A DNA stretch of 64,000 nucleotides, from positions 22,868 to 86,867 of the forward strand of contig JABCSY010000004.1 in the NCBI GenBank assembly GCA_018238625.1, written 5' to 3'. Below the pieces are notes generated by a model. That model saw only the letters and a program-made list of their open reading frames with translations. It searched no databases and had not been told where the DNA came from. The translations under genes and the position numbers were made by a program. Positions 1 through 64,000 of this stretch are shown here, in pieces. Position 1 is the first letter of the stretch; every line of letters starts with the position of its first letter. Origin of the DNA: Promethearchaeota archaeon. Its GTDB lineage: Archaea; Asgardarchaeota; Lokiarchaeia; Sigyniarchaeales; SOKP01.

Positions 1-1
1 A

Positions 2-688
2 TTAGAAACTATAGAATCTATTCGAAATAATAACACTGTGAGATGTTTAATAATAACTGGCTCCGGAAAGGCTTTTTCGGCCGGTGGAGACATAAAACAA
101 TTTAAGGCGAGTATTGAAAATGGCACATCAGGTCAAGTTATGGACGATTTAACGAAAGACCTTTATAAAATTGCGTTAATTTTGCGTCTTTATCCAAAAC
201 CTGTTATCGCGTCTGTGAATGGCTGGGCAGTAGGAGCTGGAATGAACCTCGCTCTCTCGTGTGATATCATAATTGCCTCAGAAAAAGCGAGGTTTAGGCA
301 ATCTTTTTCCAAACTCGCTCTAATTCCTGGATTCGCTGGAACTATTTTGTTAAGTCGTCAGCTCACGTGGCAACAAGCGACACAAATGGCGTTTTTCGGA
401 GACACTTATACAGCTAAAGAGATGAAAAAACTTGGTTTTGTTAACGAAATCGTTCCTCATGAAGATTTAGAAAAGATTTCTTTACAATGGGCTGAGAGAC
501 TCGCCAAGGGACCAACATTAACATATGCAAGGACAAAAAAATTATTCTTTGATGCTCTTAGCACGCCCTTAGAGGAACACCTTGAAAAAGAACGACAAAT
601 ACAGATAAAATCGGCTGAATCTGAAGATTATAAAATTGGTGTATTTGCACTAAACGACAAAAAGGAACCTAAATTTATTGGAAATTAA
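2..688 (+). CDS. Enoyl-CoA hydratase/isomerase (crotonase family), 5'-truncated by window edge
   Basis: Motifs AFSAGGD, PVIASVNGWAVGAG and LALSCD, with C-terminal K.EPKF.G. The frame is open from base 2 to the GTG at 38, so the true start lies outside the window. Confidence 0.92.
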   Translation, partial: LETIESIRNNNTVRCLIITGSGKAFSAGGDIKQFKASIENGTSGQVMDDLTKDLYKIALILRLYPKPVIASVNGWAVGAGMNLALSCDIIIASEKARFRQSFSKLALIPGFAGTILLSRQLTWQQATQMAFFGDTYTAKEMKKLGFVNEIVPHEDLEKISLQWAERLAKGPTLTYARTKKLFFDALSTPLEEHLEKERQIQIKSAESEDYKIGVFALNDKKEPKFIGN

Positions 689-769
689 TATATTCGTGTA
701 AAGTAATTTCTATAAATCTTAAATCCTTTTTAGAATATTATATATTATTTTAATAACGCGTAATTTAAA

Positions 770-1597
770 GTGATTCTTTCGATGAGTAAGGGATTTAGAC
801 TTCTAAGGGTTGAATATATTTTTGCTGTGCTCATTCCTTGTTTATTGAGCATATATTTAAACGATTACGATGTTTATCCTCACATTTGGATATTAGCTGG
901 ATTTGTGTTTTATGCCATTACGGGAAATACACTTAATGATGTAATCGATATGAAAGATCCAAACGAAAAGGAAACGCTAGAAAGAGTACAGGGTTATAGC
1001 CGAAAAGAAATATTCACAATTTCTCTAGCAAGTTTTTTATTAGGGACCGTATGTTTCATGAAAAGTATCGTAGAAAAACCCCTCTTAGGCGTTTATTTAG
1101 CTATTATCGTTATTTCCGTAATTCTATACTGTCTATTTAAATCGCAGGTTATTATTAACCATATTATTTTAGGAATATCGCACATTTTTTTACCTTATTT
1201 TATAATAAAAATCAACGCTGGCGATATTTCTATGAATTTCTTTCCTGGTCTAACTTTATTTGAGTTATTAATATTACTTTCTATAACCTCTGTGGCATTT
1301 TCCGGTCAAATGCTTCACGAAATGATTGATGGAGATTCGTTATCAAAATTATCTCCAAAAGCGTCTCGCTTAATAATATGGATTGCCTCTGTGATATCAC
1401 TGATAATCGCTATATTTTCTCTTATTATCACTCAGTTAATCATATTTTTGCCAATCTTTTTCTTTCCTTTTGGAATTATGTATATTTTTAGGAAACCTAG
1501 AAGTGATTTAGCAGGAAGAAGTTCGTTAAAAGATGTGGGGATCATATTAGGAAATCTAATATTCGCTTATATCATAATTTTAATTATTGCACCTTAA
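770..1597 (+). CDS. UbiA-family prenyltransferase-like membrane protein
   Basis: Multi-TM protein with Asp-rich motifs NDVIDMKD and HEMIDGD. Confidence 0.7.
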   Translation: MILSMSKGFRLLRVEYIFAVLIPCLLSIYLNDYDVYPHIWILAGFVFYAITGNTLNDVIDMKDPNEKETLERVQGYSRKEIFTISLASFLLGTVCFMKSIVEKPLLGVYLAIIVISVILYCLFKSQVIINHIILGISHIFLPYFIIKINAGDISMNFFPGLTLFELLILLSITSVAFSGQMLHEMIDGDSLSKLSPKASRLIIWIASVISLIIAIFSLIITQLIIFLPIFFFPFGIMYIFRKPRSDLAGRSSLKDVGIILGNLIFAYIIILIIAP

Positions 1598-1687
1598 AAA
1601 ATCATTCTTAATAACGAATTTAAAAGATTATAACTTTTTATCTAATCAAATCAAGAAGAAATAAAGAATAAAAAAAATGAGTTTGAA

Positions 1688-2956
1688 ATGACTAAAATTG
1701 AACCTGTTGATAAAGATTTTTTTTCTCCGTTTAACGAAGAAGCTTGCACTCTTTGTGGAGAATGTTTTCATAATTGTCCCGTAATGGGCCTTTCTATTGA
1801 AGAATCCATTGAAGAAATGAAAAAATTAATCGCTGGGAATGAAACAAAACGAGTGTTAAAAGAATGTCAGAGTTGTCATTCATGTAATTTTTATTGTCCT
1901 GAAAATGCTCATCCAGCAGAGTTGATTTTGCAGAGATGGAACGAAAAGTACAAAAGAGAGGGGTTAAAAATCCGTGGGAAGCATTATATGACGCTTTATC
2001 CTCACTACCCTAACTTCCGATCTTACGTTATGGACCACATGCCTAAAAAAACGCAAGAACTTGTTAAATCATGGGCAGATTTATCTCCTTTAAAAGGTGA
2101 CACGCTTACTTATCCAGGATGTAACATAATTACCTATGCCGAGTTAACGCAAGCAAGCTTTTTTAAGGATCTAGATATTAGGGGTAGGCTTGAATATTGT
2201 TGTGGAGAAACATTATTTCGAACGGGATACGAAGACGAGTTATTTCAAGTTACTAAGAGGTTAGATAAATGGTTTAATATATTAAAACCAAAAAATTTGC
2301 TAGTTTTGTGCACAGCAGGAACTAATGTTTTCAAAAATGTATTACCTCGTTATGGATTAACCTATAAATTTGATTCTGTTAAATCTTATATCCAATATTT
2401 ATGGGAAAAAATTGAGAATGGTAAAATTCAAATTACAAATAAATTAGATATGACGGTTTCGATTCAAGATTCTTGTTATTCAAAAATGTTTGGAGATGAC
2501 TACATGGATTTACCTCGAAAAATTTTAGAAGCAATTGGGGTAAAAGTAATTGAAATTGAAGCATGTCGCGAAAATATGAGGTGTTGTGGAATTGGAGGCG
2601 GATTTTCTGTGGATTCAGCGTATCACACAATGAAATTAAGATCAGCAACAATGAGAAACATAAAAGAATTTAACAAAGCGAAAGTAGACGCTGTTTGCGT
2701 TTATTGCGCTGGGTGTTTAGCTACTTACAGCACCGCCAAAAAATTATATCTCGGGAAATTTAAAGTGTACCACATTATCGAACTGCTCCAGATGGCCATG
2801 GGAGAAAAACCTATGTCCAATAAAGAGAAAAAAAAAAGGGCTAAACATTTCTTTTGGGGCATAATGAAAAAACAACTCCCGAAATTACCCTCAAAAAAAA
2901 CATTTAAAATAGCAGATCTCCCAGAAGATCCACCACCGTATAGCGAGGCGTATTAA
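1688..2956 (+). CDS. Fe-S oxidoreductase, HdrD/GlpC-like (4Fe-4S dicluster + CCG domains)
   Basis: Two CxxCxxCxxxCP motifs, CCG motifs (YCCGE, RCCGIGGG) and YCAGC. Confidence 0.88.
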   Translation: MTKIEPVDKDFFSPFNEEACTLCGECFHNCPVMGLSIEESIEEMKKLIAGNETKRVLKECQSCHSCNFYCPENAHPAELILQRWNEKYKREGLKIRGKHYMTLYPHYPNFRSYVMDHMPKKTQELVKSWADLSPLKGDTLTYPGCNIITYAELTQASFFKDLDIRGRLEYCCGETLFRTGYEDELFQVTKRLDKWFNILKPKNLLVLCTAGTNVFKNVLPRYGLTYKFDSVKSYIQYLWEKIENGKIQITNKLDMTVSIQDSCYSKMFGDDYMDLPRKILEAIGVKVIEIEACRENMRCCGIGGGFSVDSAYHTMKLRSATMRNIKEFNKAKVDAVCVYCAGCLATYSTAKKLYLGKFKVYHIIELLQMAMGEKPMSNKEKKKRAKHFFWGIMKKQLPKLPSKKTFKIADLPEDPPPYSEAY

Positions 2957-2958
2957 AA

Positions 2959-4317
2959 ATGGTGGAAAATAAAAGAACTCCTGCTTTCAGAGAAGATTTA
3001 TGTGATTTGTGTGGACTTTGTTTTCATCTATGTCCCGTTTTACAATTACCTTTGGATGAAGCAAAAGAAGAGATTCAAAATTTAGTCAAAGGTCGAAAGT
3101 CAAAATATGTACTTGAAAAATGTAATACTTGTTTATCTTGCAATCTATACTGCCCTCAAAATGCTAACCCATATCAATTGATACTCGAGAGATGGAACGA
3201 TTCGTATAAAGAGAGAGGCGCGCCTCCTCTTTACTATTTTGTTTGTCCTACTGAAGATCGTAACATTTGGCAACTTCTAAATTTGTTTTTATCTAATCGA
3301 GAAAGAAGATGGATATATAAGTGGATGCATTACGTTCCTAAGAGCGAGGATACTGTTTTGTTAATTGGAAACTATACACATATATTCCCATTTATTATTG
3401 GAGGTAGTAAATTGCTTAATTACTTCAAGCCTATCGATCGGATCGACCAATGGGAAGGAGGTGCCTACTTATACCAAGGAGGATACTTAGATATTGTAAA
3501 AAAGATAGCTGAGAGGACAAAAAGAGATTTTGATAGTTGGGGCGTCAAAAATGTTGTTGCTACTTTAGATGCTGTTGAGTATTTCTTCAAGGAAGTCCAT
3601 CCGAAGGAAATGGGGGTGAAACACGATCAGAATTTTATAAATTTTCATCGCTGGTTATTAGATAATATTAGCTCCGGAGAAATCAATCTTCAAAACCAAC
3701 TTAATCTAACGGTTACCGTTCACGATAACTGCTTTTCTAAAGCACTAGGAGGATATTGGGAGGAACCAAGAACAATATTGGAGAAATGCGGTTGTAAAAT
3801 ACTTGAGATGAAACACATTAAAAAAGATTCGTTGTGTTGCGGGTTTGGAGCTGGGGCATCGTGGGTTAAGAATATTTCTCTACCTTTTGATATGATCTCT
3901 GAAGGAGTAAAAAAATTTAAGGAAGCAGAAGATACTGGCGCAAAAGCTCTAATATCTTACTGTGGAGGATGTATTTATTTAATGTGGGCTACTAAGGAGT
4001 TGTTGAGAAGTAAAATAGATTTATATCATATCATTGAAATTGTCAGAATGGCAATGGGCGAAGAATTAGATTATCCTAAGGATAACATTAAACGAGCGTG
4101 GGATGTCATTGCGATTATAACTTACTCTTTGCTACTATCGTCTTTTAAGAAAAACTTTTACATAAAAAGTATTACCTACGACAAAGATTTTAGCACATAT
4201 AAACCGAAGAAGTATTTACTATTAAGGTCGATAAGGTATCTATTTGATTTTAAGTTAATTAGAATCCTTTACGCTAAAATGTTTAGGTTAATGATGCCTA
4301 TTATGAAGACACGATAG
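2959..4317 (+). CDS. Fe-S oxidoreductase, HdrD/GlpC-like (paralog of upstream gene)
   Basis: Two CxxCxxCxxxCP motifs, HDNC, LCCGFGAG and YCGGC. Starts 2 nt after the previous stop. Confidence 0.88.
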   Translation: MVENKRTPAFREDLCDLCGLCFHLCPVLQLPLDEAKEEIQNLVKGRKSKYVLEKCNTCLSCNLYCPQNANPYQLILERWNDSYKERGAPPLYYFVCPTEDRNIWQLLNLFLSNRERRWIYKWMHYVPKSEDTVLLIGNYTHIFPFIIGGSKLLNYFKPIDRIDQWEGGAYLYQGGYLDIVKKIAERTKRDFDSWGVKNVVATLDAVEYFFKEVHPKEMGVKHDQNFINFHRWLLDNISSGEINLQNQLNLTVTVHDNCFSKALGGYWEEPRTILEKCGCKILEMKHIKKDSLCCGFGAGASWVKNISLPFDMISEGVKKFKEAEDTGAKALISYCGGCIYLMWATKELLRSKIDLYHIIEIVRMAMGEELDYPKDNIKRAWDVIAIITYSLLLSSFKKNFYIKSITYDKDFSTYKPKKYLLLRSIRYLFDFKLIRILYAKMFRLMMPIMKTR

Positions 4318-4604
4318 AAAAAACAAACCTTTAGTAGTATAAAAGCTATATTCATATTTCAATTCATTATCCTAAACCAAATGAGGCTTAGGATTTTGAA
4401 AAAATTTCTTTATAAAGGTTTTTTATTGAAATTCTGGATAGAGATACTATTTATATAGGATTTTTTTTATATTTAAATTACCAAAGTCCGAAAATCGGTA
4501 ATTTTAGTTGTTTAGCTAAAATTGTGCCTTAAAACATAATTCTAAAGAAATCTAATAATTAATTAAAAAATTACATTTAATCGCGTAAAAAGGAGGGGAA
4601 AATT

Positions 4605-5837
4605 ATATCTGATTCTATTTCTAAAAAAAAAATTGAATATATCCAGCAAAATGACGAATTTGATTATTTAAAAAGCTTAATTAACTCTCTTGAAAAGGGT
4701 AATTGCGCTGGAATTTTACTACAAGGTCCACCGGGTACAGGAAAAACTTTATTGGCGATCTCGCTTGCTAAGGCGTATAAAGCCTCTTACTATATTATTG
4801 ATGGGTCGCCTGACCTTGATAGAAGAGACATCGAAGGTAATTGGGAGCTTTTAAAGGGCGAAACTAAATTTAATTACGGTCCTCTTACTTTAGCCATTAA
4901 GGATGCAAATAATGAGGGAATAGCTTTTATTATTATTAATGAAATTAACGCTATTCGCGAAAATGAACAAATATCGCTAAATTCTCTTTTATCCGAAAAT
5001 CATATCAACTTAATTTCAAAGGGTTTTGAAAAACACGAATTAAATTCTGAAAGTAAATTAATCATTATAGGAACTATGAATAAAGGGGTTATTGGTATTA
5101 ATAAATTACAAGAAGCTTTTGAGGATCGCTTTATCATAACCCCTGAAATATCTTATCCTTTAAAAAACAAAGAAATTGACATTGCGAGCCAAATCTCGGG
5201 ATGTAAGAAAAAGATTGCTGAGATTGTTGTAGATGCTGCTCGCCAAATTAGGAAACAGGCGATCCAAGATTATTCTATAACAAAAATATTTTCAACTCGC
5301 TTAGTAGTAAATTTCTGTATGTTAATTTCTCTGATGCCCCCTAAATACTTAAAACACAACATCGAAAATGTAATCATCAATAAACTCGGAACTACTACTG
5401 AAGAGAAGAAAAGCATCGCCATGATTCTTGATGGAAAGATGTTCGAAACCAAGTTAAAGGAAGAATTAATAGATAAAAAGACAACGTTAATGAGCCGGGA
5501 ATGTAAGTTAGATAAAGATTCACTCGACCAACTACTTACTAACACTAAAGTATGTTTTACTGATTATATTAGTAAATATGGCCGATCAAATGCGTTTAGA
5601 CAAAACGGAAATATAATGTGGAAATTGATTCAATGGATGTGGTTAAATAAAAGGGAAACTTTACAAAATTATTTTCAACTGACAGAGGTTCTAAGCTTAC
5701 CTACGCAATACAAACAGCAAACAGGAAAAGAATACATTTACAATGGAAATATAACCTTAAATTATATAAAGTGGATATACCAGAAAAAACCCGAAGAATT
5801 AAAGAATTTTATGAAGAAATTGTATCCTGTTTTATAA
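4605..5837 (+). CDS. MoxR/CbbQ/NorQ-type AAA+ ATPase
   Basis: Walker A GPPGTGKT (4725-4748) lies in frame upstream of the track's TTG start (4752). Walker B-like IIINEIN, sensor GTMN, arginine finger AFEDRF and STR motif. Start proposed at ATA 4605, after AGGAGG at 4591-4596. Confidence 0.85.
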   Translation: MSDSISKKKIEYIQQNDEFDYLKSLINSLEKGNCAGILLQGPPGTGKTLLAISLAKAYKASYYIIDGSPDLDRRDIEGNWELLKGETKFNYGPLTLAIKDANNEGIAFIIINEINAIRENEQISLNSLLSENHINLISKGFEKHELNSESKLIIIGTMNKGVIGINKLQEAFEDRFIITPEISYPLKNKEIDIASQISGCKKKIAEIVVDAARQIRKQAIQDYSITKIFSTRLVVNFCMLISLMPPKYLKHNIENVIINKLGTTTEEKKSIAMILDGKMFETKLKEELIDKKTTLMSRECKLDKDSLDQLLTNTKVCFTDYISKYGRSNAFRQNGNIMWKLIQWMWLNKRETLQNYFQLTEVLSLPTQYKQQTGKEYIYNGNITLNYIKWIYQKKPEELKNFMKKLYPVL

Positions 5838-5887
5838 CATATAATATATGTACATTAGCAAAAATCAGATTGAAAAGCTGTGAAATC

Positions 5888-7945
5888 GTGTTAACTGAAT
5901 TAATAGACCTGTTTGAAAGGGATTTTACTTCCGATGTATTAGCTTTAACCAATATTGGGAAACGAATTAGTGGAAACAAGGATATAATGATTCAGTATAT
6001 AGGCAATATCCCTGCGGTTTATACTGATTGCAAATTTATATATTTACCTAACAAATTTAAGGAGGATATAAAAGCGGCTCAAGGGCTTGTTGCTCACGAA
6101 AGCGGTCATATAGGATACGGTTCATTTGAACTAGGATTGATAAAATTGATTGATGTTCTTGCTAAAAAATACAAATTACCACCGCTCTTTATTAAAAACT
6201 TAATTAACGTCGTTGAAGATGTAAGAATTAATGGTATTAATGATAAAAAATTTCCTGGATTTTATAGAAATTTGAGGGAGTTAACAATTAAGATGTTACC
6301 ACGAATTAAATCATCGATTAAATCGAACAATGATATACTCTTATATATCAACTTGTATATGGAAGAATTCGAAGAGTTCCAAAAAAAACCATCTTTAGGA
6401 ATGTTTAATCTAAGTGAAAAAGATTGGAAAGGGGTTTTGAAGGTTAAAAAATTTCTTTTAAAGTCGTTAAGCCCTAGCGCTTCTATTATTTCGTGTGATG
6501 TGTTATGTAACATTCTCAAAAAGTATTTCCCTGAAGAAAAATCGAGTTCGACACAAAAGAAAGGTAATCCCAATCCTAATATGAAACCTAATCCTAATAT
6601 GAACCCCCATCCTCATATGAATACTATCAACCATATGGAAATAAATGCTCGAAATAAAAAAAAAAAAGAAAAAACGGATTTAGATAAAATAAGCGAAAAG
6701 CTCATAGAAAAACTAAAAGATACTAAGATAAATCCCGAGGATTTAGACGATTTAGAGGACCCTGCTGAAAAGTTAAATCCTAAAGCGAATAAAAGCCGTA
6801 AAGAAAAAGATAGGGGACAGAAAAAAAGTAAAAGCAAAAAGAAAGGAAACGGAGAAATAGATAAAGAATCTGATAAAAATAATCAAAGTAAAGATGTAAA
6901 GGAATCTGATAAACAGTTTAAAAATAGTTCTCAAGATGATGAACTTGATGATCTCATCAAGAAAAAATTTAATTTGGATGATTTAAAAAAAGATTTAAAA
7001 CCAAAGAAAGAAGGTCATACCCCCATTAACAATGAAAGAAAAAAAGATAACTTTTTAGCAGAAATTAGAAACCTTGTTAAGAACGCGGATGACGCTATGA
7101 AAGAACGACTATTGATTTTAGGGGGAGGTAAATATTTTATCAGTTCAAGTAAGTGTGAACGTGAAAGAAAAGTAATCAATGTTAAAATTGAAAGTCAGAA
7201 AATGTGTCCTGACACTATGACTTATGTCCAGATTAAGTCTAATTATCAGGGGATAATCAAAAAAATGAAGTTAATTTTTGCTGACTTGAAAAATAAAGCT
7301 GCAGTTGACACGTTTCAAAAGAAAGGGAGGCTAAATAACAAATTTGTAAAGGCAGTTACCAGCGATTATCAATTTAAACAATGCTTTACAAGAAAAATTA
7401 CAAAGAAAGAATTGAGGTTGCTACTAATAGTAGATATTAGTGGAAGCATGAAAGGCGTTAAAATTCGAGCAGCAAAAATAGCCATGGTAATGTTATATGA
7501 AGCGCTTGAAGATTTGGCGAAAATTAGAATAGTTTTATTTACAGGGGGATATGACGCTTTAAATATTTTGGTGAAGGATTTTAACGAACCACTTAAATTA
7601 AGATATTTTGATAAATTTGGTTGTCACTCTACTTCTCGTCAAAATTTAGATGGAATTTCAATAAAACACGAGTCTGAAAAACTGGAAAGGAACGATCTCA
7701 TAATAGTCGTATCAGATGGGCAACCCTCGGCAGACGGGGGGTATAGCTTGTTTGATGCGATACCCGATATTCACGACGTTAGAAAACGCTTCAAAATGTT
7801 TGCGTTTTCTATAGATTCTCAAGGTGAATACTTGAACAAAATGTATGGTAAAGATTGGATACTAACAAGTTCTCGAAACGAGTTAGAGTTAGGAAACAAA
7901 ATGCTGAAATTTTGCCAAATAATCGTAAAAGAGTTTTATAGATAA
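5888..7945 (+). CDS. vWA-domain partner of the AAA+ ATPase (CobT/NorD-like) with N-terminal HExxH region
   Basis: MIDAS DISGSM and later VSDGQP, N-terminal AHESGH and NVVEDVRI, central charged low-complexity linker. Start placed at in-frame GTG 5888 to avoid overlap (track gives 5771). Confidence 0.85.
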   Translation: MLTELIDLFERDFTSDVLALTNIGKRISGNKDIMIQYIGNIPAVYTDCKFIYLPNKFKEDIKAAQGLVAHESGHIGYGSFELGLIKLIDVLAKKYKLPPLFIKNLINVVEDVRINGINDKKFPGFYRNLRELTIKMLPRIKSSIKSNNDILLYINLYMEEFEEFQKKPSLGMFNLSEKDWKGVLKVKKFLLKSLSPSASIISCDVLCNILKKYFPEEKSSSTQKKGNPNPNMKPNPNMNPHPHMNTINHMEINARNKKKKEKTDLDKISEKLIEKLKDTKINPEDLDDLEDPAEKLNPKANKSRKEKDRGQKKSKSKKKGNGEIDKESDKNNQSKDVKESDKQFKNSSQDDELDDLIKKKFNLDDLKKDLKPKKEGHTPINNERKKDNFLAEIRNLVKNADDAMKERLLILGGGKYFISSSKCERERKVINVKIESQKMCPDTMTYVQIKSNYQGIIKKMKLIFADLKNKAAVDTFQKKGRLNNKFVKAVTSDYQFKQCFTRKITKKELRLLLIVDISGSMKGVKIRAAKIAMVMLYEALEDLAKIRIVLFTGGYDALNILVKDFNEPLKLRYFDKFGCHSTSRQNLDGISIKHESEKLERNDLIIVVSDGQPSADGGYSLFDAIPDIHDVRKRFKMFAFSIDSQGEYLNKMYGKDWILTSSRNELELGNKMLKFCQIIVKEFYR
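6566..6619 (+). repeat. Three imperfect 18-bp coding repeats (NPNPNM/KPNPNM/NPHPHM)
   Basis: Direct reading of the vWA protein linker. Confidence 0.7.
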
Positions 7946-7972
7946 AGTTAAATTAATAATTTATTTCATAAC

Positions 7973-8734
7973 TTATAAATACTTTTTCAACCACTTTACC
8001 GTAGGATTTATAAATTCTATCAGAAATTTTGCATCAAAATCATGGGTTGCGTTTTGTATTTCTACAAGTTTATGATTCTCATCTTTCGGTAACATTTGGA
8101 ATGCTTTTCTTGTAAGTTCTAGGGGAACTGCTTCGTCCGAGGTGCCTTGTACTATAAGAGTAGGAGGAACTAGTTTCTTTAAAGAAGGTTTTATCCGAAA
8201 TTGTGCAAAATTTGTCATAAAACTAAGATCAATAACGATAGGCTCACCATCTCCCGATGATGGAATTTTTACAGGTCCTTTGTTTAAATCCTTAAACCAA
8301 TCAGTTTGATCTTCTGATGAATGGACAAAGAAGTACGGTGCCCAAAATATATAAGTAATAATACCGGATAAATTTGCTTTTAAAACAGTAGGACCACCAT
8401 ATGAAAGACCCAATACAGCAATTCTTGAATATCCTTGATTCTGTACCCAACTATAAACATTTTCGAGATCAGTAGCTTGTTTAGATAATGTAATTGGTTC
8501 TCTTTTATTTTCACCAGAGCCCGAGAAATCAAATATAAGTACATCGTAACCCTCTTTATTTAACGCTTTAGCGGTCTCAGGAAAGCGTCCCAACTCATAT
8601 TTATCACCTGTAAATCCATGACACATTATAAGAATGGGGGGTTTTGCAGAGTTATTTTCTTCTGATGTTATGAATAATACTCCGTGAAGCTCATTCCCAT
8701 TCGTACTGGGGATTAGTACTTTTCTCTCTTCCAT
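7973..8734 (-). CDS. Alpha/beta hydrolase
   Basis: HGFTG, FDFSGSGE, nucleophile elbow GLSYGG, QGTSD and catalytic His (ATHDF). Confidence 0.9.
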   Translation of the reverse strand: MEERKVLIPSTNGNELHGVLFITSEENNSAKPPILIMCHGFTGDKYELGRFPETAKALNKEGYDVLIFDFSGSGENKREPITLSKQATDLENVYSWVQNQGYSRIAVLGLSYGGPTVLKANLSGIITYIFWAPYFFVHSSEDQTDWFKDLNKGPVKIPSSGDGEPIVIDLSFMTNFAQFRIKPSLKKLVPPTLIVQGTSDEAVPLELTRKAFQMLPKDENHKLVEIQNATHDFDAKFLIEFINPTVKWLKKYL

Positions 8735-8885
8735 AGAAATTACCTAATACATGAAAAATGTATAACAAACGTAATGATTTTAAAGTAGAATCATTTTTAA
8801 AATTAATTTTTAAATGAATATTTCTAAGCAAAAAATCTTAAATAAAACTGATCCCTTGTTAAAATAATTATTAAATAAGATTAAT

Positions 8886-9731
8886 GTGGAAATTATGACT
8901 GAAGAATATGCTGATTTAAATGGAGTTAAAATTTGTTATGAAATTTACGGAGAGGGATATCCGTTATTTTTTATTCATGGATTTGGAGCGAAAAAGGAAT
9001 CTTGGATAGCTCAAGTACCTGAGTTATCTAAACATTTTAAAGTCATCCGACTTGACAATCGCGGGGCGGGAAAATCAGATAGACCCGAAACAGAATACAC
9101 CATGGAAATATTTGCTGATGATATTAAAAACCTTATGGACCATCTTGGAATTGAAAAAGCAAATGTGTGCGGGTGGTCACTTGGAGGGATGATAGTTCAG
9201 AATTTTGTTTTAAAATACCCTAATAGAGTAAACAAAGTAATTTTAATTAATACTAATTTCGGTTTCCCTGATGCCTCAGGACCAGAAGTCTATAAAAATA
9301 TGCGTCTTAGCGAGTTAGAGGCGAAAAAGGTGGATCCCGCCAAAGCATGGTGGTCTGGAACCCGTTCAAGTTTCTATATAAAATTTAGGAAACAGATGGA
9401 AGCGAACCCTTCAAAAAAGTGGTATGGCGTATGGTCCGCAGAAGATTTAATAAAGGAGAGTGCAATTAACCCACCTACAGCTAAAGACATTAATATGCAA
9501 GCTGGAGCATTAAAAACCCACAACACATTCGATAGATTGGATACCATAAAAAATCCAACGCTATTACTTACTGCTTCTCACGATAAGTTAACTCCAAAAG
9601 CATCAATGGAACAGATTCATAAAAAAATACCTAATAGTACTCTTGTAATTATTGACAAAGCTGGTCATAGCAGCCCTCTTGAAAAAACTCCAGAAGTTAA
9701 CCAAAATATTATTGAATTTTTAAAATCATAA
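8886..9731 (+). CDS. Alpha/beta hydrolase (Abhydrolase_1)
   Basis: IHGFG, DNRGAGKSD, GWSLGG and AGH. Confidence 0.92.
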   Translation: MEIMTEEYADLNGVKICYEIYGEGYPLFFIHGFGAKKESWIAQVPELSKHFKVIRLDNRGAGKSDRPETEYTMEIFADDIKNLMDHLGIEKANVCGWSLGGMIVQNFVLKYPNRVNKVILINTNFGFPDASGPEVYKNMRLSELEAKKVDPAKAWWSGTRSSFYIKFRKQMEANPSKKWYGVWSAEDLIKESAINPPTAKDINMQAGALKTHNTFDRLDTIKNPTLLLTASHDKLTPKASMEQIHKKIPNSTLVIIDKAGHSSPLEKTPEVNQNIIEFLKS

Positions 9732-9809
9732 TTTTTCCTTTTTTTAGATTTATTTTTTTCCAATTTTTTAAGAAAATTAGATTAAAACATCTCGAACGCA
9801 TTAAAGCTA

Positions 9810-11027
9810 TTAAATAGAAGATAATTTTTCATTTATTTCGTTTTTATGTGTGAAAATTTTCTGGAAAGATATAATAAATGCTGGAAACGCAATAATTGCG
9901 ACGACGATTCCTAACCAATAAGGTGGGAGCGTATCAAGTATGAAAGGTCCTAATAACGGGCCAATTATTTGAGCAAGACTGTCTAAAGCAGAAGAAATAC
10001 CATTTATTTTACCTTGTTCCTGAGGAGATGCTGTTTGGGTAATTTTACTAAGCATGGGACCCCGGGTTAAGGAGGCTGCAAAACTAATAAACATCATAAG
10101 AATAAAAAGAACAAAAATATTTGTTGAAAAACCCAATAAGAAAAAGCAGACTAGAAATGTAGCTAAACCCAAACGTATAGCATTATCTTCCCCAAGTTTC
10201 CTAATAGTTGGTTTAAAAAGAGTAAATCTTATTCCTGTCCGAAATATTCCAGACGTCATAAATAAGATTGAAATGTCGATTGGCGTAAGATCTAGAACGC
10301 TAACACTGAAAAAAGAAAGGGAAGACATTACAATGGTAAAGGAGATTGTATGAAAGGCCCAGAGAGTTAGAATAGAGAGAGCACTTTTATTATCTCTTAT
10401 TTTAGGCAAAACTTCAAATTTGTTTTCATGAGGTTGAATCCTTTTTTCCTTCGGCCATGTCTCTTCCAACATAGCTAGCGTAACAATAATTGTAATTACT
10501 GTTAGACCAGCTGCAAATAATCCAGGTCCTAAAAGACCAAACCACGTAAAAAGAACACCCCCAATTGCTGGTCCTATTAGAGATGCTAACACATGGGCGA
10601 TCCCAACGTTAGCCATTTGAATACCTCTATCTTTTGGTGGAACTTTATCGCTTATGATAGCTTTAGCAATTGGAAAATTTCCTCCAAATATTCCATCAAT
10701 CATGCGTGCTAAAAATAACATCCATAATGTGTTTGAAAAAGCGGTTAATATAAACGCTAAACATGTGCCGAATTGAGAAATCAAAAGTAATGGTTTTCTC
10801 CCATATTTATCGCTAAGTTTTGCTAAAATTGGTCCAAAAATAAAACTGAACATTGCATTAACAGAAAATATTAATCCGATCATTGTCATAGAAGTATTAA
10901 AGAGTTCACTAAAGAATCCTACCATAGGAAAGAAAAGCGTGAACCCCAACACATCAATGAAAATAGCAATCCATAAAGGCGTTAATATTCGATATTTGAA
11001 TAGTTTTCTATTGTTATTTTCGGTCAT
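9810..11027 (-). CDS. MFS transporter, TetA/DHA1-like
   Basis: About 12 TM segments, motif A LSDKYGRKP and ARMIDGIFGG. Confidence 0.92.
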   Translation of the reverse strand: MTENNNRKLFKYRILTPLWIAIFIDVLGFTLFFPMVGFFSELFNTSMTMIGLIFSVNAMFSFIFGPILAKLSDKYGRKPLLLISQFGTCLAFILTAFSNTLWMLFLARMIDGIFGGNFPIAKAIISDKVPPKDRGIQMANVGIAHVLASLIGPAIGGVLFTWFGLLGPGLFAAGLTVITIIVTLAMLEETWPKEKRIQPHENKFEVLPKIRDNKSALSILTLWAFHTISFTIVMSSLSFFSVSVLDLTPIDISILFMTSGIFRTGIRFTLFKPTIRKLGEDNAIRLGLATFLVCFFLLGFSTNIFVLFILMMFISFAASLTRGPMLSKITQTASPQEQGKINGISSALDSLAQIIGPLLGPFILDTLPPYWLGIVVAIIAFPAFIISFQKIFTHKNEINEKLSSI

Positions 11028-11341
11028 ATTTTAATATTCCTAAATTATTTTAAGAAGAATAAGACAAGAATGCTCTTAATATTCCCTAAACTTATCAAAT
11101 AAAATAGACGATGACTATTAAATTATATTAAAAAAGATTTTGAATTTTTATATTAGATGAGATTTTAGCCTAAGTAATTTTACTTTTAAGCCTCTCTATT
11201 TCAATAATTTTATATGTTAATACCAGATGATTAATCTAGCAAAAAAAAGTTAAAGTTTGTTTATCGTCTTTCAAAAAGAGGTTAATTTTAAAATTCATTA
11301 GAGTTATTTTGTTTTTAAGAAAAAAAAAAGAATCGTAATTA

Positions 11342-12451
11342 ATGATGTCTGAAACCTATGAAAACTTTATGATTTATGGATTAGAAAGTACTGGCGAAAA
11401 AGTTAGGTTAGATATTACCGAAGAAGATTTTCGCGCTAATAATGGAACGAACGTATTAAATCCTTACCAAGTACTAGTTATCGTAAAAGAAGGGTTAAGG
11501 AGAATCTATATTTGGAAGGGGGTTGAGTCCCCCGTTAGAAAAAAATTTATTGCGTCGCAAGTCGCCGCACAATTACAAAACGATTTAGTCGTTAATGGTC
11601 ATTTTCATAGATGTAAGATAATTTCGGTTGACCAAGGAGACGAACCACGCGATTTCTTGAGAGCGTTTGATTTTGAATCGATAGAAATTCAAGAGATCTC
11701 GGAAGCTTACAAAAGCGAGTTTAGACAGATTCAACCTATATCTATGGGTAAAGAAAAGAAGGTTTATCAATGGGGGGGACCTCCTCCTGCTTTAAAAGCT
11801 AATAGTACGATTAGTAAAAAAGTAAAAGAATCCGATAGAGAAATTACGCTAAAAAGTAAAGACCCTATTAAACCCCCCGAATTAGATACTAGGAAAATTA
11901 TCGAAAAGATTGTAAAAAATGAGGTTCCAACCAATTTCAAGCGTCAAAATTTGATTTTAGGTAACTTCGAAATTTACGGAGCAGTTATCAAGAAAGCTAA
12001 AATTTTCGGAAAAGAAGTGGAAGAGGTCGATTGGGAGCCAGTTAACTCCTTACCTCACGATATAGTCGAGTTAGATAATCGAACTTTAAGAATTTATTTC
12101 GATGGAGAAAATGGGACGATTGAAGGGCTAGAAATACTCCAAAAAACGAGCGCCCCTCAAATTGAAGAAAAAAAGGATAACAAATTAGACTATAATAAAT
12201 GGACGGTAAAAGAATTGAAGCAATATTGCCAAGAAAGCGACATAAAAATACCTTCGTCGTATAAAAAAGCAGATATTATAAAGCTTATTCAATACGGACC
12301 CACTCTAGATGCTATTGACCAGAAGATTGACTATAACAAGTGGACGGTAAAGCTATTAAAGGAGTTTTGTCAAAAAAATGATATTAAGGTGCTAACTTCT
12401 TATAGAAAAGCAGACTTAGTACGAATTGTGAAAGAATATAATGAAAAATAA
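11342..12451 (+). CDS. Gelsolin-domain protein with two C-terminal SAP/Rho-N-like repeats
   Basis: Gelsolin-repeat pattern VLVIV...RIYIWKG.ESP..KKF.A...A..L...VDQGDEP.DF. Two C-terminal copies of DYNKWTVK.LK..C....IK...SY.KAD. Confidence 0.8.
   Translation: MMSETYENFMIYGLESTGEKVRLDITEEDFRANNGTNVLNPYQVLVIVKEGLRRIYIWKGVESPVRKKFIASQVAAQLQNDLVVNGHFHRCKIISVDQGDEPRDFLRAFDFESIEIQEISEAYKSEFRQIQPISMGKEKKVYQWGGPPPALKANSTISKKVKESDREITLKSKDPIKPPELDTRKIIEKIVKNEVPTNFKRQNLILGNFEIYGAVIKKAKIFGKEVEEVDWEPVNSLPHDIVELDNRTLRIYFDGENGTIEGLEILQKTSAPQIEEKKDNKLDYNKWTVKELKQYCQESDIKIPSSYKKADIIKLIQYGPTLDAIDQKIDYNKWTVKLLKEFCQKNDIKVLTSYRKADLVRIVKEYNEK
12188..12435 (+). repeat. Two coding repeats, 141-bp period (SAP/HeH-like)
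   Basis: gactataataaatggacggtaaa at 12188 and gactataacaagtggacggtaaa at 12329. Confidence 0.85.
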
Positions 12452-12481
12452 TAGATAAAAAAAATACTATATTAAATTTAC

Positions 12482-15451
12482 TCAATCCTGAGAAGCGTAG
12501 AAATCGTCGAAGCTTTCTTGTAACTGAATCATGTATAGCTTTCTCTTTCCAGGTATAACTTTTTCTGTAAGCGTTTTTGCTTTCTCGTAGCAGGTGGCTG
12601 CTTCTACGCGCATTCCTAAGTGTTTATAGGACTGGGCTAATTTTAGAAAAGTGTGAAATGCGAACCAACTTCTTGGGTTGGCTTCTAAAGCTTGGGTAAA
12701 TTTCTCGATAGCACCTTTGTAATTTTTTGAGTTCATTAATACCTCCCCGTATGTATCGTACAGGTTTGCATCGAGAGGTTCGATTTCGATAGCTTTTTCA
12801 ATTGTCTCAATTGCTTCATCGTATCTTCCAATATTACTCAATGAAATGGCTCTATTGTTTAATAACCCTGGCGAGTTTGGATAAAGATCTAAGGCATCGT
12901 CAAGAGTCTTGATCACTTCCAAATAATTACCCATCGTGTAATGCGTAAAGCTTTTCAGTTGATACAACGATTTACGTTCCTGTGGAAATTTTTTCATCAT
13001 CTCATCGATAAGAGCCATTACATCACCTCTCATACTATCGTTCGTAATGTACAAGTGAATTTTTGTATTATAGATATCGAAGTGGTCAGGGGTTAATTCA
13101 ATTGCTTTTTCAATTTCAACTAAAGCCTCTTCAGTCCCATTTGTCTCATTTAAAATATAACTATACAGTTGATAATACCTAGCCAAATGTTTTTTATTCA
13201 GCCCCATTGATATCGCCTTCTCAAATTCCTCAACAAAGAGCTCTTTGTTTGCTTTACTCACATCAAAATTGTATACAATGTTGAATCCGTGAACCAATCC
13301 GGTAATAATATGAGAAAGTGGGTGATTTATGTAATGAAACCTTGCTTTATTGACTATGTCTAAGGCTTTCTCGAACTTTCCTCGTGTTAAATACGAGAAG
13401 GATAGTATCAAATACGCTGCTGTATCGATGCGGGGGTTATGATCGAGTAAATTGATTTTAACTACTTGTTTAATCCAATTTTTCCCCTCTTTATAATTAG
13501 TTGTGAATATGTATAATAGAGCTTTCATTACTGAGAGTTCTAGATCCCTAGGACTTATTTCAATTAATGAATTAATAAGTTCCAAAGGCCCGTCAATTGA
13601 TTTTACACAGCACTCTTTATCTGTTAGGAGGCACAGAAATTTAGTTCGTTGGAGCAAAATATTATCAGGGTATTCAGCTAAAGCTTCTTCTACAACGATT
13701 AAAGCTTTATCGTGGTCAAGATTTATTAGTATTTGGGCTTTTTGAGCAAAAAGCGATGCATCGTAAGCTCTGCTTAACCCAGATTCGATGACTTCTAACG
13801 CTCTATTGAATTTACCCATAAAGAAATAGGTTATTGATTGAAACAAATAACCAATATATTCATCAGGGTGTTTATTTATGATTTCTTCAGTTAGCTCGAG
13901 CGAATCCTCCAATTCTCCATTGCTAGTGTAAAATAAATCTTTCAGAATCATTAGTTCAATATCGTTCAAATTTTTTAAATTATCTGTAAGTAATTCGTTC
14001 ACTTTCGATAGTCTTCCTTTCGCCAACTTACTCTCTATATTCGCCAAAAACTCAGCGTTCTTAGGGAAGTATTCCTTTTTGAATTGAGATGTTCGAATAA
14101 AATTAATTTTGCTCAAATAGAAAATGTCCAAGCTATCAAAAATTCTGTTGTGTAAGAAGTAATACGCTTCGCTATCGGCTGGTTTGTTTATCGAACTCGC
14201 CGTATCAGATGTATCAAAACTTTGAATTACCTCGAAAACGTTTTGAAAGGCGATCCCTTTTATTTTATCTGTATGGTCGATCAAACTCTTCTCGCTCTCA
14301 AATTTATACGCCAAATGCTCGATATACCCCGGAATGAATTTTTTTAAAGCCGGTTTCAAATCGTCGTGGAATAAAATACTACACATATCGCCCGTTATAT
14401 CTTCAAGTAACTCGTTGATATCAGGTATGTGTGGAGATTGAACGCCACTCGCTTTCTGGAACTTACTCAAATAGGTAAATCTCCTAATGAAATCTTCGAT
14501 AATTATATTAAGCATTTTTTCTAACCGTTCTTCAGCCTGAATGTAGTAAGTGTATTTACCGCTTACATTTAGTTTAAAGAAGCATATCGGATAGATGTTA
14601 TCTTCAACGATCTTCTCAATGAAGAAGTTCAATGTTGTTAGCTTTATATCGTATTCTAAAGCAAAATCTTTAGCCGTGATGTAGTTAGGGTATTGATCCG
14701 GGTGATTAATAGCGAGATAAAGCAGAATTTTATCAAAATCCACCTCGTTGGACAAAGTACTTTCAACCTTAGTATAATCCAACCTGAGCACCATGTTCAA
14801 AAATCTGTATTTTATCCCGTTATCATCGATATTGTATTCTTTAAAAAACTCCGCTACTTTATCTGTTATTACATCAACTCTCTTGCTCTCTTCGTCTAAT
14901 ATCGATTGGCGATCTAAATCGTATTTCTTTAACATATTAAAGTATTCTAGCTCACCTGAATTAGTAATCAGATACTCTCGATTATTTTTCTCAACATAAC
15001 CATTATCAAGTAATAAATTCAAGTTTTTTGACAATGAGGATTGATTGATTTTAAGCGGTTCCTCAAGAAAATCTGACCATTTACAATGGTGGTTATTGTA
15101 CAACATCCACAGAATCCAATCATCGTAATTTCTCTTATTTGTTATAGTCTCAGGTGGATAATTCAATGATTTTTCAAGCATATCTTTAACTTGAAGATTG
15201 GCATATTGTTTTCGACCTTCAGCTGTAATCTTATACTTACCCTTCCTCTCCTTCTCAATAAAACCATTATTAATTAAGATTGTAAGATATTTAGACAAAG
15301 TTGCTTGACTTATGTTTACAGGATCTGATTTAAAATCAGACCATGAACAATGGTCGTTATTGGAGAGCATCCAGAGTATAATATGCTCAAAATTTTTGTT
15401 GATTTTCATAGGTGTAATTATACCTTCTGGTGGAAATTTTGGTATACTCAT
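12482..15451 (-). CDS. Tandem winged-helix + TPR-repeat protein (putative ligand-responsive transcription regulator)
   Basis: Two N-terminal repeats ILWML.NN.HC.WSDF...P..I.Q..LSK.L..L...G..EK.....Y.IT..G (MarR-like wHTH) and possibly a third degenerate one. The C-terminal half has many TPRs (e.g. LLNNRAISLSNIGRYDEAIETIEKAIEIEP; YDTYGEVLMNSKNYKGAIEKFTQALEANP). Confidence 0.88.
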   Translation of the reverse strand: MSIPKFPPEGIITPMKINKNFEHIILWMLSNNDHCSWSDFKSDPVNISQATLSKYLTILINNGFIEKERKGKYKITAEGRKQYANLQVKDMLEKSLNYPPETITNKRNYDDWILWMLYNNHHCKWSDFLEEPLKINQSSLSKNLNLLLDNGYVEKNNREYLITNSGELEYFNMLKKYDLDRQSILDEESKRVDVITDKVAEFFKEYNIDDNGIKYRFLNMVLRLDYTKVESTLSNEVDFDKILLYLAINHPDQYPNYITAKDFALEYDIKLTTLNFFIEKIVEDNIYPICFFKLNVSGKYTYYIQAEERLEKMLNIIIEDFIRRFTYLSKFQKASGVQSPHIPDINELLEDITGDMCSILFHDDLKPALKKFIPGYIEHLAYKFESEKSLIDHTDKIKGIAFQNVFEVIQSFDTSDTASSINKPADSEAYYFLHNRIFDSLDIFYLSKINFIRTSQFKKEYFPKNAEFLANIESKLAKGRLSKVNELLTDNLKNLNDIELMILKDLFYTSNGELEDSLELTEEIINKHPDEYIGYLFQSITYFFMGKFNRALEVIESGLSRAYDASLFAQKAQILINLDHDKALIVVEEALAEYPDNILLQRTKFLCLLTDKECCVKSIDGPLELINSLIEISPRDLELSVMKALLYIFTTNYKEGKNWIKQVVKINLLDHNPRIDTAAYLILSFSYLTRGKFEKALDIVNKARFHYINHPLSHIITGLVHGFNIVYNFDVSKANKELFVEEFEKAISMGLNKKHLARYYQLYSYILNETNGTEEALVEIEKAIELTPDHFDIYNTKIHLYITNDSMRGDVMALIDEMMKKFPQERKSLYQLKSFTHYTMGNYLEVIKTLDDALDLYPNSPGLLNNRAISLSNIGRYDEAIETIEKAIEIEPLDANLYDTYGEVLMNSKNYKGAIEKFTQALEANPRSWFAFHTFLKLAQSYKHLGMRVEAATCYEKAKTLTEKVIPGKRKLYMIQLQESFDDFYASQD

Positions 15452-15496
15452 GATTTAATAATGGTATTGCGTCTATATAAGGTTTTTTGTTCGCAT

Positions 15497-15555
15497 CGAA
15501 CTTCGAAGTTCGTTCGAACTTCTCAAAGTCAAACTATATTAAACCTTTCGAACTT
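15497..15555. promoter_or_regulatory. Putative operator in divergent promoter: perfect 16-bp palindrome plus two extra half-sites
   Basis: CGAACTTCGAAGTTCG (15497-15512) is its own reverse complement. TTCGAACTT recurs at 15513-15521 and 15547-15555, flanking a TATA-like TATATTAAA near 15535. Confidence 0.7.
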
Positions 15556-15602
15556 AATCAAATTAACAACAAAAAAAAATAAAAAAAAAGAGGTAAAATA
15601 AA

Positions 15603-15677
15603 ATGAAAAAGGATGAAAATAGAAAACTCATAAAAATGGTAGAATTTAACCCAGCAAATTTAATTTGTAGATATTAA
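15603..15677 (+). CDS. Small peptide 1 (24 aa) MKKDENRKLIKMVEFNPANLICRY
   Basis: GAGGT at 15590-15594, 8 nt before ATG, with an A-rich leader and a T-run after the stop. Similar to peptides 2 and 3. Not in the ORF track. Confidence 0.75.
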   Translation: MKKDENRKLIKMVEFNPANLICRY

Positions 15678-15749
15678 TTAAATAATATTTTTTTTATATA
15701 ATTTTTAAACCAAAAAAAATTAAAAAAAACAAAAACGAGGTAAGATAAA

Positions 15750-15821
15750 ATGGAAAAGTACGATGAAAGATTGATAATAATAAGAAACGCGGGATACATT
15801 CCTGAGCGTTTAGAGTTTTAA
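15750..15821 (+). CDS. Small peptide 2 (23 aa) MEKYDERLIIIRNAGYIPERLEF
   Basis: GAGGT at 15737-15741, 8 nt before ATG, with an A-rich leader and a T-run after the stop. Confidence 0.78.
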   Translation: MEKYDERLIIIRNAGYIPERLEF

Positions 15822-15925
15822 CCTAAATTAATTTTTTTTAATTCAACATTCAAAATTTAACCAAAACAAAAAACAAATCAAAAAAATTAAAAAACAACCA
15901 AAAAATAAAAACGAGGTAAAATGAT

Positions 15926-16000
15926 ATGAAAAGAAAAGAAAAGGATACCCAAACAATCCTAAACCCGACGGGATATAATACTGCAACATTAAGATTTTAA
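15926..16000 (+). CDS. Small peptide 3 (24 aa) MKRKEKDTQTILNPTGYNTATLRF
   Basis: GAGGT at 15913-15917, 8 nt before ATG, with an A-rich leader and a T-run after the stop. Confidence 0.78.
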   Translation: MKRKEKDTQTILNPTGYNTATLRF

Positions 16001-16030
16001 ATTAAATTTTTTTTGTCTTTTTATTTTTAC
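16001..16030 (+). terminator. Oligo-T archaeal-type terminator after the peptide cluster
   Basis: ttttttttgtctttttattttt follows the stop of peptide 3. Similar T-runs follow peptides 1 and 2. Confidence 0.45.
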
Positions 16031-16033
16031 TCC

Positions 16034-16306
16034 TTATTTATTAATACTGCTTTCTATTTCGCTTATTCTTTTTTTACCCATTCTAGTTATCGTGTAATTT
16101 CTCTTACTAACTTTGTGAATATAACACTTCTCAATGAATAAGCGAAGGTATTTTGATAAAGTTGCTTGACTTATATTTACAAGATCCGATTTAAAATCAG
16201 ACCATGAACAATATTCGTTAGTATAGAGCATCCAGAGAATGCAGTATTCAAATTTTTGGGAATTATCTAGAAATTTGTTTAAGATTTCTTTAGATGGATA
16301 AATTAT
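16034..16306 (-). CDS. Stand-alone winged-helix mini-protein, paralog of the first wHTH of 12482-15451 (non-ATG start or pseudogene)
   Basis: CSWSDFKSDLVNISQATLSKYL versus CSWSDFKSDPVNISQATLSKYL. Homology (IIYPSKEIL...KFEYCILW) continues in frame upstream of ATG 16231 with only ATA/ATT starts. The upstream in-frame stop is at 16331-16333. Confidence 0.7.
   Translation of the reverse strand: MIYPSKEILNKFLDNSQKFEYCILWMLYTNEYCSWSDFKSDLVNISQATLSKYLRLFIEKCYIHKVSKRNYTITRMGKKRISEIESSINK
16158..16212. repeat. Direct repeat of 15297-15351 (52/55 identical)
   Basis: Manual alignment. The segment encodes the HTH helices of both wHTH genes. Confidence 0.9.
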
Positions 16307-16395
16307 TTTTCTAATTAATCTAAATTGTCTTTATTTTGTTTTATTGAGAAATCCTTGTTCATGTACTAAAAAAAAGATTAAAATTAATTAGAATT

Positions 16396-17301
16396 TTAAC
16401 TAAATACATTAGTTCCTTTCTGCTCTAAGAGATTTCGAATCTTTACGAGATAGCTTCTTTTATAAAATTGAATTTTTGATTCTGAAAAAGGTAATAAACT
16501 CCAATAATAAGCCAGAATCTCTTCAGGATGTAATCTGTGCTGGTTGTTGTAGGGGTCAATTTCTTCGCACAACTCAAATAATTTAAGTGGAGGAGTTATG
16601 AATTTTGGTCGGTTGTTTTCAAATAAAGGCAAGCATTTATTATCTTTCATTTCAAACTCAAGAAATGTAAAACGGAAGTATTCAAAAAAATATCCACCTC
16701 TAAAAGGAGTTTCAGAATAGAGAAAAGGAACTGCTTTTATCTGGGCCCCGTTATTTTGAAATGTTACATAGCAGTTCTTTCCAATTGTATCCGGATTTGA
16801 CACATATAGGTGTTTATATTCGTTAGGGACATCTAATTCGGGACAAGCTGTAAATCCAAGTTTAAGATATAAGTCATTCCGGAATTTTGTGTTAGTAGTG
16901 CTAATTACGTGAAAAAGTTCGTGTGCGATTAGTTCTTTTAATTCGTCGTATGGCCATTGAACCATAGAAATTGGGACATAGATAGAAGTATTCCTCGTGT
17001 AAGCGGCATCGCATTCCTCTCGACCTGTGGTTTTTATAAGTTTAACGCTGTCCAATAGGTATTCTTTGTACGGCGCGTAGCAAATGTCCAATTCGCTGAA
17101 AATTCTATTAACGATAATTTCCTCAGAATCTGTCCATTCAACCGTTTGTCGGGAAAGAAACTCCACCAAGTCTTCTTTCGATACCTTTTCCGTGGTTCCT
17201 AAGCGAGACTGTAAGTCAAACTCGCTAAAATTAGAAATATAATCGTCTTTTTCGGCGATTACGGAAGATGCTGTTTGAGCATCAAGAAGTTCAGCCTTCA
17301 A
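16396..17301 (-). CDS. Zincin-like metallopeptidase (HExxH)
   Basis: AAYTR...LIAHELFHVI and distal HPEEILA. RBS-like AGGGTGA upstream of the TTG start. Confidence 0.7.
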   Translation of the reverse strand: MKAELLDAQTASSVIAEKDDYISNFSEFDLQSRLGTTEKVSKEDLVEFLSRQTVEWTDSEEIIVNRIFSELDICYAPYKEYLLDSVKLIKTTGREECDAAYTRNTSIYVPISMVQWPYDELKELIAHELFHVISTTNTKFRNDLYLKLGFTACPELDVPNEYKHLYVSNPDTIGKNCYVTFQNNGAQIKAVPFLYSETPFRGGYFFEYFRFTFLEFEMKDNKCLPLFENNRPKFITPPLKLFELCEEIDPYNNQHRLHPEEILAYYWSLLPFSESKIQFYKRSYLVKIRNLLEQKGTNVFS

Positions 17302-17559
17302 TTAATTTTCACCCTAGTAAAATATGCTGATGGATTTAATGATGAAAATTATGAGATAGTATTTAAGAAAACAGAGGGTAAAAAATTAGTATTTTAAATA
17401 AAAAGGAATTGTTATTTGGTTTAATAAACCCTATTCTTTTTTAATTATCATAAAACTTAATTTTAAGAACAAGAATTTGCATTATTTATGGAACAAGAAG
17501 TTTTTTTGACACAAGAAACTATTCTGTAATTTAAATACTCGTTTAGGATCTAAGATTTT

Positions 17560-18936
17560 ATGGTTTATTTTAAGATTAATGGTTTAGGATATAACTGCGG
17601 ACTAACCAAGGATAATTGCCCACAGAAAGCGCAATCTTGTAGGGAATGTATTAAAAAGCGATTATTGGATTTAGGATTCGAATTTGAGTCAACCTTAGAG
17701 GTTATTAAAATTGATTCTGTCGATAAACAGCTTAAACTAGAAAGAAAGACCATTTGGAAGAAATTTTTAGATGTCTTGAATATCAAACATATTCTCTTAA
17801 TGGATAAGCGTTCAGGGCTAACTTTATTAAATTACGCAGTCTCAGGTGTCGATATTGATGCGGATTTACTGAGCGGCTTTATTCAAGCCAATATTACTTT
17901 TTCAGAATCTAGCGAAGTTTCGAACAAAAACATCGTACCTTCCTTCGAGTTTCAATTCTACGAATTTCAATATAAGAAGTTTAACATTCTACTTAAAGAC
18001 GGTGATATTATCAGAGTTTGTTTAATTCTAGATCATAAAGCATCCATTAAACTAAGAAATCAAGTATTTCAGTTCTTAGAGGATTTTGAACCTCAATTTA
18101 AAGATGAACTTATAGATTTTCGAGAAAGGGGCGTGTACATTGATTTTCAAGACATGATAGGTTACATCGTTGAGTTTTTTAACATTAACCTTATGTTTCC
18201 CATGACTTTAGCTCGCTCGATACCACCTTATGAATTAGATAAAGTAAAAAAAAATCGAGTTCAGAAAGCCATATACAACCTCGCAAAAGAAATGCTAGGC
18301 ATAAAGCCCTTTTTTTTCATAAATAACATGCTCATTAGACTAAAAAAAATTGCTGATATTGAGGACGAAGTTATTCTTTATGAACTCTATCAACTATTAG
18401 AGCGTAAAATTATATCTCCAACGCCGATAGAAACAATTGCAAATAACATTGAGTCAGTTCAGTCCACAGATCAGAATAAATTGATAAAATCGAGTTTAAT
18501 AGCTCCAATTATTAATAATAATACCGATCTGGGGGATTTAAAAGAACAATTAACAACTATGGACGTTTACTCAGCGAGTAGATTGATAAGAGAGATTATG
18601 AAAAAAGCTCGAGCCGCAGCAAAAGATTCTAAATTTCAGGTATCCTTAAATGAATACAATAGAGCGCTATTAATTGCTAAAGAGCTAGATTTTAAAGAAG
18701 AAATAGCGAAGATATCGCTTAAGATTTTTAACATCGAAAGTAAGTCCAAATACATTGAGCTTGATTTTAATATTGAAAAAGCAGAAAATGCTGAAAAAAA
18801 AGGCGATGTATTCAATAGCATCAACTATTATCAACATGCGTTAAAAATTCTCGATGAATTCAAGGTGTACAATGTCTTGGATCCCAGAATAAGAAAAATT
18901 AAAAAGAAGATCCAAAAACTCAGAGAAGAAATATAA
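17560..18936 (+). CDS. Asgard-type protein with longin/roadblock-like domain and C-terminal TPR/MIT-like helices
   Basis: HILLMDKRSGLTL...DADLLSGFIQANITFS pattern, N-terminal 4-Cys cluster and helical C-terminus. Confidence 0.6.
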   Translation: MVYFKINGLGYNCGLTKDNCPQKAQSCRECIKKRLLDLGFEFESTLEVIKIDSVDKQLKLERKTIWKKFLDVLNIKHILLMDKRSGLTLLNYAVSGVDIDADLLSGFIQANITFSESSEVSNKNIVPSFEFQFYEFQYKKFNILLKDGDIIRVCLILDHKASIKLRNQVFQFLEDFEPQFKDELIDFRERGVYIDFQDMIGYIVEFFNINLMFPMTLARSIPPYELDKVKKNRVQKAIYNLAKEMLGIKPFFFINNMLIRLKKIADIEDEVILYELYQLLERKIISPTPIETIANNIESVQSTDQNKLIKSSLIAPIINNNTDLGDLKEQLTTMDVYSASRLIREIMKKARAAAKDSKFQVSLNEYNRALLIAKELDFKEEIAKISLKIFNIESKSKYIELDFNIEKAENAEKKGDVFNSINYYQHALKILDEFKVYNVLDPRIRKIKKKIQKLREEI

Positions 18937-19230
18937 AATCGGTTTTCTGAAAGAATAGTTTCTACTAAAATATTAGTATTCAGATTTTAATTTGTAACTT
19001 TAATTTCATAAGATTGTTTAAATCTCTCCTAATTCATACGATTTTTGATATCATTTTTTTAATATTTAATATTATATTTATATGGTATGTAGGGGTAATG
19101 TTATTTAGCAAACAAAATACGGTTTCTAAGCATTGCGTAAAAAAAAATTAAGTATAATGAGATAATAGAGAGTATTACTAATTGTCTTTCAAAAATATAA
19201 ATCTACAGCTTAGCTTAAGGTGGGAAAAAA

Positions 19231-20256
19231 ATAGTAAATAATAGATTAATAAAAAAAATAACTACAAGAGTACTAACAGATAGTTCTGAAATTTTAACTT
19301 ATTTGCAATTTGGAACTAATATTCCAATTCTCCCTGATCTTTCAAAATACATTTTACATGATCTGGAGTACTTTAAAGCAAAATCCATTTTGCTATTAGA
19401 AGGTGGAAATCCTGTTGGACAAGTATTAGTATATGACGATGGGCGAGATGCTTTATTTTTTGGATATTTTGGCATATTGAATCATAATAGTGCAAAAATA
19501 AATTTTTTAATTGATGAGCTTATTAAATATGCGAAAGAAAAAGAATATAAATTAATAAGAGGACCAATAAATATACCGGTAATTATATATGGATGGGGAT
19601 TTATGAAAGAAGGTAGTTTCGAAAGTTTATTTATTACTAAACCTGTAAATCCTCCAATATATCCAAAAACATTCTTAAAAAAGAAATTTTATGTAAAATC
19701 TGAACAGGTGACTTGGTTAGGTCCTCGTTTACCTCGATTTGATCCATGGAAACTCAAGAGATATGATTATAGTGATTACGAATATTTTTACCCTAATGAT
19801 ATTGCTGATTTTAAAAAGTATAAATCCGATTTTTTAAGAATACATGCAGAAAACTTGCCCCTCTCCGCTCAAATTACTCCGAGGATAAATGGGGTTTATG
19901 ATAGTTATGTAGACTTTGTTTTTAGATATGGATTTAACTTTATGATTTTTTTTGTAAAATTTAAACCTACAGAAAAAATTGTTGCTTGTGGAGCTTATTT
20001 ACCAAATCCGTTTAGAAAGGATTTAAAAGGAAACTATGATTCTTGTGTAATCTATACTTGGGCAGTTGAATCTAAACATAGGCGTAAGGGATTAGGAATG
20101 CTAATGTATGGGGCTACATCTCAATTACTATGGAAACAAAAAATTAAATATGGTATAGGCCCTATGCCTAAAAGTAATATTGCCAATATGGGTTTTGCGG
20201 TGAAACTTGGTGGTGTTATTAGTAGAACTCATCTTATTTTTGAATACAAGGTATAA
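19231..20256 (+). CDS. GNAT-fold N-acyltransferase
   Basis: FFGYF...IRGPIN and acetyl-CoA motif AVESKHRRKGLG. The frame is open upstream of TTG 19303 to ATA 19231, preceded by AAGGTGG. Confidence 0.75.
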   Translation: MVNNRLIKKITTRVLTDSSEILTYLQFGTNIPILPDLSKYILHDLEYFKAKSILLLEGGNPVGQVLVYDDGRDALFFGYFGILNHNSAKINFLIDELIKYAKEKEYKLIRGPINIPVIIYGWGFMKEGSFESLFITKPVNPPIYPKTFLKKKFYVKSEQVTWLGPRLPRFDPWKLKRYDYSDYEYFYPNDIADFKKYKSDFLRIHAENLPLSAQITPRINGVYDSYVDFVFRYGFNFMIFFVKFKPTEKIVACGAYLPNPFRKDLKGNYDSCVIYTWAVESKHRRKGLGMLMYGATSQLLWKQKIKYGIGPMPKSNIANMGFAVKLGGVISRTHLIFEYKV

Positions 20257-20381
20257 TAAAAATAATAGGTTATGTTTATAATGTAGATAGGAGATGTTAA
20301 ATAATGACAAGATCGGCAGGAATAGACTCAAAAGTTTAAAGAAAATGAAAGAAATTAAATATTATATTGATATGAATTAAA

Positions 20382-20711
20382 TCATAAAGGATAATTAGAG
20401 CGAAATGAAGTTCCTTTTTTTCCTTTAATCAAATCTTTAACATCTTGTTCGATTAATCTAAAATTATTATCTCCTTCAACTTTAATTTCATATATTGGTT
20501 TAAAATTCTTTTTGTTTTCGAATAGATGGATTATATAAGAACAAGGTACATCAATAATTGATATTATTATCCACTTCCTATTTTCTTCTTCATTAACATC
20601 TTTATAATTAAATATTACATTTTGTAAAGTGATTTCACATATATTTTCGAATTTTTTAATTTTTATTTGATAATTAATACCCAGTTTTTCTAATGCTGCT
20701 AAAAGATTCAA
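20382..20711 (-). CDS. Hypothetical protein
   Basis: 109-aa ORF filling a gap, with typical composition and no motif recognised. Confidence 0.5.
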   Translation of the reverse strand: MNLLAALEKLGINYQIKIKKFENICEITLQNVIFNYKDVNEEENRKWIIISIIDVPCSYIIHLFENKKNFKPIYEIKVEGDNNFRLIEQDVKDLIKGKKGTSFRSNYPL

Positions 20712-20897
20712 AGTATTATCGGATAAACCATCTATCGCTTTAATATAATCATCTTAAAAGTAATAATTTTAAAAAAAATTTATACAAACCTATAATGAAA
20801 GAATTTCTATATAAATTCAATTTTTCAAGTATTCAAATAAAAAGGAATTGCGATTTGATTTGAGAGTTATTTTAAATTGAAAAAAAGCTATTTATTT

Positions 20898-21614
20898 TTA
20901 TAACTCACGCCCGATTCCATAATAAATAAAAATTGCTGAGGAGATCATTAGAAAAAAAGTAACTACAACCCACACCGACCTAAAAAGAGGGTCTTGCCAC
21001 GTGATATAAAGAACTGCCCCATAAAGTATTAAATACATCCCGAAAACACCAATAATAAAAGTTATGAGTTTCTTCTTAAGTATTTTATCTTGAAATGTTT
21101 TTATTAAGCGTCTTGAATATATCACTGTTGGTATAACAATACATCCTGTAAAAATAATATAAATACACATAAAAAAAGTCCAACTATAAATCGGTCGCCA
21201 CTGTTCGGTAAATGTAATTCCATTGGGAATAAAAAAAAATAACCCATTAACAAAACCGTAAATTATTGTAATAATCAATTGTTTTTTTATTGTGAATACA
21301 AATTCAAGCTTAAGTATGCTGACTATAAATGTAAGGATAAAAATAGGTGAAAACAGCATTGGATAAAATGTGAAGATGTAAAGTATTTGTAACAACAATA
21401 CATTGTCAGGTATAAATGCTGCTGTTACAATAAAAATAGCATTAAATATTAATCCGAAAGCTGTAAAAAAATAAACCATGCTTAAAGTAAGAATGGGACG
21501 CGGTCGATTACGTATTAGTAATTTTATCGCAAGAAATAAAAATATACATGCTACAATCAACTGTGGTATAAAAATGATTAATAATCTTGACGGATCTGTT
21601 GATTGTAATATCAT
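20898..21614 (-). CDS. ~7-TM membrane protein (HisKA_7TM-like sensor domain, no output domain)
   Basis: About seven hydrophobic segments and W.PIYSW loop. RBS AAGGT.GTG. Confidence 0.6.
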   Translation of the reverse strand: MILQSTDPSRLLIIFIPQLIVACIFLFLAIKLLIRNRPRPILTLSMVYFFTAFGLIFNAIFIVTAAFIPDNVLLLQILYIFTFYPMLFSPIFILTFIVSILKLEFVFTIKKQLIITIIYGFVNGLFFFIPNGITFTEQWRPIYSWTFFMCIYIIFTGCIVIPTVIYSRRLIKTFQDKILKKKLITFIIGVFGMYLILYGAVLYITWQDPLFRSVWVVVTFFLMISSAIFIYYGIGREL

Positions 21615-21734
21615 GTTATAACACTACCTTTTATTAACCACTTAGTTAATTTAATATAGTATTTCTATTATTAATTGTTCATTCTTTTATTTAAGTGTAT
21701 AAATATGTGAATATAAATTAATGTTTATTCACAT

Positions 21735-22586
21735 TTAGAATTTGAAATTTATTGATTTTGACTGAAAATAATCGTATCCAATTATCTGAGGGGCAAGAAT
21801 CATCCTTTTTATTTTAAGAACTCCCGAAAAAATCACCTCAAAAGTAAGATACGAAGCAGCTATTCTTACTAAAGGAGCCATTGCTATAAAAGGAAGATTT
21901 CCTGAAAATATCCCGTCCATGGCACCCTTTTCACGATCATAACGCGAGATTATTTCGGGAAACTGTGTCAATTTATCTAAAACCTGCTTTTTAATGTCTA
22001 TTAAAACCGATTTTGATTGATAAATTTGGGGAATTGTCATTTTATTTGTTTTAAAACCATAGCAAGTTTCGTAATCCTCGCTTTCAGAAGTAAACCACCA
22101 CGCCCAAAGGTAAGGCACCGCCCATGCTTCTAGCATTAAAATCTTTAGTTCTCTACATTTACGCGAAATCAGTATAGAAACAATAGGATCGTCTAAAGTT
22201 AAAGCCACAACGGAAGAACCCTCTATAATTTTTAATACATTTCGCTCGTTAACTTCGTAATACTTACATACATTAATTTCGGGGTTAATATTCTTTAGTA
22301 ATTTTTCAACTACATCGACTTTGTATTCTCCTATATCTGCTCTTACGCATACTTGTCTGTTTAGATTAGATTCTTCAAACTTGTCGTTATCGCATATAAC
22401 AAGATTTTCGCATCCAGAGCGAGCAAGTTGTTCCGTTAGTGGCCCACCAAGACCTCCTTGACCAAGAATTGTAATCCGAGCTTTACGAAGTTGTTCTTGT
22501 TCAATAAATGTTACGAGCCCGATATTTCTATTAATTTGATTCCAATACGACTGAGACCAATTTTTAGGTCGTTTATCTTCAAACAT
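21735..22586 (-). CDS. ThiF/MoeB/E1-like adenylyltransferase
   Basis: RNIGL...EQ..L, GQGGLG and D.DKFEESNLNRQ. No paired CxxC Zn motifs. Confidence 0.9.
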   Translation of the reverse strand: MFEDKRPKNWSQSYWNQINRNIGLVTFIEQEQLRKARITILGQGGLGGPLTEQLARSGCENLVICDNDKFEESNLNRQVCVRADIGEYKVDVVEKLLKNINPEINVCKYYEVNERNVLKIIEGSSVVALTLDDPIVSILISRKCRELKILMLEAWAVPYLWAWWFTSESEDYETCYGFKTNKMTIPQIYQSKSVLIDIKKQVLDKLTQFPEIISRYDREKGAMDGIFSGNLPFIAMAPLVRIAASYLTFEVIFSGVLKIKRMILAPQIIGYDYFQSKSINFKF

Positions 22587-22742
22587 AATAATCCGATTTT
22601 AATGATTAAATAACATATTTCAAAATTTTATACACTCTTTTCGTTTGCAGTTTTGGCTTAACTATTTCCCTTATCCTATAATCTTTGAATTATTTTTCAT
22701 CGGAGAAATGTTATAACATAATTACCATTTAATAAAAAGAAT

Positions 22743-23990
22743 TTACTTTTCTCTTATTTCTTTAAAATATTTTATAATTTTAAGAAACTCTTCCGTTTCT
22801 GGAATTAGTTTGATATCTTTATTTAATTCTTTTTCGTGATATACAAACAGTACTTGGTCTTCAAACAAATTTTTAGCTTTATTGTACTTGAAAGCGGGAA
22901 TGTAGCCTGTTGGTTTAAATCCGGCATTAAAGAAAATCGTTTGATGTGCGGGATCATAAGCGGAAATATATGCTTCAAAATAGCGTAGTCTCAATTCCTG
23001 AGTTATTGATTTTATCTCTTTTAAAAACACATATAACTCCTCTAAATTTGAAACTTTATAAACCACTTTTTCTGCGATACAGATATTATCGTAGTGTAAA
23101 AATTCAAAGAAAGAATTAGTTCCTTTTATCGAAATAGTAATTTGCTCGTTACCAAACTTGTCCCTTTCAGCTCTTCTCTTTAAAAGCGAGCTTATGTTTA
23201 CAATTTTATCCTTATCTAATTCTGAATCTAATGTATCGTAATTTTTTATTGCAGGCAGTCCTAAACTATAGTTTTGAAAAGCGTAAAAATAACAGAAAAT
23301 CGCCTGAGATATTATTTTAGGTTTTTCAGAGCTTCTGTAATTAAATAATGCTTTCCGATTGTAAATAATAAATAAGATTTCTGATTCGGAATGGTTAAAA
23401 AATATGTCCTTATTAGGGAAAAACGCTGTTGGGTTAAATCCTGTTAACTTTGCTATATGTTGGATACTAGAAAAACTTGAGCGAATTTCAGCAAACCAAA
23501 TTAATATTTGATCTTTAAATTTATACATAGGAGCAACCACACAGGCGATACTAGCAGTGGATATGTCTGCTTTATGTTGATAGTTCTTTCTAAAGGCGAA
23601 GCCAAAAAAATTTCCAATTTTTTTTTCAAAATCGAGGTGAAGGCCAATACATCCTATTACTTTGTTGGGTTTAAATCTAAAAATTATCCAATAATAATTG
23701 GGACTTCTTATCATGCTCCGAACTTCAGAGATATCCTCCATTCTTTTATAAGGATAAGTATTTTCATAAACTTCCTTGAAGATATTTGTGATTTCCTCTG
23801 CGTCCTCTTCTGTGGCAAACTTTAATGAGGGAATTCTCTTTCCGTTCCTTATGGGGTTTTCAAAATCATACCCTTTTTCTAAATCCATTTTCCTTGAGTA
23901 AGGATAATTTTTGAGCATATCCTCAATAGTAATGATATCCTCTTTAGATTTAGAAACACTTTTAGAAAACATTATTAAACGGCTATCCAT
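22743..23990 (-). CDS. GNAT-fold protein (tandem acyltransferase-like domains)
   Basis: ATEEDAEEI..IFKEVY..TYPY, VIGC, and two GF.PT(A/G)(F/Y).P motifs. Confidence 0.65.
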   Translation of the reverse strand: MDSRLIMFSKSVSKSKEDIITIEDMLKNYPYSRKMDLEKGYDFENPIRNGKRIPSLKFATEEDAEEITNIFKEVYENTYPYKRMEDISEVRSMIRSPNYYWIIFRFKPNKVIGCIGLHLDFEKKIGNFFGFAFRKNYQHKADISTASIACVVAPMYKFKDQILIWFAEIRSSFSSIQHIAKLTGFNPTAFFPNKDIFFNHSESEILFIIYNRKALFNYRSSEKPKIISQAIFCYFYAFQNYSLGLPAIKNYDTLDSELDKDKIVNISSLLKRRAERDKFGNEQITISIKGTNSFFEFLHYDNICIAEKVVYKVSNLEELYVFLKEIKSITQELRLRYFEAYISAYDPAHQTIFFNAGFKPTGYIPAFKYNKAKNLFEDQVLFVYHEKELNKDIKLIPETEEFLKIIKYFKEIREK

Positions 23991-24187
23991 AAGCTACTTA
24001 ACATTATTATTATTTTATTATTAAATTTATGGAATATATAGGGGATAACTTATAATGACAACTTATAAAGGAAAAATTTTCGTCAACAAAAAAAGATTAT
24101 TTTGTTTAAATCTAATCAGTTATTAGATGTATAACTTGTTTTTAAATTCCAACAAGATCGTTGAAAAAATTATTTGCCAATTTTTCC

Positions 24188-24229
24188 AATAGTTCGAAGT
24201 TTGAGTAAAGTTCACGATTCGAAACTATT
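24188..24229. promoter_or_regulatory. Inverted repeat / TTCGAA-type operator upstream of MFS gene
   Basis: AATAGTTCGAAGTT...TTCGAAACTATT directly before TTTATA (24228), with the same core as the 15497 palindrome. Confidence 0.5.
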
Positions 24230-24308
24230 TATAGCATCATACTTATCAGATACTAAAAGAAATTGAATTAAGTATTTAGAATCAATTTTTTAGGAGTTTT
24301 GAAAAAGT

Positions 24309-25604
24309 ATGGAAGAATTAACTACGAAAAAAACGTTTAGGCATTACCTTTATTTTATGTTTGGGCAACAGTTTTCGCTGTTAGGCTCAGGAATTGTTGG
24401 TTTTGTAATCGCGTGGTGGATTACGATTGAAACACAGAGTGCTGTGTTTCTTTCAATTGCGGTATTTGTAATATTTGTACCGCAAGTTATTGTTACGCCA
24501 TTTGCAGGCGTCTTAGCTGATAGGGTGAACCGTAAAACGATTATCTTTATGGTAGATTCTCTTCAAGCGGTTTTAACTTTTGTATTGTTCCTATTTTTCT
24601 TTATAGGATTAATTAATATTTGGGTGATATTTGTAATACATACTTTGCGCAGCGTTCTTTTTGCGTTTCACGTACCAGCATTTCAAGCGATTATTCCATC
24701 TATGGTCCCAAAAGAAAGATTAACTCAAATTAATGGCTTCAATTTTCTTATTTCGGGAGTGGTTTTTATAATAGGACCCTTATTGTCGGCTATACTTTTA
24801 GAATTGTTTCCAATAACATTTATTTTTTTAATTGATGTTCTGACTTTTGTAATGGCTCTAATTCCGTTGCTATTGATAACAATTCCCCACGAAAATAAAT
24901 CCTTAAAGGAATCAGAATCAGAAAAGAAATCGTTCACGAGAGAATTCAAGGAAGGTTTCCTTGTCGTAAAAGCAGTGCCAGGTCTCTTAAGCATGATAGT
25001 ATTTGCTATGATTTTTAACTTCATAAATAGACCTTTTAACGTGTTATGGCCTTACTTTATTAACATAACACATGGTGGAACAGCGCTACATTTGGCTTTA
25101 CTTTTTGGTTCTATGCAGATAGGAAGATTGCTTGGCTCTTTAATTACATCGATCAAAAAAGAGTGGAAACATAAGATCAAAATCAATATAATTGGAGCAT
25201 CGATATTTTTTGCCTCGTATTTACTAATAGGTCTTGCACCCTATCAATCGTTTAATTTAATGATGATTGGTGGATTTTTCGGTGCGATAATCTTTCCAAT
25301 AACAGTAGCTACTTATTTAACGATATTACAAACAGTAGTTCCTTCGGACAAAATAGGAAGAGTTATGTCAATAGATCATACGATTTCTATGGCAATAGCC
25401 CCTATTGGTGCTCTAATGGCGGGACCTATGGCGGATTTAATAGGTATTAATACTTTATTAGTTATTTGCGCTTTCGTGGGTATTATCTATCCCTTTCTCT
25501 TATGGATTTTCACAAAGATTAGATATCTCGAACATCCTCGAGAAAAGGAGGAAATAGTTGTACCTAAACAAGAAATAATAGAATTGAAAACTCAAAAAGC
25601 TTAA
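24309..25604 (+). CDS. MFS transporter, DHA3/MefA-like
   Basis: GQQFSLLGS, PFAGVLADRVNRK, about 12 TM segments, RBS AGGAG. Confidence 0.92.
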   Translation: MEELTTKKTFRHYLYFMFGQQFSLLGSGIVGFVIAWWITIETQSAVFLSIAVFVIFVPQVIVTPFAGVLADRVNRKTIIFMVDSLQAVLTFVLFLFFFIGLINIWVIFVIHTLRSVLFAFHVPAFQAIIPSMVPKERLTQINGFNFLISGVVFIIGPLLSAILLELFPITFIFLIDVLTFVMALIPLLLITIPHENKSLKESESEKKSFTREFKEGFLVVKAVPGLLSMIVFAMIFNFINRPFNVLWPYFINITHGGTALHLALLFGSMQIGRLLGSLITSIKKEWKHKIKINIIGASIFFASYLLIGLAPYQSFNLMMIGGFFGAIIFPITVATYLTILQTVVPSDKIGRVMSIDHTISMAIAPIGALMAGPMADLIGINTLLVICAFVGIIYPFLLWIFTKIRYLEHPREKEEIVVPKQEIIELKTQKA

Positions 25605-25678
25605 TTTTTTTTTTCTCTTTTTTTTGTCTAGATAATCGGTTAAATAATTTTTTATAAGACAATAGTAATAATTATACT

Positions 25679-26485
25679 ATGAATGAGAACAAAGTAGAAG
25701 GAAAAGTTAATTCCGAATTTGAGCAGAAAAAAGGGCAAGTTGTCGAACTTCCCATTCTAGACTTCCTCAAAATTAATTTCATTAGCTTCTTGGTCCCTCT
25801 TTATGCGTGTTTAGGTTTTTTTTTATTATTTGAATATGGTTTTATAATCTATTTTTCAATTCTACCAATAATTCATTTCTTATTACTCCCTGGTTTCCTA
25901 CTATTTCTTTATTTTATTTATCTTATTTTATTAATTGAGTTCACAGCATTATGGACTCGGCGATGGAGTAAGAAATCTCCTCCCGTAGAAGGGGTTTTCA
26001 AACGGGTTTTAGACGATGTTAACAGCGAAGAAGGAAAGATGATGAAATACTACCACAAAAGAGGATTCATAGTAAAATATCCGATGTGGTTGACGTCCAA
26101 ATCGCCTTTTCCTTGGCTCGTGAATCGCGCGCTAAGAAGGATTAGTCACAATAAAATCGGAAAGAACGTAATTTATTGCGATTCTTACGTAGGTTTAGAA
26201 TTCACAGATTTAGGAGATAACGTCTTCTTCTACCCTACATCTGCATTGTCGAGCCACGCCGTTAATACTATCTTTGGAAAGATAAGTATGATGGAAATAA
26301 AACTTGGAAAAAACACGACGTTCTATCCTGGAATAATAGCCGGTCCCAACGCTTTAACAGAGGATAATAACGTTATCTTTCCAAACACGGTGTTACATAA
26401 AAATTGGAGAGGGAAACCAGATAAATACTATTACCAAGGAAGTCCTGGAAGACATATAGAAATCAAGCATTTGAAAAAAAAATAA
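25679..26485 (+). CDS. Membrane protein with C-terminal left-handed beta-helix (acyltransferase-like)
   Basis: Two N-terminal TM segments and hexapeptide-like KIGKNV, LGDNV, KLGKNT, ending YQGSPG. Confidence 0.6.
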   Translation: MNENKVEGKVNSEFEQKKGQVVELPILDFLKINFISFLVPLYACLGFFLLFEYGFIIYFSILPIIHFLLLPGFLLFLYFIYLILLIEFTALWTRRWSKKSPPVEGVFKRVLDDVNSEEGKMMKYYHKRGFIVKYPMWLTSKSPFPWLVNRALRRISHNKIGKNVIYCDSYVGLEFTDLGDNVFFYPTSALSSHAVNTIFGKISMMEIKLGKNTTFYPGIIAGPNALTEDNNVIFPNTVLHKNWRGKPDKYYYQGSPGRHIEIKHLKKK

Positions 26486-26511
26486 AATCTTTAGTACAAT
26501 TTTATTTTAAT

Positions 26512-28011
26512 TTAAGAAGCTTGTGTAGATTCAATTTTTGGGAATTTTTTATGCTTTTGCAAGAATTCTCTATAAGAATTCACCTTATCTAAAACAGAAC
26601 CCGCAAGTTCTAGCGATTCGAAAACAGGAACGTTGCGATTTAACAATTTTAGCTTAAATTTGTATCTACTTTTATACGCTTCGAATCCTTCGTTTATTTT
26701 TAACATAACGCAATACATTGGTTTCGTACACGCGCTTTTTGCTTTTGCAATATATCTTATAAATTGTTTGTTTAAATCGAGTCCTTTATACCCCAAATCG
26801 TCCAAAACTTCTTCAAACCCTCCAAATCTTTCGGGATCTTTAACGAAGATAATAGAGGAAATGTTAGGGTCTTTATCTAGCGCTAGAATTGTACGGTAAT
26901 AAATGTTTGGTTGAATTCCCATTCCACCTAGATCTATTGGATTTGATAGGTTGGTATTTACATCTGGGACGAATCTTTTCATTTTATTCATTGTCTTCTC
27001 TGATAATTGAGGTATTTTTAGATTGTATTTTTCTAATATGTCTATTGCCTCAATCGTGGAACCACCACCAATTCCAATCACCCCTACATTACGCGTGTTT
27101 GGTAAGCGAGTTAGATTAAAGGCAGAAGCTAGCGCAGCAAGCTCGTTTGAATTACTTGCTATACAACTACCTGTTTGTTTCCCTACTGCCTTCCAAATAT
27201 CATTGTTCCCGGCTAAACCTCCAGTGTGAGATAAAATTGCTTTTTTTGTTGCTTCTCCATATCCCGCCCTCCAAAGTATTACTGGTTTCCTATTTAGATT
27301 ACATTTCTTAACTATTTCCATGAATTTCCGTCCTTGTTCGATTGATCTCAAGTTCTCAAGGTACAAACCAATTATTTTGGTGTGTTCGTCAGTTAAGAAA
27401 TATTCTAAAAATTCTACAGGAGATAGATCTAACGAATTACCAATTGAAATCGATTTTGAGGTATATAATCCATATGAAACGATAAGCTGAGAGATATTTT
27501 GAGCAATTCCACCAGATTGAAATATTCCACCAAAGTTACCTGATTTTCTGGATTGTTCAAATGCGAAATAGAGCCCTCCTTTTGGATTGTAAACGCCGAT
27601 ACAATTAGGCCCTATAATTCGGATGTTATATTTTCGAGCAACTTGTATCGTTTGGTTTTCCAGCGTCTCGTTTCCAACTTCGCGGAAACCAGAAGAAAAG
27701 ATTGTGCAAAAAGGGACATTTCTCTGACCTATCTCCTCCAATAATTTAGGAACCAGACGTGAAGGTACAGCTAATATGACGTAATCAATGGGTTCCGAAA
27801 TCTCTAAAATAGAGTTATAAACTTTATGACCTAAGACTTCTTTTCCAGCTAATCGAGGATTAAATAAATACATCGGTCCTCGAAACTTATCTTTCATTGC
27901 TCGGACGAAAAAGCCTCCGCCTGCCGGATCCCAGCTTGCTCCAATAATTCCAATAGATCTCGGAAAGAATAACCTATTAAAATCAATTTTTGATTCTTGT
28001 AATGTAGACAT
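26512..28011 (-). CDS. Acyl-CoA synthetase (NDP-forming) alpha-like, CoA-binding protein
   Basis: PRSIGIIGAS, IIGPNCIG, QSGG, phospho-His motif SHTGGLAG and NPIDL. Confidence 0.9.
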   Translation of the reverse strand: MSTLQESKIDFNRLFFPRSIGIIGASWDPAGGGFFVRAMKDKFRGPMYLFNPRLAGKEVLGHKVYNSILEISEPIDYVILAVPSRLVPKLLEEIGQRNVPFCTIFSSGFREVGNETLENQTIQVARKYNIRIIGPNCIGVYNPKGGLYFAFEQSRKSGNFGGIFQSGGIAQNISQLIVSYGLYTSKSISIGNSLDLSPVEFLEYFLTDEHTKIIGLYLENLRSIEQGRKFMEIVKKCNLNRKPVILWRAGYGEATKKAILSHTGGLAGNNDIWKAVGKQTGSCIASNSNELAALASAFNLTRLPNTRNVGVIGIGGGSTIEAIDILEKYNLKIPQLSEKTMNKMKRFVPDVNTNLSNPIDLGGMGIQPNIYYRTILALDKDPNISSIIFVKDPERFGGFEEVLDDLGYKGLDLNKQFIRYIAKAKSACTKPMYCVMLKINEGFEAYKSRYKFKLKLLNRNVPVFESLELAGSVLDKVNSYREFLQKHKKFPKIESTQAS

Positions 28012-28115
28012 ATAAAAACAGCTTAAAATGACTTCTAATAATAGGTTTAGTAATAATTTTTAACTAAAATATTTTATTATGGCGTAAAGGGGAAATTATC
28101 TTTCTTAAAAAATTA

Positions 28116-28841
28116 TTAGGTAACTCTTCCTAGTAATTCATTGGCCATTGATATATCGTCAGTAATAATTCCATCGACCCCCATTTCGATTAATCGCTCC
28201 ATAACATCCTTATCGTTTACGGTCCAAACATTAACTTTAAGATTGTTGTCATGAGCAAAATCAACGATTTTTTTGTCAGCTACACTATAATGTGGATGTA
28301 TTGCGTAAAATTTGTTATCAACTGCTTTTAAAATCTTTCTTTTAATTTGGCGGACTCGCACAAGATCTGCAGATAACAACAAACCGAGCTTTATATTAGG
28401 TTCTAGATTTTTCAACTTCGCTAACTCGCCAAATGCAAAACAGCTAACAATTGAAGTATTTAGAAGATTTTCTTCTTTCAAAAGTTTAATCAATTTCTCA
28501 AGTAGGCCACTCGATTTAATTTCTATTTGCAAACCCACTTTCTTTTTTGCGACTTTAATTAATTCTAATAAAGTAGGGATTTTTTCGCCTTCACCAGCAT
28601 CTAATTTCTTAATTTCTTCCAAAGTCATATCTTTAATCAATCCTTGGACGCCTGAAGTGCTTAAAGTATCTGAATCGTGAATTATTACAATTTCGCCATC
28701 TTTTGTTTTGTGTATGTCAAATTCTACCATATCAGCTTTTAATTCAATTGCTTTCTTAAAAGCCATCAAAGTGTTTTCAGGGGCGATCGCGCTTGCGCCT
28801 TTATGTCCAATTATTAAAATATCTTTTTTTTTTAATGTCAT
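28116..28841 (-). CDS. Glycerophosphodiester phosphodiesterase
   Basis: GHKGAS..APENTL, EFDIH.TKDG, HD, WTVN and DGIITD. Confidence 0.93.
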   Translation of the reverse strand: MTLKKKDILIIGHKGASAIAPENTLMAFKKAIELKADMVEFDIHKTKDGEIVIIHDSDTLSTSGVQGLIKDMTLEEIKKLDAGEGEKIPTLLELIKVAKKKVGLQIEIKSSGLLEKLIKLLKEENLLNTSIVSCFAFGELAKLKNLEPNIKLGLLLSADLVRVRQIKRKILKAVDNKFYAIHPHYSVADKKIVDFAHDNNLKVNVWTVNDKDVMERLIEMGVDGIITDDISMANELLGRVT

Positions 28842-28875
28842 TAATAAAATCCCTTCAATTATTTAAGATTAAAAA

Positions 28876-29610
28876 TTAAGAAAATGATTTTAAAATAGCT
28901 TTCGCCCGAGAAATATCATTAGTAATTATACCGTCAACGCCTAGCCTTATAAGTTTCTTAATAGACACCTTGGAATCAACCGTCCACGGAAAAACTTTTA
29001 CGTTATTAGCGTGAGCAAAATCCACAAACTGCAGATCTACCATCATTACTAAAGGATTAATCGCGTAAAGGTTATTATCTATACAATACTGAATCATTTC
29101 TTTTTTTTTATCCCAATCAATCTTTATAGTGCCTGGAGTTGGTTCTAATGAAGCTAATTTTAGGGAGGGCTCTAGCTTTTGAATTTTCAATAGCTCATCG
29201 TGTATAAAGGAACTTATTATCGTTGCGTCTAAAATATCATATTCTCGAAAAATATGAATAACTTTTTCTGTAATTCCTTCTACTTTAATTTCGCAATTTA
29301 AACCAATCTTATTTTTTGTCAGCTCAACTAATTCTTGCAAAGTTGGAATTTGTTCCCCCTCTCCAAAGTTTAGTTTTCTCAATTCCTTCAGAGTCATATC
29401 TTTTAGTAATCCATCTTTACCAGTTATTCTTTTAATGTCTTCATCATGTGTAACTACTATATTTCCATCTCGTGTTTCTTGGACATCAAACTCCACATAA
29501 TCGGCTTTTAATTCAATAGCTTTTTGAAAGGCTTTTAGCGTATTTTCGGGTGAAATCGAGCTTGCACCACGATGTCCTACTATTAGAATTTTTTTTTCCA
29601 TTTCAATCAT
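28876..29610 (-). CDS. Glycerophosphodiester phosphodiesterase (tandem paralog)
   Basis: GHRGAS..PENTL, EFDV, WTVD and DGIITN. Confidence 0.93.
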   Translation of the reverse strand: MIEMEKKILIVGHRGASSISPENTLKAFQKAIELKADYVEFDVQETRDGNIVVTHDEDIKRITGKDGLLKDMTLKELRKLNFGEGEQIPTLQELVELTKNKIGLNCEIKVEGITEKVIHIFREYDILDATIISSFIHDELLKIQKLEPSLKLASLEPTPGTIKIDWDKKKEMIQYCIDNNLYAINPLVMMVDLQFVDFAHANNVKVFPWTVDSKVSIKKLIRLGVDGIITNDISRAKAILKSFS

Positions 29611-29929
29611 CTTATAAATCTCATCTAAAACTTGTTAATGCTGAGGAAATTTAATATTACTTTTTAATTAAATTTATATTTTAGCAAATTAAAAACTATT
29701 AACTCAGAAAAATACGACTTCTGATAATTTATACTTTCACAAACAAATTTCTCATAACCAATTTAAATAAAATTTAAATACTCAAATACGGCAACAAGTA
29801 TTGGTCGCCATTAAATTTATAAATATAGAATATTTTAATAATTAATTGATAGAAGATTATTGTATAATACTAACAAGTAATAATAAAGGTAAAATTTATA
29901 AAGATAAAATTTTGGTGGTCAACGAAACT

Positions 29930-30181
29930 ATGAGGTTTTGCCCAGATTGCGATAACATCCTGATACCTAAAAACAAAAAACTATTCTGCAAAGCGTGTGA
30001 GAAAGAATTCGAGATAGATCCAAACAATAACGATTATAATATAGTTAAAACGATAAAACACGACGATAAAGAAGCAGCCCCAATAGTGATAAAGAGAGCT
30101 GTAACAAAATCTAAGATTTCTGCTCAAGATAGGAAAGCATTTGAAGAATTCTTCGATGTGGGCGATGCTAACGGGTATTAA
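29930..30181 (+). CDS. RpoM/TFS-like N-terminal Zn-ribbon protein (no C-terminal TFIIS ribbon)
   Basis: MRFCPDCDNILIP....LFCKAC matches the RpoM/Rpb9 N-terminus. Start moved from 29846 to ATG 29930. Confidence 0.75.
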   Translation: MRFCPDCDNILIPKNKKLFCKACEKEFEIDPNNNDYNIVKTIKHDDKEAAPIVIKRAVTKSKISAQDRKAFEEFFDVGDANGY

Positions 30182-30334
30182 TTTTGCGGAGAGAACCAAT
30201 TATACGCAATTAATTCCTTCTTCCTTGTTTTAAATTTTAATTTTCATTGATAAAAGATATTTTTAACTTTCACATTAGATTTAATTTAAGTGAAATATTT
30301 TTTTAATAGATTTTAAAGATAATAATGCTGAAAG

Positions 30335-30742
30335 TTGATTAAAATGGCTGAAGAAAAAAAGAAACGGTTAAAAGGTTTTGCTAAAGTTGTTGCTAAAGAG
30401 GTCGAAGTTTTAAATACAATTGAGCAGTTCAAAGAAGATTTTAAAGATTCCGAACTTAAAATTCTCTTAAACGCCAAAGATGGAAAATACGCTGCTTTGT
30501 TAGTAATCGATAAAGGCAAAGTTTATGTAGAGAGCATCGAAAACAAACCAAAAGAAAACATAAAAAAGAAGAACGCTGGATGGGATGGATTATTGCAAGC
30601 AAAAATGCAACTTTTTGTAGAGCTTTTAGGTGGGGAAGATGTTTCGACGGGCTCAATAATTTGGAAAATTCTTACCTTCCGAATCAAAATTAAGGGGATT
30701 AAAAACGTTCTAACTCTAATGAAATTATTTGAATATGAATAA
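30335..30742 (+). CDS. SCP2 sterol/lipid-binding-like protein
   Basis: Small alpha/beta ORF ending IKIKG...L..LF, resembling the SCP2 C-terminus. Confidence 0.5.
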   Translation: MIKMAEEKKKRLKGFAKVVAKEVEVLNTIEQFKEDFKDSELKILLNAKDGKYAALLVIDKGKVYVESIENKPKENIKKKNAGWDGLLQAKMQLFVELLGGEDVSTGSIIWKILTFRIKIKGIKNVLTLMKLFEYE

Positions 30743-30815
30743 ACTTTTGTTAGAATTTCATTAGATTAGATTTAATGATAAGAATTTAATTTTTTCTTTC
30801 TATTTTTTCCTAATT

Positions 30816-31247
30816 TTAAACTTCTAATTTGAATACGGTAATTAATGATAACATTTTTTCTTTTAATCCTTCAGAGGTCTCATCTTTGACAGATTGAATA
30901 AGTACGTTTTTATCTTGGTCAGAGATATCGTGAAATCTATCAAGAAAGAGTCTCAAGTAAAGAACTTTTTTTGATGGATTTTTCTGGATATTGGAAACGA
31001 GATTATCAATTATGGAACTGATCGAAATAAGTTCTGAGCTTTCCGTTTCAGAAACACAAAGATTTTCTTTAGAAAAGCCATGTTCTTTAATAATACTATT
31101 TTTTTCAATAATATCGTTGGTTATCTCTTTGAGAAGATCATTTCGTGAGGTGATTGTTAAGTTTGAAAGAAATTCTTCCATTTCTCTGTTTTTTTTCTCA
31201 ATATCCTTAATTATTGAAATTGTTTTAATTATTTTTTCCGGCTCCAT
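30816..31247 (-). CDS. Hypothetical helical protein
   Basis: 143-aa ATG ORF with typical composition. Confidence 0.6.
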   Translation of the reverse strand: MEPEKIIKTISIIKDIEKKNREMEEFLSNLTITSRNDLLKEITNDIIEKNSIIKEHGFSKENLCVSETESSELISISSIIDNLVSNIQKNPSKKVLYLRLFLDRFHDISDQDKNVLIQSVKDETSEGLKEKMLSLITVFKLEV

Positions 31248-31300
31248 ATTAAACTAGACTTGTCTAAATTTTTAAATTTTTCCTTACTTATTTTAGTGGT

Positions 31301-32026
31301 ATGGACAAACTTATTATAGAAGACAAATTAAAACTGTTTCAAGAGCTTATCAACTATCAATTTCAAAACCGCGAAATACTACTTGAAGCCTTAACTACCC
31401 CTCTATATGGGAATGAAAACAATTTAAGTCATTATGAAATTTTAGAAACTCTCGGAGATGCGGTGATAAAATTGATCTTTAGTTTGAAAATATATAATTC
31501 AGGTGAAAATGATCCCGGCAGATTAACTAAAACAAAACAATGTTTAGAAGATAACCAGACCTTTTTAAAGGTAGCTACCGAAATAAAATTATGGAAATAT
31601 ATTATTTCATCAAAGAAACAGAAAGTTAGGGACACTTCAATTTTAGCCGATGTTATTGAATCAATATGCGGTGCTATTTACATTGATTCTGGAAATAACC
31701 TCGAAATCGTTGAGCAAAAAATTATTAACACTTATTTCTATGATTGGGATGCTTTAATAGAGGGGTCATCTAATTTGTTCAAAAACCAACTCTTAGAATA
31801 CTTACAAAATATATTCAAAATCACGCCTACAATTAAATTTGAATATGAAAAGTTAGGTCCAGACAATGACGCTCGTTGGATCGTGAAGAATCCTGAGATC
31901 TTAGATAAAAAACAAAATAGATTGTTAAACCTTCCCGATAATTTGAGATCAGAAAAATTCAGACGAATAAAAGATGCTGAAAAAGATCTCAGTTTAAAAG
32001 TACTAAAATATTTACAGTCGAAGTGA
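31301..32026 (+). CDS. rnc: Ribonuclease III-family protein
   Basis: Signature EILETLGDAVI, LADVIESICGAIYID, and dsRBD-like KNQLLEYLQ...KDAEK. Confidence 0.85.
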   Translation: MDKLIIEDKLKLFQELINYQFQNREILLEALTTPLYGNENNLSHYEILETLGDAVIKLIFSLKIYNSGENDPGRLTKTKQCLEDNQTFLKVATEIKLWKYIISSKKQKVRDTSILADVIESICGAIYIDSGNNLEIVEQKIINTYFYDWDALIEGSSNLFKNQLLEYLQNIFKITPTIKFEYEKLGPDNDARWIVKNPEILDKKQNRLLNLPDNLRSEKFRRIKDAEKDLSLKVLKYLQSK

Positions 32027-32248
32027 CTTCTGTGTTTAATAAATATCCTATATTACTTTATAGTTTTAAAATAGATAGGAAAAGAATTGAAAGAAGTCTT
32101 GATATTCGAATAAATTAGAATCTTAATGTTTAAAGCTTTTTTATGCTTTTTTTTCTTACAACAATAAAATTTATTTAATTACATATTAAGATTATTTTTA
32201 GTTATAATTTTCAAATCTAAATATTTTAATTTTAACGGGTTAACCTTA

Positions 32249-33427
32249 ATGTCTGAATCAAGAATCATAAAAAAGACTCCTGAAATGGAAGATTACGAAG
32301 AAGAAACGGGAAAATTAGCAATATGGAAAGGTAAAGTAAATAAAGATTTTAAGAAGTGGCAAATTAAGAAGCAAAAGGATTCTATCAAAGAACAAAAAAT
32401 AGAAACACTCTCGTTATCTCGTCAGGAAAGAAAACAAGTAAAAACAGAACTAAAACAACAAAAAGAGGTCGGGAAAGATTACGAGCATCTTATTGTTGTT
32501 GAAAACCTCCACAAGACTTATTTGCTAGGGACTACAGCCGTTGCAGCTCTACGAGGCGTGGATTTAACGATAGATAAAGGGGATTTCATAGACATTATGG
32601 GTCCTTCTGGGAGTGGTAAGACAACGCTCTTGAATCTTTGTGGTGGTCTTGACACCCCTACGAGAGGAAAAATCTTTTTAGAAGGTCGTAATATTTCTAT
32701 GCTAAATGACAATGATTTAGCAGAAATAAGAAGAGAACGCATAGGATTTGTTTTTCAATTTTATAATTTATTACCTCAAATGACATCTTTAGAAAATGTA
32801 ATGGTTCCTTTACATTTTTCAGGGAAACTAAGTAAACGAGGAAAGAGAAAGAAAGCTTTGGATTTATTAAATCTTGTTGGTTTAGAAGAGCGTTCACATC
32901 ATTCTCCTTCAGAACTAAGTGGTGGGGAACAACAACGAGTAGCAATTGCAAGAGCATTTGCCAACGACCCAGCCATAGTAATTCTCGACGAACCGACCGG
33001 TGACTTAGACTCCAAAACCGGAATTATGATTTTGAACCTTATAAGAGATCTAAATAAAAAAGGAGCAACATTTATATCGGTATCTCACGATGCTGCGGTT
33101 TCTGAATTCGCTTCTAAAGTTTATCACATGAGAGATGGAAAGTTAACCCATGAAGGGAAAATAGGAGGCTTAAAAGAAACGGAAGCCATGCAAATAAGAA
33201 GAAAACAAGAAGCCGAAATAAATAAAGAAAAATGTAAAAATATGATTTTTAGATTTTTATTTGCGAACCAAGGGAAAAATCAGATTAAAGTAAGTGATAT
33301 TAAAAGTTCTGTTCCAAATCCAATTATTATGAACTTACCAGAGCATTTTAACGATATTTTAGTAGAATTATTAAAAGAAAATAATATTAACGGAAATATT
33401 ACAGGAGATAAATTGCTTCTAACTTAA
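32249..33427 (+). CDS. ABC transporter ATP-binding protein, LolD/MacB-type, with N- and C-terminal extensions
   Basis: [31 protein letters not shown] and DEPTGDLD. Confidence 0.95.
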
Positions 33428-33480
33428 ATGAATTCATCTTTGTTAATATTTAATGTAAATAAAGAAAACTTTTAGTTCAA

Positions 33481-36471
33481 ATGACTAATATTAAATTAGT
33501 ATTTAAATACGCATTTAAAGACCTTTCACGCCACAAAGTTAGAACCTCATTAGGTATAACTGGGGTAATGATTTCTGTGGGACTTTTAGCGTTAGTTCTT
33601 TTTTTATCTGATTCTATTTCAGTAACATTTATTGATTACCTTAGTATAGACGCGGGTCAACAGGACTTTAATATCCGCGTAAGACATTACAATGGTGAAC
33701 CCGATAATCGTTCTAACTATTTTGATTATCAACCAATAGTAGAAACAATACAAAACGATATGGATGAAATTGGAGGTTTCATACCAAGAATGAGTTTATG
33801 GGGTAATGTAAACGTTTCAAAAGGGTTCGAAACTCAAGAATTGATAAACGAAAGAAAAGGAGTGTCTATCTCAGGAATAAATTTAACTTTGGAAAACAAA
33901 CTAACATTTGGTAGTTTTGTTAAACCCGGTTTAAACGAATTGTTAGATTTATCGAGTCTACCCTTATATCACTGCGCTATTTACTATGGTTTCAACGATG
34001 ATATTAAATACGCCGAAAACGATTCAATTGAAATAAGGATGGGTTTGTGGCACGGTGATAAATATTTTCATAGAGTTAGAAATTTTACGATAGATAGAAT
34101 TTTTGATTTTCAATTAAAATGGCCAATAGGTTATGCAAATAGACCGTTAATTGTTGTTGATATCAACACGCTCTATGATCTTTTTGGAAATGAAACGCTT
34201 AATGGAAAATGTAATGAATTAATTCTTACATTAAAAAAAGGTCTAAACTTATATGACGCAAGAGATATTGATGGTTCTGAAAACGTAGTGAAAGATCTAG
34301 CTGGTGAAATCCAATTTTTAATCGGAATTAATGAATATAACATCGATCTACCCAAATTAAACGTATTAGGCTTTTCAGAATATTTGAGCGTAGGAATCAC
34401 GATAATCTTTGTCTTTGTATCGATGATATCGATGTTGATATCAGGAGTTTTAATCAACGGAATACTTAAAACTTCTGTGGAAGAACGAATAAGAGAGTTC
34501 GGAATCTTTAGAACCTTAGGTGCTACTAAGAAATATAATCTAATAATAGTCTTAGTTCAAGGAATGATTTTATGTAATTTGGGTACGATATTAGGTATTT
34601 TTTTTGCCCAACTGGCAACTCAATACGTAGTGCTCCCTATCGCGGGAGCCGTAGTGGCAGAATCCATACCTGGTTTGGCAGGCAACTTATCGTTTTCTAT
34701 AACATTTTGGTCAATATTATTCTCATATATTATAGGAGTAAGTGTAGGGCTTATAGTAAGCATCTCTCCGGCGTTAAAAGTAATGAAACTTCAATTAATT
34801 GAGTCAATTCATCCCTATCGTAAGGAAGATGAGTTATATAAGCTTCGAAAAAAAGCTGCTGTAAATTATAAATTAATAATAGTTGGGGTTATATTAGCTG
34901 CTAACGGTGCTTTTGTTCTTTTCGTTATTCCAAGAATATTAACAACTGGAGATGTTGCACTAATGTCAGGTGTATTAATAGCACTCCTTATAGTATTTTT
35001 AGTCGGAATGACACTAGCAGGACTAGGATTATTACCTTTGATTTTAAGATTTTTTATTGAGTTTTTTCGCATATTTAATAAAAAACTAGCACCTGTGTAT
35101 AAAATATTCATATTTAGATATGCAAGGAGAAATTCGAGCACAATTGTTACTTTTGCTTTTACTTTTTCTTTCGTGATATTTACGGCAGGAGCTTTTAGTT
35201 TTTTGTCGAATGAAACAGTGCTTAGCGCAAATCTTCGCTATGGTGCTGATTTAGTGATAGAAACGCAAGGTTGGTACGAACTGGAAGAAGTAGATGATTT
35301 TATTTTTGGAGGTTTGGGTGGTGACTTAGCAAGTATTTCAATTAACGAGCTTAAAAGCAGTCAAGATAATGGGTATTCTGTAGATCCAACTAGAATCTTA
35401 ACAAGCGACTTTAAATTTGAATTATTAACAATAGAGGGAATAGAAAGAGTATCTACAGTAATTGCAAGTCCTTTCCATTTAACGCAAATTTATTCAGAAG
35501 AAGGTAAAGAATTCACGGCAGAAATTGGAGATTACGCAGGTTTAACCGCTCATGAAATTAGTTTAATAGGAATTGATGAAGTATATCCTTCTACAATTAA
35601 GACGGAATATATAGAATTTACCCAAGGTGATCTTTTATCGTCTTTTGAACAACTTTTTGAGGAACAAGAGGCATTTACATGTATTATTTCCGAGGGCATT
35701 TCTGTGAGTTTAGATATGCATCTAGACGATATTGTACGAATGGTAATTCAACGCGGCGACGAATCTGAGATATATCCATTTAAAGTAGTTGGTATAGCAG
35801 CCGTTATGCCAGGTTTCTTTGCGGAATTTGGCAGATCAAGCGCATCGGCACATATGGGAGGAGTTATGATTTCACAAGATGTTTACATGAATATTATGGA
35901 TATCCCTCCTATCCCGTATTTAGATAAAGTATTTATTAAACTCAACTTAGATACTCAACTTTTTTCAATTAAAAACCAATTAGAAATAGAGAACGAGCAA
36001 AATTATGATTTTGATGTTATTAGCTTACAGCAAGCGGTTACACAACAACAACTATTTTTTACGATTATAGATGTATTTTTTACGATAACCTTAGATGCAA
36101 CGATAGTTATATGCCTTTTTGGATTGCTCTCATCTTCATATTCTACAATCATAGAAAGGAAAAAGGAGATTGGGATAATTCGAACGCTTGGGCTGAAAGG
36201 AAAGGAAATAACTAAGCTGTTTACTATCGAATCGTTAATTATAATGTTGAGTAGTGGAACAGTAGGCGTCATTGTGGGATGGACGACCGGATTATTATTA
36301 ACTACATCAATGAATTTAATGAGCGATTTGCCAAATATTCTCACTTTTCCGTTATCAGACATGGTTTCAATTTTCACGATTTCAATTATATTCACTTTAT
36401 TTGGGTTAAAAATATTACTAAGAAAATCCCGAAACAAGAAAATTGTTGATATTTACAGAGAAACAATGTAA
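33481..36471 (+). CDS. FtsX/MacB-like ABC permease (duplicated)
   Basis: ERIREFGIFRTLG and ERKKEIGIIRTLG, with TM clusters and large extracellular loops. Confidence 0.92.
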   Translation: MTNIKLVFKYAFKDLSRHKVRTSLGITGVMISVGLLALVLFLSDSISVTFIDYLSIDAGQQDFNIRVRHYNGEPDNRSNYFDYQPIVETIQNDMDEIGGFIPRMSLWGNVNVSKGFETQELINERKGVSISGINLTLENKLTFGSFVKPGLNELLDLSSLPLYHCAIYYGFNDDIKYAENDSIEIRMGLWHGDKYFHRVRNFTIDRIFDFQLKWPIGYANRPLIVVDINTLYDLFGNETLNGKCNELILTLKKGLNLYDARDIDGSENVVKDLAGEIQFLIGINEYNIDLPKLNVLGFSEYLSVGITIIFVFVSMISMLISGVLINGILKTSVEERIREFGIFRTLGATKKYNLIIVLVQGMILCNLGTILGIFFAQLATQYVVLPIAGAVVAESIPGLAGNLSFSITFWSILFSYIIGVSVGLIVSISPALKVMKLQLIESIHPYRKEDELYKLRKKAAVNYKLIIVGVILAANGAFVLFVIPRILTTGDVALMSGVLIALLIVFLVGMTLAGLGLLPLILRFFIEFFRIFNKKLAPVYKIFIFRYARRNSSTIVTFAFTFSFVIFTAGAFSFLSNETVLSANLRYGADLVIETQGWYELEEVDDFIFGGLGGDLASISINELKSSQDNGYSVDPTRILTSDFKFELLTIEGIERVSTVIASPFHLTQIYSEEGKEFTAEIGDYAGLTAHEISLIGIDEVYPSTIKTEYIEFTQGDLLSSFEQLFEEQEAFTCIISEGISVSLDMHLDDIVRMVIQRGDESEIYPFKVVGIAAVMPGFFAEFGRSSASAHMGGVMISQDVYMNIMDIPPIPYLDKVFIKLNLDTQLFSIKNQLEIENEQNYDFDVISLQQAVTQQQLFFTIIDVFFTITLDATIVICLFGLLSSSYSTIIERKKEIGIIRTLGLKGKEITKLFTIESLIIMLSSGTVGVIVGWTTGLLLTTSMNLMSDLPNILTFPLSDMVSIFTISIIFTLFGLKILLRKSRNKKIVDIYRETM

Positions 36472-36488
36472 GGAGGATTAGAAAAAAC

Positions 36489-39400
36489 TTGAGAAGATTT
36501 AATAAAATAATAGTTTTTGTATTAATTCTGAGTTTTCTTTCTACTCCCCTTTATATAAATTTTAAGAAAGAAATCATTGCTTTGGGGGTAGAAAACGACG
36601 ATACTTTTAAATGGGATTTGCTAAATCCATCTGACATTGCAGGAACAGATCTTTATGCTGAACAGATTAATGTATTTGTCGCGGGTAACAAGTCCGTCAT
36701 AAAACAGTCCCTTTTTACTAACGATACAAGTATATTGCCCCGCTTTGATACTAGGGATCCTGCTTTTTATAAATGCAATGTTCTCTTTAGTGTATCGAAT
36801 GGAATTACGCCTGAAATTTTTCCACGCGTTCTTAACGAAGATGGTTTTTATAGGCAATATGAAATGACTTTCAACAGTTTTTCTGGATTCCTTTATTACG
36901 ACGAAGAAGTAAACGAAGATAACGCTAAATTAAGGGCAGAGAGAGCTCTCGAAATCATAAAAAGAAAGTTTGAAATTGACCTTATCATGATTAACGCATC
37001 TAACCCATATCTTTTTCCCTTTGTTGGTTATTATCCTAATTGGGACGTTTATTTTCGCGAAATCACTACAAATCTTCCTATGGACGGGTATTGGAAAGCG
37101 TTAGATGTTGATCGCTTAACATCTGAAGAATACATAAATAATCAGCATTTATCCTCGACATTTCTTTTAGTAAATTCTTTGGATTTATTAGATAAAGATA
37201 TAACCGAATCAATAGATCAAGTTAATTTTAACATCAATTCTCTCGATTTAGGGTATTTAGAAAATCTTGAGGTTGATAATATATTCGAGCAGTTTTCAAG
37301 TATTTTAGTTGATTATCCGTCTTTATTTGGTAACTTTTCAGATTTTTTAGATTTAAATCAAACTACTCAAGAAGATTCTGAAGGTTTTGGTGATATGTTT
37401 AGCGGTTTAACTTTGTCAAACGAATCCCATTACACAAGTTTAATGGTGCAATACGAGGGTTTAAGTGAGGGTATTAAAAATGTTGGAGAAAATGAGTATA
37501 AATTTAATCTATGGGATGCTTTAGGTTATCAAGGAGAACCACTTCAACCAAGTCAAAAAATATTTATAGCATTAACGGGAGCCTTTATGAGCGAAATAGA
37601 TATTAATATTTTTTGCACTGAAATAGTAGATGAAACACCTAAATATTTCACCTTTTACGATTTTTTGTTAGAACAAATAGCTTTATTGTCGTTCTATGCG
37701 GATGTTGATTTCGACATTCAATCATTAAAGGATTATTCATTTGAATTAATTTGGGTGGATGAAAAAGGATTTAAACATAATTATGTCAAACCTGTAAATT
37801 TAAATGACCCTACGGACTATATAAATTTTTTACATCAACTGGGATGGCAAGGTTTACCCGGGATTCCTACAGGAATATTGAACCCTATCGAAGATTTTGT
37901 GATTACATATAAAGTTTCGAATTCAGAACCAAATTTACTTATTACTAAAGATTTAATTGGGGAAAACGCATCATTTGGAGTTTATAATACTTTTTCTTTT
38001 AATATAACGGCAAAAAATGTAGGAAACGAAACCGCGTGGGGCGTTCCTACTCCCATTCCGATAGAATTGGACGACGTATTTTCAATAATTGTAGGTCCGG
38101 TTGGTGTATTTTTAGGCCTTGACGAAGACCTTAAAGATGCTATTTGGGAGGTGGCAAGAGTTGAATATTCCGGTCAATATGATTCCTTAGAAGATTTCTT
38201 TAATTTTGACGAGGACCCTCGATTGTTTTATTTTGATACCACGGGAGCTGGTTTAATCGATACTTATTATCCAAACTTTAGTAATTTCTCTAACCTTTTA
38301 CCATATAACGAAAATATGAATCATGTGATTGATCTAATAGCAATTGGCAATCCACAATTGATATCTTCTTTAGAAACAATAGGATTGCCTTCAGATTCTC
38401 TAAAAGAAACTTTCACTAATGATGATAGTATTTGGAACGATGATAATTGGAGATTAGAGCCAAATGAGATAATTTCGTATACATTTGATAATCTTTCCAT
38501 CGAAAGTTTTGACACTTTTTCTCAATTTTACATGTACAATTTCACGATTAAAGAAACATTTCCAGAACTACCCTCAATAATTTCAGGCGTTTCGATCGAA
38601 GAGACTTCGCCTCAAATGGCATTAACTAACGACGATGAAGACTGGATTGTCGAATCAGAAGAAAAATATGTAGATCAACATGAAATTGAGATTCAAGTTC
38701 TTTTTCAGAATACGACAAATATAGATTTAATTAATAATTCTCTAGATAGAGTTTCAATAGTAATCAACTTCACCGATCCTAGTAATGTTTTGGAATTTGA
38801 AGTTTTTAATTTTTCTACTGAAGAATTTCAAAGTATTTCCGCGTATTTGACGTCAACGGTTAATAATACTTCAACATTTTCATTTATAAAAAATCAAGGA
38901 ACATTAGAATGGTTGTTTGATCCTACAGCGAGAGATAATCATACAATCATAATAAAAATAAAGGGTATTAGTACAAGTCTTTTCAATATTTCAATTAATG
39001 ATTTAGATGTAGAACTTTATTATAGGGATATTAATGAATATAAGGTTTTAGGATCGAGAGTCATCTATTCTTCGTTAAGCGGGAAAATTGAGTACATAAG
39101 AAACTCGAATTCGATATCTTTAAGCACTGACAATATGGCTTCGATCGTTTCCTATTCTTATTTGACTAGTTATAGCACAAAAGTGGGAGATATTAATAAC
39201 CTTACATTAGTTTTTAAAAACATAGGTTCTGATTTTGCCAAAAATATTAACATTTCAATATTAATTCCAGGAATAATTTACGATCCAATCAACTTTACTA
39301 TTGAAGAAAATTTCTTAAAATACAATGTAGCTGAACTTGCTCCTTATACGGAAAAACAAGTAAGTTTTTCTTTTTACATTCCAAATACTGCAGTAATTAG

Positions 39401-40457
39401 CAGTACAAATATTAGTTATAGCACCCTAGAACATGTCCAAAATTTAAATTCAACTATTTTAGAATCTAATTCTAATCACGTCTGCTTTTCCGCTCCCATT
39501 GATTATCTAACTCGATTTCCCTATATTAAAACAATAGAAATTCATTTTAATGCTTCGAATCTTACACCATCTATAGGAGAAGAACTGAACTTGTCCATTT
39601 ATGTTAAAAACAACGGTCTTGAAGGATTCAACATTCAAAACTTAACTATTTCAATGAACGATCAGTTTGGGGATTTAGTACGAATTGATAATGAAACTTT
39701 AAATATAGCGGAGTTAGGGTATAATATAGTTAAAGCCTTTAACATAACTCTAATTAAACGCGATTGGAAAGGGTATTTTTATCCTTCCATTAATTATGTG
39801 GAGAATTTAGAAAAAAGTTTAATTCAAATTGCTTCCTCAAAACCATTAATATTAGGGAGAATTAATTTTTCAATTATTAAATCAGTTGATAAGAACCAAG
39901 TTGAAATTGGGGACATTATAACGGTTGAGCTTAATGTTAAAAATGTTGGAACAATTTGTGCTAAAAATATAAGCATTAATGACATCATTAGTTTCACAGA
40001 AATTGACTTCAACTTAATAAGTGGTAGTCTTATTAACACGATCTCGTGTTTGCAACCAGGAGAGAATATAACCTTTTCATATAAAATTCAAGCTATATCT
40101 CAAGTCTTATTAAAGTTAAAACCCGCTGGAATTGAATATTATTACCTACTGAAGCTCGAGGACACATCTAATTTAGTTGAAATTAAAGTAGTAATTCCAG
40201 GAGTAATTCAAACATTTTTTGTTTTAGGTCCAATGTTAATTTCTTTAACAGTTTTAACCATTTTCCTTTGGAAAACAAAAAAATATAAAGCTAAAAAGTA
40301 CGAACTTCAACGGAACGAGTTAATGCTTTTCAAAGTTTCTGGTAGCAGCATTGTTTTACAAATTGAGAATACTTTAAGAGATAGATTTAATTCAATTTCT
40401 AAGATTCAGAGTGAAGAAATTATAGAAAAAGAAAATGGAGGTGAATCTATTAGCTGA
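36489..40457 (+). CDS. Large membrane-anchored surface (glyco)protein with DUF11/CARDB Ig-like domains
   Basis: Signal peptide MRRFNKIIVFVLIL, repeated GD.I...L.VKN.G...A.NI.I motifs, many N-x-S/T sites and a C-terminal TM. RBS AAGGAGG. Confidence 0.8.
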   Translation: MRRFNKIIVFVLILSFLSTPLYINFKKEIIALGVENDDTFKWDLLNPSDIAGTDLYAEQINVFVAGNKSVIKQSLFTNDTSILPRFDTRDPAFYKCNVLFSVSNGITPEIFPRVLNEDGFYRQYEMTFNSFSGFLYYDEEVNEDNAKLRAERALEIIKRKFEIDLIMINASNPYLFPFVGYYPNWDVYFREITTNLPMDGYWKALDVDRLTSEEYINNQHLSSTFLLVNSLDLLDKDITESIDQVNFNINSLDLGYLENLEVDNIFEQFSSILVDYPSLFGNFSDFLDLNQTTQEDSEGFGDMFSGLTLSNESHYTSLMVQYEGLSEGIKNVGENEYKFNLWDALGYQGEPLQPSQKIFIALTGAFMSEIDINIFCTEIVDETPKYFTFYDFLLEQIALLSFYADVDFDIQSLKDYSFELIWVDEKGFKHNYVKPVNLNDPTDYINFLHQLGWQGLPGIPTGILNPIEDFVITYKVSNSEPNLLITKDLIGENASFGVYNTFSFNITAKNVGNETAWGVPTPIPIELDDVFSIIVGPVGVFLGLDEDLKDAIWEVARVEYSGQYDSLEDFFNFDEDPRLFYFDTTGAGLIDTYYPNFSNFSNLLPYNENMNHVIDLIAIGNPQLISSLETIGLPSDSLKETFTNDDSIWNDDNWRLEPNEIISYTFDNLSIESFDTFSQFYMYNFTIKETFPELPSIISGVSIEETSPQMALTNDDEDWIVESEEKYVDQHEIEIQVLFQNTTNIDLINNSLDRVSIVINFTDPSNVLEFEVFNFSTEEFQSISAYLTSTVNNTSTFSFIKNQGTLEWLFDPTARDNHTIIIKIKGISTSLFNISINDLDVELYYRDINEYKVLGSRVIYSSLSGKIEYIRNSNSISLSTDNMASIVSYSYLTSYSTKVGDINNLTLVFKNIGSDFAKNINISILIPGIIYDPINFTIEENFLKYNVAELAPYTEKQVSFSFYIPNTAVISSTNISYSTLEHVQNLNSTILESNSNHVCFSAPIDYLTRFPYIKTIEIHFNASNLTPSIGEELNLSIYVKNNGLEGFNIQNLTISMNDQFGDLVRIDNETLNIAELGYNIVKAFNITLIKRDWKGYFYPSINYVENLEKSLIQIASSKPLILGRINFSIIKSVDKNQVEIGDIITVELNVKNVGTICAKNISINDIISFTEIDFNLISGSLINTISCLQPGENITFSYKIQAISQVLLKLKPAGIEYYYLLKLEDTSNLVEIKVVIPGVIQTFFVLGPMLISLTVLTIFLWKTKKYKAKKYELQRNELMLFKVSGSSIVLQIENTLRDRFNSISKIQSEEIIEKENGGESIS

Positions 40458-43400
40458 AGAAACTAATTAAATTCACACTTATTTTATTTCTTATCATAGG
40501 TTCAACTGTAGGAACGAGTTTCATTTTTAATTTAATAATTCCATATAAATTAAATTTTGGAAAACAAGAGAGTGTTGACTATCTACATAGTTCAAATAAT
40601 GGTAAAAAATCTGTAATCGTTTTTTTTAATGAATCCACATTTGATGCTAATGCTAAAACTAGGTTTGAATTTTATGGAGGAAATTTTAAAGAAAACGAAG
40701 AATGGAATTCCTTGTTTAATAACTTTTCGGGGTTCGCAGGAGTAATTCCTATAGAAAACATTTCCACATATAAAAGCGAGTTTCCAGATATAAATGTAGA
40801 AACTGATGAAATTATTGAAGTTCAAATGAATTATGCAAGCATTCAAACCCAATCAGTAAATTCAACATGGTACATAAATGGTTATAAAGGAAATACAGAT
40901 TCTTCTATTGCTGTTTTGGATAGTGGTGTAAATCTTAACCATGACTTTTTACAAGGCAGAATTATAGGTTGGCAGAATTTTATTAGTCAAGATCCGATGA
41001 CAGATTATAACGGTCATGGTACATTCATATCTTCAGTTATAGCGGGCACTGGTACTTCAACTTATAATTCTAATAGTCCTTCAATAGTGAATTTATACGG
41101 CAATTATTCTCATTTAGATCTTTTTGACGAATATTTGCCTTCTAAAAACTATTCATTAAAAATCTTTTCCACTAATATATCAAAATCAGATTCGATTATC
41201 GCAATAAATTCCACAAGTAATTTTCAGTTAAATGAGATAGATGGATTTTGGTTTGAGTTATATCTTAATTCTAGTTTAGTAAACTCATCTCACATTCAAA
41301 ATCCTAATCAATACTATTCATTTTTTCATAGTGTTCCTCAAACCGAACGAGGAATTTACGATTTGTACATAAAGTATCACAAAAAAACTAATTCTATTCC
41401 TTTGTTTTCGTTCAATTCATCTGTTTCATTCTTTCCAGAATCGTATACTGAACATTTCAATCATTTTACAGGAATAGCTAACGCAACTAATATACTGGCA
41501 TATAAGATCGTAAACCAAACAGGAAAAGGGTATGTGTCTGATTTAATATCAGCGATGGCAAGCGTAATTCAAAATCGTACGCAACATCATATCGTTAGTG
41601 TTTGTTTAAGTATTGGAACTTTAGGAGAGGATGTTTCCGCTATTAACGCTGTAATTGATGAGGTAATTGAAAACCATATTTTAGTGGTAATTGCCGCGGG
41701 AAATAAAGGGATTGAAGGTTCAGAACCTTTTAATAAGTTAGGTATGAATAAAAACTCGATTGTCGTTGGGGCAATCAATGATAAGGATCAAATAACATCT
41801 TATAGTAGTATGGGGCGGGATGTAGGGAATAACGTTCTAAAACCAGACATAGTTGCGCCTGGAGGTAGTAGTTTACCGGGGCACCGCTCATTAATAAGCG
41901 CAGGTGTAAAATCGGATGAATCTACTGCATCATATGGCACATCAATTTCCACTGCGATTGTTTCAGCAGCAATTAATTTATTAATCGACGCAAAATGGGG
42001 TAGTTGGACGGATTGGAATAATCAGGATTTATCGAAGTGGGTAAAAATACTAAAAGCGATTTTATTAATGACCGCTTCAGAAACGAATCTTGAAAGAGAA
42101 GACGATCTCAAAACAGAAATTGATGAAAGTGATTACTCCCCATCGAGATATACTGGATTGTTAAATAATTTAAAAGATGAACATGAAGGATACGGAAGGT
42201 TAAACATACAAGCCGCTATTGATGCGTTAACAAAAAAGATTGTGGTAAATCAAACTGTAATTAACAATTTAATTAATTCGGAACAAGATCCTCTTGGTAA
42301 TCATGTTTTTGCCAGAAAAATTACGCTCCAAGAAGATATCCAATATCTATTTAATTTAACGGGTGTAGACGACAATGCTGATTTGGATTTATTCTTGTTC
42401 TCGAACGAGTCTAATCAATATGGTGAACCCATATTATTGCAATCAACACAAAAATGGTATGGAGATTTCGATTCGTTTTATTTCACACCGAAATATAACC
42501 AAACAGAATGCGTTGTTATTGTGAAAGCGATCGAAGGTAAAAGTAGTTTCACATTAAACATCTCAAATGTTAAAAACTATTTCGTTCCTGAATTAAAAGT
42601 CCCCGAAATTACTTATTTTGGTGGAACGAAAAATGCTACTGTCATTAGCGTTCAAGAGTTTTATGGAAATGATCCTGCAAAAAACTATACTATTGATAAT
42701 TATAGGTTTTACATAGAATATTTTGATAGTGATATTTTAAACGTACCTCCACAAGAAGTGCTCTTACATATTGTTGAAACTTCAAAAAGTTATAGTTTAT
42801 TTCAATTAAACGAACTGGACAGTAATTATACTAATGGAGCTATTTTTATAAGCGATTTGGTAAAATTTTCTACTCCCGATACATACCACTATTATTTTAC
42901 AGCTAGTGATGGTTTACACCAAGCGAGGTATCCCCAATCTGGAGAATTAAATATTACAATTGAATTTCCAACTGATAGCGAAACATTTCCTTACGCTCAC
43001 GATTTTAACGAAGGCTATGGCGGTTGGATGTATAATGGAACTGGTTGGGGTTTGTTAACGCAGTCCAATCAAATAGATAATCGTTCCCGTTTATATTCTG
43101 AGGAGTGGTCAGCAATGTATTTTGGTAGAGAACATAATTATCCTTCCAATTACACTTATCAACCATATCTTATTACAAACCCTTTTCCAAACGGTTCTTT
43201 AAGAAGTCCTTTATTTAACATAACTCGGGTTAATGAGAATTTTACTCAAGTTTTTGCTAAGTTTGGTTTAAGAACAAGTATAAATTCTGGAGATTTTATG
43301 TATTTACAAATCAATCCAAATTGGACTGGTTGGATTACTTTAAAAACCTACACAAATGAAGAAAGAGATTGGTTCCTCGAAGAAATAAATATCACGCAAT

Positions 43401-45250
43401 ATATTGGTAATTATGTACAATTTAGATTCCTCGCATTATTAGACGATGAGTTTGATCATATTAATTACAAAGGACTAATGTTGGACTATTTTTCTTTAGA
43501 AAACCATACTAACCTTTATTCCCCCGAAATTGATTTTGTTCTGGAGGAGAACCTACTTGTGACTCGAGGTTTTAAATACGACGGCTTTACATTCTCTTGT
43601 AGATATTACGATTCTGATGGAAATTATCCCGAATTTGTATACCTTGAGATTGACAATAATAATTACACTATGATAAATTTATTTGGAGCTTGGAATGTTA
43701 GTTCCAATTCTACCGGAAATCGCGGGGTTCTATTTGTTAAATCATTAGTTATTGGTGATCTTTCTGATCTTTCTTTCAAATTTCATGTATTTGATGGAAA
43801 ATTTCAAAATTCTACTATTTATTATAACCAAGATAATTCAATATTTAGTTTTCAAAACCCTAATGTATTTGAATTTAATGTAAATCGAAATGATAAAATG
43901 ATTGGATACGAATTCTCAAGTGAATCACTATCAGAGTATTATGTTGTGGGGGACCCCATCCAAAAAGAATTGACATCGTGGTTAAAGGGAGACAACACGT
44001 GGCACATTACTTCTCGTTTTACACAATCATATATTTATGGAGGTTTAGGTCAAAGTTTTGGTAGCCTTAATCAAGGTTACGAGACGAATTGGGATATTAA
44101 ACTAATTACTCACCCCGTACATGTTGGAAGTGAATATAAAGTTTATTTAGAGTATTATTTTGATATTTCTTTACAAAATGAATTCTTTTTAGAACTTGAC
44201 GAACTCGATAAATGTACAGTTTCGATATCAAAGAATTTTGGTGAAAGTTGGGTAATTCTTAAAGAATATTTCTTCGATAGCGAGATTCTTTCTGGAAATG
44301 AATCGTTAGATATTTCGCAATTTTCTGACGAAGATGTAATAATTATGTTTACTTTGTCTACCAATGATATTACTACTGGACTTGGGCATGGATGGTTGTT
44401 ATCAAATATATATATCGGTTATGACAAGTCAACAGATTTTGTTACTCCTAATATCGAGATTCTTAGCCCCTCAAATGACGAATTGGTTAGTGCAATTTTT
44501 ACATTGGAAGCAAATATCACCGATGATGTGGAATTAGACAACTCAAGGATGTACATATATATTAACAACCAAATTGTTGATAGGACTTTACTTAATTACG
44601 ATCAAACAACAGGCGTTTTAACATTCCAATGGGATACAACGCTATACCGAGACGGACGGTACGATATAAAAGTTGTAGTATTTGATAAAGAAGGTAATAG
44701 AGGCGAATCCTCTATATCTGTCGTAGTAGAAAATGGATTTATAGATCTGCGCACATGGGGGGTATGGTTATTAATAATCGTAAGTGTCTTAGCTATTGGT
44801 ATAGTATCATATTTTATTGCTGAGAAAAGGGGTAAGGTTTGGAATAAAAATCGTAAAAATTCAAATGTAGAGAAATTAAGGTTAAAACATATTGATAAAG
44901 ATCAAATAATCAAAAGGATAGAGTTAATAGAAACTAAAGACGAACAACAAAGACCATTAATTCTTCACTGCAAGTATTGTAGATCATGGTATGAATCTGA
45001 TAAATTCAACATTATATGTCCAGTATGCGAACACGATCAAATTTATGTAGCATACAATTGTATGAATTGCGGAAAGTGGTACTTTAAAGACGAACCGAGC
45101 GATGATTATTATTGTAAAAACAAAAAATGCCAAGGCGTTCGGTTAATAAAGCGTGAAAAAGAAGAGATTAAAGATATTTTAAATAAAGAAGGTAAACTTC
45201 TAAGAAAATACGAATTTAAAAATAAAAGATTTAGCATATTAGGCCCTTAA
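40454..45250 (+). CDS. Membrane-anchored S8 subtilase with Ig-like domains and cytoplasmic Zn-finger tail
   Basis: Catalytic AVLDSG, NGHGT, AAGN and GTSIS, plus KPDIVAPGG. C-terminal TM followed by four CxxC-type pairs. An in-frame signal peptide begins at CTG 40454 after GGAGGTGA (track start 40712). Confidence 0.88.
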   Translation: MKKLIKFTLILFLIIGSTVGTSFIFNLIIPYKLNFGKQESVDYLHSSNNGKKSVIVFFNESTFDANAKTRFEFYGGNFKENEEWNSLFNNFSGFAGVIPIENISTYKSEFPDINVETDEIIEVQMNYASIQTQSVNSTWYINGYKGNTDSSIAVLDSGVNLNHDFLQGRIIGWQNFISQDPMTDYNGHGTFISSVIAGTGTSTYNSNSPSIVNLYGNYSHLDLFDEYLPSKNYSLKIFSTNISKSDSIIAINSTSNFQLNEIDGFWFELYLNSSLVNSSHIQNPNQYYSFFHSVPQTERGIYDLYIKYHKKTNSIPLFSFNSSVSFFPESYTEHFNHFTGIANATNILAYKIVNQTGKGYVSDLISAMASVIQNRTQHHIVSVCLSIGTLGEDVSAINAVIDEVIENHILVVIAAGNKGIEGSEPFNKLGMNKNSIVVGAINDKDQITSYSSMGRDVGNNVLKPDIVAPGGSSLPGHRSLISAGVKSDESTASYGTSISTAIVSAAINLLIDAKWGSWTDWNNQDLSKWVKILKAILLMTASETNLEREDDLKTEIDESDYSPSRYTGLLNNLKDEHEGYGRLNIQAAIDALTKKIVVNQTVINNLINSEQDPLGNHVFARKITLQEDIQYLFNLTGVDDNADLDLFLFSNESNQYGEPILLQSTQKWYGDFDSFYFTPKYNQTECVVIVKAIEGKSSFTLNISNVKNYFVPELKVPEITYFGGTKNATVISVQEFYGNDPAKNYTIDNYRFYIEYFDSDILNVPPQEVLLHIVETSKSYSLFQLNELDSNYTNGAIFISDLVKFSTPDTYHYYFTASDGLHQARYPQSGELNITIEFPTDSETFPYAHDFNEGYGGWMYNGTGWGLLTQSNQIDNRSRLYSEEWSAMYFGREHNYPSNYTYQPYLITNPFPNGSLRSPLFNITRVNENFTQVFAKFGLRTSINSGDFMYLQINPNWTGWITLKTYTNEERDWFLEEINITQYIGNYVQFRFLALLDDEFDHINYKGLMLDYFSLENHTNLYSPEIDFVLEENLLVTRGFKYDGFTFSCRYYDSDGNYPEFVYLEIDNNNYTMINLFGAWNVSSNSTGNRGVLFVKSLVIGDLSDLSFKFHVFDGKFQNSTIYYNQDNSIFSFQNPNVFEFNVNRNDKMIGYEFSSESLSEYYVVGDPIQKELTSWLKGDNTWHITSRFTQSYIYGGLGQSFGSLNQGYETNWDIKLITHPVHVGSEYKVYLEYYFDISLQNEFFLELDELDKCTVSISKNFGESWVILKEYFFDSEILSGNESLDISQFSDEDVIIMFTLSTNDITTGLGHGWLLSNIYIGYDKSTDFVTPNIEILSPSNDELVSAIFTLEANITDDVELDNSRMYIYINNQIVDRTLLNYDQTTGVLTFQWDTTLYRDGRYDIKVVVFDKEGNRGESSISVVVENGFIDLRTWGVWLLIIVSVLAIGIVSYFIAEKRGKVWNKNRKNSNVEKLRLKHIDKDQIIKRIELIETKDEQQRPLILHCKYCRSWYESDKFNIICPVCEHDQIYVAYNCMNCGKWYFKDEPSDDYYCKNKKCQGVRLIKREKEEIKDILNKEGKLLRKYEFKNKRFSILGP

Positions 45251-45280
45251 GTTAAATTAAACTAATTAAAGCTGGAAAAA

Positions 45281-48247
45281 TTGAGTTTGCAAAATTATTT
45301 GTATAGGATTAGATTAAAAATAAGGTTACAATTTTTAAGACAGGTTTGGCTTAATATTAAAAGAGATCGCGCAAAAGCATTGTTCGGCATAGGAGGCATC
45401 ACTGTTTCCATAATTCTTTTAACTGCAATAGGGATGGTAAACAATACGATGTCTTTTAATTATATGGGATTAATTACAAGCACAACAGGAAGCTCGGACG
45501 TAATGATTTCACGAACAATGAAAACTGACTTAACATTTGACCCTTTCTTTGATGAAACCATCATAGATAACGAATTGAAAGATATTGAAGGTGTAGAAGA
45601 ATTTTTTCCAAGGATAATGATGCTTGTAAAAGTCTCTTCTGATAAAACAGATTCAAATGGTACCTTACAAATCTACGGAATTAACTTTGATCAAGAAGCT
45701 AATAATGGTGATATGGGAAATCTAAATTTAGTTAATCAAAATGGCACAGAAACCGGAGGGATTTATACTGGCGAACCCGGAATGGGAGAATGTGTTATCT
45801 TATGGACTGTAGCAGAATTACTAAACGTTAGTTTAGGGGATTTGATACATTTAGATTACCAACAATATAATTTGGATGTCGAAGTTGTCGCAATCTGCAA
45901 GCAAGATTTAAAATTTACAGACTTTGAAAACGCTTTAATAATCATTAATTTACAACAAGCCCAATTGTTTTTACAAAGAGAAGGAGAAATTAATTTAGTT
46001 ATGGGAATTCTTGAAAACCCACAGTCAATATACGATGTTAGCGATATAGATCTTACAAAAAGGAAAATAAGAGTGATAGGAACTCGAATTCAACAGAGAT
46101 TGGACCCAAACATCTATTCTGTGTCAATGCCAAAATTACAAGAATTGAGTACCCAGCAATTTATGTTAATTGGGATGACTATTATCTTCTGGTTTATTAC
46201 TGGTATATCTATGCTCATTACGGCGATTTTAATAAACTCAATTCTTTCCACTTCTACTGAAGAAAGGGTGAGAGAATATGGCATTTTAAGAGTTGTGGGA
46301 GGAAAAAAGTCATTCCCCATTAAAATGGTTGTCTTTGAAGGCGTATCAATAGGAGTTGTAGGGGCTATCTTAGGAATTATTATAGGTGTAATATTTACCC
46401 CCCCAATTGTAGACTATTTATTCATTGCAATGAATTTTCCAATTCAAAATATGGAGTATGTAATCCAACCTTCGACAATTATTTTGGCTTTTTCAATAGG
46501 ATCCATTGTTTCTTTAGTTGTCTCGATGTTACCAGCTTTTAAAACTGCAAAAATTGATATTATAAAATCGATTACACCATTTCACAAAAAAGAACAAGGA
46601 TGGGAAGTAAAAAAGGAAGGAAGTATGAATGTTAGGAGTTTTCTAATTGGAAGCTCTCTCGCTACAATCGGCATGCTTGTTTTTATTTTACTACCAAGCG
46701 TTTTTGTAACAGGAAATTTTATGTTAATAGCTGGATTGTTTATTGGACTTATTGCAGCTATATTACTTGGGTTGGTATTCGCTTCGGTGGGAATTATACC
46801 ATTTATTCAGAGTTTACTTATTGGAGCAATCACTCCTTTAATTAAAAAGTATGCAAATATTATTAAAATCTCTCTAAAAAGAAACAGAAGGCGTAATACA
46901 AGCACAATTGTAATGTTTGCGATTAGTTTTTCTTTTATTTTTTTTATTACTAGTGTTACAGAAATGGAATCAAAAAATATGTCGTTAAATTTAAGATTTC
47001 AGTATGGTTCCGATTTGGTTTTAATTAACCAAGGTTTAGAATCTAATGTTGACGCAGTTACCTTAGATATGGTCCAAGATCTCAAGACTATTCAAGGAAT
47101 AGACCAAACAGCGTTAATATTATACAATATGTTTGATATTACAGCAATTATGTCAGTATTATTTGACTTCGGCGATAGTGGTCCAAGTTTTGATGAAGAT
47201 TCTATCAATGACGCGTTCATAAACATTTTTGAATTTTATTCCGCTCAAGCAGAAACAAAATATCAGGTAAAAGCTGCCGACATTGCTAACTTCGACGAAA
47301 ATGAAGTTGGGTTTATCGGTATTGAAGATGATTATTACAGTTTAATGGATAAAGATCTTATGATTTGGAGTAGCCCGGAGAGTGGTTTTAATTATTCATT
47401 TAGTCAAATTTTTGATTATAACAACACCTGCATAATTGCAAATTCTCTCGCTAGCGTTCTTGGAATAAACGAAGTTGGAGAATACATACGATTAACATTC
47501 ACCAACCCTCAAATTGCCAACGATCCAGGAAATATTACGCTTTTCCGCGTAGTAGGAATCTCGGGAGGGATGCCCGGTTTTACAAACTTTAAAAGCTCTA
47601 AAGCTATGGCAGCGGGTGGAGGTATAATGGTCTCTTTAGATAATTACATGCGTTTAATGGATGTTGAGGATCCTGGGGGCTCAAATATGATTGTGGATAA
47701 AGTCTTCATCAAATTATTAGACGATTCCGAAGAAAATATCGAAACTACAAAAGAAGAAATACAAAACCTATCCTCTGATAAAGATTATTTTCTTGATGAT
47801 GCAATAACTAAAATTAATTTTATGCAAGATATGTTTGAAAGACAAAGTAGTCTAATGGAAATAGTTTTATGGTTTGCTATAGTAATCGCCATATTTGGGT
47901 TAATCTCCACGATGTACGCAATTATTTCTGAGCGGAAGTTTGAAATCGGCATTCTGAGATCGCTTGGCATGAAAGCTAAAGACGTAAGGAACTTGTTCTT
48001 GATTGAAAGTTTCATCATAATGTTAAGCAGCGGAACTATGGGGACATTAATAGGGACTTATTGCGCTTATTTAATGGAGACAAATTTAGGTCTCATGACT
48101 GAGATGCCTATTGTATTTGCAATTCCTGTGGATGTTGTAGTAAGGGTTTTTACCCTTTCAATTACATTTGGGGTACTAGGGATGTACCTAGTCTTAATAA
48201 AATTAAGTAGACAATCTGTAATGGATATCTTCCGCCAGACGTTTTGA
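45281..48247 (+). CDS. FtsX/MacB-like ABC permease (second paralog)
   Basis: ERVREYGILRVVG and ERKFEIGILRSLG, with the same architecture as 33481-36471. Confidence 0.92.
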   Translation: MSLQNYLYRIRLKIRLQFLRQVWLNIKRDRAKALFGIGGITVSIILLTAIGMVNNTMSFNYMGLITSTTGSSDVMISRTMKTDLTFDPFFDETIIDNELKDIEGVEEFFPRIMMLVKVSSDKTDSNGTLQIYGINFDQEANNGDMGNLNLVNQNGTETGGIYTGEPGMGECVILWTVAELLNVSLGDLIHLDYQQYNLDVEVVAICKQDLKFTDFENALIIINLQQAQLFLQREGEINLVMGILENPQSIYDVSDIDLTKRKIRVIGTRIQQRLDPNIYSVSMPKLQELSTQQFMLIGMTIIFWFITGISMLITAILINSILSTSTEERVREYGILRVVGGKKSFPIKMVVFEGVSIGVVGAILGIIIGVIFTPPIVDYLFIAMNFPIQNMEYVIQPSTIILAFSIGSIVSLVVSMLPAFKTAKIDIIKSITPFHKKEQGWEVKKEGSMNVRSFLIGSSLATIGMLVFILLPSVFVTGNFMLIAGLFIGLIAAILLGLVFASVGIIPFIQSLLIGAITPLIKKYANIIKISLKRNRRRNTSTIVMFAISFSFIFFITSVTEMESKNMSLNLRFQYGSDLVLINQGLESNVDAVTLDMVQDLKTIQGIDQTALILYNMFDITAIMSVLFDFGDSGPSFDEDSINDAFINIFEFYSAQAETKYQVKAADIANFDENEVGFIGIEDDYYSLMDKDLMIWSSPESGFNYSFSQIFDYNNTCIIANSLASVLGINEVGEYIRLTFTNPQIANDPGNITLFRVVGISGGMPGFTNFKSSKAMAAGGGIMVSLDNYMRLMDVEDPGGSNMIVDKVFIKLLDDSEENIETTKEEIQNLSSDKDYFLDDAITKINFMQDMFERQSSLMEIVLWFAIVIAIFGLISTMYAIISERKFEIGILRSLGMKAKDVRNLFLIESFIIMLSSGTMGTLIGTYCAYLMETNLGLMTEMPIVFAIPVDVVVRVFTLSITFGVLGMYLVLIKLSRQSVMDIFRQTF

Positions 48248-48251
48248 ATTG

Positions 48252-48836
48252 TTATTGATTTTCTTTTATAAATTCAATCAATCTTTTCCAAGCTTTTCCG
48301 CGGTGCGAAATACTATTCTTTTCGTCAGTAGTTAATTCTGCAAATGTATTTGATGGGATTTCATTAGGGATAAAGATGGGATCAAAACCAAAGCCGTTAG
48401 TACCTCTAATTGTTTCTGAGACTTTTCCTTCGATTGTCCCTTCAAATAAGAACGTTTTATTCATTGGTTGAAAGTAAAGAGCGATGACTGTTTCAAAATG
48501 AGCTTTAGTATTTTTAAAATTATCAATAAGTTTTAGAATTCCTCTGTTTCCAATTGTATTTAATACGAATTTAGAATAAACGCCAGGAAAACCGTTAAGA
48601 GGAACATCTATAAAAAAACCAGCGTCTTCAATAAAATAGGAGTTGTTAAGCTTTCCTTTTACGCTGTTTAGCTTAAAAAGAGCTACTTCTTTAATACTTG
48701 TCGCTTGGATTTCTGTTGTATCAATCGTATTTTGCCTTAACATGTAAGATATCTTCTCTTTTTGAAACATTTTTTCAATTTCGTTAAATTTGTAGTTATT
48801 ACCTGTAATAAAATAAATTGTATCTTTTACATCCAT
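48252..48836 (-). CDS. rdgB: Non-canonical purine NTP pyrophosphatase (RdgB/HAM1)
   Basis: TGN..K, EDAG, GFPGVYS, GFGFDPIF and SHRGKA. Confidence 0.95.
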   Translation of the reverse strand: MDVKDTIYFITGNNYKFNEIEKMFQKEKISYMLRQNTIDTTEIQATSIKEVALFKLNSVKGKLNNSYFIEDAGFFIDVPLNGFPGVYSKFVLNTIGNRGILKLIDNFKNTKAHFETVIALYFQPMNKTFLFEGTIEGKVSETIRGTNGFGFDPIFIPNEIPSNTFAELTTDEKNSISHRGKAWKRLIEFIKENQ

Positions 48837-48914
48837 AACTACTATAAATTTTTAAGATTTAATTAGATATATTACAAATTAAAATAATGTTAGATTTAAT
48901 ATATAAGGATTATT

Positions 48915-50219
48915 ATGATTGAAAAATATGATTATATCGTAATTGGGGCAGGAATAGCCGGTTTGCATATAGGTGCATTATTATCTCAGCACGGGAAAGT
49001 ATTAGTGCTGGAAAAAGCTAAAGAGATAGGCGGCAGAGCAAGAGTCGTTGATGTTAATGGTTTTAAGCTAGATTTTGGCCCTCATCCCGTAAGATTTGGC
49101 CCAATAAGCGCTCTGGGAGCTTCTTTAAATGAAATTAATAAAACAATTAATTTCATAAAACCAGGAACTTCATGGGCGTTTTTAGACGATGGAACAAAAA
49201 CGATCTTTCCTTCCGGTGGAATTATGGCAGTAATAAAAAGTCAATTGGTTCCAACGATTAAAACATTGAAATTTATGATTAAAATAAAAAAGATGAGTGT
49301 TGAAGATTTCGAAAAACTATACGATCTATCGTTGCTACAATGGTTTGATCAAGAAAACATTGTTCCCTCGCTTCAAAAATTTTTAATAATGGCAAGTTCT
49401 GCAATTCAAGTAAATCCCTTTCCAGATAGATCTTCAGCGGGAGAATTATTACATAATTTTAGTAGAGTCTTGGAATTGGGAAGTGTTTATTACCCGAAGG
49501 GAGGTTGGACTTCAATTTTTAATGCCTTCCTAAACAAAATTAAAGATAATGGTGGAGAAATTAAACTGAATGAGGAGGTGAGTAAGATTATTGTAGAGGA
49601 TTCAACAGCAATTGGTGTTTCCACTAAGGATAAACTAATCCATGGGAAAACAATAATTTCAACCATTCCTATTCAACAATTATTTACCGTATTAGATGAG
49701 ACTTTATGCGAAAAAAAAATCATTGAAAAATGTAAATCTCTAAGACCAACTGCTGGCGTTTCAATAGACTTTTGCTTATCAAAACCAATTAGTGATATAA
49801 ATGGTATAATCTTCTTTGATAGCCCTTTAGCATTTGGCTTTATTCCTTCTAATTTATCTCCAGAAGTTGCACCTGAAGGAAAATCATTAATGACATTCTT
49901 TACTGCGGCTAATGTAGAGGATATCAAGGATAAAAATACGATGAAAGAGATTCACCAAAGATTAAGGGATACTATTTTAAGATTCTTTCCTGATCTCGAA
50001 CAATATTTATTACATGAAAGACCATTGTTTTTAGAAATGGTTGATGGTGTCGAAGTAAACATAGAACAACATAAATTCAAAAGACCGGGAAATATTATTA
50101 AAGGTATTAAAAAATTGTATATTACAGGTGATAGTGTTGGAGGTTCAGGAGCAGGAGGAGATATCGGGCATGAATCTGTACGAAATGTATATAAAATGAT
50201 TAGAAATCAGAATCATTAA
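48915..50219 (+). CDS. FAD-dependent oxidoreductase, phytoene desaturase-like
   Basis: IGAGIAGL, LEK...GGRA, DFGPH, YPKGG and LYITGD. Confidence 0.88.
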   Translation: MIEKYDYIVIGAGIAGLHIGALLSQHGKVLVLEKAKEIGGRARVVDVNGFKLDFGPHPVRFGPISALGASLNEINKTINFIKPGTSWAFLDDGTKTIFPSGGIMAVIKSQLVPTIKTLKFMIKIKKMSVEDFEKLYDLSLLQWFDQENIVPSLQKFLIMASSAIQVNPFPDRSSAGELLHNFSRVLELGSVYYPKGGWTSIFNAFLNKIKDNGGEIKLNEEVSKIIVEDSTAIGVSTKDKLIHGKTIISTIPIQQLFTVLDETLCEKKIIEKCKSLRPTAGVSIDFCLSKPISDINGIIFFDSPLAFGFIPSNLSPEVAPEGKSLMTFFTAANVEDIKDKNTMKEIHQRLRDTILRFFPDLEQYLLHERPLFLEMVDGVEVNIEQHKFKRPGNIIKGIKKLYITGDSVGGSGAGGDIGHESVRNVYKMIRNQNH

Positions 50220-50361
50220 CCATACACGAGAAAAAAAATAAATCTCTTTAGCTTCTGTGGTTTGAATTGCTAAATTCAAAAATTTTAATTTATATGATTC
50301 TTTTTTAATTTTATCAAGATTATAATAATTATTAATTATTTTATAAACTGGGAAGCAAAAA

Positions 50362-50820
50362 ATGGCTCGAATGCATTCAAGAAAGAAGGGTAAATCCGGT
50401 AGTACTCGCCCAGCAAGATTAGAGAAGCCCGTATGGGTAGAACTCTCTTCTGAAGAAGTTGAAAACGAAGTTGTTAAATTAGCTAGGAAAGGTTTTTCTC
50501 AATCGTTAATAGGTGTAATATTGAGGGATAGTCATGGTGTTCCGTTAGTAAAAGTAGTTACGGGTAAATCTATTAATCAAATCTTTAAAGAGCATGATAT
50601 TGAAGCGCCACTTCCAGAAGATCTAACTAATTTAGTTAAAAAAGCGCTCAATCTTCGAAAACATTTAGAATCAAATCATAAAGACATTGATTCGCGCAAA
50701 GGACTCCAAAGGACAGAAAGTAAGATATATCGCTTGATTAAATATTATAAATCGACAAAAGTAATGAAAGCAGATTTCAAATACGACCCAGAGAAAATCA
50801 GAACAATCGTTATGAGGTAA
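50362..50820 (+). CDS. rps15: 30S ribosomal protein uS15 (archaeal S15/eukaryotic S13)
   Basis: MARMHSRKKGKSGS.RP, ILRDSHG, PEDL and ESKIYRLIKYYK. Confidence 0.97.
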   Translation: MARMHSRKKGKSGSTRPARLEKPVWVELSSEEVENEVVKLARKGFSQSLIGVILRDSHGVPLVKVVTGKSINQIFKEHDIEAPLPEDLTNLVKKALNLRKHLESNHKDIDSRKGLQRTESKIYRLIKYYKSTKVMKADFKYDPEKIRTIVMR

Positions 50821-50829
50821 ACCTAAGTT

Positions 50830-51684
50830 ATGAGTCAAAAAGCTAGGAAAAAGAAAACTAAACTGAGGAAAGTTTCATTTAAAGATAAGTCGTGGTATCA
50901 AATAATAGCTCCTAAGAGTTTCGACTTTAAACCAATAGGAGAAATTATCGGAATGGAAAACAATTTAATTGGAAGAACAATCGAAACTTTATTGTACGAT
51001 TTCACAAATAGTTATAACGATATTAGTTTAAAATTAAAATTTAAAGTGGATAGCGTTAATCTTGAATCAGGTCAAGCGCAATCTATATTTTTGGGTCATA
51101 CTTACACTAATGATTACGTAAGATCATTAATTGGAAGGGGGAGTTCTAAAATTCAAACAATAATGAATTTAACAACTAAGGACAACTATGTCTTCCGATT
51201 GACGACGGTATGTACGACAATACAAAGGGCTCGCAGTTCACAACAGATTGTAGTTAGGAAAATAATAAGGGAAATTTTAAAAGAATTTGCTAAATCGCTT
51301 GATCACGAGAAATTTATAACAGGTATGATTTATTCTGAATTCTCTAATCAGATTAAAAGAATAGCTAAAACAATATATCCCCTATCAAGTTCTAAAATTA
51401 TCAAGAGTAAGCTAGTTAGTGTCCCTGAGGGTGGTGAAGATAAGATTTATATCGCAAAAGACGAAGAATTTGAAGTTGTTGAAGTCGAAGTAAAGAGATC
51501 TCGAAAAAGTGATATAAAAAGAACTGAAAGAATTAACGTTAAGAAGTTTACTCGTTCGAAAAACACCAGACAAACCAAAGAACAAGCTTCGAAAAAAAAA
51601 AAAGAAACCAAAGAACCAGCTTCGGAAAAAAAAGAAGAAACCAAAGAACCGGCTCCTGAAAAAAAAGAAGAAAGTACTGAATGA
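50830..51684 (+). CDS. rps3ae: 30S ribosomal protein eS1 (S3Ae) with charged repetitive tail
   Basis: K.WY.I.AP..F, GRTIE, DYVRSL, TKD.Y and K.IYPL. Confidence 0.93.
   Translation: MSQKARKKKTKLRKVSFKDKSWYQIIAPKSFDFKPIGEIIGMENNLIGRTIETLLYDFTNSYNDISLKLKFKVDSVNLESGQAQSIFLGHTYTNDYVRSLIGRGSSKIQTIMNLTTKDNYVFRLTTVCTTIQRARSSQQIVVRKIIREILKEFAKSLDHEKFITGMIYSEFSNQIKRIAKTIYPLSSSKIIKSKLVSVPEGGEDKIYIAKDEEFEVVEVEVKRSRKSDIKRTERINVKKFTRSKNTRQTKEQASKKKKETKEPASEKKEETKEPAPEKKEESTE
51574..51672 (+). repeat. Three 33-bp tandem coding repeats (TKE.A.EKKEE-type)
   Basis: accaaagaac... units start at 51574, 51607 and 51640. Confidence 0.85.
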
Positions 51685-51737
51685 ACTTACTTTTATTATT
51701 CTTTAGTTTACTAAATTCTAAAAATCTCGAAAAAAAA

Positions 51738-53559
51738 TATGAGGTCGCAAATTAATCTCATCTCCGACTAAATTGCCGCCTCCTTTTTTCTCTTATTTTG
51801 TCGATAGTAGTGAATTACATCTACATCAAATCGTTCATAAAGCTTGCTTCTCGCACGACCCATGGCAGATATTTCCTTGATGCTAGAGCTTAATTCTGCT
51901 CGTAATTGCTTCACCACTTCTTCAGAATATTGTAAGACGATGTCAGATGCCAGTTCGTCCAATTCACAATGTTTTATCCGCAAGTAATCTTCTCCTCGAG
52001 TGGCAACCATGCGCCAGACATTTGCTTTCGCTACTCGGCTAAAAATTGCTTGTTTCTGCACGCTAAATCCTTTCTCCAAGTCCATGTTCGTTTTAATGGC
52101 TCTTGGAAAGTTGTAATACTGAAAGAGACCCGGGAGATACGACCTCCACAGACGACACCATTCGCCCATGATCTCCATGGCTGATTTTTTCTTGCTGGGC
52201 AAGAACGATCTACTTTCTTCCCAATTTGTTGTGGGGTCCCTCTCTTTAGCGGTTGCAAGAATTTTCTCGTAAGCGCGGTCAAGCTTCTTAACTTTAGCGT
52301 TTCGAGACAATGATTCGTCTCCAAATATCGCTCGAATCTCTTGGAAACGCACGAATAATGATTTCACATCCTCGTAAAGTTGCTTGACTTCATCAAGGGG
52401 CTCTTTCAACGATGTTATTGTCTTGCTCATGATCTTAGTGAAGCGATAGGTCGGATCAAGAGTTATCCTTGCCGAATCCATGTCATTCGCGTATTTTTCA
52501 ACCGTTTCATACAGCCATGTGCCCCGTAACTCTTTTAGCGTTTTATTCTTGACCTTGAGCATCGTCTGGAGATCTTTATCCGTATTTTCAAAAGCTTCAC
52601 GGACAGAAACTTTTCCTACGTTTTCAAAATGTACCTTGGAATTTGGCGAAGCATTGTGAATATAAAGATCGTTAATTGCTTTTTTTAGTGGTAGGTACAC
52701 TCTGCTATCTAAAGCCGACAAGTGTCGCCACGTGTTTCTGAGAAAATGGAATTGACAGTATTGGTGAGGTACATCGGAGTAATATTCGTCGTGGCATTTA
52801 GTGATCACGCTCTGCTTGTCGCTAACCCAACCGATAATCTTAACATCGTAGAGTTTTTCGATTTCTTCGATGGTTTTTCGTAATGTTTTATAATCCAGCG
52901 AGTCAAACTTGCGAGTTGCGAGGATTCGATTGCTTATCAAGTCCATGAAGCACCAAATGGACGGAGCATCGCCTCCAGGGTCTTGACCATCTAACCCAAG
53001 CAAGATGAATCCTTGTTCTTGGATGATCTCCTTTGTTTTTTCGTCGATTTTTAAGGATTTTAATTTCAACACGTCTTCATAAATACGTCGTACTGTATCA
53101 CCAGAAATATCCAAATGATGTTCATATTTTAAACGTTTGAGAATCTGACTTGGTTTTGAGTCGAAAAGTAAAAATTCTCTTGAGAAAAATCTAAAAACAT
53201 CAGCTCCAAAATGACGACCGCTATAATCAAAGCGTGGGCTTGGATTGAACACGATCTTGCTCATCTCGCAGTCTCTATTAGCACAAAAATAATAATTGAC
53301 AACTTGATAAATATCCCCCTCTAAGGTATGGACGAGCTTGCCATTGTCTGAATAGCAATAAGAAACATCATTTCCGCATGTTATACACTTGTTATTAAGA
53401 CCTGGTGGATAAGAAATCCTTATCGTATCGTAATCTTCCGAATAAGTTTTTCGATTCATTAATATATAATTGATCATCGTCATATTTCAACTTTTCGTTA
53501 ATTTTGTCGCCTATCTTGATGTCACAGAACGAAGACTAAGATTAATTTGCGACCTCATA
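51738..53559 (-). mobile_element. Insertion sequence, IS256/ISH6/Mutator-like, with 21-bp perfect TIRs
   Basis: TATGAGGTCGCAAATTAATCT (51738-51758) and its reverse complement (53539-53559). Flanked by A8 on both sides (possible 8-bp target duplication). Visibly higher GC than the flanks. Confidence 0.9.
51768..53483 (-). CDS. DDE transposase (MULE/IS256-like)
   Basis: GLDG, WVSD, HQYCQFHFLRN (CxxH motif) and TNMDLE. N-terminal Zn-finger Cys residues. Lies inside the TIRs. Confidence 0.88.
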   Translation of the reverse strand: MTMINYILMNRKTYSEDYDTIRISYPPGLNNKCITCGNDVSYCYSDNGKLVHTLEGDIYQVVNYYFCANRDCEMSKIVFNPSPRFDYSGRHFGADVFRFFSREFLLFDSKPSQILKRLKYEHHLDISGDTVRRIYEDVLKLKSLKIDEKTKEIIQEQGFILLGLDGQDPGGDAPSIWCFMDLISNRILATRKFDSLDYKTLRKTIEEIEKLYDVKIIGWVSDKQSVITKCHDEYYSDVPHQYCQFHFLRNTWRHLSALDSRVYLPLKKAINDLYIHNASPNSKVHFENVGKVSVREAFENTDKDLQTMLKVKNKTLKELRGTWLYETVEKYANDMDSARITLDPTYRFTKIMSKTITSLKEPLDEVKQLYEDVKSLFVRFQEIRAIFGDESLSRNAKVKKLDRAYEKILATAKERDPTTNWEESRSFLPSKKKSAMEIMGEWCRLWRSYLPGLFQYYNFPRAIKTNMDLEKGFSVQKQAIFSRVAKANVWRMVATRGEDYLRIKHCELDELASDIVLQYSEEVVKQLRAELSSSIKEISAMGRARSKLYERFDVDVIHYYRQNKRKKEAAI

Positions 53560-53605
53560 AAAAAAAATTTCAATTTTATAAAAAGATTATTTCTTTTAGA
53601 AATTC

Positions 53606-54490
53606 TTAATCAAACTTTTTTATCACATTATCAAGATGAGTTTTTAACGACCTATAAGGTTTTAAATCCCCTAAGAATTCTTTTTTTAATACTTGTTCTT
53701 GGGATATTTTTTCTACTAATTGCTTAAATATTTCTTTAATTTTAACGATATCTCCAGAGGCGATAAAATCTAAAGAAAAATCGTTGATATCACTGTATAG
53801 TATTAATTTTTTGCAACCATTGTCTTCTAAATCATTAAAATGGATTTCTTTTATATTTGTCTTCGCTCGAATTTGAGTGTTCATGGCGATGGTTGCTAAT
53901 TTTGCTGAAAGATTAGAGCTAAACAAATCAATATTCTCAGGGGTAATCTCTCTATGAAAATTATTTAGAAGGGTTTGATCATACAATTGAGAAATTATAG
54001 GTAGCCCTTGAGTTGATATTCCGCAATAAATTATCTTGTTTTCAGTATCAACGCATTTCAATTCGATATTCTCATCTTCTAAGGAAAACCGATATTTATC
54101 CCATAAATAACCCGTAATTAACTTAATAACTTTTGAGAATTCCGATTTTGTAGAAGCTTCTTTAATCTTTTCTGGAGTTTCGTAATTGGCAGAAACTTTT
54201 TCAATATATTCAGTCATAATTTTATTGACTTCTTCAGAGTTCGATAAAAAGTCGCCAGTAATGCAGAAAAACAGATTTTGGTCGCTCTCTGTGACGGTAT
54301 GTTTAATTATCATTCGTTCTTTCCCAGTATCTCCTTCGAAAAAGATATTAGTTAAGCGCCAAAAATTTTTTGGATTAATACTACTGATTAACATTTCTAC
54401 GAATAATACAATCTCAAACGAAGGATATTTGTTCTCGTTCGAAACATACAATACTTTATCATCTAAAATGATGGCAAACCCGGTTATCAT
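53606..54490 (-). CDS. Asgard-type tandem longin/roadblock-like domain protein
   Basis: Two small beta/alpha domains, with IIYCGISTQGLPIISQLY...LFSS.LSA pattern. Weak evidence. Confidence 0.45.
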   Translation of the reverse strand: MITGFAIILDDKVLYVSNENKYPSFEIVLFVEMLISSINPKNFWRLTNIFFEGDTGKERMIIKHTVTESDQNLFFCITGDFLSNSEEVNKIMTEYIEKVSANYETPEKIKEASTKSEFSKVIKLITGYLWDKYRFSLEDENIELKCVDTENKIIYCGISTQGLPIISQLYDQTLLNNFHREITPENIDLFSSNLSAKLATIAMNTQIRAKTNIKEIHFNDLEDNGCKKLILYSDINDFSLDFIASGDIVKIKEIFKQLVEKISQEQVLKKEFLGDLKPYRSLKTHLDNVIKKFD

Positions 54491-54730
54491 AGAAAAAATC
54501 GCTACAGAAATAATAATTTGATGGTTAAGTTCTTTCTTTAAGATTAAAAATTAAAGAATATCTTATTTTTTTTGAATAAATTAAATTAAAAGAAATATAA
54601 AATACATTTTAATTTTAGTAATTTTAATATTTTTCGAACTTATGTAACAAATTTAATTAGAAGGATTTAACCTAAATTTTTTTTTGTTATTTAAATAGAA
54701 CGGAGGAGTGACATGTTATGAGGTTAAAAA

Positions 54731-54925
54731 ATGAACGACGAATTGAGGTTAGATTCAGAAGAATTGGATGCGATAGATAGTTTTCATGAGACTAAATATT
54801 TTACTACATCTCTTGAGGATCAGATGTCTCTTTCAAGCTTAGGCTATAAACAAGCTTGCATTTTAAACATAGTTCAGAAAGAATGTTTTTTGTTTTATAC
54901 ACCCGATTTAGTATCGCCAAAATAA
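54731..54925 (+). CDS. Small hypothetical protein, apparently co-transcribed with the 1690-aa gene
   Basis: GAGGTT before ATG. Stop is 14 nt before the next ATG, which has its own GAGGGT site. Confidence 0.55.
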   Translation: MNDELRLDSEELDAIDSFHETKYFTTSLEDQMSLSSLGYKQACILNIVQKECFLFYTPDLVSPK

Positions 54926-54939
54926 GAGGGTAAATCTTT

Positions 54940-57900
54940 ATGGATGAGATAGGGGACGAGTTTAGTGATATATCTGGGAATGATGAGATTGAAGAAGAAC
55001 TACCGGAGCTTACAAGCGAATCTGATGAGCTAGATGAATTTGACAACGACATCCCTGAGATCTTTAGTGAAACGGATGAGATTGATGATAACTTAGATGG
55101 GGTTATTCAAGATAAGGAAGATAGTGAACGAACTAACGAAGATCAAGACTCTGATTTAAAGGAAGAAAAAGACTTCGAAGACGATCAAATTAAAAGTGGG
55201 GAATTTGGAAATGATAATCAAGAATTACCAGAAGAAAAAGAAGAGAGTGTATGGGACGACATCGATTGGAGCGAAGATATACATGGCGAACGAGAAAAAA
55301 CTATTTGGGACGATATCGATTGGAGCGAGGATAAACATGGCGAGGGGGAAAAAAATGAAGAGGCTAAAAATGACGATCAAAACGAGGAATACAACAAAGA
55401 AGATTACGTCGAAAACGTTGAATCTCAATCAACTTCTACGGTTTTAACTAATAAAATAGAAGAAATTGAAAGTGATGTTGATCATCAAGAACAAAAAGAG
55501 CAAATCGAGATTCGCTCAGAAGAATACCAAGGCGATACGGAACCTGTTGTTAATACAGACGAGATTGAATTCATAAAAGACGTTGAAAAATTAGCCGAAC
55601 ACGTCAGAGAAATAAAAGCTGAAGACGAGAACATCGAACCACAAACTGAAAAAGAAAACGCGGCGTACTATGCTGAGCAATATTATGAAACTTTAAAGGA
55701 AAATGAGGTAGTAAACGATCGAGATAGTAAAGAGGGGCAAGAAACAGAAGAACTTAGGCAAGAAGTAACAGAGGAATTAAATGGACACCAAGAAAGTGAT
55801 TGTGAAAGCGATAAACTCGAAGAGGAAGATATTATCGAGGCATCTGAGGAAATTATTAGTACAGAGGAATTTGAATATTTATGGGAAATTCGCGATAAAT
55901 TAGATCAAGAAGGAAAGACTTCTGAAGAGATAGAAGAGGTAATGCACGAAGCGGAAGAGATGTACGAAACGCTTAAAAACGCAGAAAAAATGATTGAAGA
56001 GTTAGAACTGGAGAAATTAAAGCTAGTAGACCACGAAGACGAAGCGAGAGAAGAGGATCTAAAAGAAGACTTGGATAGAGAAGACCTAATAGAGCAAGCC
56101 GTTGAATTAGAAGAGAAATTGGTTCAACAAGGGGAATCGCAAGAACAGATAGATGCGAGAGTAGAGGAATCCATAGAAGCGACCAAATTTGAAGAGAGAT
56201 TAGAAATATTAATTGAACAGCAAGAACGAGAGAAATTAAAGCTAGTAAATCACGAAGACGAAGCGAGCGAAGAGGACCTAAAAGAAGAGCTGGATAGAGT
56301 AGATCTAGTAGAGCAAGCCATTGAATTAGAAGAGAAATTGGTTCAACAAGGAGAATCGCAAGAACAGATAGACGTGAGAGTAGAGGAATCCATAGAAGCG
56401 ACCAAGTTTGAAGAGAGATCAGAAAAAATTATTGAAAAAGAACGAAATGAATTAAAACCAGAATTAGAAGCGATCGAAAGCGAATCCGAAGATAAGAAAG
56501 ATCTCCTTAAGGAAAATACAAAGCTAGTAAGTGAAGAATCGGACGAAGAGGAAAATGAACGACTTCAAGAGTTATATGGCCAAGAAACGGGCAGACGACC
56601 TATATATGTTAAAAAAAAGACGAAGGGTTACAGCCAATGGTTAGAGCAACGAGAATTAGGCTCGGAAAAGGTTAAAAATTCTAAAAGTGAAAGCGAAAAA
56701 ATAAAAGAAGTTAGAGAAGTTAAAGAAGAAGATTGGAAAACAACCCTTAAACAATGGATAAAAGAAGCTTCTGAAGAAGAATGCGACGCTGAACTTAAAT
56801 CCGAGTTAAAAAATGTCCTTGAGAGTTATAACGAGTTCGAGGCTTTGGCTCGAAAGTTTTTGAAATTATTTGAAAAGTCTCAACACGAAAAACTTTCTGA
56901 AAAAGAAAAGAATATATTAAAATCCTTAACAGAAAAACTACAAAAGTTAGACCCGATCAAACTAGAATTATCAGCAAGCGTTTTTTTTATTAAAAATTAT
57001 ATCATGGAGCAATATTGGTACGATTTTTGGAACAAACCTCTTGTTAATCGAGTGCTTAGCAAATTTTTTAAGCACATATCGCAGAAATATAAAGAGTTAA
57101 GGAAAGAACAAAAAAACGAGATAATTAAATATATAATTAATAAAAATCGTTTAAAAAAATCATTCTTAGAATCTGAGGATTTTATATATGTAGATCAAGA
57201 CATAAATCTAAAAGAAAGACAAACTTCCATGACTCAAAATCAGAACAAGACAAAAAAGGATCTTCATAAGAGAATATTTAGATATGGTGAATCTCTACAT
57301 CAAGGAATTGTCGGTATATATTATATTTGTGAAATATTTCCAAAAAAATTTATGATTAAAAAAACTTTTTTTTCTGGAAACGAATTATATTATATTCTTG
57401 ATAAACATTCTCAGTTTTTTTATACTATTAACAAAAACCTAAAAGATAAAGATTTAATTCGATATTATGGAACTGTTACAAGAAAGAAGAAATCAAATGA
57501 AAAGATATATATTATTACAGAAAAAGGAATAAAATTTACGGAAGAGATAATAGAAATAAAAAGACGAGATTTTCCAATATTATTTGATGAGCTAATTGCC
57601 ACTCTTGAGAAAAGATATATTGATTATATTGTAGATTTAATCAATTCAGAAAACAAAATTATAATTCGGTCGCAGAAAGATATAAATGATAAATTAAGAA
57701 AAATGGCTGGAGATAATAACATAGAACTTGTGACTTCATATAGATCTGATCGTTTAGATATAGAATTTCATTGTAAGAAATGCAAAAAACAATTTAAAGA
57801 TACATATCAACTAATAGAAAGCAGAAAAGACTCGAAATTATTTTGCCCTTATTGCTTTCCAGAATTAAAGACGAATATATATCTTTCGGAAGAATTAAAA

Positions 57901-60012
57901 GTTCAAATTTCTAAATTTGTTTTTAATGAACTAAGAAAAACTACCATTCATAAATTATCGAAGAATAAGATTTTAGATATCATAGAATATATAAAAAAAT
58001 TAGTCTTCAATTTTGTAGAACCCAAAATTATTGAGAAAAAATCAGAATTTAAAGAATTTATAGAGAAATATATATGTTCTATTGTTGGATTTTTAACAGA
58101 CGTTAAACGATTGTCTGAAACAAATCAATTCATTAATCTTTCCGAAATTTCCCTATTATTTCATGATAAGTCAATTGTATCAGAATCAATGTGGCAAGCT
58201 GTTTGTCGAACGATAATTAAATATCTCAGGGAAGAATTTGATTTTAATATTAGAACAAAGCGATATGATTCACTACCAGAATCAATACGACAATCAATTA
58301 GAAATTATATAACTTTATATAAACTAATACTAGGTGTGGATAGAAGTGGAAATATGATTACTTATTTGGATATAGATTTCAAGACTGAAATAAAAATATA
58401 TTATGATGGTAAATGTCAAGGGATAAATGGTTATTGTCCGTTTGATATTGATTATAAATTTTTACCAGCGCTTTCCTTTGACCATCGACTTGAAAAATAT
58501 AATACGATTGTAAAGAGAAAAGAAATGAGATATATTACACCTACAAAGATGTTAAGTGGAAGCTTCAATGGAGCATTAACAAAAATGAAAAGTCAGATAG
58601 GTGGATTGGATCTAAGATGTAGGAACTGTCATTCTTCAAGACATCATAAAATGTATAATTTTCTTCCAATTTTTAATTTTCTAAAATCATTACACATTAG
58701 AAATATTGATGTAAATACAACCTTAGTTTTAGATAGTGTAAATCTTTTGGCAAAAAAATATTTTGAGCATACTAAAAAAACCATGAAATTGTCTGAAAAA
58801 AATACTCAAGCACAAATTTTGGGTAGAATAAGGAGTCAAATATTTAGATTGATAAAGAAAAAATATATAATTGAATATCTATTTGGAGCAAATTATATAT
58901 GTCCTATTTGTCAAAAAGCTAATATCAATGAATACCTCACCTGTTTTGAAGCACATCATACTAATAAAAACATATTTGAAAACGATCTTCAAAAAATTAT
59001 ATTGAGTTCATATTTCTTCAAATCTACTAAATGGTTAATCAAAAAATTAATCGATCAAGAATGCATTTATGTTTGCAGAAACTGTCATACAATGATAACA
59101 GCGAAAAATTACAACGAGAATGCTCTTATCATTCTAGAGAATGAAATAAATGCATTATACATAAAAAATTTTTATGATAATTTAAATGTAAAAGTTAATG
59201 AAATAAGAGATGTCATTATGCATTGGAAATCTGAATTAAAAAATAACATGAATTTTATTCCAAATCCTTTCTTGAAAATGTTTGATTACGGAGAATCAAT
59301 ATATTCAGCGTTAATTTGTATTTATTATGTATGTGAAATTTTTTCTCAAACCACCAAAAAAGACTTTTTTACTGCAGAAGAACTTAATTATATTCAAAAA
59401 AAGTCTTCTAGTTATTTTAAACAATATAAAAACAATTTAATAGATTTAGAATATATTCAATATGAGAAAAGATTACTTCAATACAGAGGATTTGGATTTA
59501 ATAAAGATATATATAAAATTACTTTTGAAGGAATACTAAAGGCAAAAGAAATAATTGAGGAAAGATTAGAAGAATTTCCAGACGAGTTTAACGAATTAGT
59601 TTCGCAATGGGAATATAGAAGCAGAAAGTATAAAGCAAGAAAACAACGCTTATCTGCTTTTGATGTTGTTTTAATTTGCGTTTATTTTATTTGCAATAAT
59701 AAAAAAAAAATTGAATTCTTTTTGAATGCATTTCATTACATTATTGATAAAGAGAATTCATATTTTGGCAAACATAGAAAAAAAATGCTTAATTTAGAAT
59801 ATATAACAGAGAATCAGGAAACTGCAAATTCTTTTAAAGAGATTAGCATCACTCCAAAAGGAATAAAAAGAGCAGAAGAATTGATTTCTCTAATTACGAG
59901 AGATTATTTTGAAAAATATCAAAAATTAATTTCAGACTGGGAAAAGAGATATAATGAATATTTAAAAACAATTGAGAATGAAAATAAAGATCCTAATTAT
60001 ATGCACATTTAG
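54940..60012 (+). CDS. 1690-aa protein: acidic repetitive N-terminus; C-terminal wHTH-like repeats, Zn ribbon and two HNH-like domains
   Basis: D/E-rich first ~550 aa. CKKC...CPYC; C...C...FDHR...CRNCH; CPIC...FEAHH...CRNCH. Three repeats ending I.IT.(K/E)G. Confidence 0.75.
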   Translation: MDEIGDEFSDISGNDEIEEELPELTSESDELDEFDNDIPEIFSETDEIDDNLDGVIQDKEDSERTNEDQDSDLKEEKDFEDDQIKSGEFGNDNQELPEEKEESVWDDIDWSEDIHGEREKTIWDDIDWSEDKHGEGEKNEEAKNDDQNEEYNKEDYVENVESQSTSTVLTNKIEEIESDVDHQEQKEQIEIRSEEYQGDTEPVVNTDEIEFIKDVEKLAEHVREIKAEDENIEPQTEKENAAYYAEQYYETLKENEVVNDRDSKEGQETEELRQEVTEELNGHQESDCESDKLEEEDIIEASEEIISTEEFEYLWEIRDKLDQEGKTSEEIEEVMHEAEEMYETLKNAEKMIEELELEKLKLVDHEDEAREEDLKEDLDREDLIEQAVELEEKLVQQGESQEQIDARVEESIEATKFEERLEILIEQQEREKLKLVNHEDEASEEDLKEELDRVDLVEQAIELEEKLVQQGESQEQIDVRVEESIEATKFEERSEKIIEKERNELKPELEAIESESEDKKDLLKENTKLVSEESDEEENERLQELYGQETGRRPIYVKKKTKGYSQWLEQRELGSEKVKNSKSESEKIKEVREVKEEDWKTTLKQWIKEASEEECDAELKSELKNVLESYNEFEALARKFLKLFEKSQHEKLSEKEKNILKSLTEKLQKLDPIKLELSASVFFIKNYIMEQYWYDFWNKPLVNRVLSKFFKHISQKYKELRKEQKNEIIKYIINKNRLKKSFLESEDFIYVDQDINLKERQTSMTQNQNKTKKDLHKRIFRYGESLHQGIVGIYYICEIFPKKFMIKKTFFSGNELYYILDKHSQFFYTINKNLKDKDLIRYYGTVTRKKKSNEKIYIITEKGIKFTEEIIEIKRRDFPILFDELIATLEKRYIDYIVDLINSENKIIIRSQKDINDKLRKMAGDNNIELVTSYRSDRLDIEFHCKKCKKQFKDTYQLIESRKDSKLFCPYCFPELKTNIYLSEELKVQISKFVFNELRKTTIHKLSKNKILDIIEYIKKLVFNFVEPKIIEKKSEFKEFIEKYICSIVGFLTDVKRLSETNQFINLSEISLLFHDKSIVSESMWQAVCRTIIKYLREEFDFNIRTKRYDSLPESIRQSIRNYITLYKLILGVDRSGNMITYLDIDFKTEIKIYYDGKCQGINGYCPFDIDYKFLPALSFDHRLEKYNTIVKRKEMRYITPTKMLSGSFNGALTKMKSQIGGLDLRCRNCHSSRHHKMYNFLPIFNFLKSLHIRNIDVNTTLVLDSVNLLAKKYFEHTKKTMKLSEKNTQAQILGRIRSQIFRLIKKKYIIEYLFGANYICPICQKANINEYLTCFEAHHTNKNIFENDLQKIILSSYFFKSTKWLIKKLIDQECIYVCRNCHTMITAKNYNENALIILENEINALYIKNFYDNLNVKVNEIRDVIMHWKSELKNNMNFIPNPFLKMFDYGESIYSALICIYYVCEIFSQTTKKDFFTAEELNYIQKKSSSYFKQYKNNLIDLEYIQYEKRLLQYRGFGFNKDIYKITFEGILKAKEIIEERLEEFPDEFNELVSQWEYRSRKYKARKQRLSAFDVVLICVYFICNNKKKIEFFLNAFHYIIDKENSYFGKHRKKMLNLEYITENQETANSFKEISITPKGIKRAEELISLITRDYFEKYQKLISDWEKRYNEYLKTIENENKDPNYMHI
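55252..55344 (+). repeat. Two coding repeats, 54-bp period (WDDIDWSED.HGE)
   Basis: Units at 55252 and 55306. Confidence 0.88.
56011..56435 (+). repeat. Tandem 219-bp (73-aa) coding duplication
   Basis: gagaaattaaagctagta... starts at 56011 and 56230, and the copies stay highly similar through ...tttgaagagaga. Confidence 0.92.
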
Positions 60013-60123
60013 GAGGAAATGTATAACTTTCAATTAAAATTCTAAATATTTTTATTTTTTAGATTTATTAGTTTATTTAAATCTTATTTCAGATTTTTTT
60101 TCTAGCTTACATAGGTAAATTAA

Positions 60124-60924
60124 ATGAAAATTCTAAGAATAATTGAAAAGAAAAAAATTCACCAAGCAGCAGAACTGCTATTAAATTCTAAAGAAGCTAT
60201 TGTTTTATCAGGGGCGGGAATTTCTACGGAATCTGGAATTCCTGACTTTAGAGGGGAAGATGGCATTTGGAAGAAGTTTCCGATTGATACATTTGGTACA
60301 TTAGAAAGTCTCCTAAAAAACCCCACCAAATTCTGGGAGTTGGCACAGAAAATTGCCCCAAACCTATTCAAAGCAAAACCAAATCCAGGACATGATGCTC
60401 TTGCAGAACTCGAGAAGATGGATTTAATTAAAGCTGTCATTACTCAAAATATAGATGAACTCCATCAAAAAGCTGGTTCTATAATTGTTTATGAAGTACA
60501 TGGAAGCGTTAATAGATTTAGTTGTTTAGGTTGTAAAGCCTCTTATACAAAAGAACAAATTTATCGTAAATTAAAGAAAGAGAAAAAAACGGGGCCACAA
60601 TGCGAATTTTGCGGAGCTCCACTCAAACCTTCGGTTGTATTGTTTGGAGAAGGATTACCTCGATTTGAAATATTCCAATCCCAGGCTTTAGCTAAAAAAG
60701 CAGATGTCATGTTAATTGTGGGATCTTCCCTCTCAGTTGCCCCTATATGCGACCTACCCCTCTATACGCTAAGGGAAAAAGGAAAATTAATAATTGTCAA
60801 TGACCAACCAACTCATTTGGATGAAAAAGCAGCGGTTGTAATTCGCCACAAATCAGGCACTATTTTACCTTTAATTGTGGAAGAAATTAAAAAATTAAAA
60901 TCAGAACAAGAACCTATTGGATAA
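60124..60924 (+). CDS. cobB: Sir2-family NAD-dependent deacylase
   Basis: GAGISTESGIPDFRG, ITQNID.LHQKAG, HGS, two CxxC and GSSL.V.P. Confidence 0.95.
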   Translation: MKILRIIEKKKIHQAAELLLNSKEAIVLSGAGISTESGIPDFRGEDGIWKKFPIDTFGTLESLLKNPTKFWELAQKIAPNLFKAKPNPGHDALAELEKMDLIKAVITQNIDELHQKAGSIIVYEVHGSVNRFSCLGCKASYTKEQIYRKLKKEKKTGPQCEFCGAPLKPSVVLFGEGLPRFEIFQSQALAKKADVMLIVGSSLSVAPICDLPLYTLREKGKLIIVNDQPTHLDEKAAVVIRHKSGTILPLIVEEIKKLKSEQEPIG

Positions 60925-60961
60925 TCTCTTAAAGTTCTTAATTTTTAAAGAAGTTTTTTGT

Positions 60962-62542
60962 ATGTTTGAAGAAAGCGTAATTATTAAAGATTGGAGGAAT
61001 ATTGACTTAGCTTTTGGTCTAATATATCCAAACAATTATAAATTGGGAATATCTTCCTATTCAATCAGATTACTTTACCATTTAATTAACTCCAACGAAA
61101 GAGCTGTATGCGAGCGAATTTACCTTCCTGAAAAAATCAAGTTTCCAGCATCTAAAGATCTATCTTCCATTAACCGCCTTCGAAGCATAGAAAATAAAGT
61201 TTTACCTAAAGATTTTGACATTTTAGGATTCTCAGTTCATTACGAAAACGATTATAGAAATATTTTATGGCTTTTAGACAAATCGCAAATCCCACTAGAC
61301 GCAAAAACACGTCAAGAATCTTACATTCGTAACGAAATAAATTATCCGCTCATAATTGGTGGAGGGCCCGCAGTAACTTCAAATCCTTTGCCATTGAGCA
61401 AAATTTTTGATCTCTTCTTTATCGGTGATGCTGAACCAAATCTAAATGTATTTTTTGATGTTTTCATGGATTATAAATTAAAAAAAAATAATTTTCAAGC
61501 ATTTCTTGATCGGGTAAAAAATATAGAAGGTGTTTTTATACCAGCTCTCGATAATAAAACAAATCGAGCAGTTCTAAAGGATCTAGACGAATCTCCTACA
61601 CCACAATTTCAATTATTAGCTAAAAATGAGAGTAATAATAATAAGATATTTGAAGAAAACTATTTTATTGAGGTTAATAGAGGTTGTCCGTATCAATGCA
61701 AATTTTGTTTATCTTCTTTCCACAATTCTCCGTTTAGAAATAAGAGTTATGAAGAGATAACTAAAACCATTGAAGAAGGCATAAAATATTCAAATTTTAA
61801 AAAAATTAGTCTGATTGGATCGTGCATATCCTCACATCCTAAATTTGTTGAAATATGCGAGTTTATAATCAATAAAGGCAAGAACTTTAGCGTCCCTTCA
61901 ATGCGTTTAGAGCATATTACTCCTAAAATCATCAATGTATTCGAGGAAAATGGTACTAAAACCATTACAATTGCTCCAGAAACGGGAACAGAATCATTAC
62001 GATACAGTTTAGGAAAAAGAATATCTAACGAGAAGATTTTACAAGTTTTAAACCAAATTAAAGAATCTAAAATAAAAAAAGTAAAGTTTTATTTTCTAGT
62101 AGGACTGCCAAACGAAACCGATGACGATGTTTTAGAAATTATTAATCTTTTGAAGTCCATTAAGAAAATTGGTTTTACGAGGAATGAACTTAAAGTTAAC
62201 ATCAATCCGTTTGTCCCTAAGCTAAATACGCCCTACGGAAACAAATGTCACTTTTATTTATCAAATAATCTTAGTAATTTAAAATTGAAACTTAAAACTT
62301 TAGAAGTAGCGTTAAAAAACATTGTCTCAATTAAATTTAAAAACCCAAAAAACACCGTGAATAACGCGAGATTACAAGCTTTAATATCGTTAGGAGATCG
62401 AAATATATCCGAATTACTCCTACAATATTATTTTAATGGTGCTAATATGGGCTCTTTAAGAAGGGCTGAAAAGGATTTGAATTTTTCAATTGATAACTAT
62501 TTCCAAAAAGTCCAAGATGGTTACAAACCGTGGATAATATAG
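60962..62542 (+). CDS. Radical SAM protein with B12-binding-like N-terminal domain
   Basis: EVNRGCPYQCKFC, IIGGGP...NP.P, FIGDAE and APETG. Start placed at ATG 60962 (track gives 60917). Confidence 0.9.
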   Translation: MFEESVIIKDWRNIDLAFGLIYPNNYKLGISSYSIRLLYHLINSNERAVCERIYLPEKIKFPASKDLSSINRLRSIENKVLPKDFDILGFSVHYENDYRNILWLLDKSQIPLDAKTRQESYIRNEINYPLIIGGGPAVTSNPLPLSKIFDLFFIGDAEPNLNVFFDVFMDYKLKKNNFQAFLDRVKNIEGVFIPALDNKTNRAVLKDLDESPTPQFQLLAKNESNNNKIFEENYFIEVNRGCPYQCKFCLSSFHNSPFRNKSYEEITKTIEEGIKYSNFKKISLIGSCISSHPKFVEICEFIINKGKNFSVPSMRLEHITPKIINVFEENGTKTITIAPETGTESLRYSLGKRISNEKILQVLNQIKESKIKKVKFYFLVGLPNETDDDVLEIINLLKSIKKIGFTRNELKVNINPFVPKLNTPYGNKCHFYLSNNLSNLKLKLKTLEVALKNIVSIKFKNPKNTVNNARLQALISLGDRNISELLLQYYFNGANMGSLRRAEKDLNFSIDNYFQKVQDGYKPWII

Positions 62543-62573
62543 ATAACAAATAAAAAGAATAATTAGATAAATT

Positions 62574-63089
62574 TTAATCGATTTTATTAAATACTTGTTT
62601 AGGAGATTTACAAACAGGGCATGGGTCTGGAGGTTCTCCTTCGTGCGTATACCCGCATACAGAGCATACATACATAGGCTTATCTTCTAAATCTTTACCG
62701 CTCTCAACTAATTCTAAAGCTTTTTGATAAAGTTTATGGTGTATCTTCTCCACATCGTTAGCTAAATTAAAAGTTCTTTCTGCGCTTTTATTTTCCTCGG
62801 TTTTGGCGTCGTTAATGAAATCAGGGTACATTTTTGTAAATTCGTAAAATTCACCCTCAATTGCTTCTTTTAAGTTTTCGACAGTAGACTTGATGCCCCC
62901 CATAGCACGTAAGTGGTTAAGTGCGTGTACCGTTTCGGCATCCGCGGCAGCTCGAAATAAGCGCGCTACTCCTGGAAATCCGTCTTGTTCGGCTTTTTTT
63001 GCAAAGGCTATATACTTTCTATTGGCTTGAGATTCGCCCGCAAAAGCGGCTTTTAAATCTTCTTCTGACTTCGTCATAATAAAGTTCAC
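62574..63089 (-). CDS. rbr: Rubrerythrin
   Basis: AFAGESQANRKY, AETVHA, EKIH and C-terminal CSVCGY...CPVC. Confidence 0.95.
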   Translation of the reverse strand: MNFIMTKSEEDLKAAFAGESQANRKYIAFAKKAEQDGFPGVARLFRAAADAETVHALNHLRAMGGIKSTVENLKEAIEGEFYEFTKMYPDFINDAKTEENKSAERTFNLANDVEKIHHKLYQKALELVESGKDLEDKPMYVCSVCGYTHEGEPPDPCPVCKSPKQVFNKID

Positions 63090-63179
63090 TCATTAAATTT
63101 TTATTAAGAATTATATTTCAAAATATTTTAAGTTGCATTTTATAATTAATAATCTTTTTTGAATCGCGAAATTTAGCAA

Positions 63180-63986
63180 TTAATCATTAAGTAAATTCTT
63201 TATCTTCTTTACAACTTTCTGTAAATAAAATTCTGCCATTCCAAATCTAATTTTGGCATCGAAGATAAGAATTAATAAGTAAAGATCATTTACATTTTCA
63301 GAAAAAATTAGTTCGTTGTTTTTAGAGGTGTAAAATAATTTTAGAATAGTATTATTACAAATTTTCACTCTAAAATCGACCTCCTTTAAAAAATCTTCTA
63401 TCATCGTCTCATTTAAAGAAGAAAAAACTACTTTACCTATATTAGTTAAAAGAATAGCTCCTTTAATGTCATCGTTTAACTGGAGTTCTTTGAGTAAGCT
63501 AATAATTTCATCTTCTTTGATTAAATCAAATTCGCTACTAAAGGGTTCCCTAATAATGTCTTCGATGAGATAGTTTAATTGCTCGTCATTGATGTATTCT
63601 AAATCGGTTTTTATATCGTTTTTAATTACATATTTTGAAAATTTAGAGTGGATTTTGGAAATTATTTTATCTAAAAGCTGCCAATTTTCGATCGTATTAC
63701 ACAGAAGGTTGTAGTATAGATTCTTTTTTTCAAAAACTACTAATTTTATACCTCCACCCATTTCAACTGTTTTAATCTTATCTCCGATAAGTTCTTTAGT
63801 AAAAGACATTAGTGCTGTAAAGTATGAAGAGATTAACTGTTCTTGCTCTAAGGGGTACAAGTTTGTAAGATTTAAGCCATAGATACAGATACCAGATTTG
63901 TTAAAGATGAATAAATTATGTATATTCAATTTATCGCATGTTCTTCTAATCTTTGAAACTAATACGGAATTGTCGGGAATACCCAT
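63180..63986 (-). CDS. Asgard-type longin + roadblock-like domain protein
   Basis: IHNLFIFNKSGICIY...LISSYFTALMSFTKE (longin-like) followed by IKGAILLTNIGKVVFSS (roadblock-like). Confidence 0.6.
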   Translation of the reverse strand: MGIPDNSVLVSKIRRTCDKLNIHNLFIFNKSGICIYGLNLTNLYPLEQEQLISSYFTALMSFTKELIGDKIKTVEMGGGIKLVVFEKKNLYYNLLCNTIENWQLLDKIISKIHSKFSKYVIKNDIKTDLEYINDEQLNYLIEDIIREPFSSEFDLIKEDEIISLLKELQLNDDIKGAILLTNIGKVVFSSLNETMIEDFLKEVDFRVKICNNTILKLFYTSKNNELIFSENVNDLYLLILIFDAKIRFGMAEFYLQKVVKKIKNLLND

Positions 63987-64000
63987 ATTAAATTGTTAAA

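Follow-up and report, generated by a model that had tools for sequence, protein, structure and literature searches.

The locus described here lies in a 64,000-nt stretch of a Promethearchaeota archaeon contig (the window), and its regulator/peptide module looks, to judge from the sequence, like an undescribed peptide-linked gene switch. New are a regulator family with a predicted operator, at least three families of conserved peptides of ~23 aa and an unnamed family of proteins of ~70–95 aa. To our knowledge, hardly anything of gene regulation and signalling has been explored in Asgard archaea, few of which are in culture, and a literature search found no description of the system. A 989-aa tandem-winged-helix/TPR protein transcribed divergently from three ORFs of 23–24 aa, as claimed in the original prediction, was found exactly where it had been placed. 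The assumed Asgard host is supported by regulator orthologs of 64–87% identity, which are labelled Promethearchaeia/Promethearchaeota archaeon. The locus comprises the following features.

12482–15451, minus strand: regulator, 989 aa, from ORF and domain matches
15473–15482, minus strand: TATA-like box of the regulator gene, ~21–30 nt upstream of the ATG
15497–15522, no strand assigned: operator-like element, three alternating GAAGTTCG/CGAACTTC half-sites
15531–15544, plus strand: TATA-like box of the peptide operon, 11/14 columns conserved in at least 9 of 11 orthologs
15603–15677, plus strand: pepA, 24 aa, MKKDENRKLIKMVEFNPANLICRY, family A, tail ..FNPxxLxxRF/Y; SD GAGGT at 15590–15594, T8 run at 15688–15695
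15750–15821, plus strand: pepB, 23 aa, MEKYDERLIIIRNAGYIPERLEF, family B, consensus MEKxEKRxIIIKNAGYxPxRLxF; SD at 15737–15741, T8 run at 15832–15839
15926–16000, plus strand: pepC, 24 aa, MKRKEKDTQTILNPTGYNTATLRF, family C, ..ILNPTGYxxxxxRF/Y; SD at 15913–15917, T8 run at 16007–16014
16034–16231, minus strand: mini-wHTH, 65 aa, 55% identical to regulator residues 28–87
16396–17301, minus strand: HExxH protein, 301 aa, 'hypothetical', lineage-restricted, HELFH motif

Two stretches of the regulator match HTH_45 (PF14947) with 44.5 bits against a curated cut-off of 25.5. The winged helices span residues ~20–90 and ~110–170, further winged-helix matches were obtained to HTH_34, MarR, ArsR-type and Sso10a/Lrs14-type families, and we regard DNA binding as a putative function of the protein. 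A family-specific middle region without Pfam match (~190–560) is followed by a TPR array at residues ~560–965, where many TPR families score above cut-off (TPR_2, E 1.9e-27) and the repeats are of the canonical TPR_1/TPR_2 type. A DNA-binding domain and a TPR sensor array are also combined in one large polypeptide in bacterial MalT/LAL/AfsR-type STAND proteins, but here neither Pfam nor NCBIfam revealed an NTPase domain, the putative DNA-binding domain is N-terminal and peptide genes are paired with the regulator. A search at E ≤ 1e-5 yielded 917 homologs. Within one family of Promethearchaeia, 56 of 68 genomes encode members of the regulator family, as does 1 of 232 elsewhere in the phylum, with 2–14 receptor paralogs per genome, several being usual. 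The regulator family is new, large and restricted to this one family of Promethearchaeia. Among 11 orthologs the pooled pN/pS of the regulator was 0.25 overall, the TPR part being the fastest-evolving (0.30 vs 0.21–0.24 elsewhere).

The operator-like element is the best-conserved intergenic stretch of the locus: 15 of its 26 columns are invariant and 22 agree in nine or more of the 11 orthologs, and in the neighbouring spacers 0/21, 3/14 and 1/8 columns are invariant among the 11 orthologs. It contains the predicted perfect palindrome of the shared promoter (16 bp, CGAACTTCGAAGTTCG, 15497–15512), joined by an overlapping 18-bp inverted repeat, and its three clustered half-sites lie between the two TATA-like boxes and upstream of both. 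Within the window the palindrome is the sole match at up to 3 mismatches. No second copy of the 26-nt element exists in the 4.29-Mb genome, even when up to 6 mismatches are allowed, which points to a closed loop. The motif GAAGTTC occurs in 38 of 67 upstream regions of the family vs 151 of 4000 random genome windows. In the regulator TATA-like box, eight of the ten columns agree in nine or more of the 11 orthologs; because of the position of this box the regulator transcript would be leaderless or near-leaderless. A further TTCGAACTT half-site is located at 15547–15555, downstream of the peptide operon's TATA-like box but before the point where transcription presumably starts. The regulator probably acts at the operator-like element.

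The three peptide genes are missed by gene callers and are unannotated, and none of the ORFs was found in a collection of 15 billion proteins. The module is very probably real, and the peptides are very probably translated genes that are under selection. Throughout the 11 genomes, start, stop, SD and length are preserved, and codons vary most at their third position. pepB was found in 15 distinct DNA versions, all of which keep the invariant Ile, Asn and Gly while the Ile and Gly codons vary (3 and 4 different codons); one run contained a variant with an in-frame 3-nt deletion. With an HMM profile made from other genomes only, leaving out the window, pepB, pepC and pepA ranked 1, 2 and 3 among 59,289 small ORFs (E 8.1e-9, 5.6e-8 and 1.1e-3). 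Family B is present in 11/11 orthologous loci (pN/pS 0.51), family A in 8/11 (pN/pS 0.64) and family C in 7/11. Constraint on the peptides is only moderate, and they evolve faster than the TPR part of the regulator. Each has a charged N-terminus, continues with an Ile-rich strand and an N-A/P-G turn, and ends in an aromatic tail, a layout which suggests a beta-hairpin. A repeated A-rich leader with GAGGTAA precedes every peptide ORF (repeat families D1/D3). The layout of the locus is not an assembly artefact, since independent contigs from a run of another study span 15249–15831 and 15802–16743 with 0–1 differing letters.

Small ORFs adjacent to homologous regulators had been proposed as a check, and indeed families A–C lie divergent from the orthologous regulator in all 11 related genomes with upstream sequence and at 11 of 12 metagenome loci (those with at least 800 nt upstream). 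The small genes are thus paired with the regulator family across both genomes and paralogs, and the prediction survives the proposed refutation by homologous loci devoid of small ORFs. When the same ORF filter was applied to 62 homologous loci, 38 peptides were retrieved on the divergent strand (21 loci) and 0 on the control strand, so that the peptide ORFs exceed chance. By regulator length, 15/21 loci were peptide-positive at ≥950 aa, 6/15 at 800–949 aa and 0/25 at 600–799 aa, a correlation that rests on few independent events because the length classes are clades. Some of the 6/21 long-TPR loci that failed the filter hold peptides ending in R.

In 9 of 11 orthologous loci the operon opens with a gene for an 89–95-aa protein, 'MAQ', and L104, also an orthologous locus, carries the MAQ gene without peptides. 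The operon of the window is a reduced one that has lost the MAQ gene. An apparent likeness between the MAQ C-terminus and the peptide tails is not supported (hhalign probability 4.5%). In 19 loci of other genera of the family, counted by manual reading of the list, the first gene encodes 69–92 aa in 15, hairpin-type peptides are found in 7 and CxxC mini-proteins in 9. Genes beyond the peptides vary among the 11 orthologous loci (HExxH protein, GNAT, DJ-1-like, membrane proteins, LRR protein). The core module consists of regulator, operator and small-protein operon.

We tentatively prefer a self-contained feedback module of regulator, operator and intracellular peptides that serve as partners of the TPR array. 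The regulator would bind the half-site array through its tandem winged helices and control from there its own gene and the divergent small genes, here the three peptide genes, each preceded by an SD of its own and followed by an oligo-T run; the position of the operator upstream of the TATA boxes suggests activation. The peptides would most likely remain inside the cell as cognate partners of the long TPR array, and this pairing would close the loop. Binding of the peptides to the TPR array is conceivable but far from assured. A link between the two is suggested by the association of the peptides with long TPR arrays, by the TPR part being the fastest-evolving part of the regulator and by the still faster evolution of the peptides. 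The favoured logic resembles that of SinI/SinR, where an intracellular small protein is encoded beside the regulator it modulates in a feedback loop, but folds and sizes are unrelated and the presumed docking platform is here a long TPR array with several ligand genes. TPR–peptide recognition is elsewhere mostly a eukaryote-style theme. If the peptides are TPR ligands, the module would represent, in the archaea most closely related to eukaryotes, a convergent counterpart of bacterial receptor–peptide switches.

A serious, if somewhat doubtful, alternative is that the peptides are output only and act on other targets, for instance in the role of an inhibitor, a membrane or competitive factor or a subunit of some other complex, as would the MAQ and CxxC mini-proteins, while the TPR array senses a different protein or signal. 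A transcription factor adjoining its target operon is the default reading, and the operon contents are heterogeneous by lineage (MAQ, CxxC ribbons, hairpin peptides, small membrane proteins of ~110–130 aa in some lineages). One regulator subgroup of ~825 aa adjoins a histidine-kinase-like gene in place of peptides, and an orphan family-C-like ORF without regulator is present elsewhere in the genome. Co-duplication of regulator and target genes would also produce the pairing and a 'co-variation' of the tails with paralog class. This reading leaves unexplained, however, why peptides are associated with long TPR arrays and why the genome's only strong operator is found at the regulator's own locus, and membrane-active peptides would be expected to have a hydrophobic or amphipathic character which these peptides lack.

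Quorum sensing, which the original prediction had offered as one form of an RRNPP-like circuit, is unsupported and unlikely. It would require that the peptides or their C-terminal parts are exported, processed, re-imported and bound by the TPR array as in Rgg/SHP, PlcR/PapR and AimR/AimP. The architecture is indeed reminiscent of the RRNPP systems of Bacillota and their phages: a putative DNA-binding protein with a TPR-type sensor is encoded beside divergent short peptide genes, the conserved part lies at the C-terminal side of the peptides, the peptides evolve fast and many paralogous pairs exist per genome. More than 25 receptor–peptide pairs are mentioned for Paenibacillus in a passage of one report (PMC7425212). 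In a comparison of a profile of 37 family members with all PDB chains, the best 60 of 249 matches were canonical TPR proteins (OGT, APC3/7, TOM70, Hop, designed CTPRs) and no Rap, Rgg, PlcR, NprR, PrgX or AimR was among these 60. Since no RRNPP homology was found, the module is analogous to these systems at most. It also differs in having a pair of winged helices where DNA-binding RRNPP members have an XRE HTH, in its canonical TPRs, in the 2–3 different peptide genes and the ~95-aa protein that accompany each receptor, and in being archaeal. Import is conceivable, because the genome contains 7 OppA-type family-5 solute-binding protein genes. Nevertheless, secretion is the less likely variant because the peptide N-termini are strongly charged, with 3–5 hydrophobic residues, and inspection by eye showed neither a signal-sequence-like nor a hydrophobic N-terminal segment. 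Furthermore, the loci have no conserved exporter or processing protease as a neighbour, and the HExxH protein lacks a signal sequence and is missing in 29 of 37 genomes of the genus. The Rgg/SHP pairs of streptococci share the divergent arrangement and unannotated peptide genes of ~22–24 codons. SHPs are hydrophobic and exported by PptAB and Eep, whereas the peptides found here are highly charged with a hydrophobic strand of 3–5 residues. PptAB and Eep are named in a passage of a further report (PMC11323143). A pherotype-like network in Asgard archaea, in which whole peptides or their aromatic C-terminal halves are released and then recognised by TPR receptors in nearby cells, is likewise improbable. 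If the quorum-sensing reading were true, this would be the first peptide-based cell–cell signalling in Archaea, evolved independently of RRNPP.

There is little to recommend the short ORFs as RiPP precursors modified by enzymes encoded elsewhere, with one winged helix as RRE-like leader binder, and we consider this very unlikely. RREs have a winged-helix fold and bind the strands of leaders, and paralogous precursors in a row with a conserved strand and an aromatic C-terminus recall PqqA and MftA; as for PqqA/PqqD, the precursors are ~23 aa long and a winged helix could bind the peptide strand. However, conserved modifying enzymes are missing from the surroundings of the loci, where the genes beyond the peptides differ in nearly every ortholog, families A–C have no conserved Cys, Ser or Thr patterns, and Pfam places the winged helices in DNA-binding families without a PqqD-family match. 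That the ORFs arose by chance or are a repeated promoter or leader element is hardly credible: the AT-rich spacer is A-rich and repetitive, the ORFs are absent from the protein collection and the stretch is in no RNA run, but gene signals and length are conserved throughout the 11 genomes, codon periodicity and synonymous variation at invariant residues are evident, the control strand of 62 loci is empty, the independent profile ranks the ORFs first to third, and no Rfam or tRNA match was obtained for the stretch.

The stand-alone wHTH and the HExxH protein beyond the peptides are present as predicted, but both failed to qualify as conserved parts of the module. The mini-wHTH gene forms a 76% nucleotide repeat (D2) with the first winged helix of the regulator. 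Its frame is open up to 16327 with no ATG, GTG or TTG start before its Met, and in a relative (locus L090) the full LRR-wHTH gene is intact. Among 17 ortholog loci searched, 14 have no second wHTH (E ≤ 1e-3, clear identity), the exceptions being the full form at L090, a short piece at L112 and a weak match of 25% identity at L083. The mini-wHTH is a truncated copy of the first winged helix of the regulator, the C-terminal remnant of an LRR-wHTH gene and not a core part, and it is probably decaying. The predicted peptidase identity of the 301-aa protein could not be upheld: the HELFH motif is present, but DUF5700 (PF18958) stays below cut-off (E 0.014, 15.2 vs 25 bits), no NCBIfam family matched, and the best PDB relative was not significant (E 0.017). 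Its 89 homologs are all unnamed or 'hypothetical', and 4 of them carry DUF5700. The HExxH protein is a syntenic passenger and not a core part; it occurs in 8 of 37 genomes of the genus, and in 7 of these 8 its distance to a regulator of the family is 0.4–10.7 kb.

The locus has the layout of the original prediction, with a regulator gene, divergent peptide ORFs and a palindrome in the shared promoter. The window itself (C150:22868-86867) is part of a 4.29-Mb genome in 201 contigs.

Features of the locus (window coordinates)
12482-15451, minus strand: regulator, ORF of 989 aa
15473-15482 and 15531-15544: TATA-like boxes between the divergent starts
15497-15522: three alternating GAAGTTCG half-sites between the two TATA-like boxes, including the perfect 16-bp palindrome
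15603 (start), plus strand, opposite the regulator: first peptide ORF, 24 codons
15750 (start), plus strand, opposite the regulator: second peptide ORF, 23 codons
15926 (start), plus strand, opposite the regulator: third peptide ORF, 24 codons
16034-16231, minus strand: mini-wHTH, 65 aa
16396-17301, minus strand: HExxH protein, 301 aa

Two segments, 15249-15831 and 15802-16743, are each bridged by contigs from a run of a different study with 0-1 differences, and thus the layout is real, the duplicated wHTH piece included. Pfam matches two HTH_45 winged-helix stretches in the N-terminal region of the regulator, and canonical TPR families are densely matched at residues about 560-965. Residues 190-560 matched no Pfam or NCBIfam family; for these residues of the protein entry P0004 weak TPR-like leads (best score 0.80) were not counted as evidence. 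Passages in PMC10936438 prompted the reading of the tandem winged helices as ESCRT-II-like and non-DNA-binding, which is less likely in view of the matches to DNA-binding families and the conserved palindrome. Convergent with the regulator lies a gene (11342-12451, plus strand) for a 369-aa protein that joins a gelsolin repeat (E 2e-4) to two HeH/SAP-type motifs, a eukaryote-like domain combination.

A search of 61 related genomes detected the regulator family in 35 of the genus's 36 genomes, as a rule with many matches per genome, and in none of 14 sister-family genomes. The N-terminal 420 residues, comprising the two winged helices and the middle region, match 56 of 68 genomes of the host's family and 1 of 232 elsewhere in the phylum. 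Orthologous loci (n = 11) show 61-87% identity; the ten with upstream DNA were compared together with the window, giving a set of 11 from which L009, a locus without upstream DNA, was left out. As the original prediction expected, small ORFs accompany the homologous regulators: SD-led ORFs of 22-29 codons are present on the divergent strand at all 11 loci, with family B at 11, family A at eight and family C at seven. A scan of metagenome contigs yielded 27 further loci, several of which are near-identical to genome loci and thus not independent, and peptides were found at 11 of the 12 loci with at least 800 nt upstream. At the exception (L104) only the first gene of the operon is present, followed by unrelated sequence. 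The assignment to an Asgard host is also supported: the ortholog taxa (64-87% identity; Promethearchaeia or Promethearchaeota archaeon, the class belonging to kingdom Promethearchaeati (Asgard) according to NCBI) agree with the names on homologous proteins.

The first peptide ORF begins 151 nt upstream of the regulator. An A-rich leader with GAGGTAA is repeated ahead of each of the three ORFs, and a T8 run follows each within about 15 nt. A peptide HMM was trained on 35 peptides from other genomes, with the window excluded and the outlier L030_829 taken out of the training set. Among 59,289 small ORFs of the window's own genome it ranked pepB first (E 8e-9), pepC second (6e-8) and pepA third (1e-3). 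Judged from substitution patterns, the peptides are under constraint, though less than the regulator: pooled pairwise pN/pS is 0.64 for family A and 0.51 for both B and C, and 0.25 for the regulator in the same genomes. Codon position 3 varies most, and differences in gene length comprise whole codons. The Ile-Ile-Ile, Asn and Gly residues are the same in all of 15 distinct pepB sequences, although Ile is encoded by ATA, ATC and ATT and Gly by all four of its codons. The three peptides are unannotated and absent from a set of about 15 billion predicted proteins. Rfam gave no match at E<=1 in region 15300-16400, where a tRNA search was likewise negative, and no RNA runs carrying 14900-16300 were listed. 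It is hardly conceivable that the small ORFs are non-genes.

In one metagenome run a 3-nt in-frame deletion lies within pepB at 15771 (depth 4.5 of 14.2). Outside the window, an orphan family-C-like ORF of 37 codons (G000:C73:5981-6094) has the same AAAACGAGGT leader and a pepC-like start, then diverges; it overlaps the 3′ end of a 323-aa ORF, ranks fourth with the HMM (E 0.11) and has no family regulator nearby.

The palindrome noted in the shared promoter forms part of the half-site array. When six mismatches were allowed, no further copy of this 26-nt element turned up in its own genome. Of its 26 columns, 15 are identical in all 11 orthologs and 22 are conserved in nine or more; the adjoining spacers have 0/21, 3/14 and 1/8 invariant columns. 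GAAGTTC is present in 38 of 67 family upstream regions vs 151 of 4000 random genome windows, and GTTCGAA in 25 of 67 vs 88 of 4000. The predicted operator is located upstream of both TATA boxes, and in archaea sites upstream of TATA are typical of activators. From its position we infer an activator-type role; repression could come from one more half-site, which lies between the TATA box of the peptide genes and their presumed start.

In most relatives the divergent operon opens with a different gene, encoding an 89-95-aa 'MAQA...' protein (MAQ protein). It is the first gene in 9/11 orthologous loci (L002-L004, L006-L008, L010-L012; e.g. L003:4622-4906); from the window and one other locus it has apparently been lost by deletion between two A-rich leaders. 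The MAQ family reaches paralogous loci too, and a search of 1.84 billion proteins gave 76 representative clusters, all of 70-104 aa, named 'hypothetical protein' where named at all. No Pfam family was common to more than two of 23 MAQ proteins. Homology of the MAQ tail to the peptides was dropped at an hhalign probability of 4.5%.

Genes beyond the peptides vary between orthologous loci. The mini-wHTH, predicted as a stand-alone copy of the DNA-binding domain, is indeed 55% identical to regulator residues 28-87. Its homologous frame, however, extends upstream of its only start codon, and in the corresponding place past the peptide genes locus L090 (about 2400-3237) encodes an LRR-repeat protein ending in a winged helix that matches the mini-wHTH, last residues included. 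Thus the mini-wHTH is a truncated remnant of a longer LRR-wHTH gene and is not unique to the window. The predicted peptidase gene is likewise present; the HExxH motif is the one feature that suggests this function. The HExxH gene occurs in 8/37 genomes of the genus, and in seven of these eight it shares a contig with a family regulator, at a distance of 0.4-10.7 kb. With so few genomes it is a syntenic neighbour and no module component, and a core role as maturation protease was rejected. Further along, a 458-aa ORF (17560-18936, plus strand) matches no Pfam or NCBIfam family and has a weak MIT-like C-terminus (E 0.055). The relative L003 lacks this ORF, the HExxH gene and the mini-wHTH, and there a GNAT gene (window 19303) directly follows the peptides.

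For the whole family, a peptide filter was applied to 62 loci that have 900 nt or more of upstream DNA; loci with less were left out. To pass, a peptide had to be 19-30 aa long, follow a purine-rich SD, have a charged N-terminus, contain either NP or a hydrophobic run, and carry an aromatic residue in one of its final three positions. On the divergent strand 38 peptides passed, at 21/62 loci; the control strand of the same 62 loci gave none.

Loci with peptide genes in each class of regulator length
at least 950 aa: 15/21 loci
800-949 aa: 6/15 loci
600-799 aa: 0/25 loci

The count for long-TPR loci is conservative because some carry peptides ending in Arg, and the correlation with TPR length rests on few independent events since the length classes are clades. 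At short-TPR paralogs the divergent position is often taken by a small membrane protein or by a protein of 65-80 aa whose tail reads '..YYxLNPxKFxFxLxDL', and in one subgroup of approximately 825 aa a histidine-kinase-like gene stands in place of peptide genes (L027, about 185-930 of the divergent strand; L043). For 19 loci of three other genera of the family, counted by eye from the ORF list, a 69-92-aa first gene was present at 15, hairpin-type peptides at seven and nothing at three. Mini-proteins of 31-47 aa with CxxC...CxxC (zinc-ribbon-like) in divergent operons at 9/19 loci (L118-L131, another genus of the family) are a further small-protein family tied to the regulators.

The regulator most likely binds the half-site array and controls its own gene and the small-gene operon. 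In the peptides a charged head is followed by a strand rich in Ile, a turn (N-A/P-G) and an aromatic tail, a pattern that suggests a beta-hairpin. The best single model, put forward tentatively, is that the peptides dock directly on the TPR array, because peptide genes track long TPR arrays, the TPR part and the peptides evolve faster, and the predicted operator is unique in the genome. Our confidence in it is limited because co-duplication of regulator and targets accounts for much of the pattern. In the main rival model, which is possible, if somewhat doubtful, the small proteins would be the output of the circuit and the TPR array would respond to something other than them. Secreted quorum sensing is unlikely; the peptides have no visible signal sequence and would probably act inside the cell. 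That they are RiPP precursors is very improbable.

Peptide docking on the TPR array would resemble in its logic the RRNPP systems of Bacillota and phages, with which the locus was originally compared. A conserved regulator-peptide module is supported, but the locus does not qualify as an RRNPP system, for three reasons: its DNA-binding domain is of the winged-helix and not the XRE type, the hosts are archaea, and the family profile retrieved canonical TPR proteins from the PDB, with no RRNPP receptor among the 60 best matches. The original observation is thus confirmed and its interpretation supported in part. We regard the locus as a real, conserved, undescribed regulator and micro-gene module of one Asgard family, which appears analogous, not homologous, to bacterial receptor-peptide switches. 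Literature searches, with supplements outside their scope, turned up neither an account of this regulator family nor one of any peptide-receptor regulator in archaea; in PMC12700828 'archaea' matched only in the reference list. Little is known of archaeal cell-cell communication, as stated in the abstract of a 2025 Haloferax paper (PMC12240190).

The window's own genome carries a second full paralog of 639 aa (G000:C8:1-2160) with a related GGAAGTTTCGAACTT motif upstream. Its start lies 238 nt from the contig end, which breaks in an A/T-rich stretch, so that any partner genes are out of view. Beside approximately 835-aa paralogs at L026 and L082 a different 23-aa peptide (MNPKKFKKPLPLEGYWNCYGRT), conserved in the two genomes, is encoded on the divergent strand, at a distance of 166-188 nt from the start of the regulator.

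Follow-up and report, generated by a model that had tools for sequence, protein, structure and literature searches.

The window analyzed here, a 64,000-nt stretch of a Promethearchaeota genome, contains at positions 15560-16030 an array of three micro-ORFs of 23-24 codons, each with its own Shine-Dalgarno site, stop codon, and T-run. The micro-ORF observation is confirmed, and related cassettes recur beside the genes for a family of large proteins that combine winged helices with a long TPR superhelix. On sequence evidence we give slightly less than an even chance to the reading that these are real, translated genes of 23-24 aa micro-proteins that form a module with the adjoining regulator and an operator, and that the peptides bind the TPR domain in a feedback.

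The micro-ORF array and its conservation

All three micro-ORFs lie on the plus strand and end in TAA. Micro-ORF 1 (15603-15677, 24 aa) follows an A/C-rich, unstructured leader (15560-15602) with GAGGT at 15590-15594; micro-ORF 2 (15750-15821, 23 aa) follows an A/C-rich leader at 15707-15749 with GAGGT at 15737-15741; and micro-ORF 3 (15926-16000, 24 aa) follows another at 15854-15925 with GAGGT at 15913-15917. The distance from GAGGT to ATG is exactly 8 nt in all three. A run of eight T follows each frame, at 15688-15695 (an archaeal oligo-T terminator candidate), 15832-15839, and 16007-16014, where the array ends. The units repeat at a distance of 147 nt with 64-71% DNA identity, and the three cassettes are one micro-protein family with subtypes A, B, and C, in that order. 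Every feature of the three-cassette array described in the first-pass annotation was found in the sequence, and re-translation returned the same three peptides. The GAGGT site pairs with the 3' end of the 16S rRNA found in the same genome (GGATCACCTCCT); it occurs upstream of only 98 of 2427 long ORFs genome-wide, most commonly at a spacing of 8 nt.

The micro-peptides are rich in K, R, E, and N, with an aliphatic patch of only three to four residues, and share the conserved tail G-[YF]-[NI]-[PT]-x-x-L...[FY], which would be the part that contacts the regulator's TPR domain. As had been noted at first reading, no classical signal peptide is visible; there is no long hydrophobic stretch either, and none resembling a signal was seen by eye in 37 aligned micro-peptides. 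Micro-peptide genes fall below the usual length threshold of gene callers. The exact peptide sequences have no match in a collection of 15 billion proteins, and well-signalled micro-ORFs without an entry there mark a blind spot of gene annotation. Three metatranscriptome runs from the same study, compared with positions 15000-16400 at 85% likeness, yielded only four short poly-A-type pieces (15863-15903).

Within its own genome (4.29 Mb, 32% G+C) the array stands out by several counts. On both strands, 154 ORFs of 12-60 aa are preceded by GAGGT at 5-11 nt from an ATG, and the C-terminal motif occurs in the three array micro-ORFs alone. The strict motif ends four of 242,682 stop-to-stop segments of at least 10 aa, three of which are the array micro-ORFs; the fourth, on contig C100, has no GAGGT, apparently lies within a longer frame, and was dropped. 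The strict-motif count alone is circular because the motif was derived from these same three peptides. A set of blind criteria (a frame of 18-32 aa that opens with ATG or GTG and closes on an aromatic residue, accompanied by a Shine-Dalgarno-like site and a T5 run) gave 44 matches in the whole genome, or 0.0051 per kb, including the three array members. The micro-ORFs are among the best-signalled ORFs of this genome, and conservation in other genomes is independent support beyond the circular count.

Orthologous loci were compared as a set of 11, comprising the window locus and ten other regions fetched from the same genus. Cassettes are present in all ten other regions, upstream of the orthologous gene with two winged helices and a TPR part, and the N-termini of the encoded receptors are 62-91% identical across the set. 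Subtype B occurs in 11 of 11 loci, subtype A in eight (L038 has a divergent ORF at the same position), and subtype C in seven, in three of which GAGTG replaces GAGGT. Across 27 orthologous cassettes, the Shine-Dalgarno site is GAGGT in 23, GAGTG in three, and AAGGT in one; its spacing is 8 nt in 21, 7 nt in four, and 9 nt in two; the start codon is ATG in 25 and GTG in two; and a T-run of at least five T within 40 nt past the stop is found in 24. Every one of the 27 retains a start codon, a Shine-Dalgarno site 7-9 nt before it, and a correspondingly placed stop.

The idea that selection acts at the peptide level had been raised from the array alone, with orthologous dN/dS as the proposed check and frameshifts or stops in orthologous regions as the outcome that would speak against it. 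Reading frame, Shine-Dalgarno spacing, length, and motif are kept in the ten other genomes despite divergence of the DNA, and the frame is open in 26 of 26 aligned cassettes, where the divergent ORF that L038 has in the place of subtype A was left out and alignment gaps are whole codons by construction, the alignment having been guided by the peptides. Pooled pairwise dN/dS is 0.53 for subtype A, 0.38 for B, and 0.45 for C. In subtype B, pN/pS is 0.48 in frame versus 0.85-1.09 in shifted-frame controls, a control that is weak for subtypes A and C. The minimum numbers of changes at codon positions 1, 2, and 3 are 51, 51, and 75. Purifying selection on the micro-peptides is only moderate.

The divergent receptor-regulator and the shared intergenic region

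The first micro-ORF starts 152 nt from the start codon of the receptor-regulator gene, which lies on the opposite strand (12482-15451, minus strand) and encodes 989 aa; its assignment draws on Pfam, an AlphaFold model, and homologues. The model (mean pLDDT 83.4) places winged helix-turn-helix domains at about residues 21-89 and 109-174, a third winged-helix-like module with long helices at about 181-411, a disordered linker at 405-434, and a TPR superhelix at about 435-989. Pfam matches include HTH_45, HTH_34, and MarR at residues 25-87 and about 129-168 and many TPR families at 814-963; no RRNPP family is present among the 25 of its 33 matches that are listed. At E<=1e-20 there are 915 homologues, named as TPR or winged-helix proteins of Lokiarchaeota and Promethearchaeota MAGs. 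In a survey of genomes, up to eight receptor matches were counted per genome, and the TPR part of family members ranges from 636 to 1015 aa. A search of 23 genomes from five further families of that order or class (f2, f4-f7), among them three single-contig genomes of the same order, found no member. A paralogue in the window's own genome is 47% identical in the N-terminal part and 32% in the TPR part. For a paralogue on contig C8, only 238 nt lie between the receptor start and the contig end, and any array there would fall beyond the edge.

The intergenic region contains two divergent TATA-like boxes. On the receptor side, CCTTATATAG (15473-15482, minus strand) lies about 26 nt upstream of the receptor ATG, a distance that suggests a leaderless or short-leader mRNA, and the same or a near-identical box occupies the same place in orthologous loci. 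On the peptide side, ACTATATTAAA lies at 15533-15543 on the plus strand. These boxes probably represent back-to-back promoters of the receptor and the peptide array. Between them, at 15497-15522, lies a candidate operator whose repeated half-sites the regulator would bind: three of them abut (CGAACTTC / GAAGTTCG / (TT) / CGAACTTC) and make up a pair of overlapping palindromes. Eight of the 11 orthologous loci have the complete element, GAAGTTCGTTCGAACTTC, in identical form; in L038 it lacks one base at either end, and in L039 and L040 it is degenerate. A further half-site, TTCGAACTT, follows the peptide-side TATA-like box at 15547-15555; in orthologues, the first gene of the array is preceded at about 70 nt by AAACTATATAAGAAC or a near variant, and paralogue subfamilies have related GAAGTTC-type inverted repeats.

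The link between array and receptor extends across the family. When applied to the 125.5 kb that precede 89 receptor genes, the blind criteria gave 28 matches on the divergent strand versus two on the control strand, in related genomes that are not independent samples. All 28 adjoin receptors of at least 800 aa: at least one match was found at 19 of the 36 loci of this class and none at the other 17, versus no match at any of the 49 loci whose receptor is at most 700 aa long. Of the 89 loci, these two classes make up 85, and the remaining four have less than 600 nt upstream or a receptor of 700-800 aa. The survey drew on about 125 receptor matches; it did not take in partial matches, full-length matches of lower rank, or the ortholog L010, whose contig begins with the gene, and G038 was examined separately. 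Paralogous receptors, too, adjoin related micro-ORFs, in several subfamilies with peptide variants of their own (endings NPAYIMY, GYNPVYPRY, GYDSDYF, and NNYGAY) and with receptor N-termini 45-55% identical to that of the window; the C-terminal motif is kept across these subfamilies. The tie to the neighboring TPR protein that had been suggested from the window thus holds as a conserved genomic association in orthologues, paralogue subfamilies, and the blind survey. It is no proof of binding that each subfamily pairs its own peptides with its own receptor, because adjacent genes duplicate together.

By Pfam, the genes around the array encode an MFS transporter, a gelsolin/SAP protein, the receptor, proteins without assignment, a GNAT protein, and a ThiF-family protein. 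The receptor is the sole constant neighbor, and the far-flank genes vary between orthologues. Arrays hold up to three micro-genes together with one sister gene of 90-95 aa, and the 95-aa protein has no significant Pfam match. In an hhalign comparison, the aliphatic patch and G-Y-N-P of the micro-peptides pair with a basic helix and Y-N-[AP] of the sister protein at a probability of only 3% (P = 0.015), and a common origin of the two is a weak lead. The stretch of the sister protein concerned in this weak match is internal rather than C-terminal, so a strict model in which a free C-terminus is read fits poorly. A complex prediction for the TPR part (430-988) of the orthologous receptor P0004 with that receptor's own 95-aa array protein from L034, run without controls, gave no verdict (score 0.00).

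A possible peptide-receptor module and its alternatives

In the proposed mechanism, the regulator would bind GAAGTTCG-type half-sites and control both its own gene and the peptide array; the peptides, as its putative cognate ligands, would bind its TPR domain through their conserved tail and change its DNA binding, and the altered binding would close a feedback loop. The peptides could act between cells after exit or inside the cell. We consider it improbable that the arrays are secreted signals, with each HTH-TPR paralogue serving as the intracellular receptor of its own set in a cell-to-cell system independent of RRNPP. No exporter or processing protease consistently adjoins the arrays, as judged from Pfam in the window and from orthologous flanks, and seven SBP_bac_5 (PF00496) matches above the cut-off in this genome would indicate import capacity only. 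If the secreted-signal reading were true, Asgard archaea would possess several "channels" per genome, with several peptide variants per channel. The module as proposed is testable, since a candidate operator is defined and the putative ligands can be synthesized, and a receptor with micro-peptides in the archaeal lineage closest to eukaryotes would offer a concrete system for archaeal peptide communication.

A less likely, though by no means negligible, explanation is that the micro-proteins are solely a regulated output, acting on another cellular target (e.g., an enzyme, transporter, or ribosome modulated by a small protein), while the TPR domain senses something else and there is no feedback. 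Divergent promoters with a common candidate operator are the layout of a regulator and its target; the genes are conserved and their motifs under selection; and the hydrophilic peptides lack an export signal. Moreover, many receptor paralogues have no micro-ORFs by the blind criteria (all 49 short-class loci and 17 of the 36 long-class loci), so the receptor can exist without them. This explanation sits less easily with the varying far flank, which offers no second conserved partner gene near the arrays, with the occurrence of micro-ORFs solely beside receptors with a long TPR domain, and with the retention by each receptor subfamily of its own peptide variant. The long-TPR restriction, the subfamily variants, and the lone partner fit a direct partnership better, yet are compatible with a regulated output as well.

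Two further readings concern the nature of the cassettes themselves. The RiPP-like precursors offered as an alternative in the first-pass annotation, with the charged N-terminal part as leader and the conserved tail as core, have become very unlikely. Several tandem, related short genes that vary in the N-terminal half and are conserved in the C-terminal half would suit such precursors, and a ThiF-family gene lies 5.7 kb from the array at 21735-22586. However, Pfam detected no family of modifying enzymes, proteases, or exporters in the genes adjoining the array, the genes beyond it are not constant between orthologues, and the Cys/Ser/Thr-rich core that characterizes many RiPP classes is missing from the tail. 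ThiF-like ORFs were recognized by N-terminal sequence only in L031-L033, and the copy tested by Pfam is that of the window alone. That the ORFs are non-coding is more improbable still, whether they are taken as frames open by chance in a repeated A-rich spacer, as pieces of a small RNA, or as leader ORFs acting in cis. At 32% G+C, a 23-codon frame is open by chance about once in six by rough estimate; the dN/dS values are not very low, the frame control is weak for two of the subtypes, and no RNA run is listed as covering 15300-16300. Chance frames are nevertheless hard to reconcile with the start, spacing, and stop kept in 27 of 27 orthologous cassettes, with a motif conserved across paralogue subfamilies, or with the 28 divergent-strand versus two other-strand blind matches. 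The structured-RNA reading was rejected: the only Rfam match in 10000-22000 is at chance level (10446-10474, E = 0.85), and predicted RNA folds are about as stable as those of shuffled sequences (z from 0.06 to 0.87, except for one value of -1.76). The spacers containing leaders 2 and 3 (15675-15752 and 15819-15928) are unstructured, with MFE values of -3.3 kcal/mol (z = 0.37) and -2.67 kcal/mol (z = 0.51). Leader ORFs are contradicted by the gene order, in which micro-ORF 3 and its T-run are followed by opposite-strand genes, with no same-direction gene after them for a leader to control.

Comparison with known peptide-receptor systems

HTH-TPR-type peptide-receptor signaling has been described for Firmicutes and their phages, where the RRNPP systems include Rap/Phr, NprR/NprX, PlcR/PapR, PrgX, and AimR/AimP, and also Rgg/SHP. 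The logic proposed for the archaeal module would match that of the RRNPP and Rgg/SHP pairs of Firmicutes. As in RRNPP systems, a cytoplasmic receptor combines a DNA-binding HTH part with a domain of TPR-type repeats, the receptor gene has one or more very short neighbors (about 20-45 codons), the conserved and presumably active part of the peptide is at its C-terminal end, and there are many paralogous receptor-peptide pairs per genome. As in Rgg/SHP, the short genes are divergent from the receptor and have a common control region with it; length and divergent layout fit this subgroup, but the hydrophobic character of its peptides is not found here. In contrast to the SHP, PapR, and Phr precursors, the peptides of the array are charged, hydrophilic, and without a signal sequence. 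The module also differs from RRNPP systems in its archaeal host (homologues are named Lokiarchaeota or Promethearchaeota), in a DNA-binding part of two winged helices instead of an XRE-type HTH, in a long canonical TPR superhelix of about 550 aa, in arrays of up to three micro-genes with the 90-95 aa sister gene, and in its best structural matches (OGT, APC/C, TTC7, and Tom70). Literature searches at record level found no archaeal case of HTH-TPR peptide-receptor signaling, and in the accessible part of PMC12700828 the word "archaea" occurs in the reference list only.

A Foldseek comparison of the receptor model with the PDB gave 404 matches at E<=0.001. Ranks 1-50 are occupied by TTC7B, OGT, APC/C subunits, SPINDLY, Ski3, Tom70/71, Naa15, and similar proteins, and do not include Rap, NprR, PlcR, PrgX, Rgg, or AimR. 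Because the listed matches are generic TPR superhelices, there is no sign of common descent with RRNPP. The C-terminal 550 aa of the receptor belong to the same fold class as Tom70/Tom71 and OGT, and the matches include Tom71 with a C-terminal fragment of Ssa1 (3fp4, 3lca) and OGT (1w3b). The TPR ligands of Tom70/Tom71 (the Hsp70 tail) and of the OGT superhelix are short, extended peptides; none of these proteins, however, is a transcription factor or has its ligand encoded by a neighboring gene. The likeness is one of a generic repeat fold (TM normalized to the target, 0.39-0.47) and is uninformative on the ligand.

The micro-peptides also resemble the archaeal and bacterial small proteins of less than 50 aa known from ribosome profiling, in their length, in having a Shine-Dalgarno site of their own, and in being absent from annotation. 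They differ from them in being known from sequence alone, and in forming tandem paralogue arrays with a fixed partner gene and a candidate operator. Even if the peptides were only regulated small proteins, they would still be a new set of conserved archaeal micro-proteins.

Cassettes and their translation signals

The three-cassette array occupies 15560-16030 on the plus strand, divergent from the gene of a 989-aa HTH-TPR protein, here called the receptor (12482-15451, minus strand). Read from the sequence, all three micro-ORFs lie on the plus strand and end in TAA: micro-ORF 1 at 15603-15677 (24 codons), micro-ORF 2 at 15750-15821 (23 codons) and micro-ORF 3 at 15926-16000 (24 codons). The unit plan described in the first-pass annotation (leader, GAGGT, exactly 8 nt, ATG, TAA, T-run) recurs in every cassette, with a leader that is A/C-rich, and its three peptide translations are the same as those obtained here. 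Each cassette ends in a run of eight T; the repeat period is 147 nt, with DNA identity of 64-71% between units. The leaders (15560-15589, 15707-15736 and 15854-15912) and their counterparts in ten orthologous loci (L031-L040) are nearly all A/C on the coding strand and 40-90 nt long, often start with a TTTAACC or AACCAGG word immediately 3' of the previous T-run, and retain this composition despite sequence drift.

The window (C150:22868-86867) comes from a genome of 4.29 Mb in 201 contigs with 32% G+C. Its 16S rRNA, on contig C22, has the 3' end GGATCACCTCCT, which makes GAGGT a true Shine-Dalgarno (SD) word in this genome. It is rare as a signal: 98 of 2427 long ORFs (4.0%) have it in the 20 nt preceding them, most commonly at a spacing of 8 nt (18 of 99 occurrences), and GAGGT followed by 5-11 nt and ATG precedes just 154 ORFs of 12-60 aa genome-wide. 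The strict C-terminal motif closes 4 of 242,682 stop-to-stop segments (the three window peptides and one on contig C100), a count that is circular by itself because the motif was derived from these same three peptides. The C100 match was rejected as a fourth cassette; it is without GAGGT and appears inside a longer frame.

Co-inheritance of the cassettes with the receptor

Strong translation signals accompany the cassettes, which are conserved genes co-inherited with the receptor. Receptor residues 1-433 have matches in 34 of 36 other genomes of the genus (at most 8 per genome) and in the single genome of a second family, with no match in 23 genomes from five further families of the order or class. 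Ten orthologous loci have contigs extending upstream, giving 11 with the window; their N-termini are 62-91% identical to that of the window receptor. Micro-ORFs are present in all 11 at the same position and strand and fall into three recognisable subtypes, A, B and C, which correspond to micro-ORFs 1, 2 and 3. The subtype A tail (...V-E-G-F-N-P-x-x-L-x-x-[RK]-[FY]) is found in 8 loci, and L038 has a divergent ORF in its place; the subtype B tail (...I-I-I-K-N-A-G-Y-x-P-x-R-[LF]-x-[FM]) in all 11; and the subtype C tail (...I-L-N-P-T-G-Y-N-x-x-x-x-R-[FY]) in 7. Across 27 orthologous cassettes the SD core is GAGGT in 23, GAGTG in 3 and AAGGT in 1, spaced from the start by 8 nt (21), 7 nt (4) or 9 nt (2); starts are ATG (25) or GTG (2), stops are TAA (23) or TAG (4), and a run of at least five T follows within 40 nt in 24.

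The dN/dS analysis of orthologous cassettes that was proposed as a check on peptide-level selection gives pooled Nei-Gojobori values of 0.53 (A, 28 pairs), 0.38 (B, 55 pairs) and 0.45 (C, 21 pairs), on peptide-guided codon alignments in which gaps are whole codons by construction. Shifting the frame raises pN/pS clearly for subtype B (0.48 in frame versus 0.85 and 1.09) and weakly for A and C; minimum changes at codon positions 1, 2 and 3 number 51, 51 and 75. Together, these alignment-based measures point to selection on the micro-peptides that is real but moderate and focused on the C-terminal half. The earlier suggestion of selection at the peptide level is supported.

In nine of the 11 loci (L031-L035 and L037-L040; about 460-760 in the oriented regions) the candidate operator and the first micro-ORF are separated by an 89-95 aa ORF. 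It is absent from L036 and from the window, which has lost it, so that micro-ORF 1 directly follows the promoter there. This longer sister ORF starts M-A-Q-A, continues with a basic helix and Y-N-A-R, and ends in G-x-R-N-x-x-x-N-F or similar. Public records annotate it as a hypothetical protein, a Pfam search returned no family, and a search of 1.84 billion representatives with its profile brings up just 12 clusters at E<=0.001. In a profile comparison the micro-peptides align, weakly, to the middle of the sister protein (probability 3%, P = 0.015). Genome G038, from another family, has a 91-aa relative of the sister ORF without a micro-ORF.

Upstream regions of 78 further receptor paralogues were also inspected. 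Several subfamilies with N-termini 45-55% identical to that of the window receptor have their own longer ORF (70-95 aa) and one or two micro-ORFs with ends such as NPAYIMY, NNPAYRIY, GYNPVYPRY, GYDSDYF and NNYGAY. In alignment, 37 micro-peptides fit one pattern, in which M and a charged stretch precede an aliphatic I-I-I patch that leads into G-[YF]-N-P and an aromatic terminus. A blind search (SD-like word, ATG or GTG, 18-32 aa, T5 within 40 nt, last residue F, Y or W), which overlooks known members ending in M, L or R or lacking T5, yields 44 matches in 8.58 Mb of strand of the window's own genome (0.0051 per kb), three of them the window cassettes. In 125.5 kb upstream of 89 receptors it yields 28 on the divergent strand versus 2 on the other, counts that are descriptive rather than P-values since related genomes are not independent. 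All 28 adjoin receptors of at least 800 aa; at least one match occurs at 19 of 36 loci with a receptor of at least 800 aa and at least 600 nt of flank, and none at 49 loci with a receptor of 700 aa or less. Some receptors of about 640 aa are adjoined instead by a divergent 65-80 aa ORF ending Y-Y-Y-L-N-P-E-K-F-x-F-x-L-K-D-L. It represents a second kind of small partner protein within the receptor family (L055, L057, L063, L064, L067, L068, L078, L084 and L026), and L026 is a case with a receptor of 832 aa. An own-genome paralogue on contig C8 (C8:1-2074), which shares 47% identity with the receptor across residues 1-419, is preceded by GGAAGTTTCGAACTT-type repeats; 238 nt upstream of its start the contig breaks off, in an A-rich stretch resembling the beginning of a leader.

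Receptor, control region and possible roles of the peptides

Pfam assigns the receptor to winged-helix and TPR families. Its AlphaFold model, built from 61 homologues (mean pLDDT 83.4, pTM 0.58), has predicted winged helices at residues 21-89 and 109-174, a third winged-helix-like module with long helices to residue ~411, a disordered linker at 405-434 and an uninterrupted TPR superhelix at ~435-989. The family is large: 915 of 8000 scored proteins reach E<=1e-20, their source names being TPR or winged-helix proteins of Lokiarchaeota or Promethearchaeota MAGs.

The cassettes and the receptor have a conserved palindromic control region in common. From the receptor ATG (15449-15451, minus strand) it comprises a receptor-side TATA-like box about 26 nt from the ATG (15473-15482), the candidate operator CGAACTTC-GAAGTTCG-TT-CGAACTTC (15497-15522), a peptide-side TATA-like box (15533-15543) and an additional TTCGAACTT (15547-15555). 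Of the 11 orthologous loci, 8 carry an identical GAAGTTCGTTCGAACTTC; in L038 it lacks one base at both ends, and L039 and L040 have degenerate versions. In other receptor subfamilies, related GAAGTTC-type inverted repeats occupy the same place. As read, the layout is that of a shared operator serving two back-to-back promoters, and the winged helices probably bind it. No clear TATA consensus precedes the inner cassettes, which come after T-runs; they may have promoters of their own, or the array may be a single transcript whose terminators are leaky.

The likeliest reading, given somewhat under even chances, is that the regulator would control both divergent promoters, and that the peptides would act back on it by binding to its TPR domain. 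The main rival, distinctly less probable, is that the peptides are mere regulated output and act elsewhere. That they are RiPP precursors is improbable, as Pfam searches of the neighbouring genes identify no modifying enzyme adjacent to the array. Least credible of all is a non-coding role, which is contradicted by the 28-to-2 strand asymmetry, by the retention of SD, start and stop across the 27 cassettes, and by an Rfam search and RNA-fold z-scores; the spacers containing leaders 2 and 3 are unfolded (MFE -3.3 and -2.7 kcal/mol, z = 0.37 and 0.51).

The feedback proposed for the regulator and its peptides resembles in logic that of Rgg/SHP and other RRNPP pairs, the peptide-receptor systems of Firmicutes and phages, and the module is similar to an RRNPP pair in layout. 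It is not classed as a member because the PDB matches listed by Foldseek for the receptor model include no RRNPP receptor and the micro-peptides lack the hydrophobic character of SHP. Those matches include generic TPR superhelices (TTC7B, OGT, APC/C subunits, SPINDLY, Ski3, Tom70/71), among them Tom71 with an Hsp70 tail. As the first-pass annotation had observed, no signal peptide is visible in the micro-peptides; no exporter is found among the genes adjacent to the array, and the genome encodes seven oligopeptide-type binding proteins. The exact micro-peptide sequences are missing from a collection of 15 billion proteins, and no archaeal HTH-TPR/peptide system is described in the titles or abstract openings of the papers that full-text searches returned.

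Neighbouring genes

The receptor is the sole constant neighbour of the array; the far flank differs between orthologues. In the window, a 65-aa ORF (16034-16231, minus strand) is 54% identical to receptor residues 17-87, the first winged helix, and clearly resembles 15260-15380 at the DNA level; it may be either what remains after truncation or a stand-alone winged helix. The corresponding stretch of genome G002 belongs to a 362-aa ORF, convergent with the array, and makes up its C-terminal part. The 301-aa ORF at 16396-17301 (minus strand) contains H-E-L-F-H, an HExxH motif, and matches no Pfam family; the ESM Atlas places it near DUF4157/eCIS_core clusters (score 0.97; 12-14% of members carry the family), a lead towards a putative zincin-like peptidase. 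In L031 the array is followed by a 303-aa ORF whose N-terminus is almost the same; in L039 this ORF is 2 kb away, and the other orthologous flanks lack it. A ThiF-family (E1-like adenylyltransferase) gene at 21735-22586 (minus strand) lies 5.7 kb from the array, and ThiF-like ORFs, judged by N-terminal sequence, occur at matching distances in L032 and L033 and partially in L031, with none seen in the remaining orthologous flanks. Directly downstream of the receptor 3' end, a gene at 11342-12451 (plus strand) encodes a 369-aa protein with a gelsolin repeat, a eukaryote-like signature of Asgard archaea, and a SAP/HeH/LEM-type motif (Pfam).
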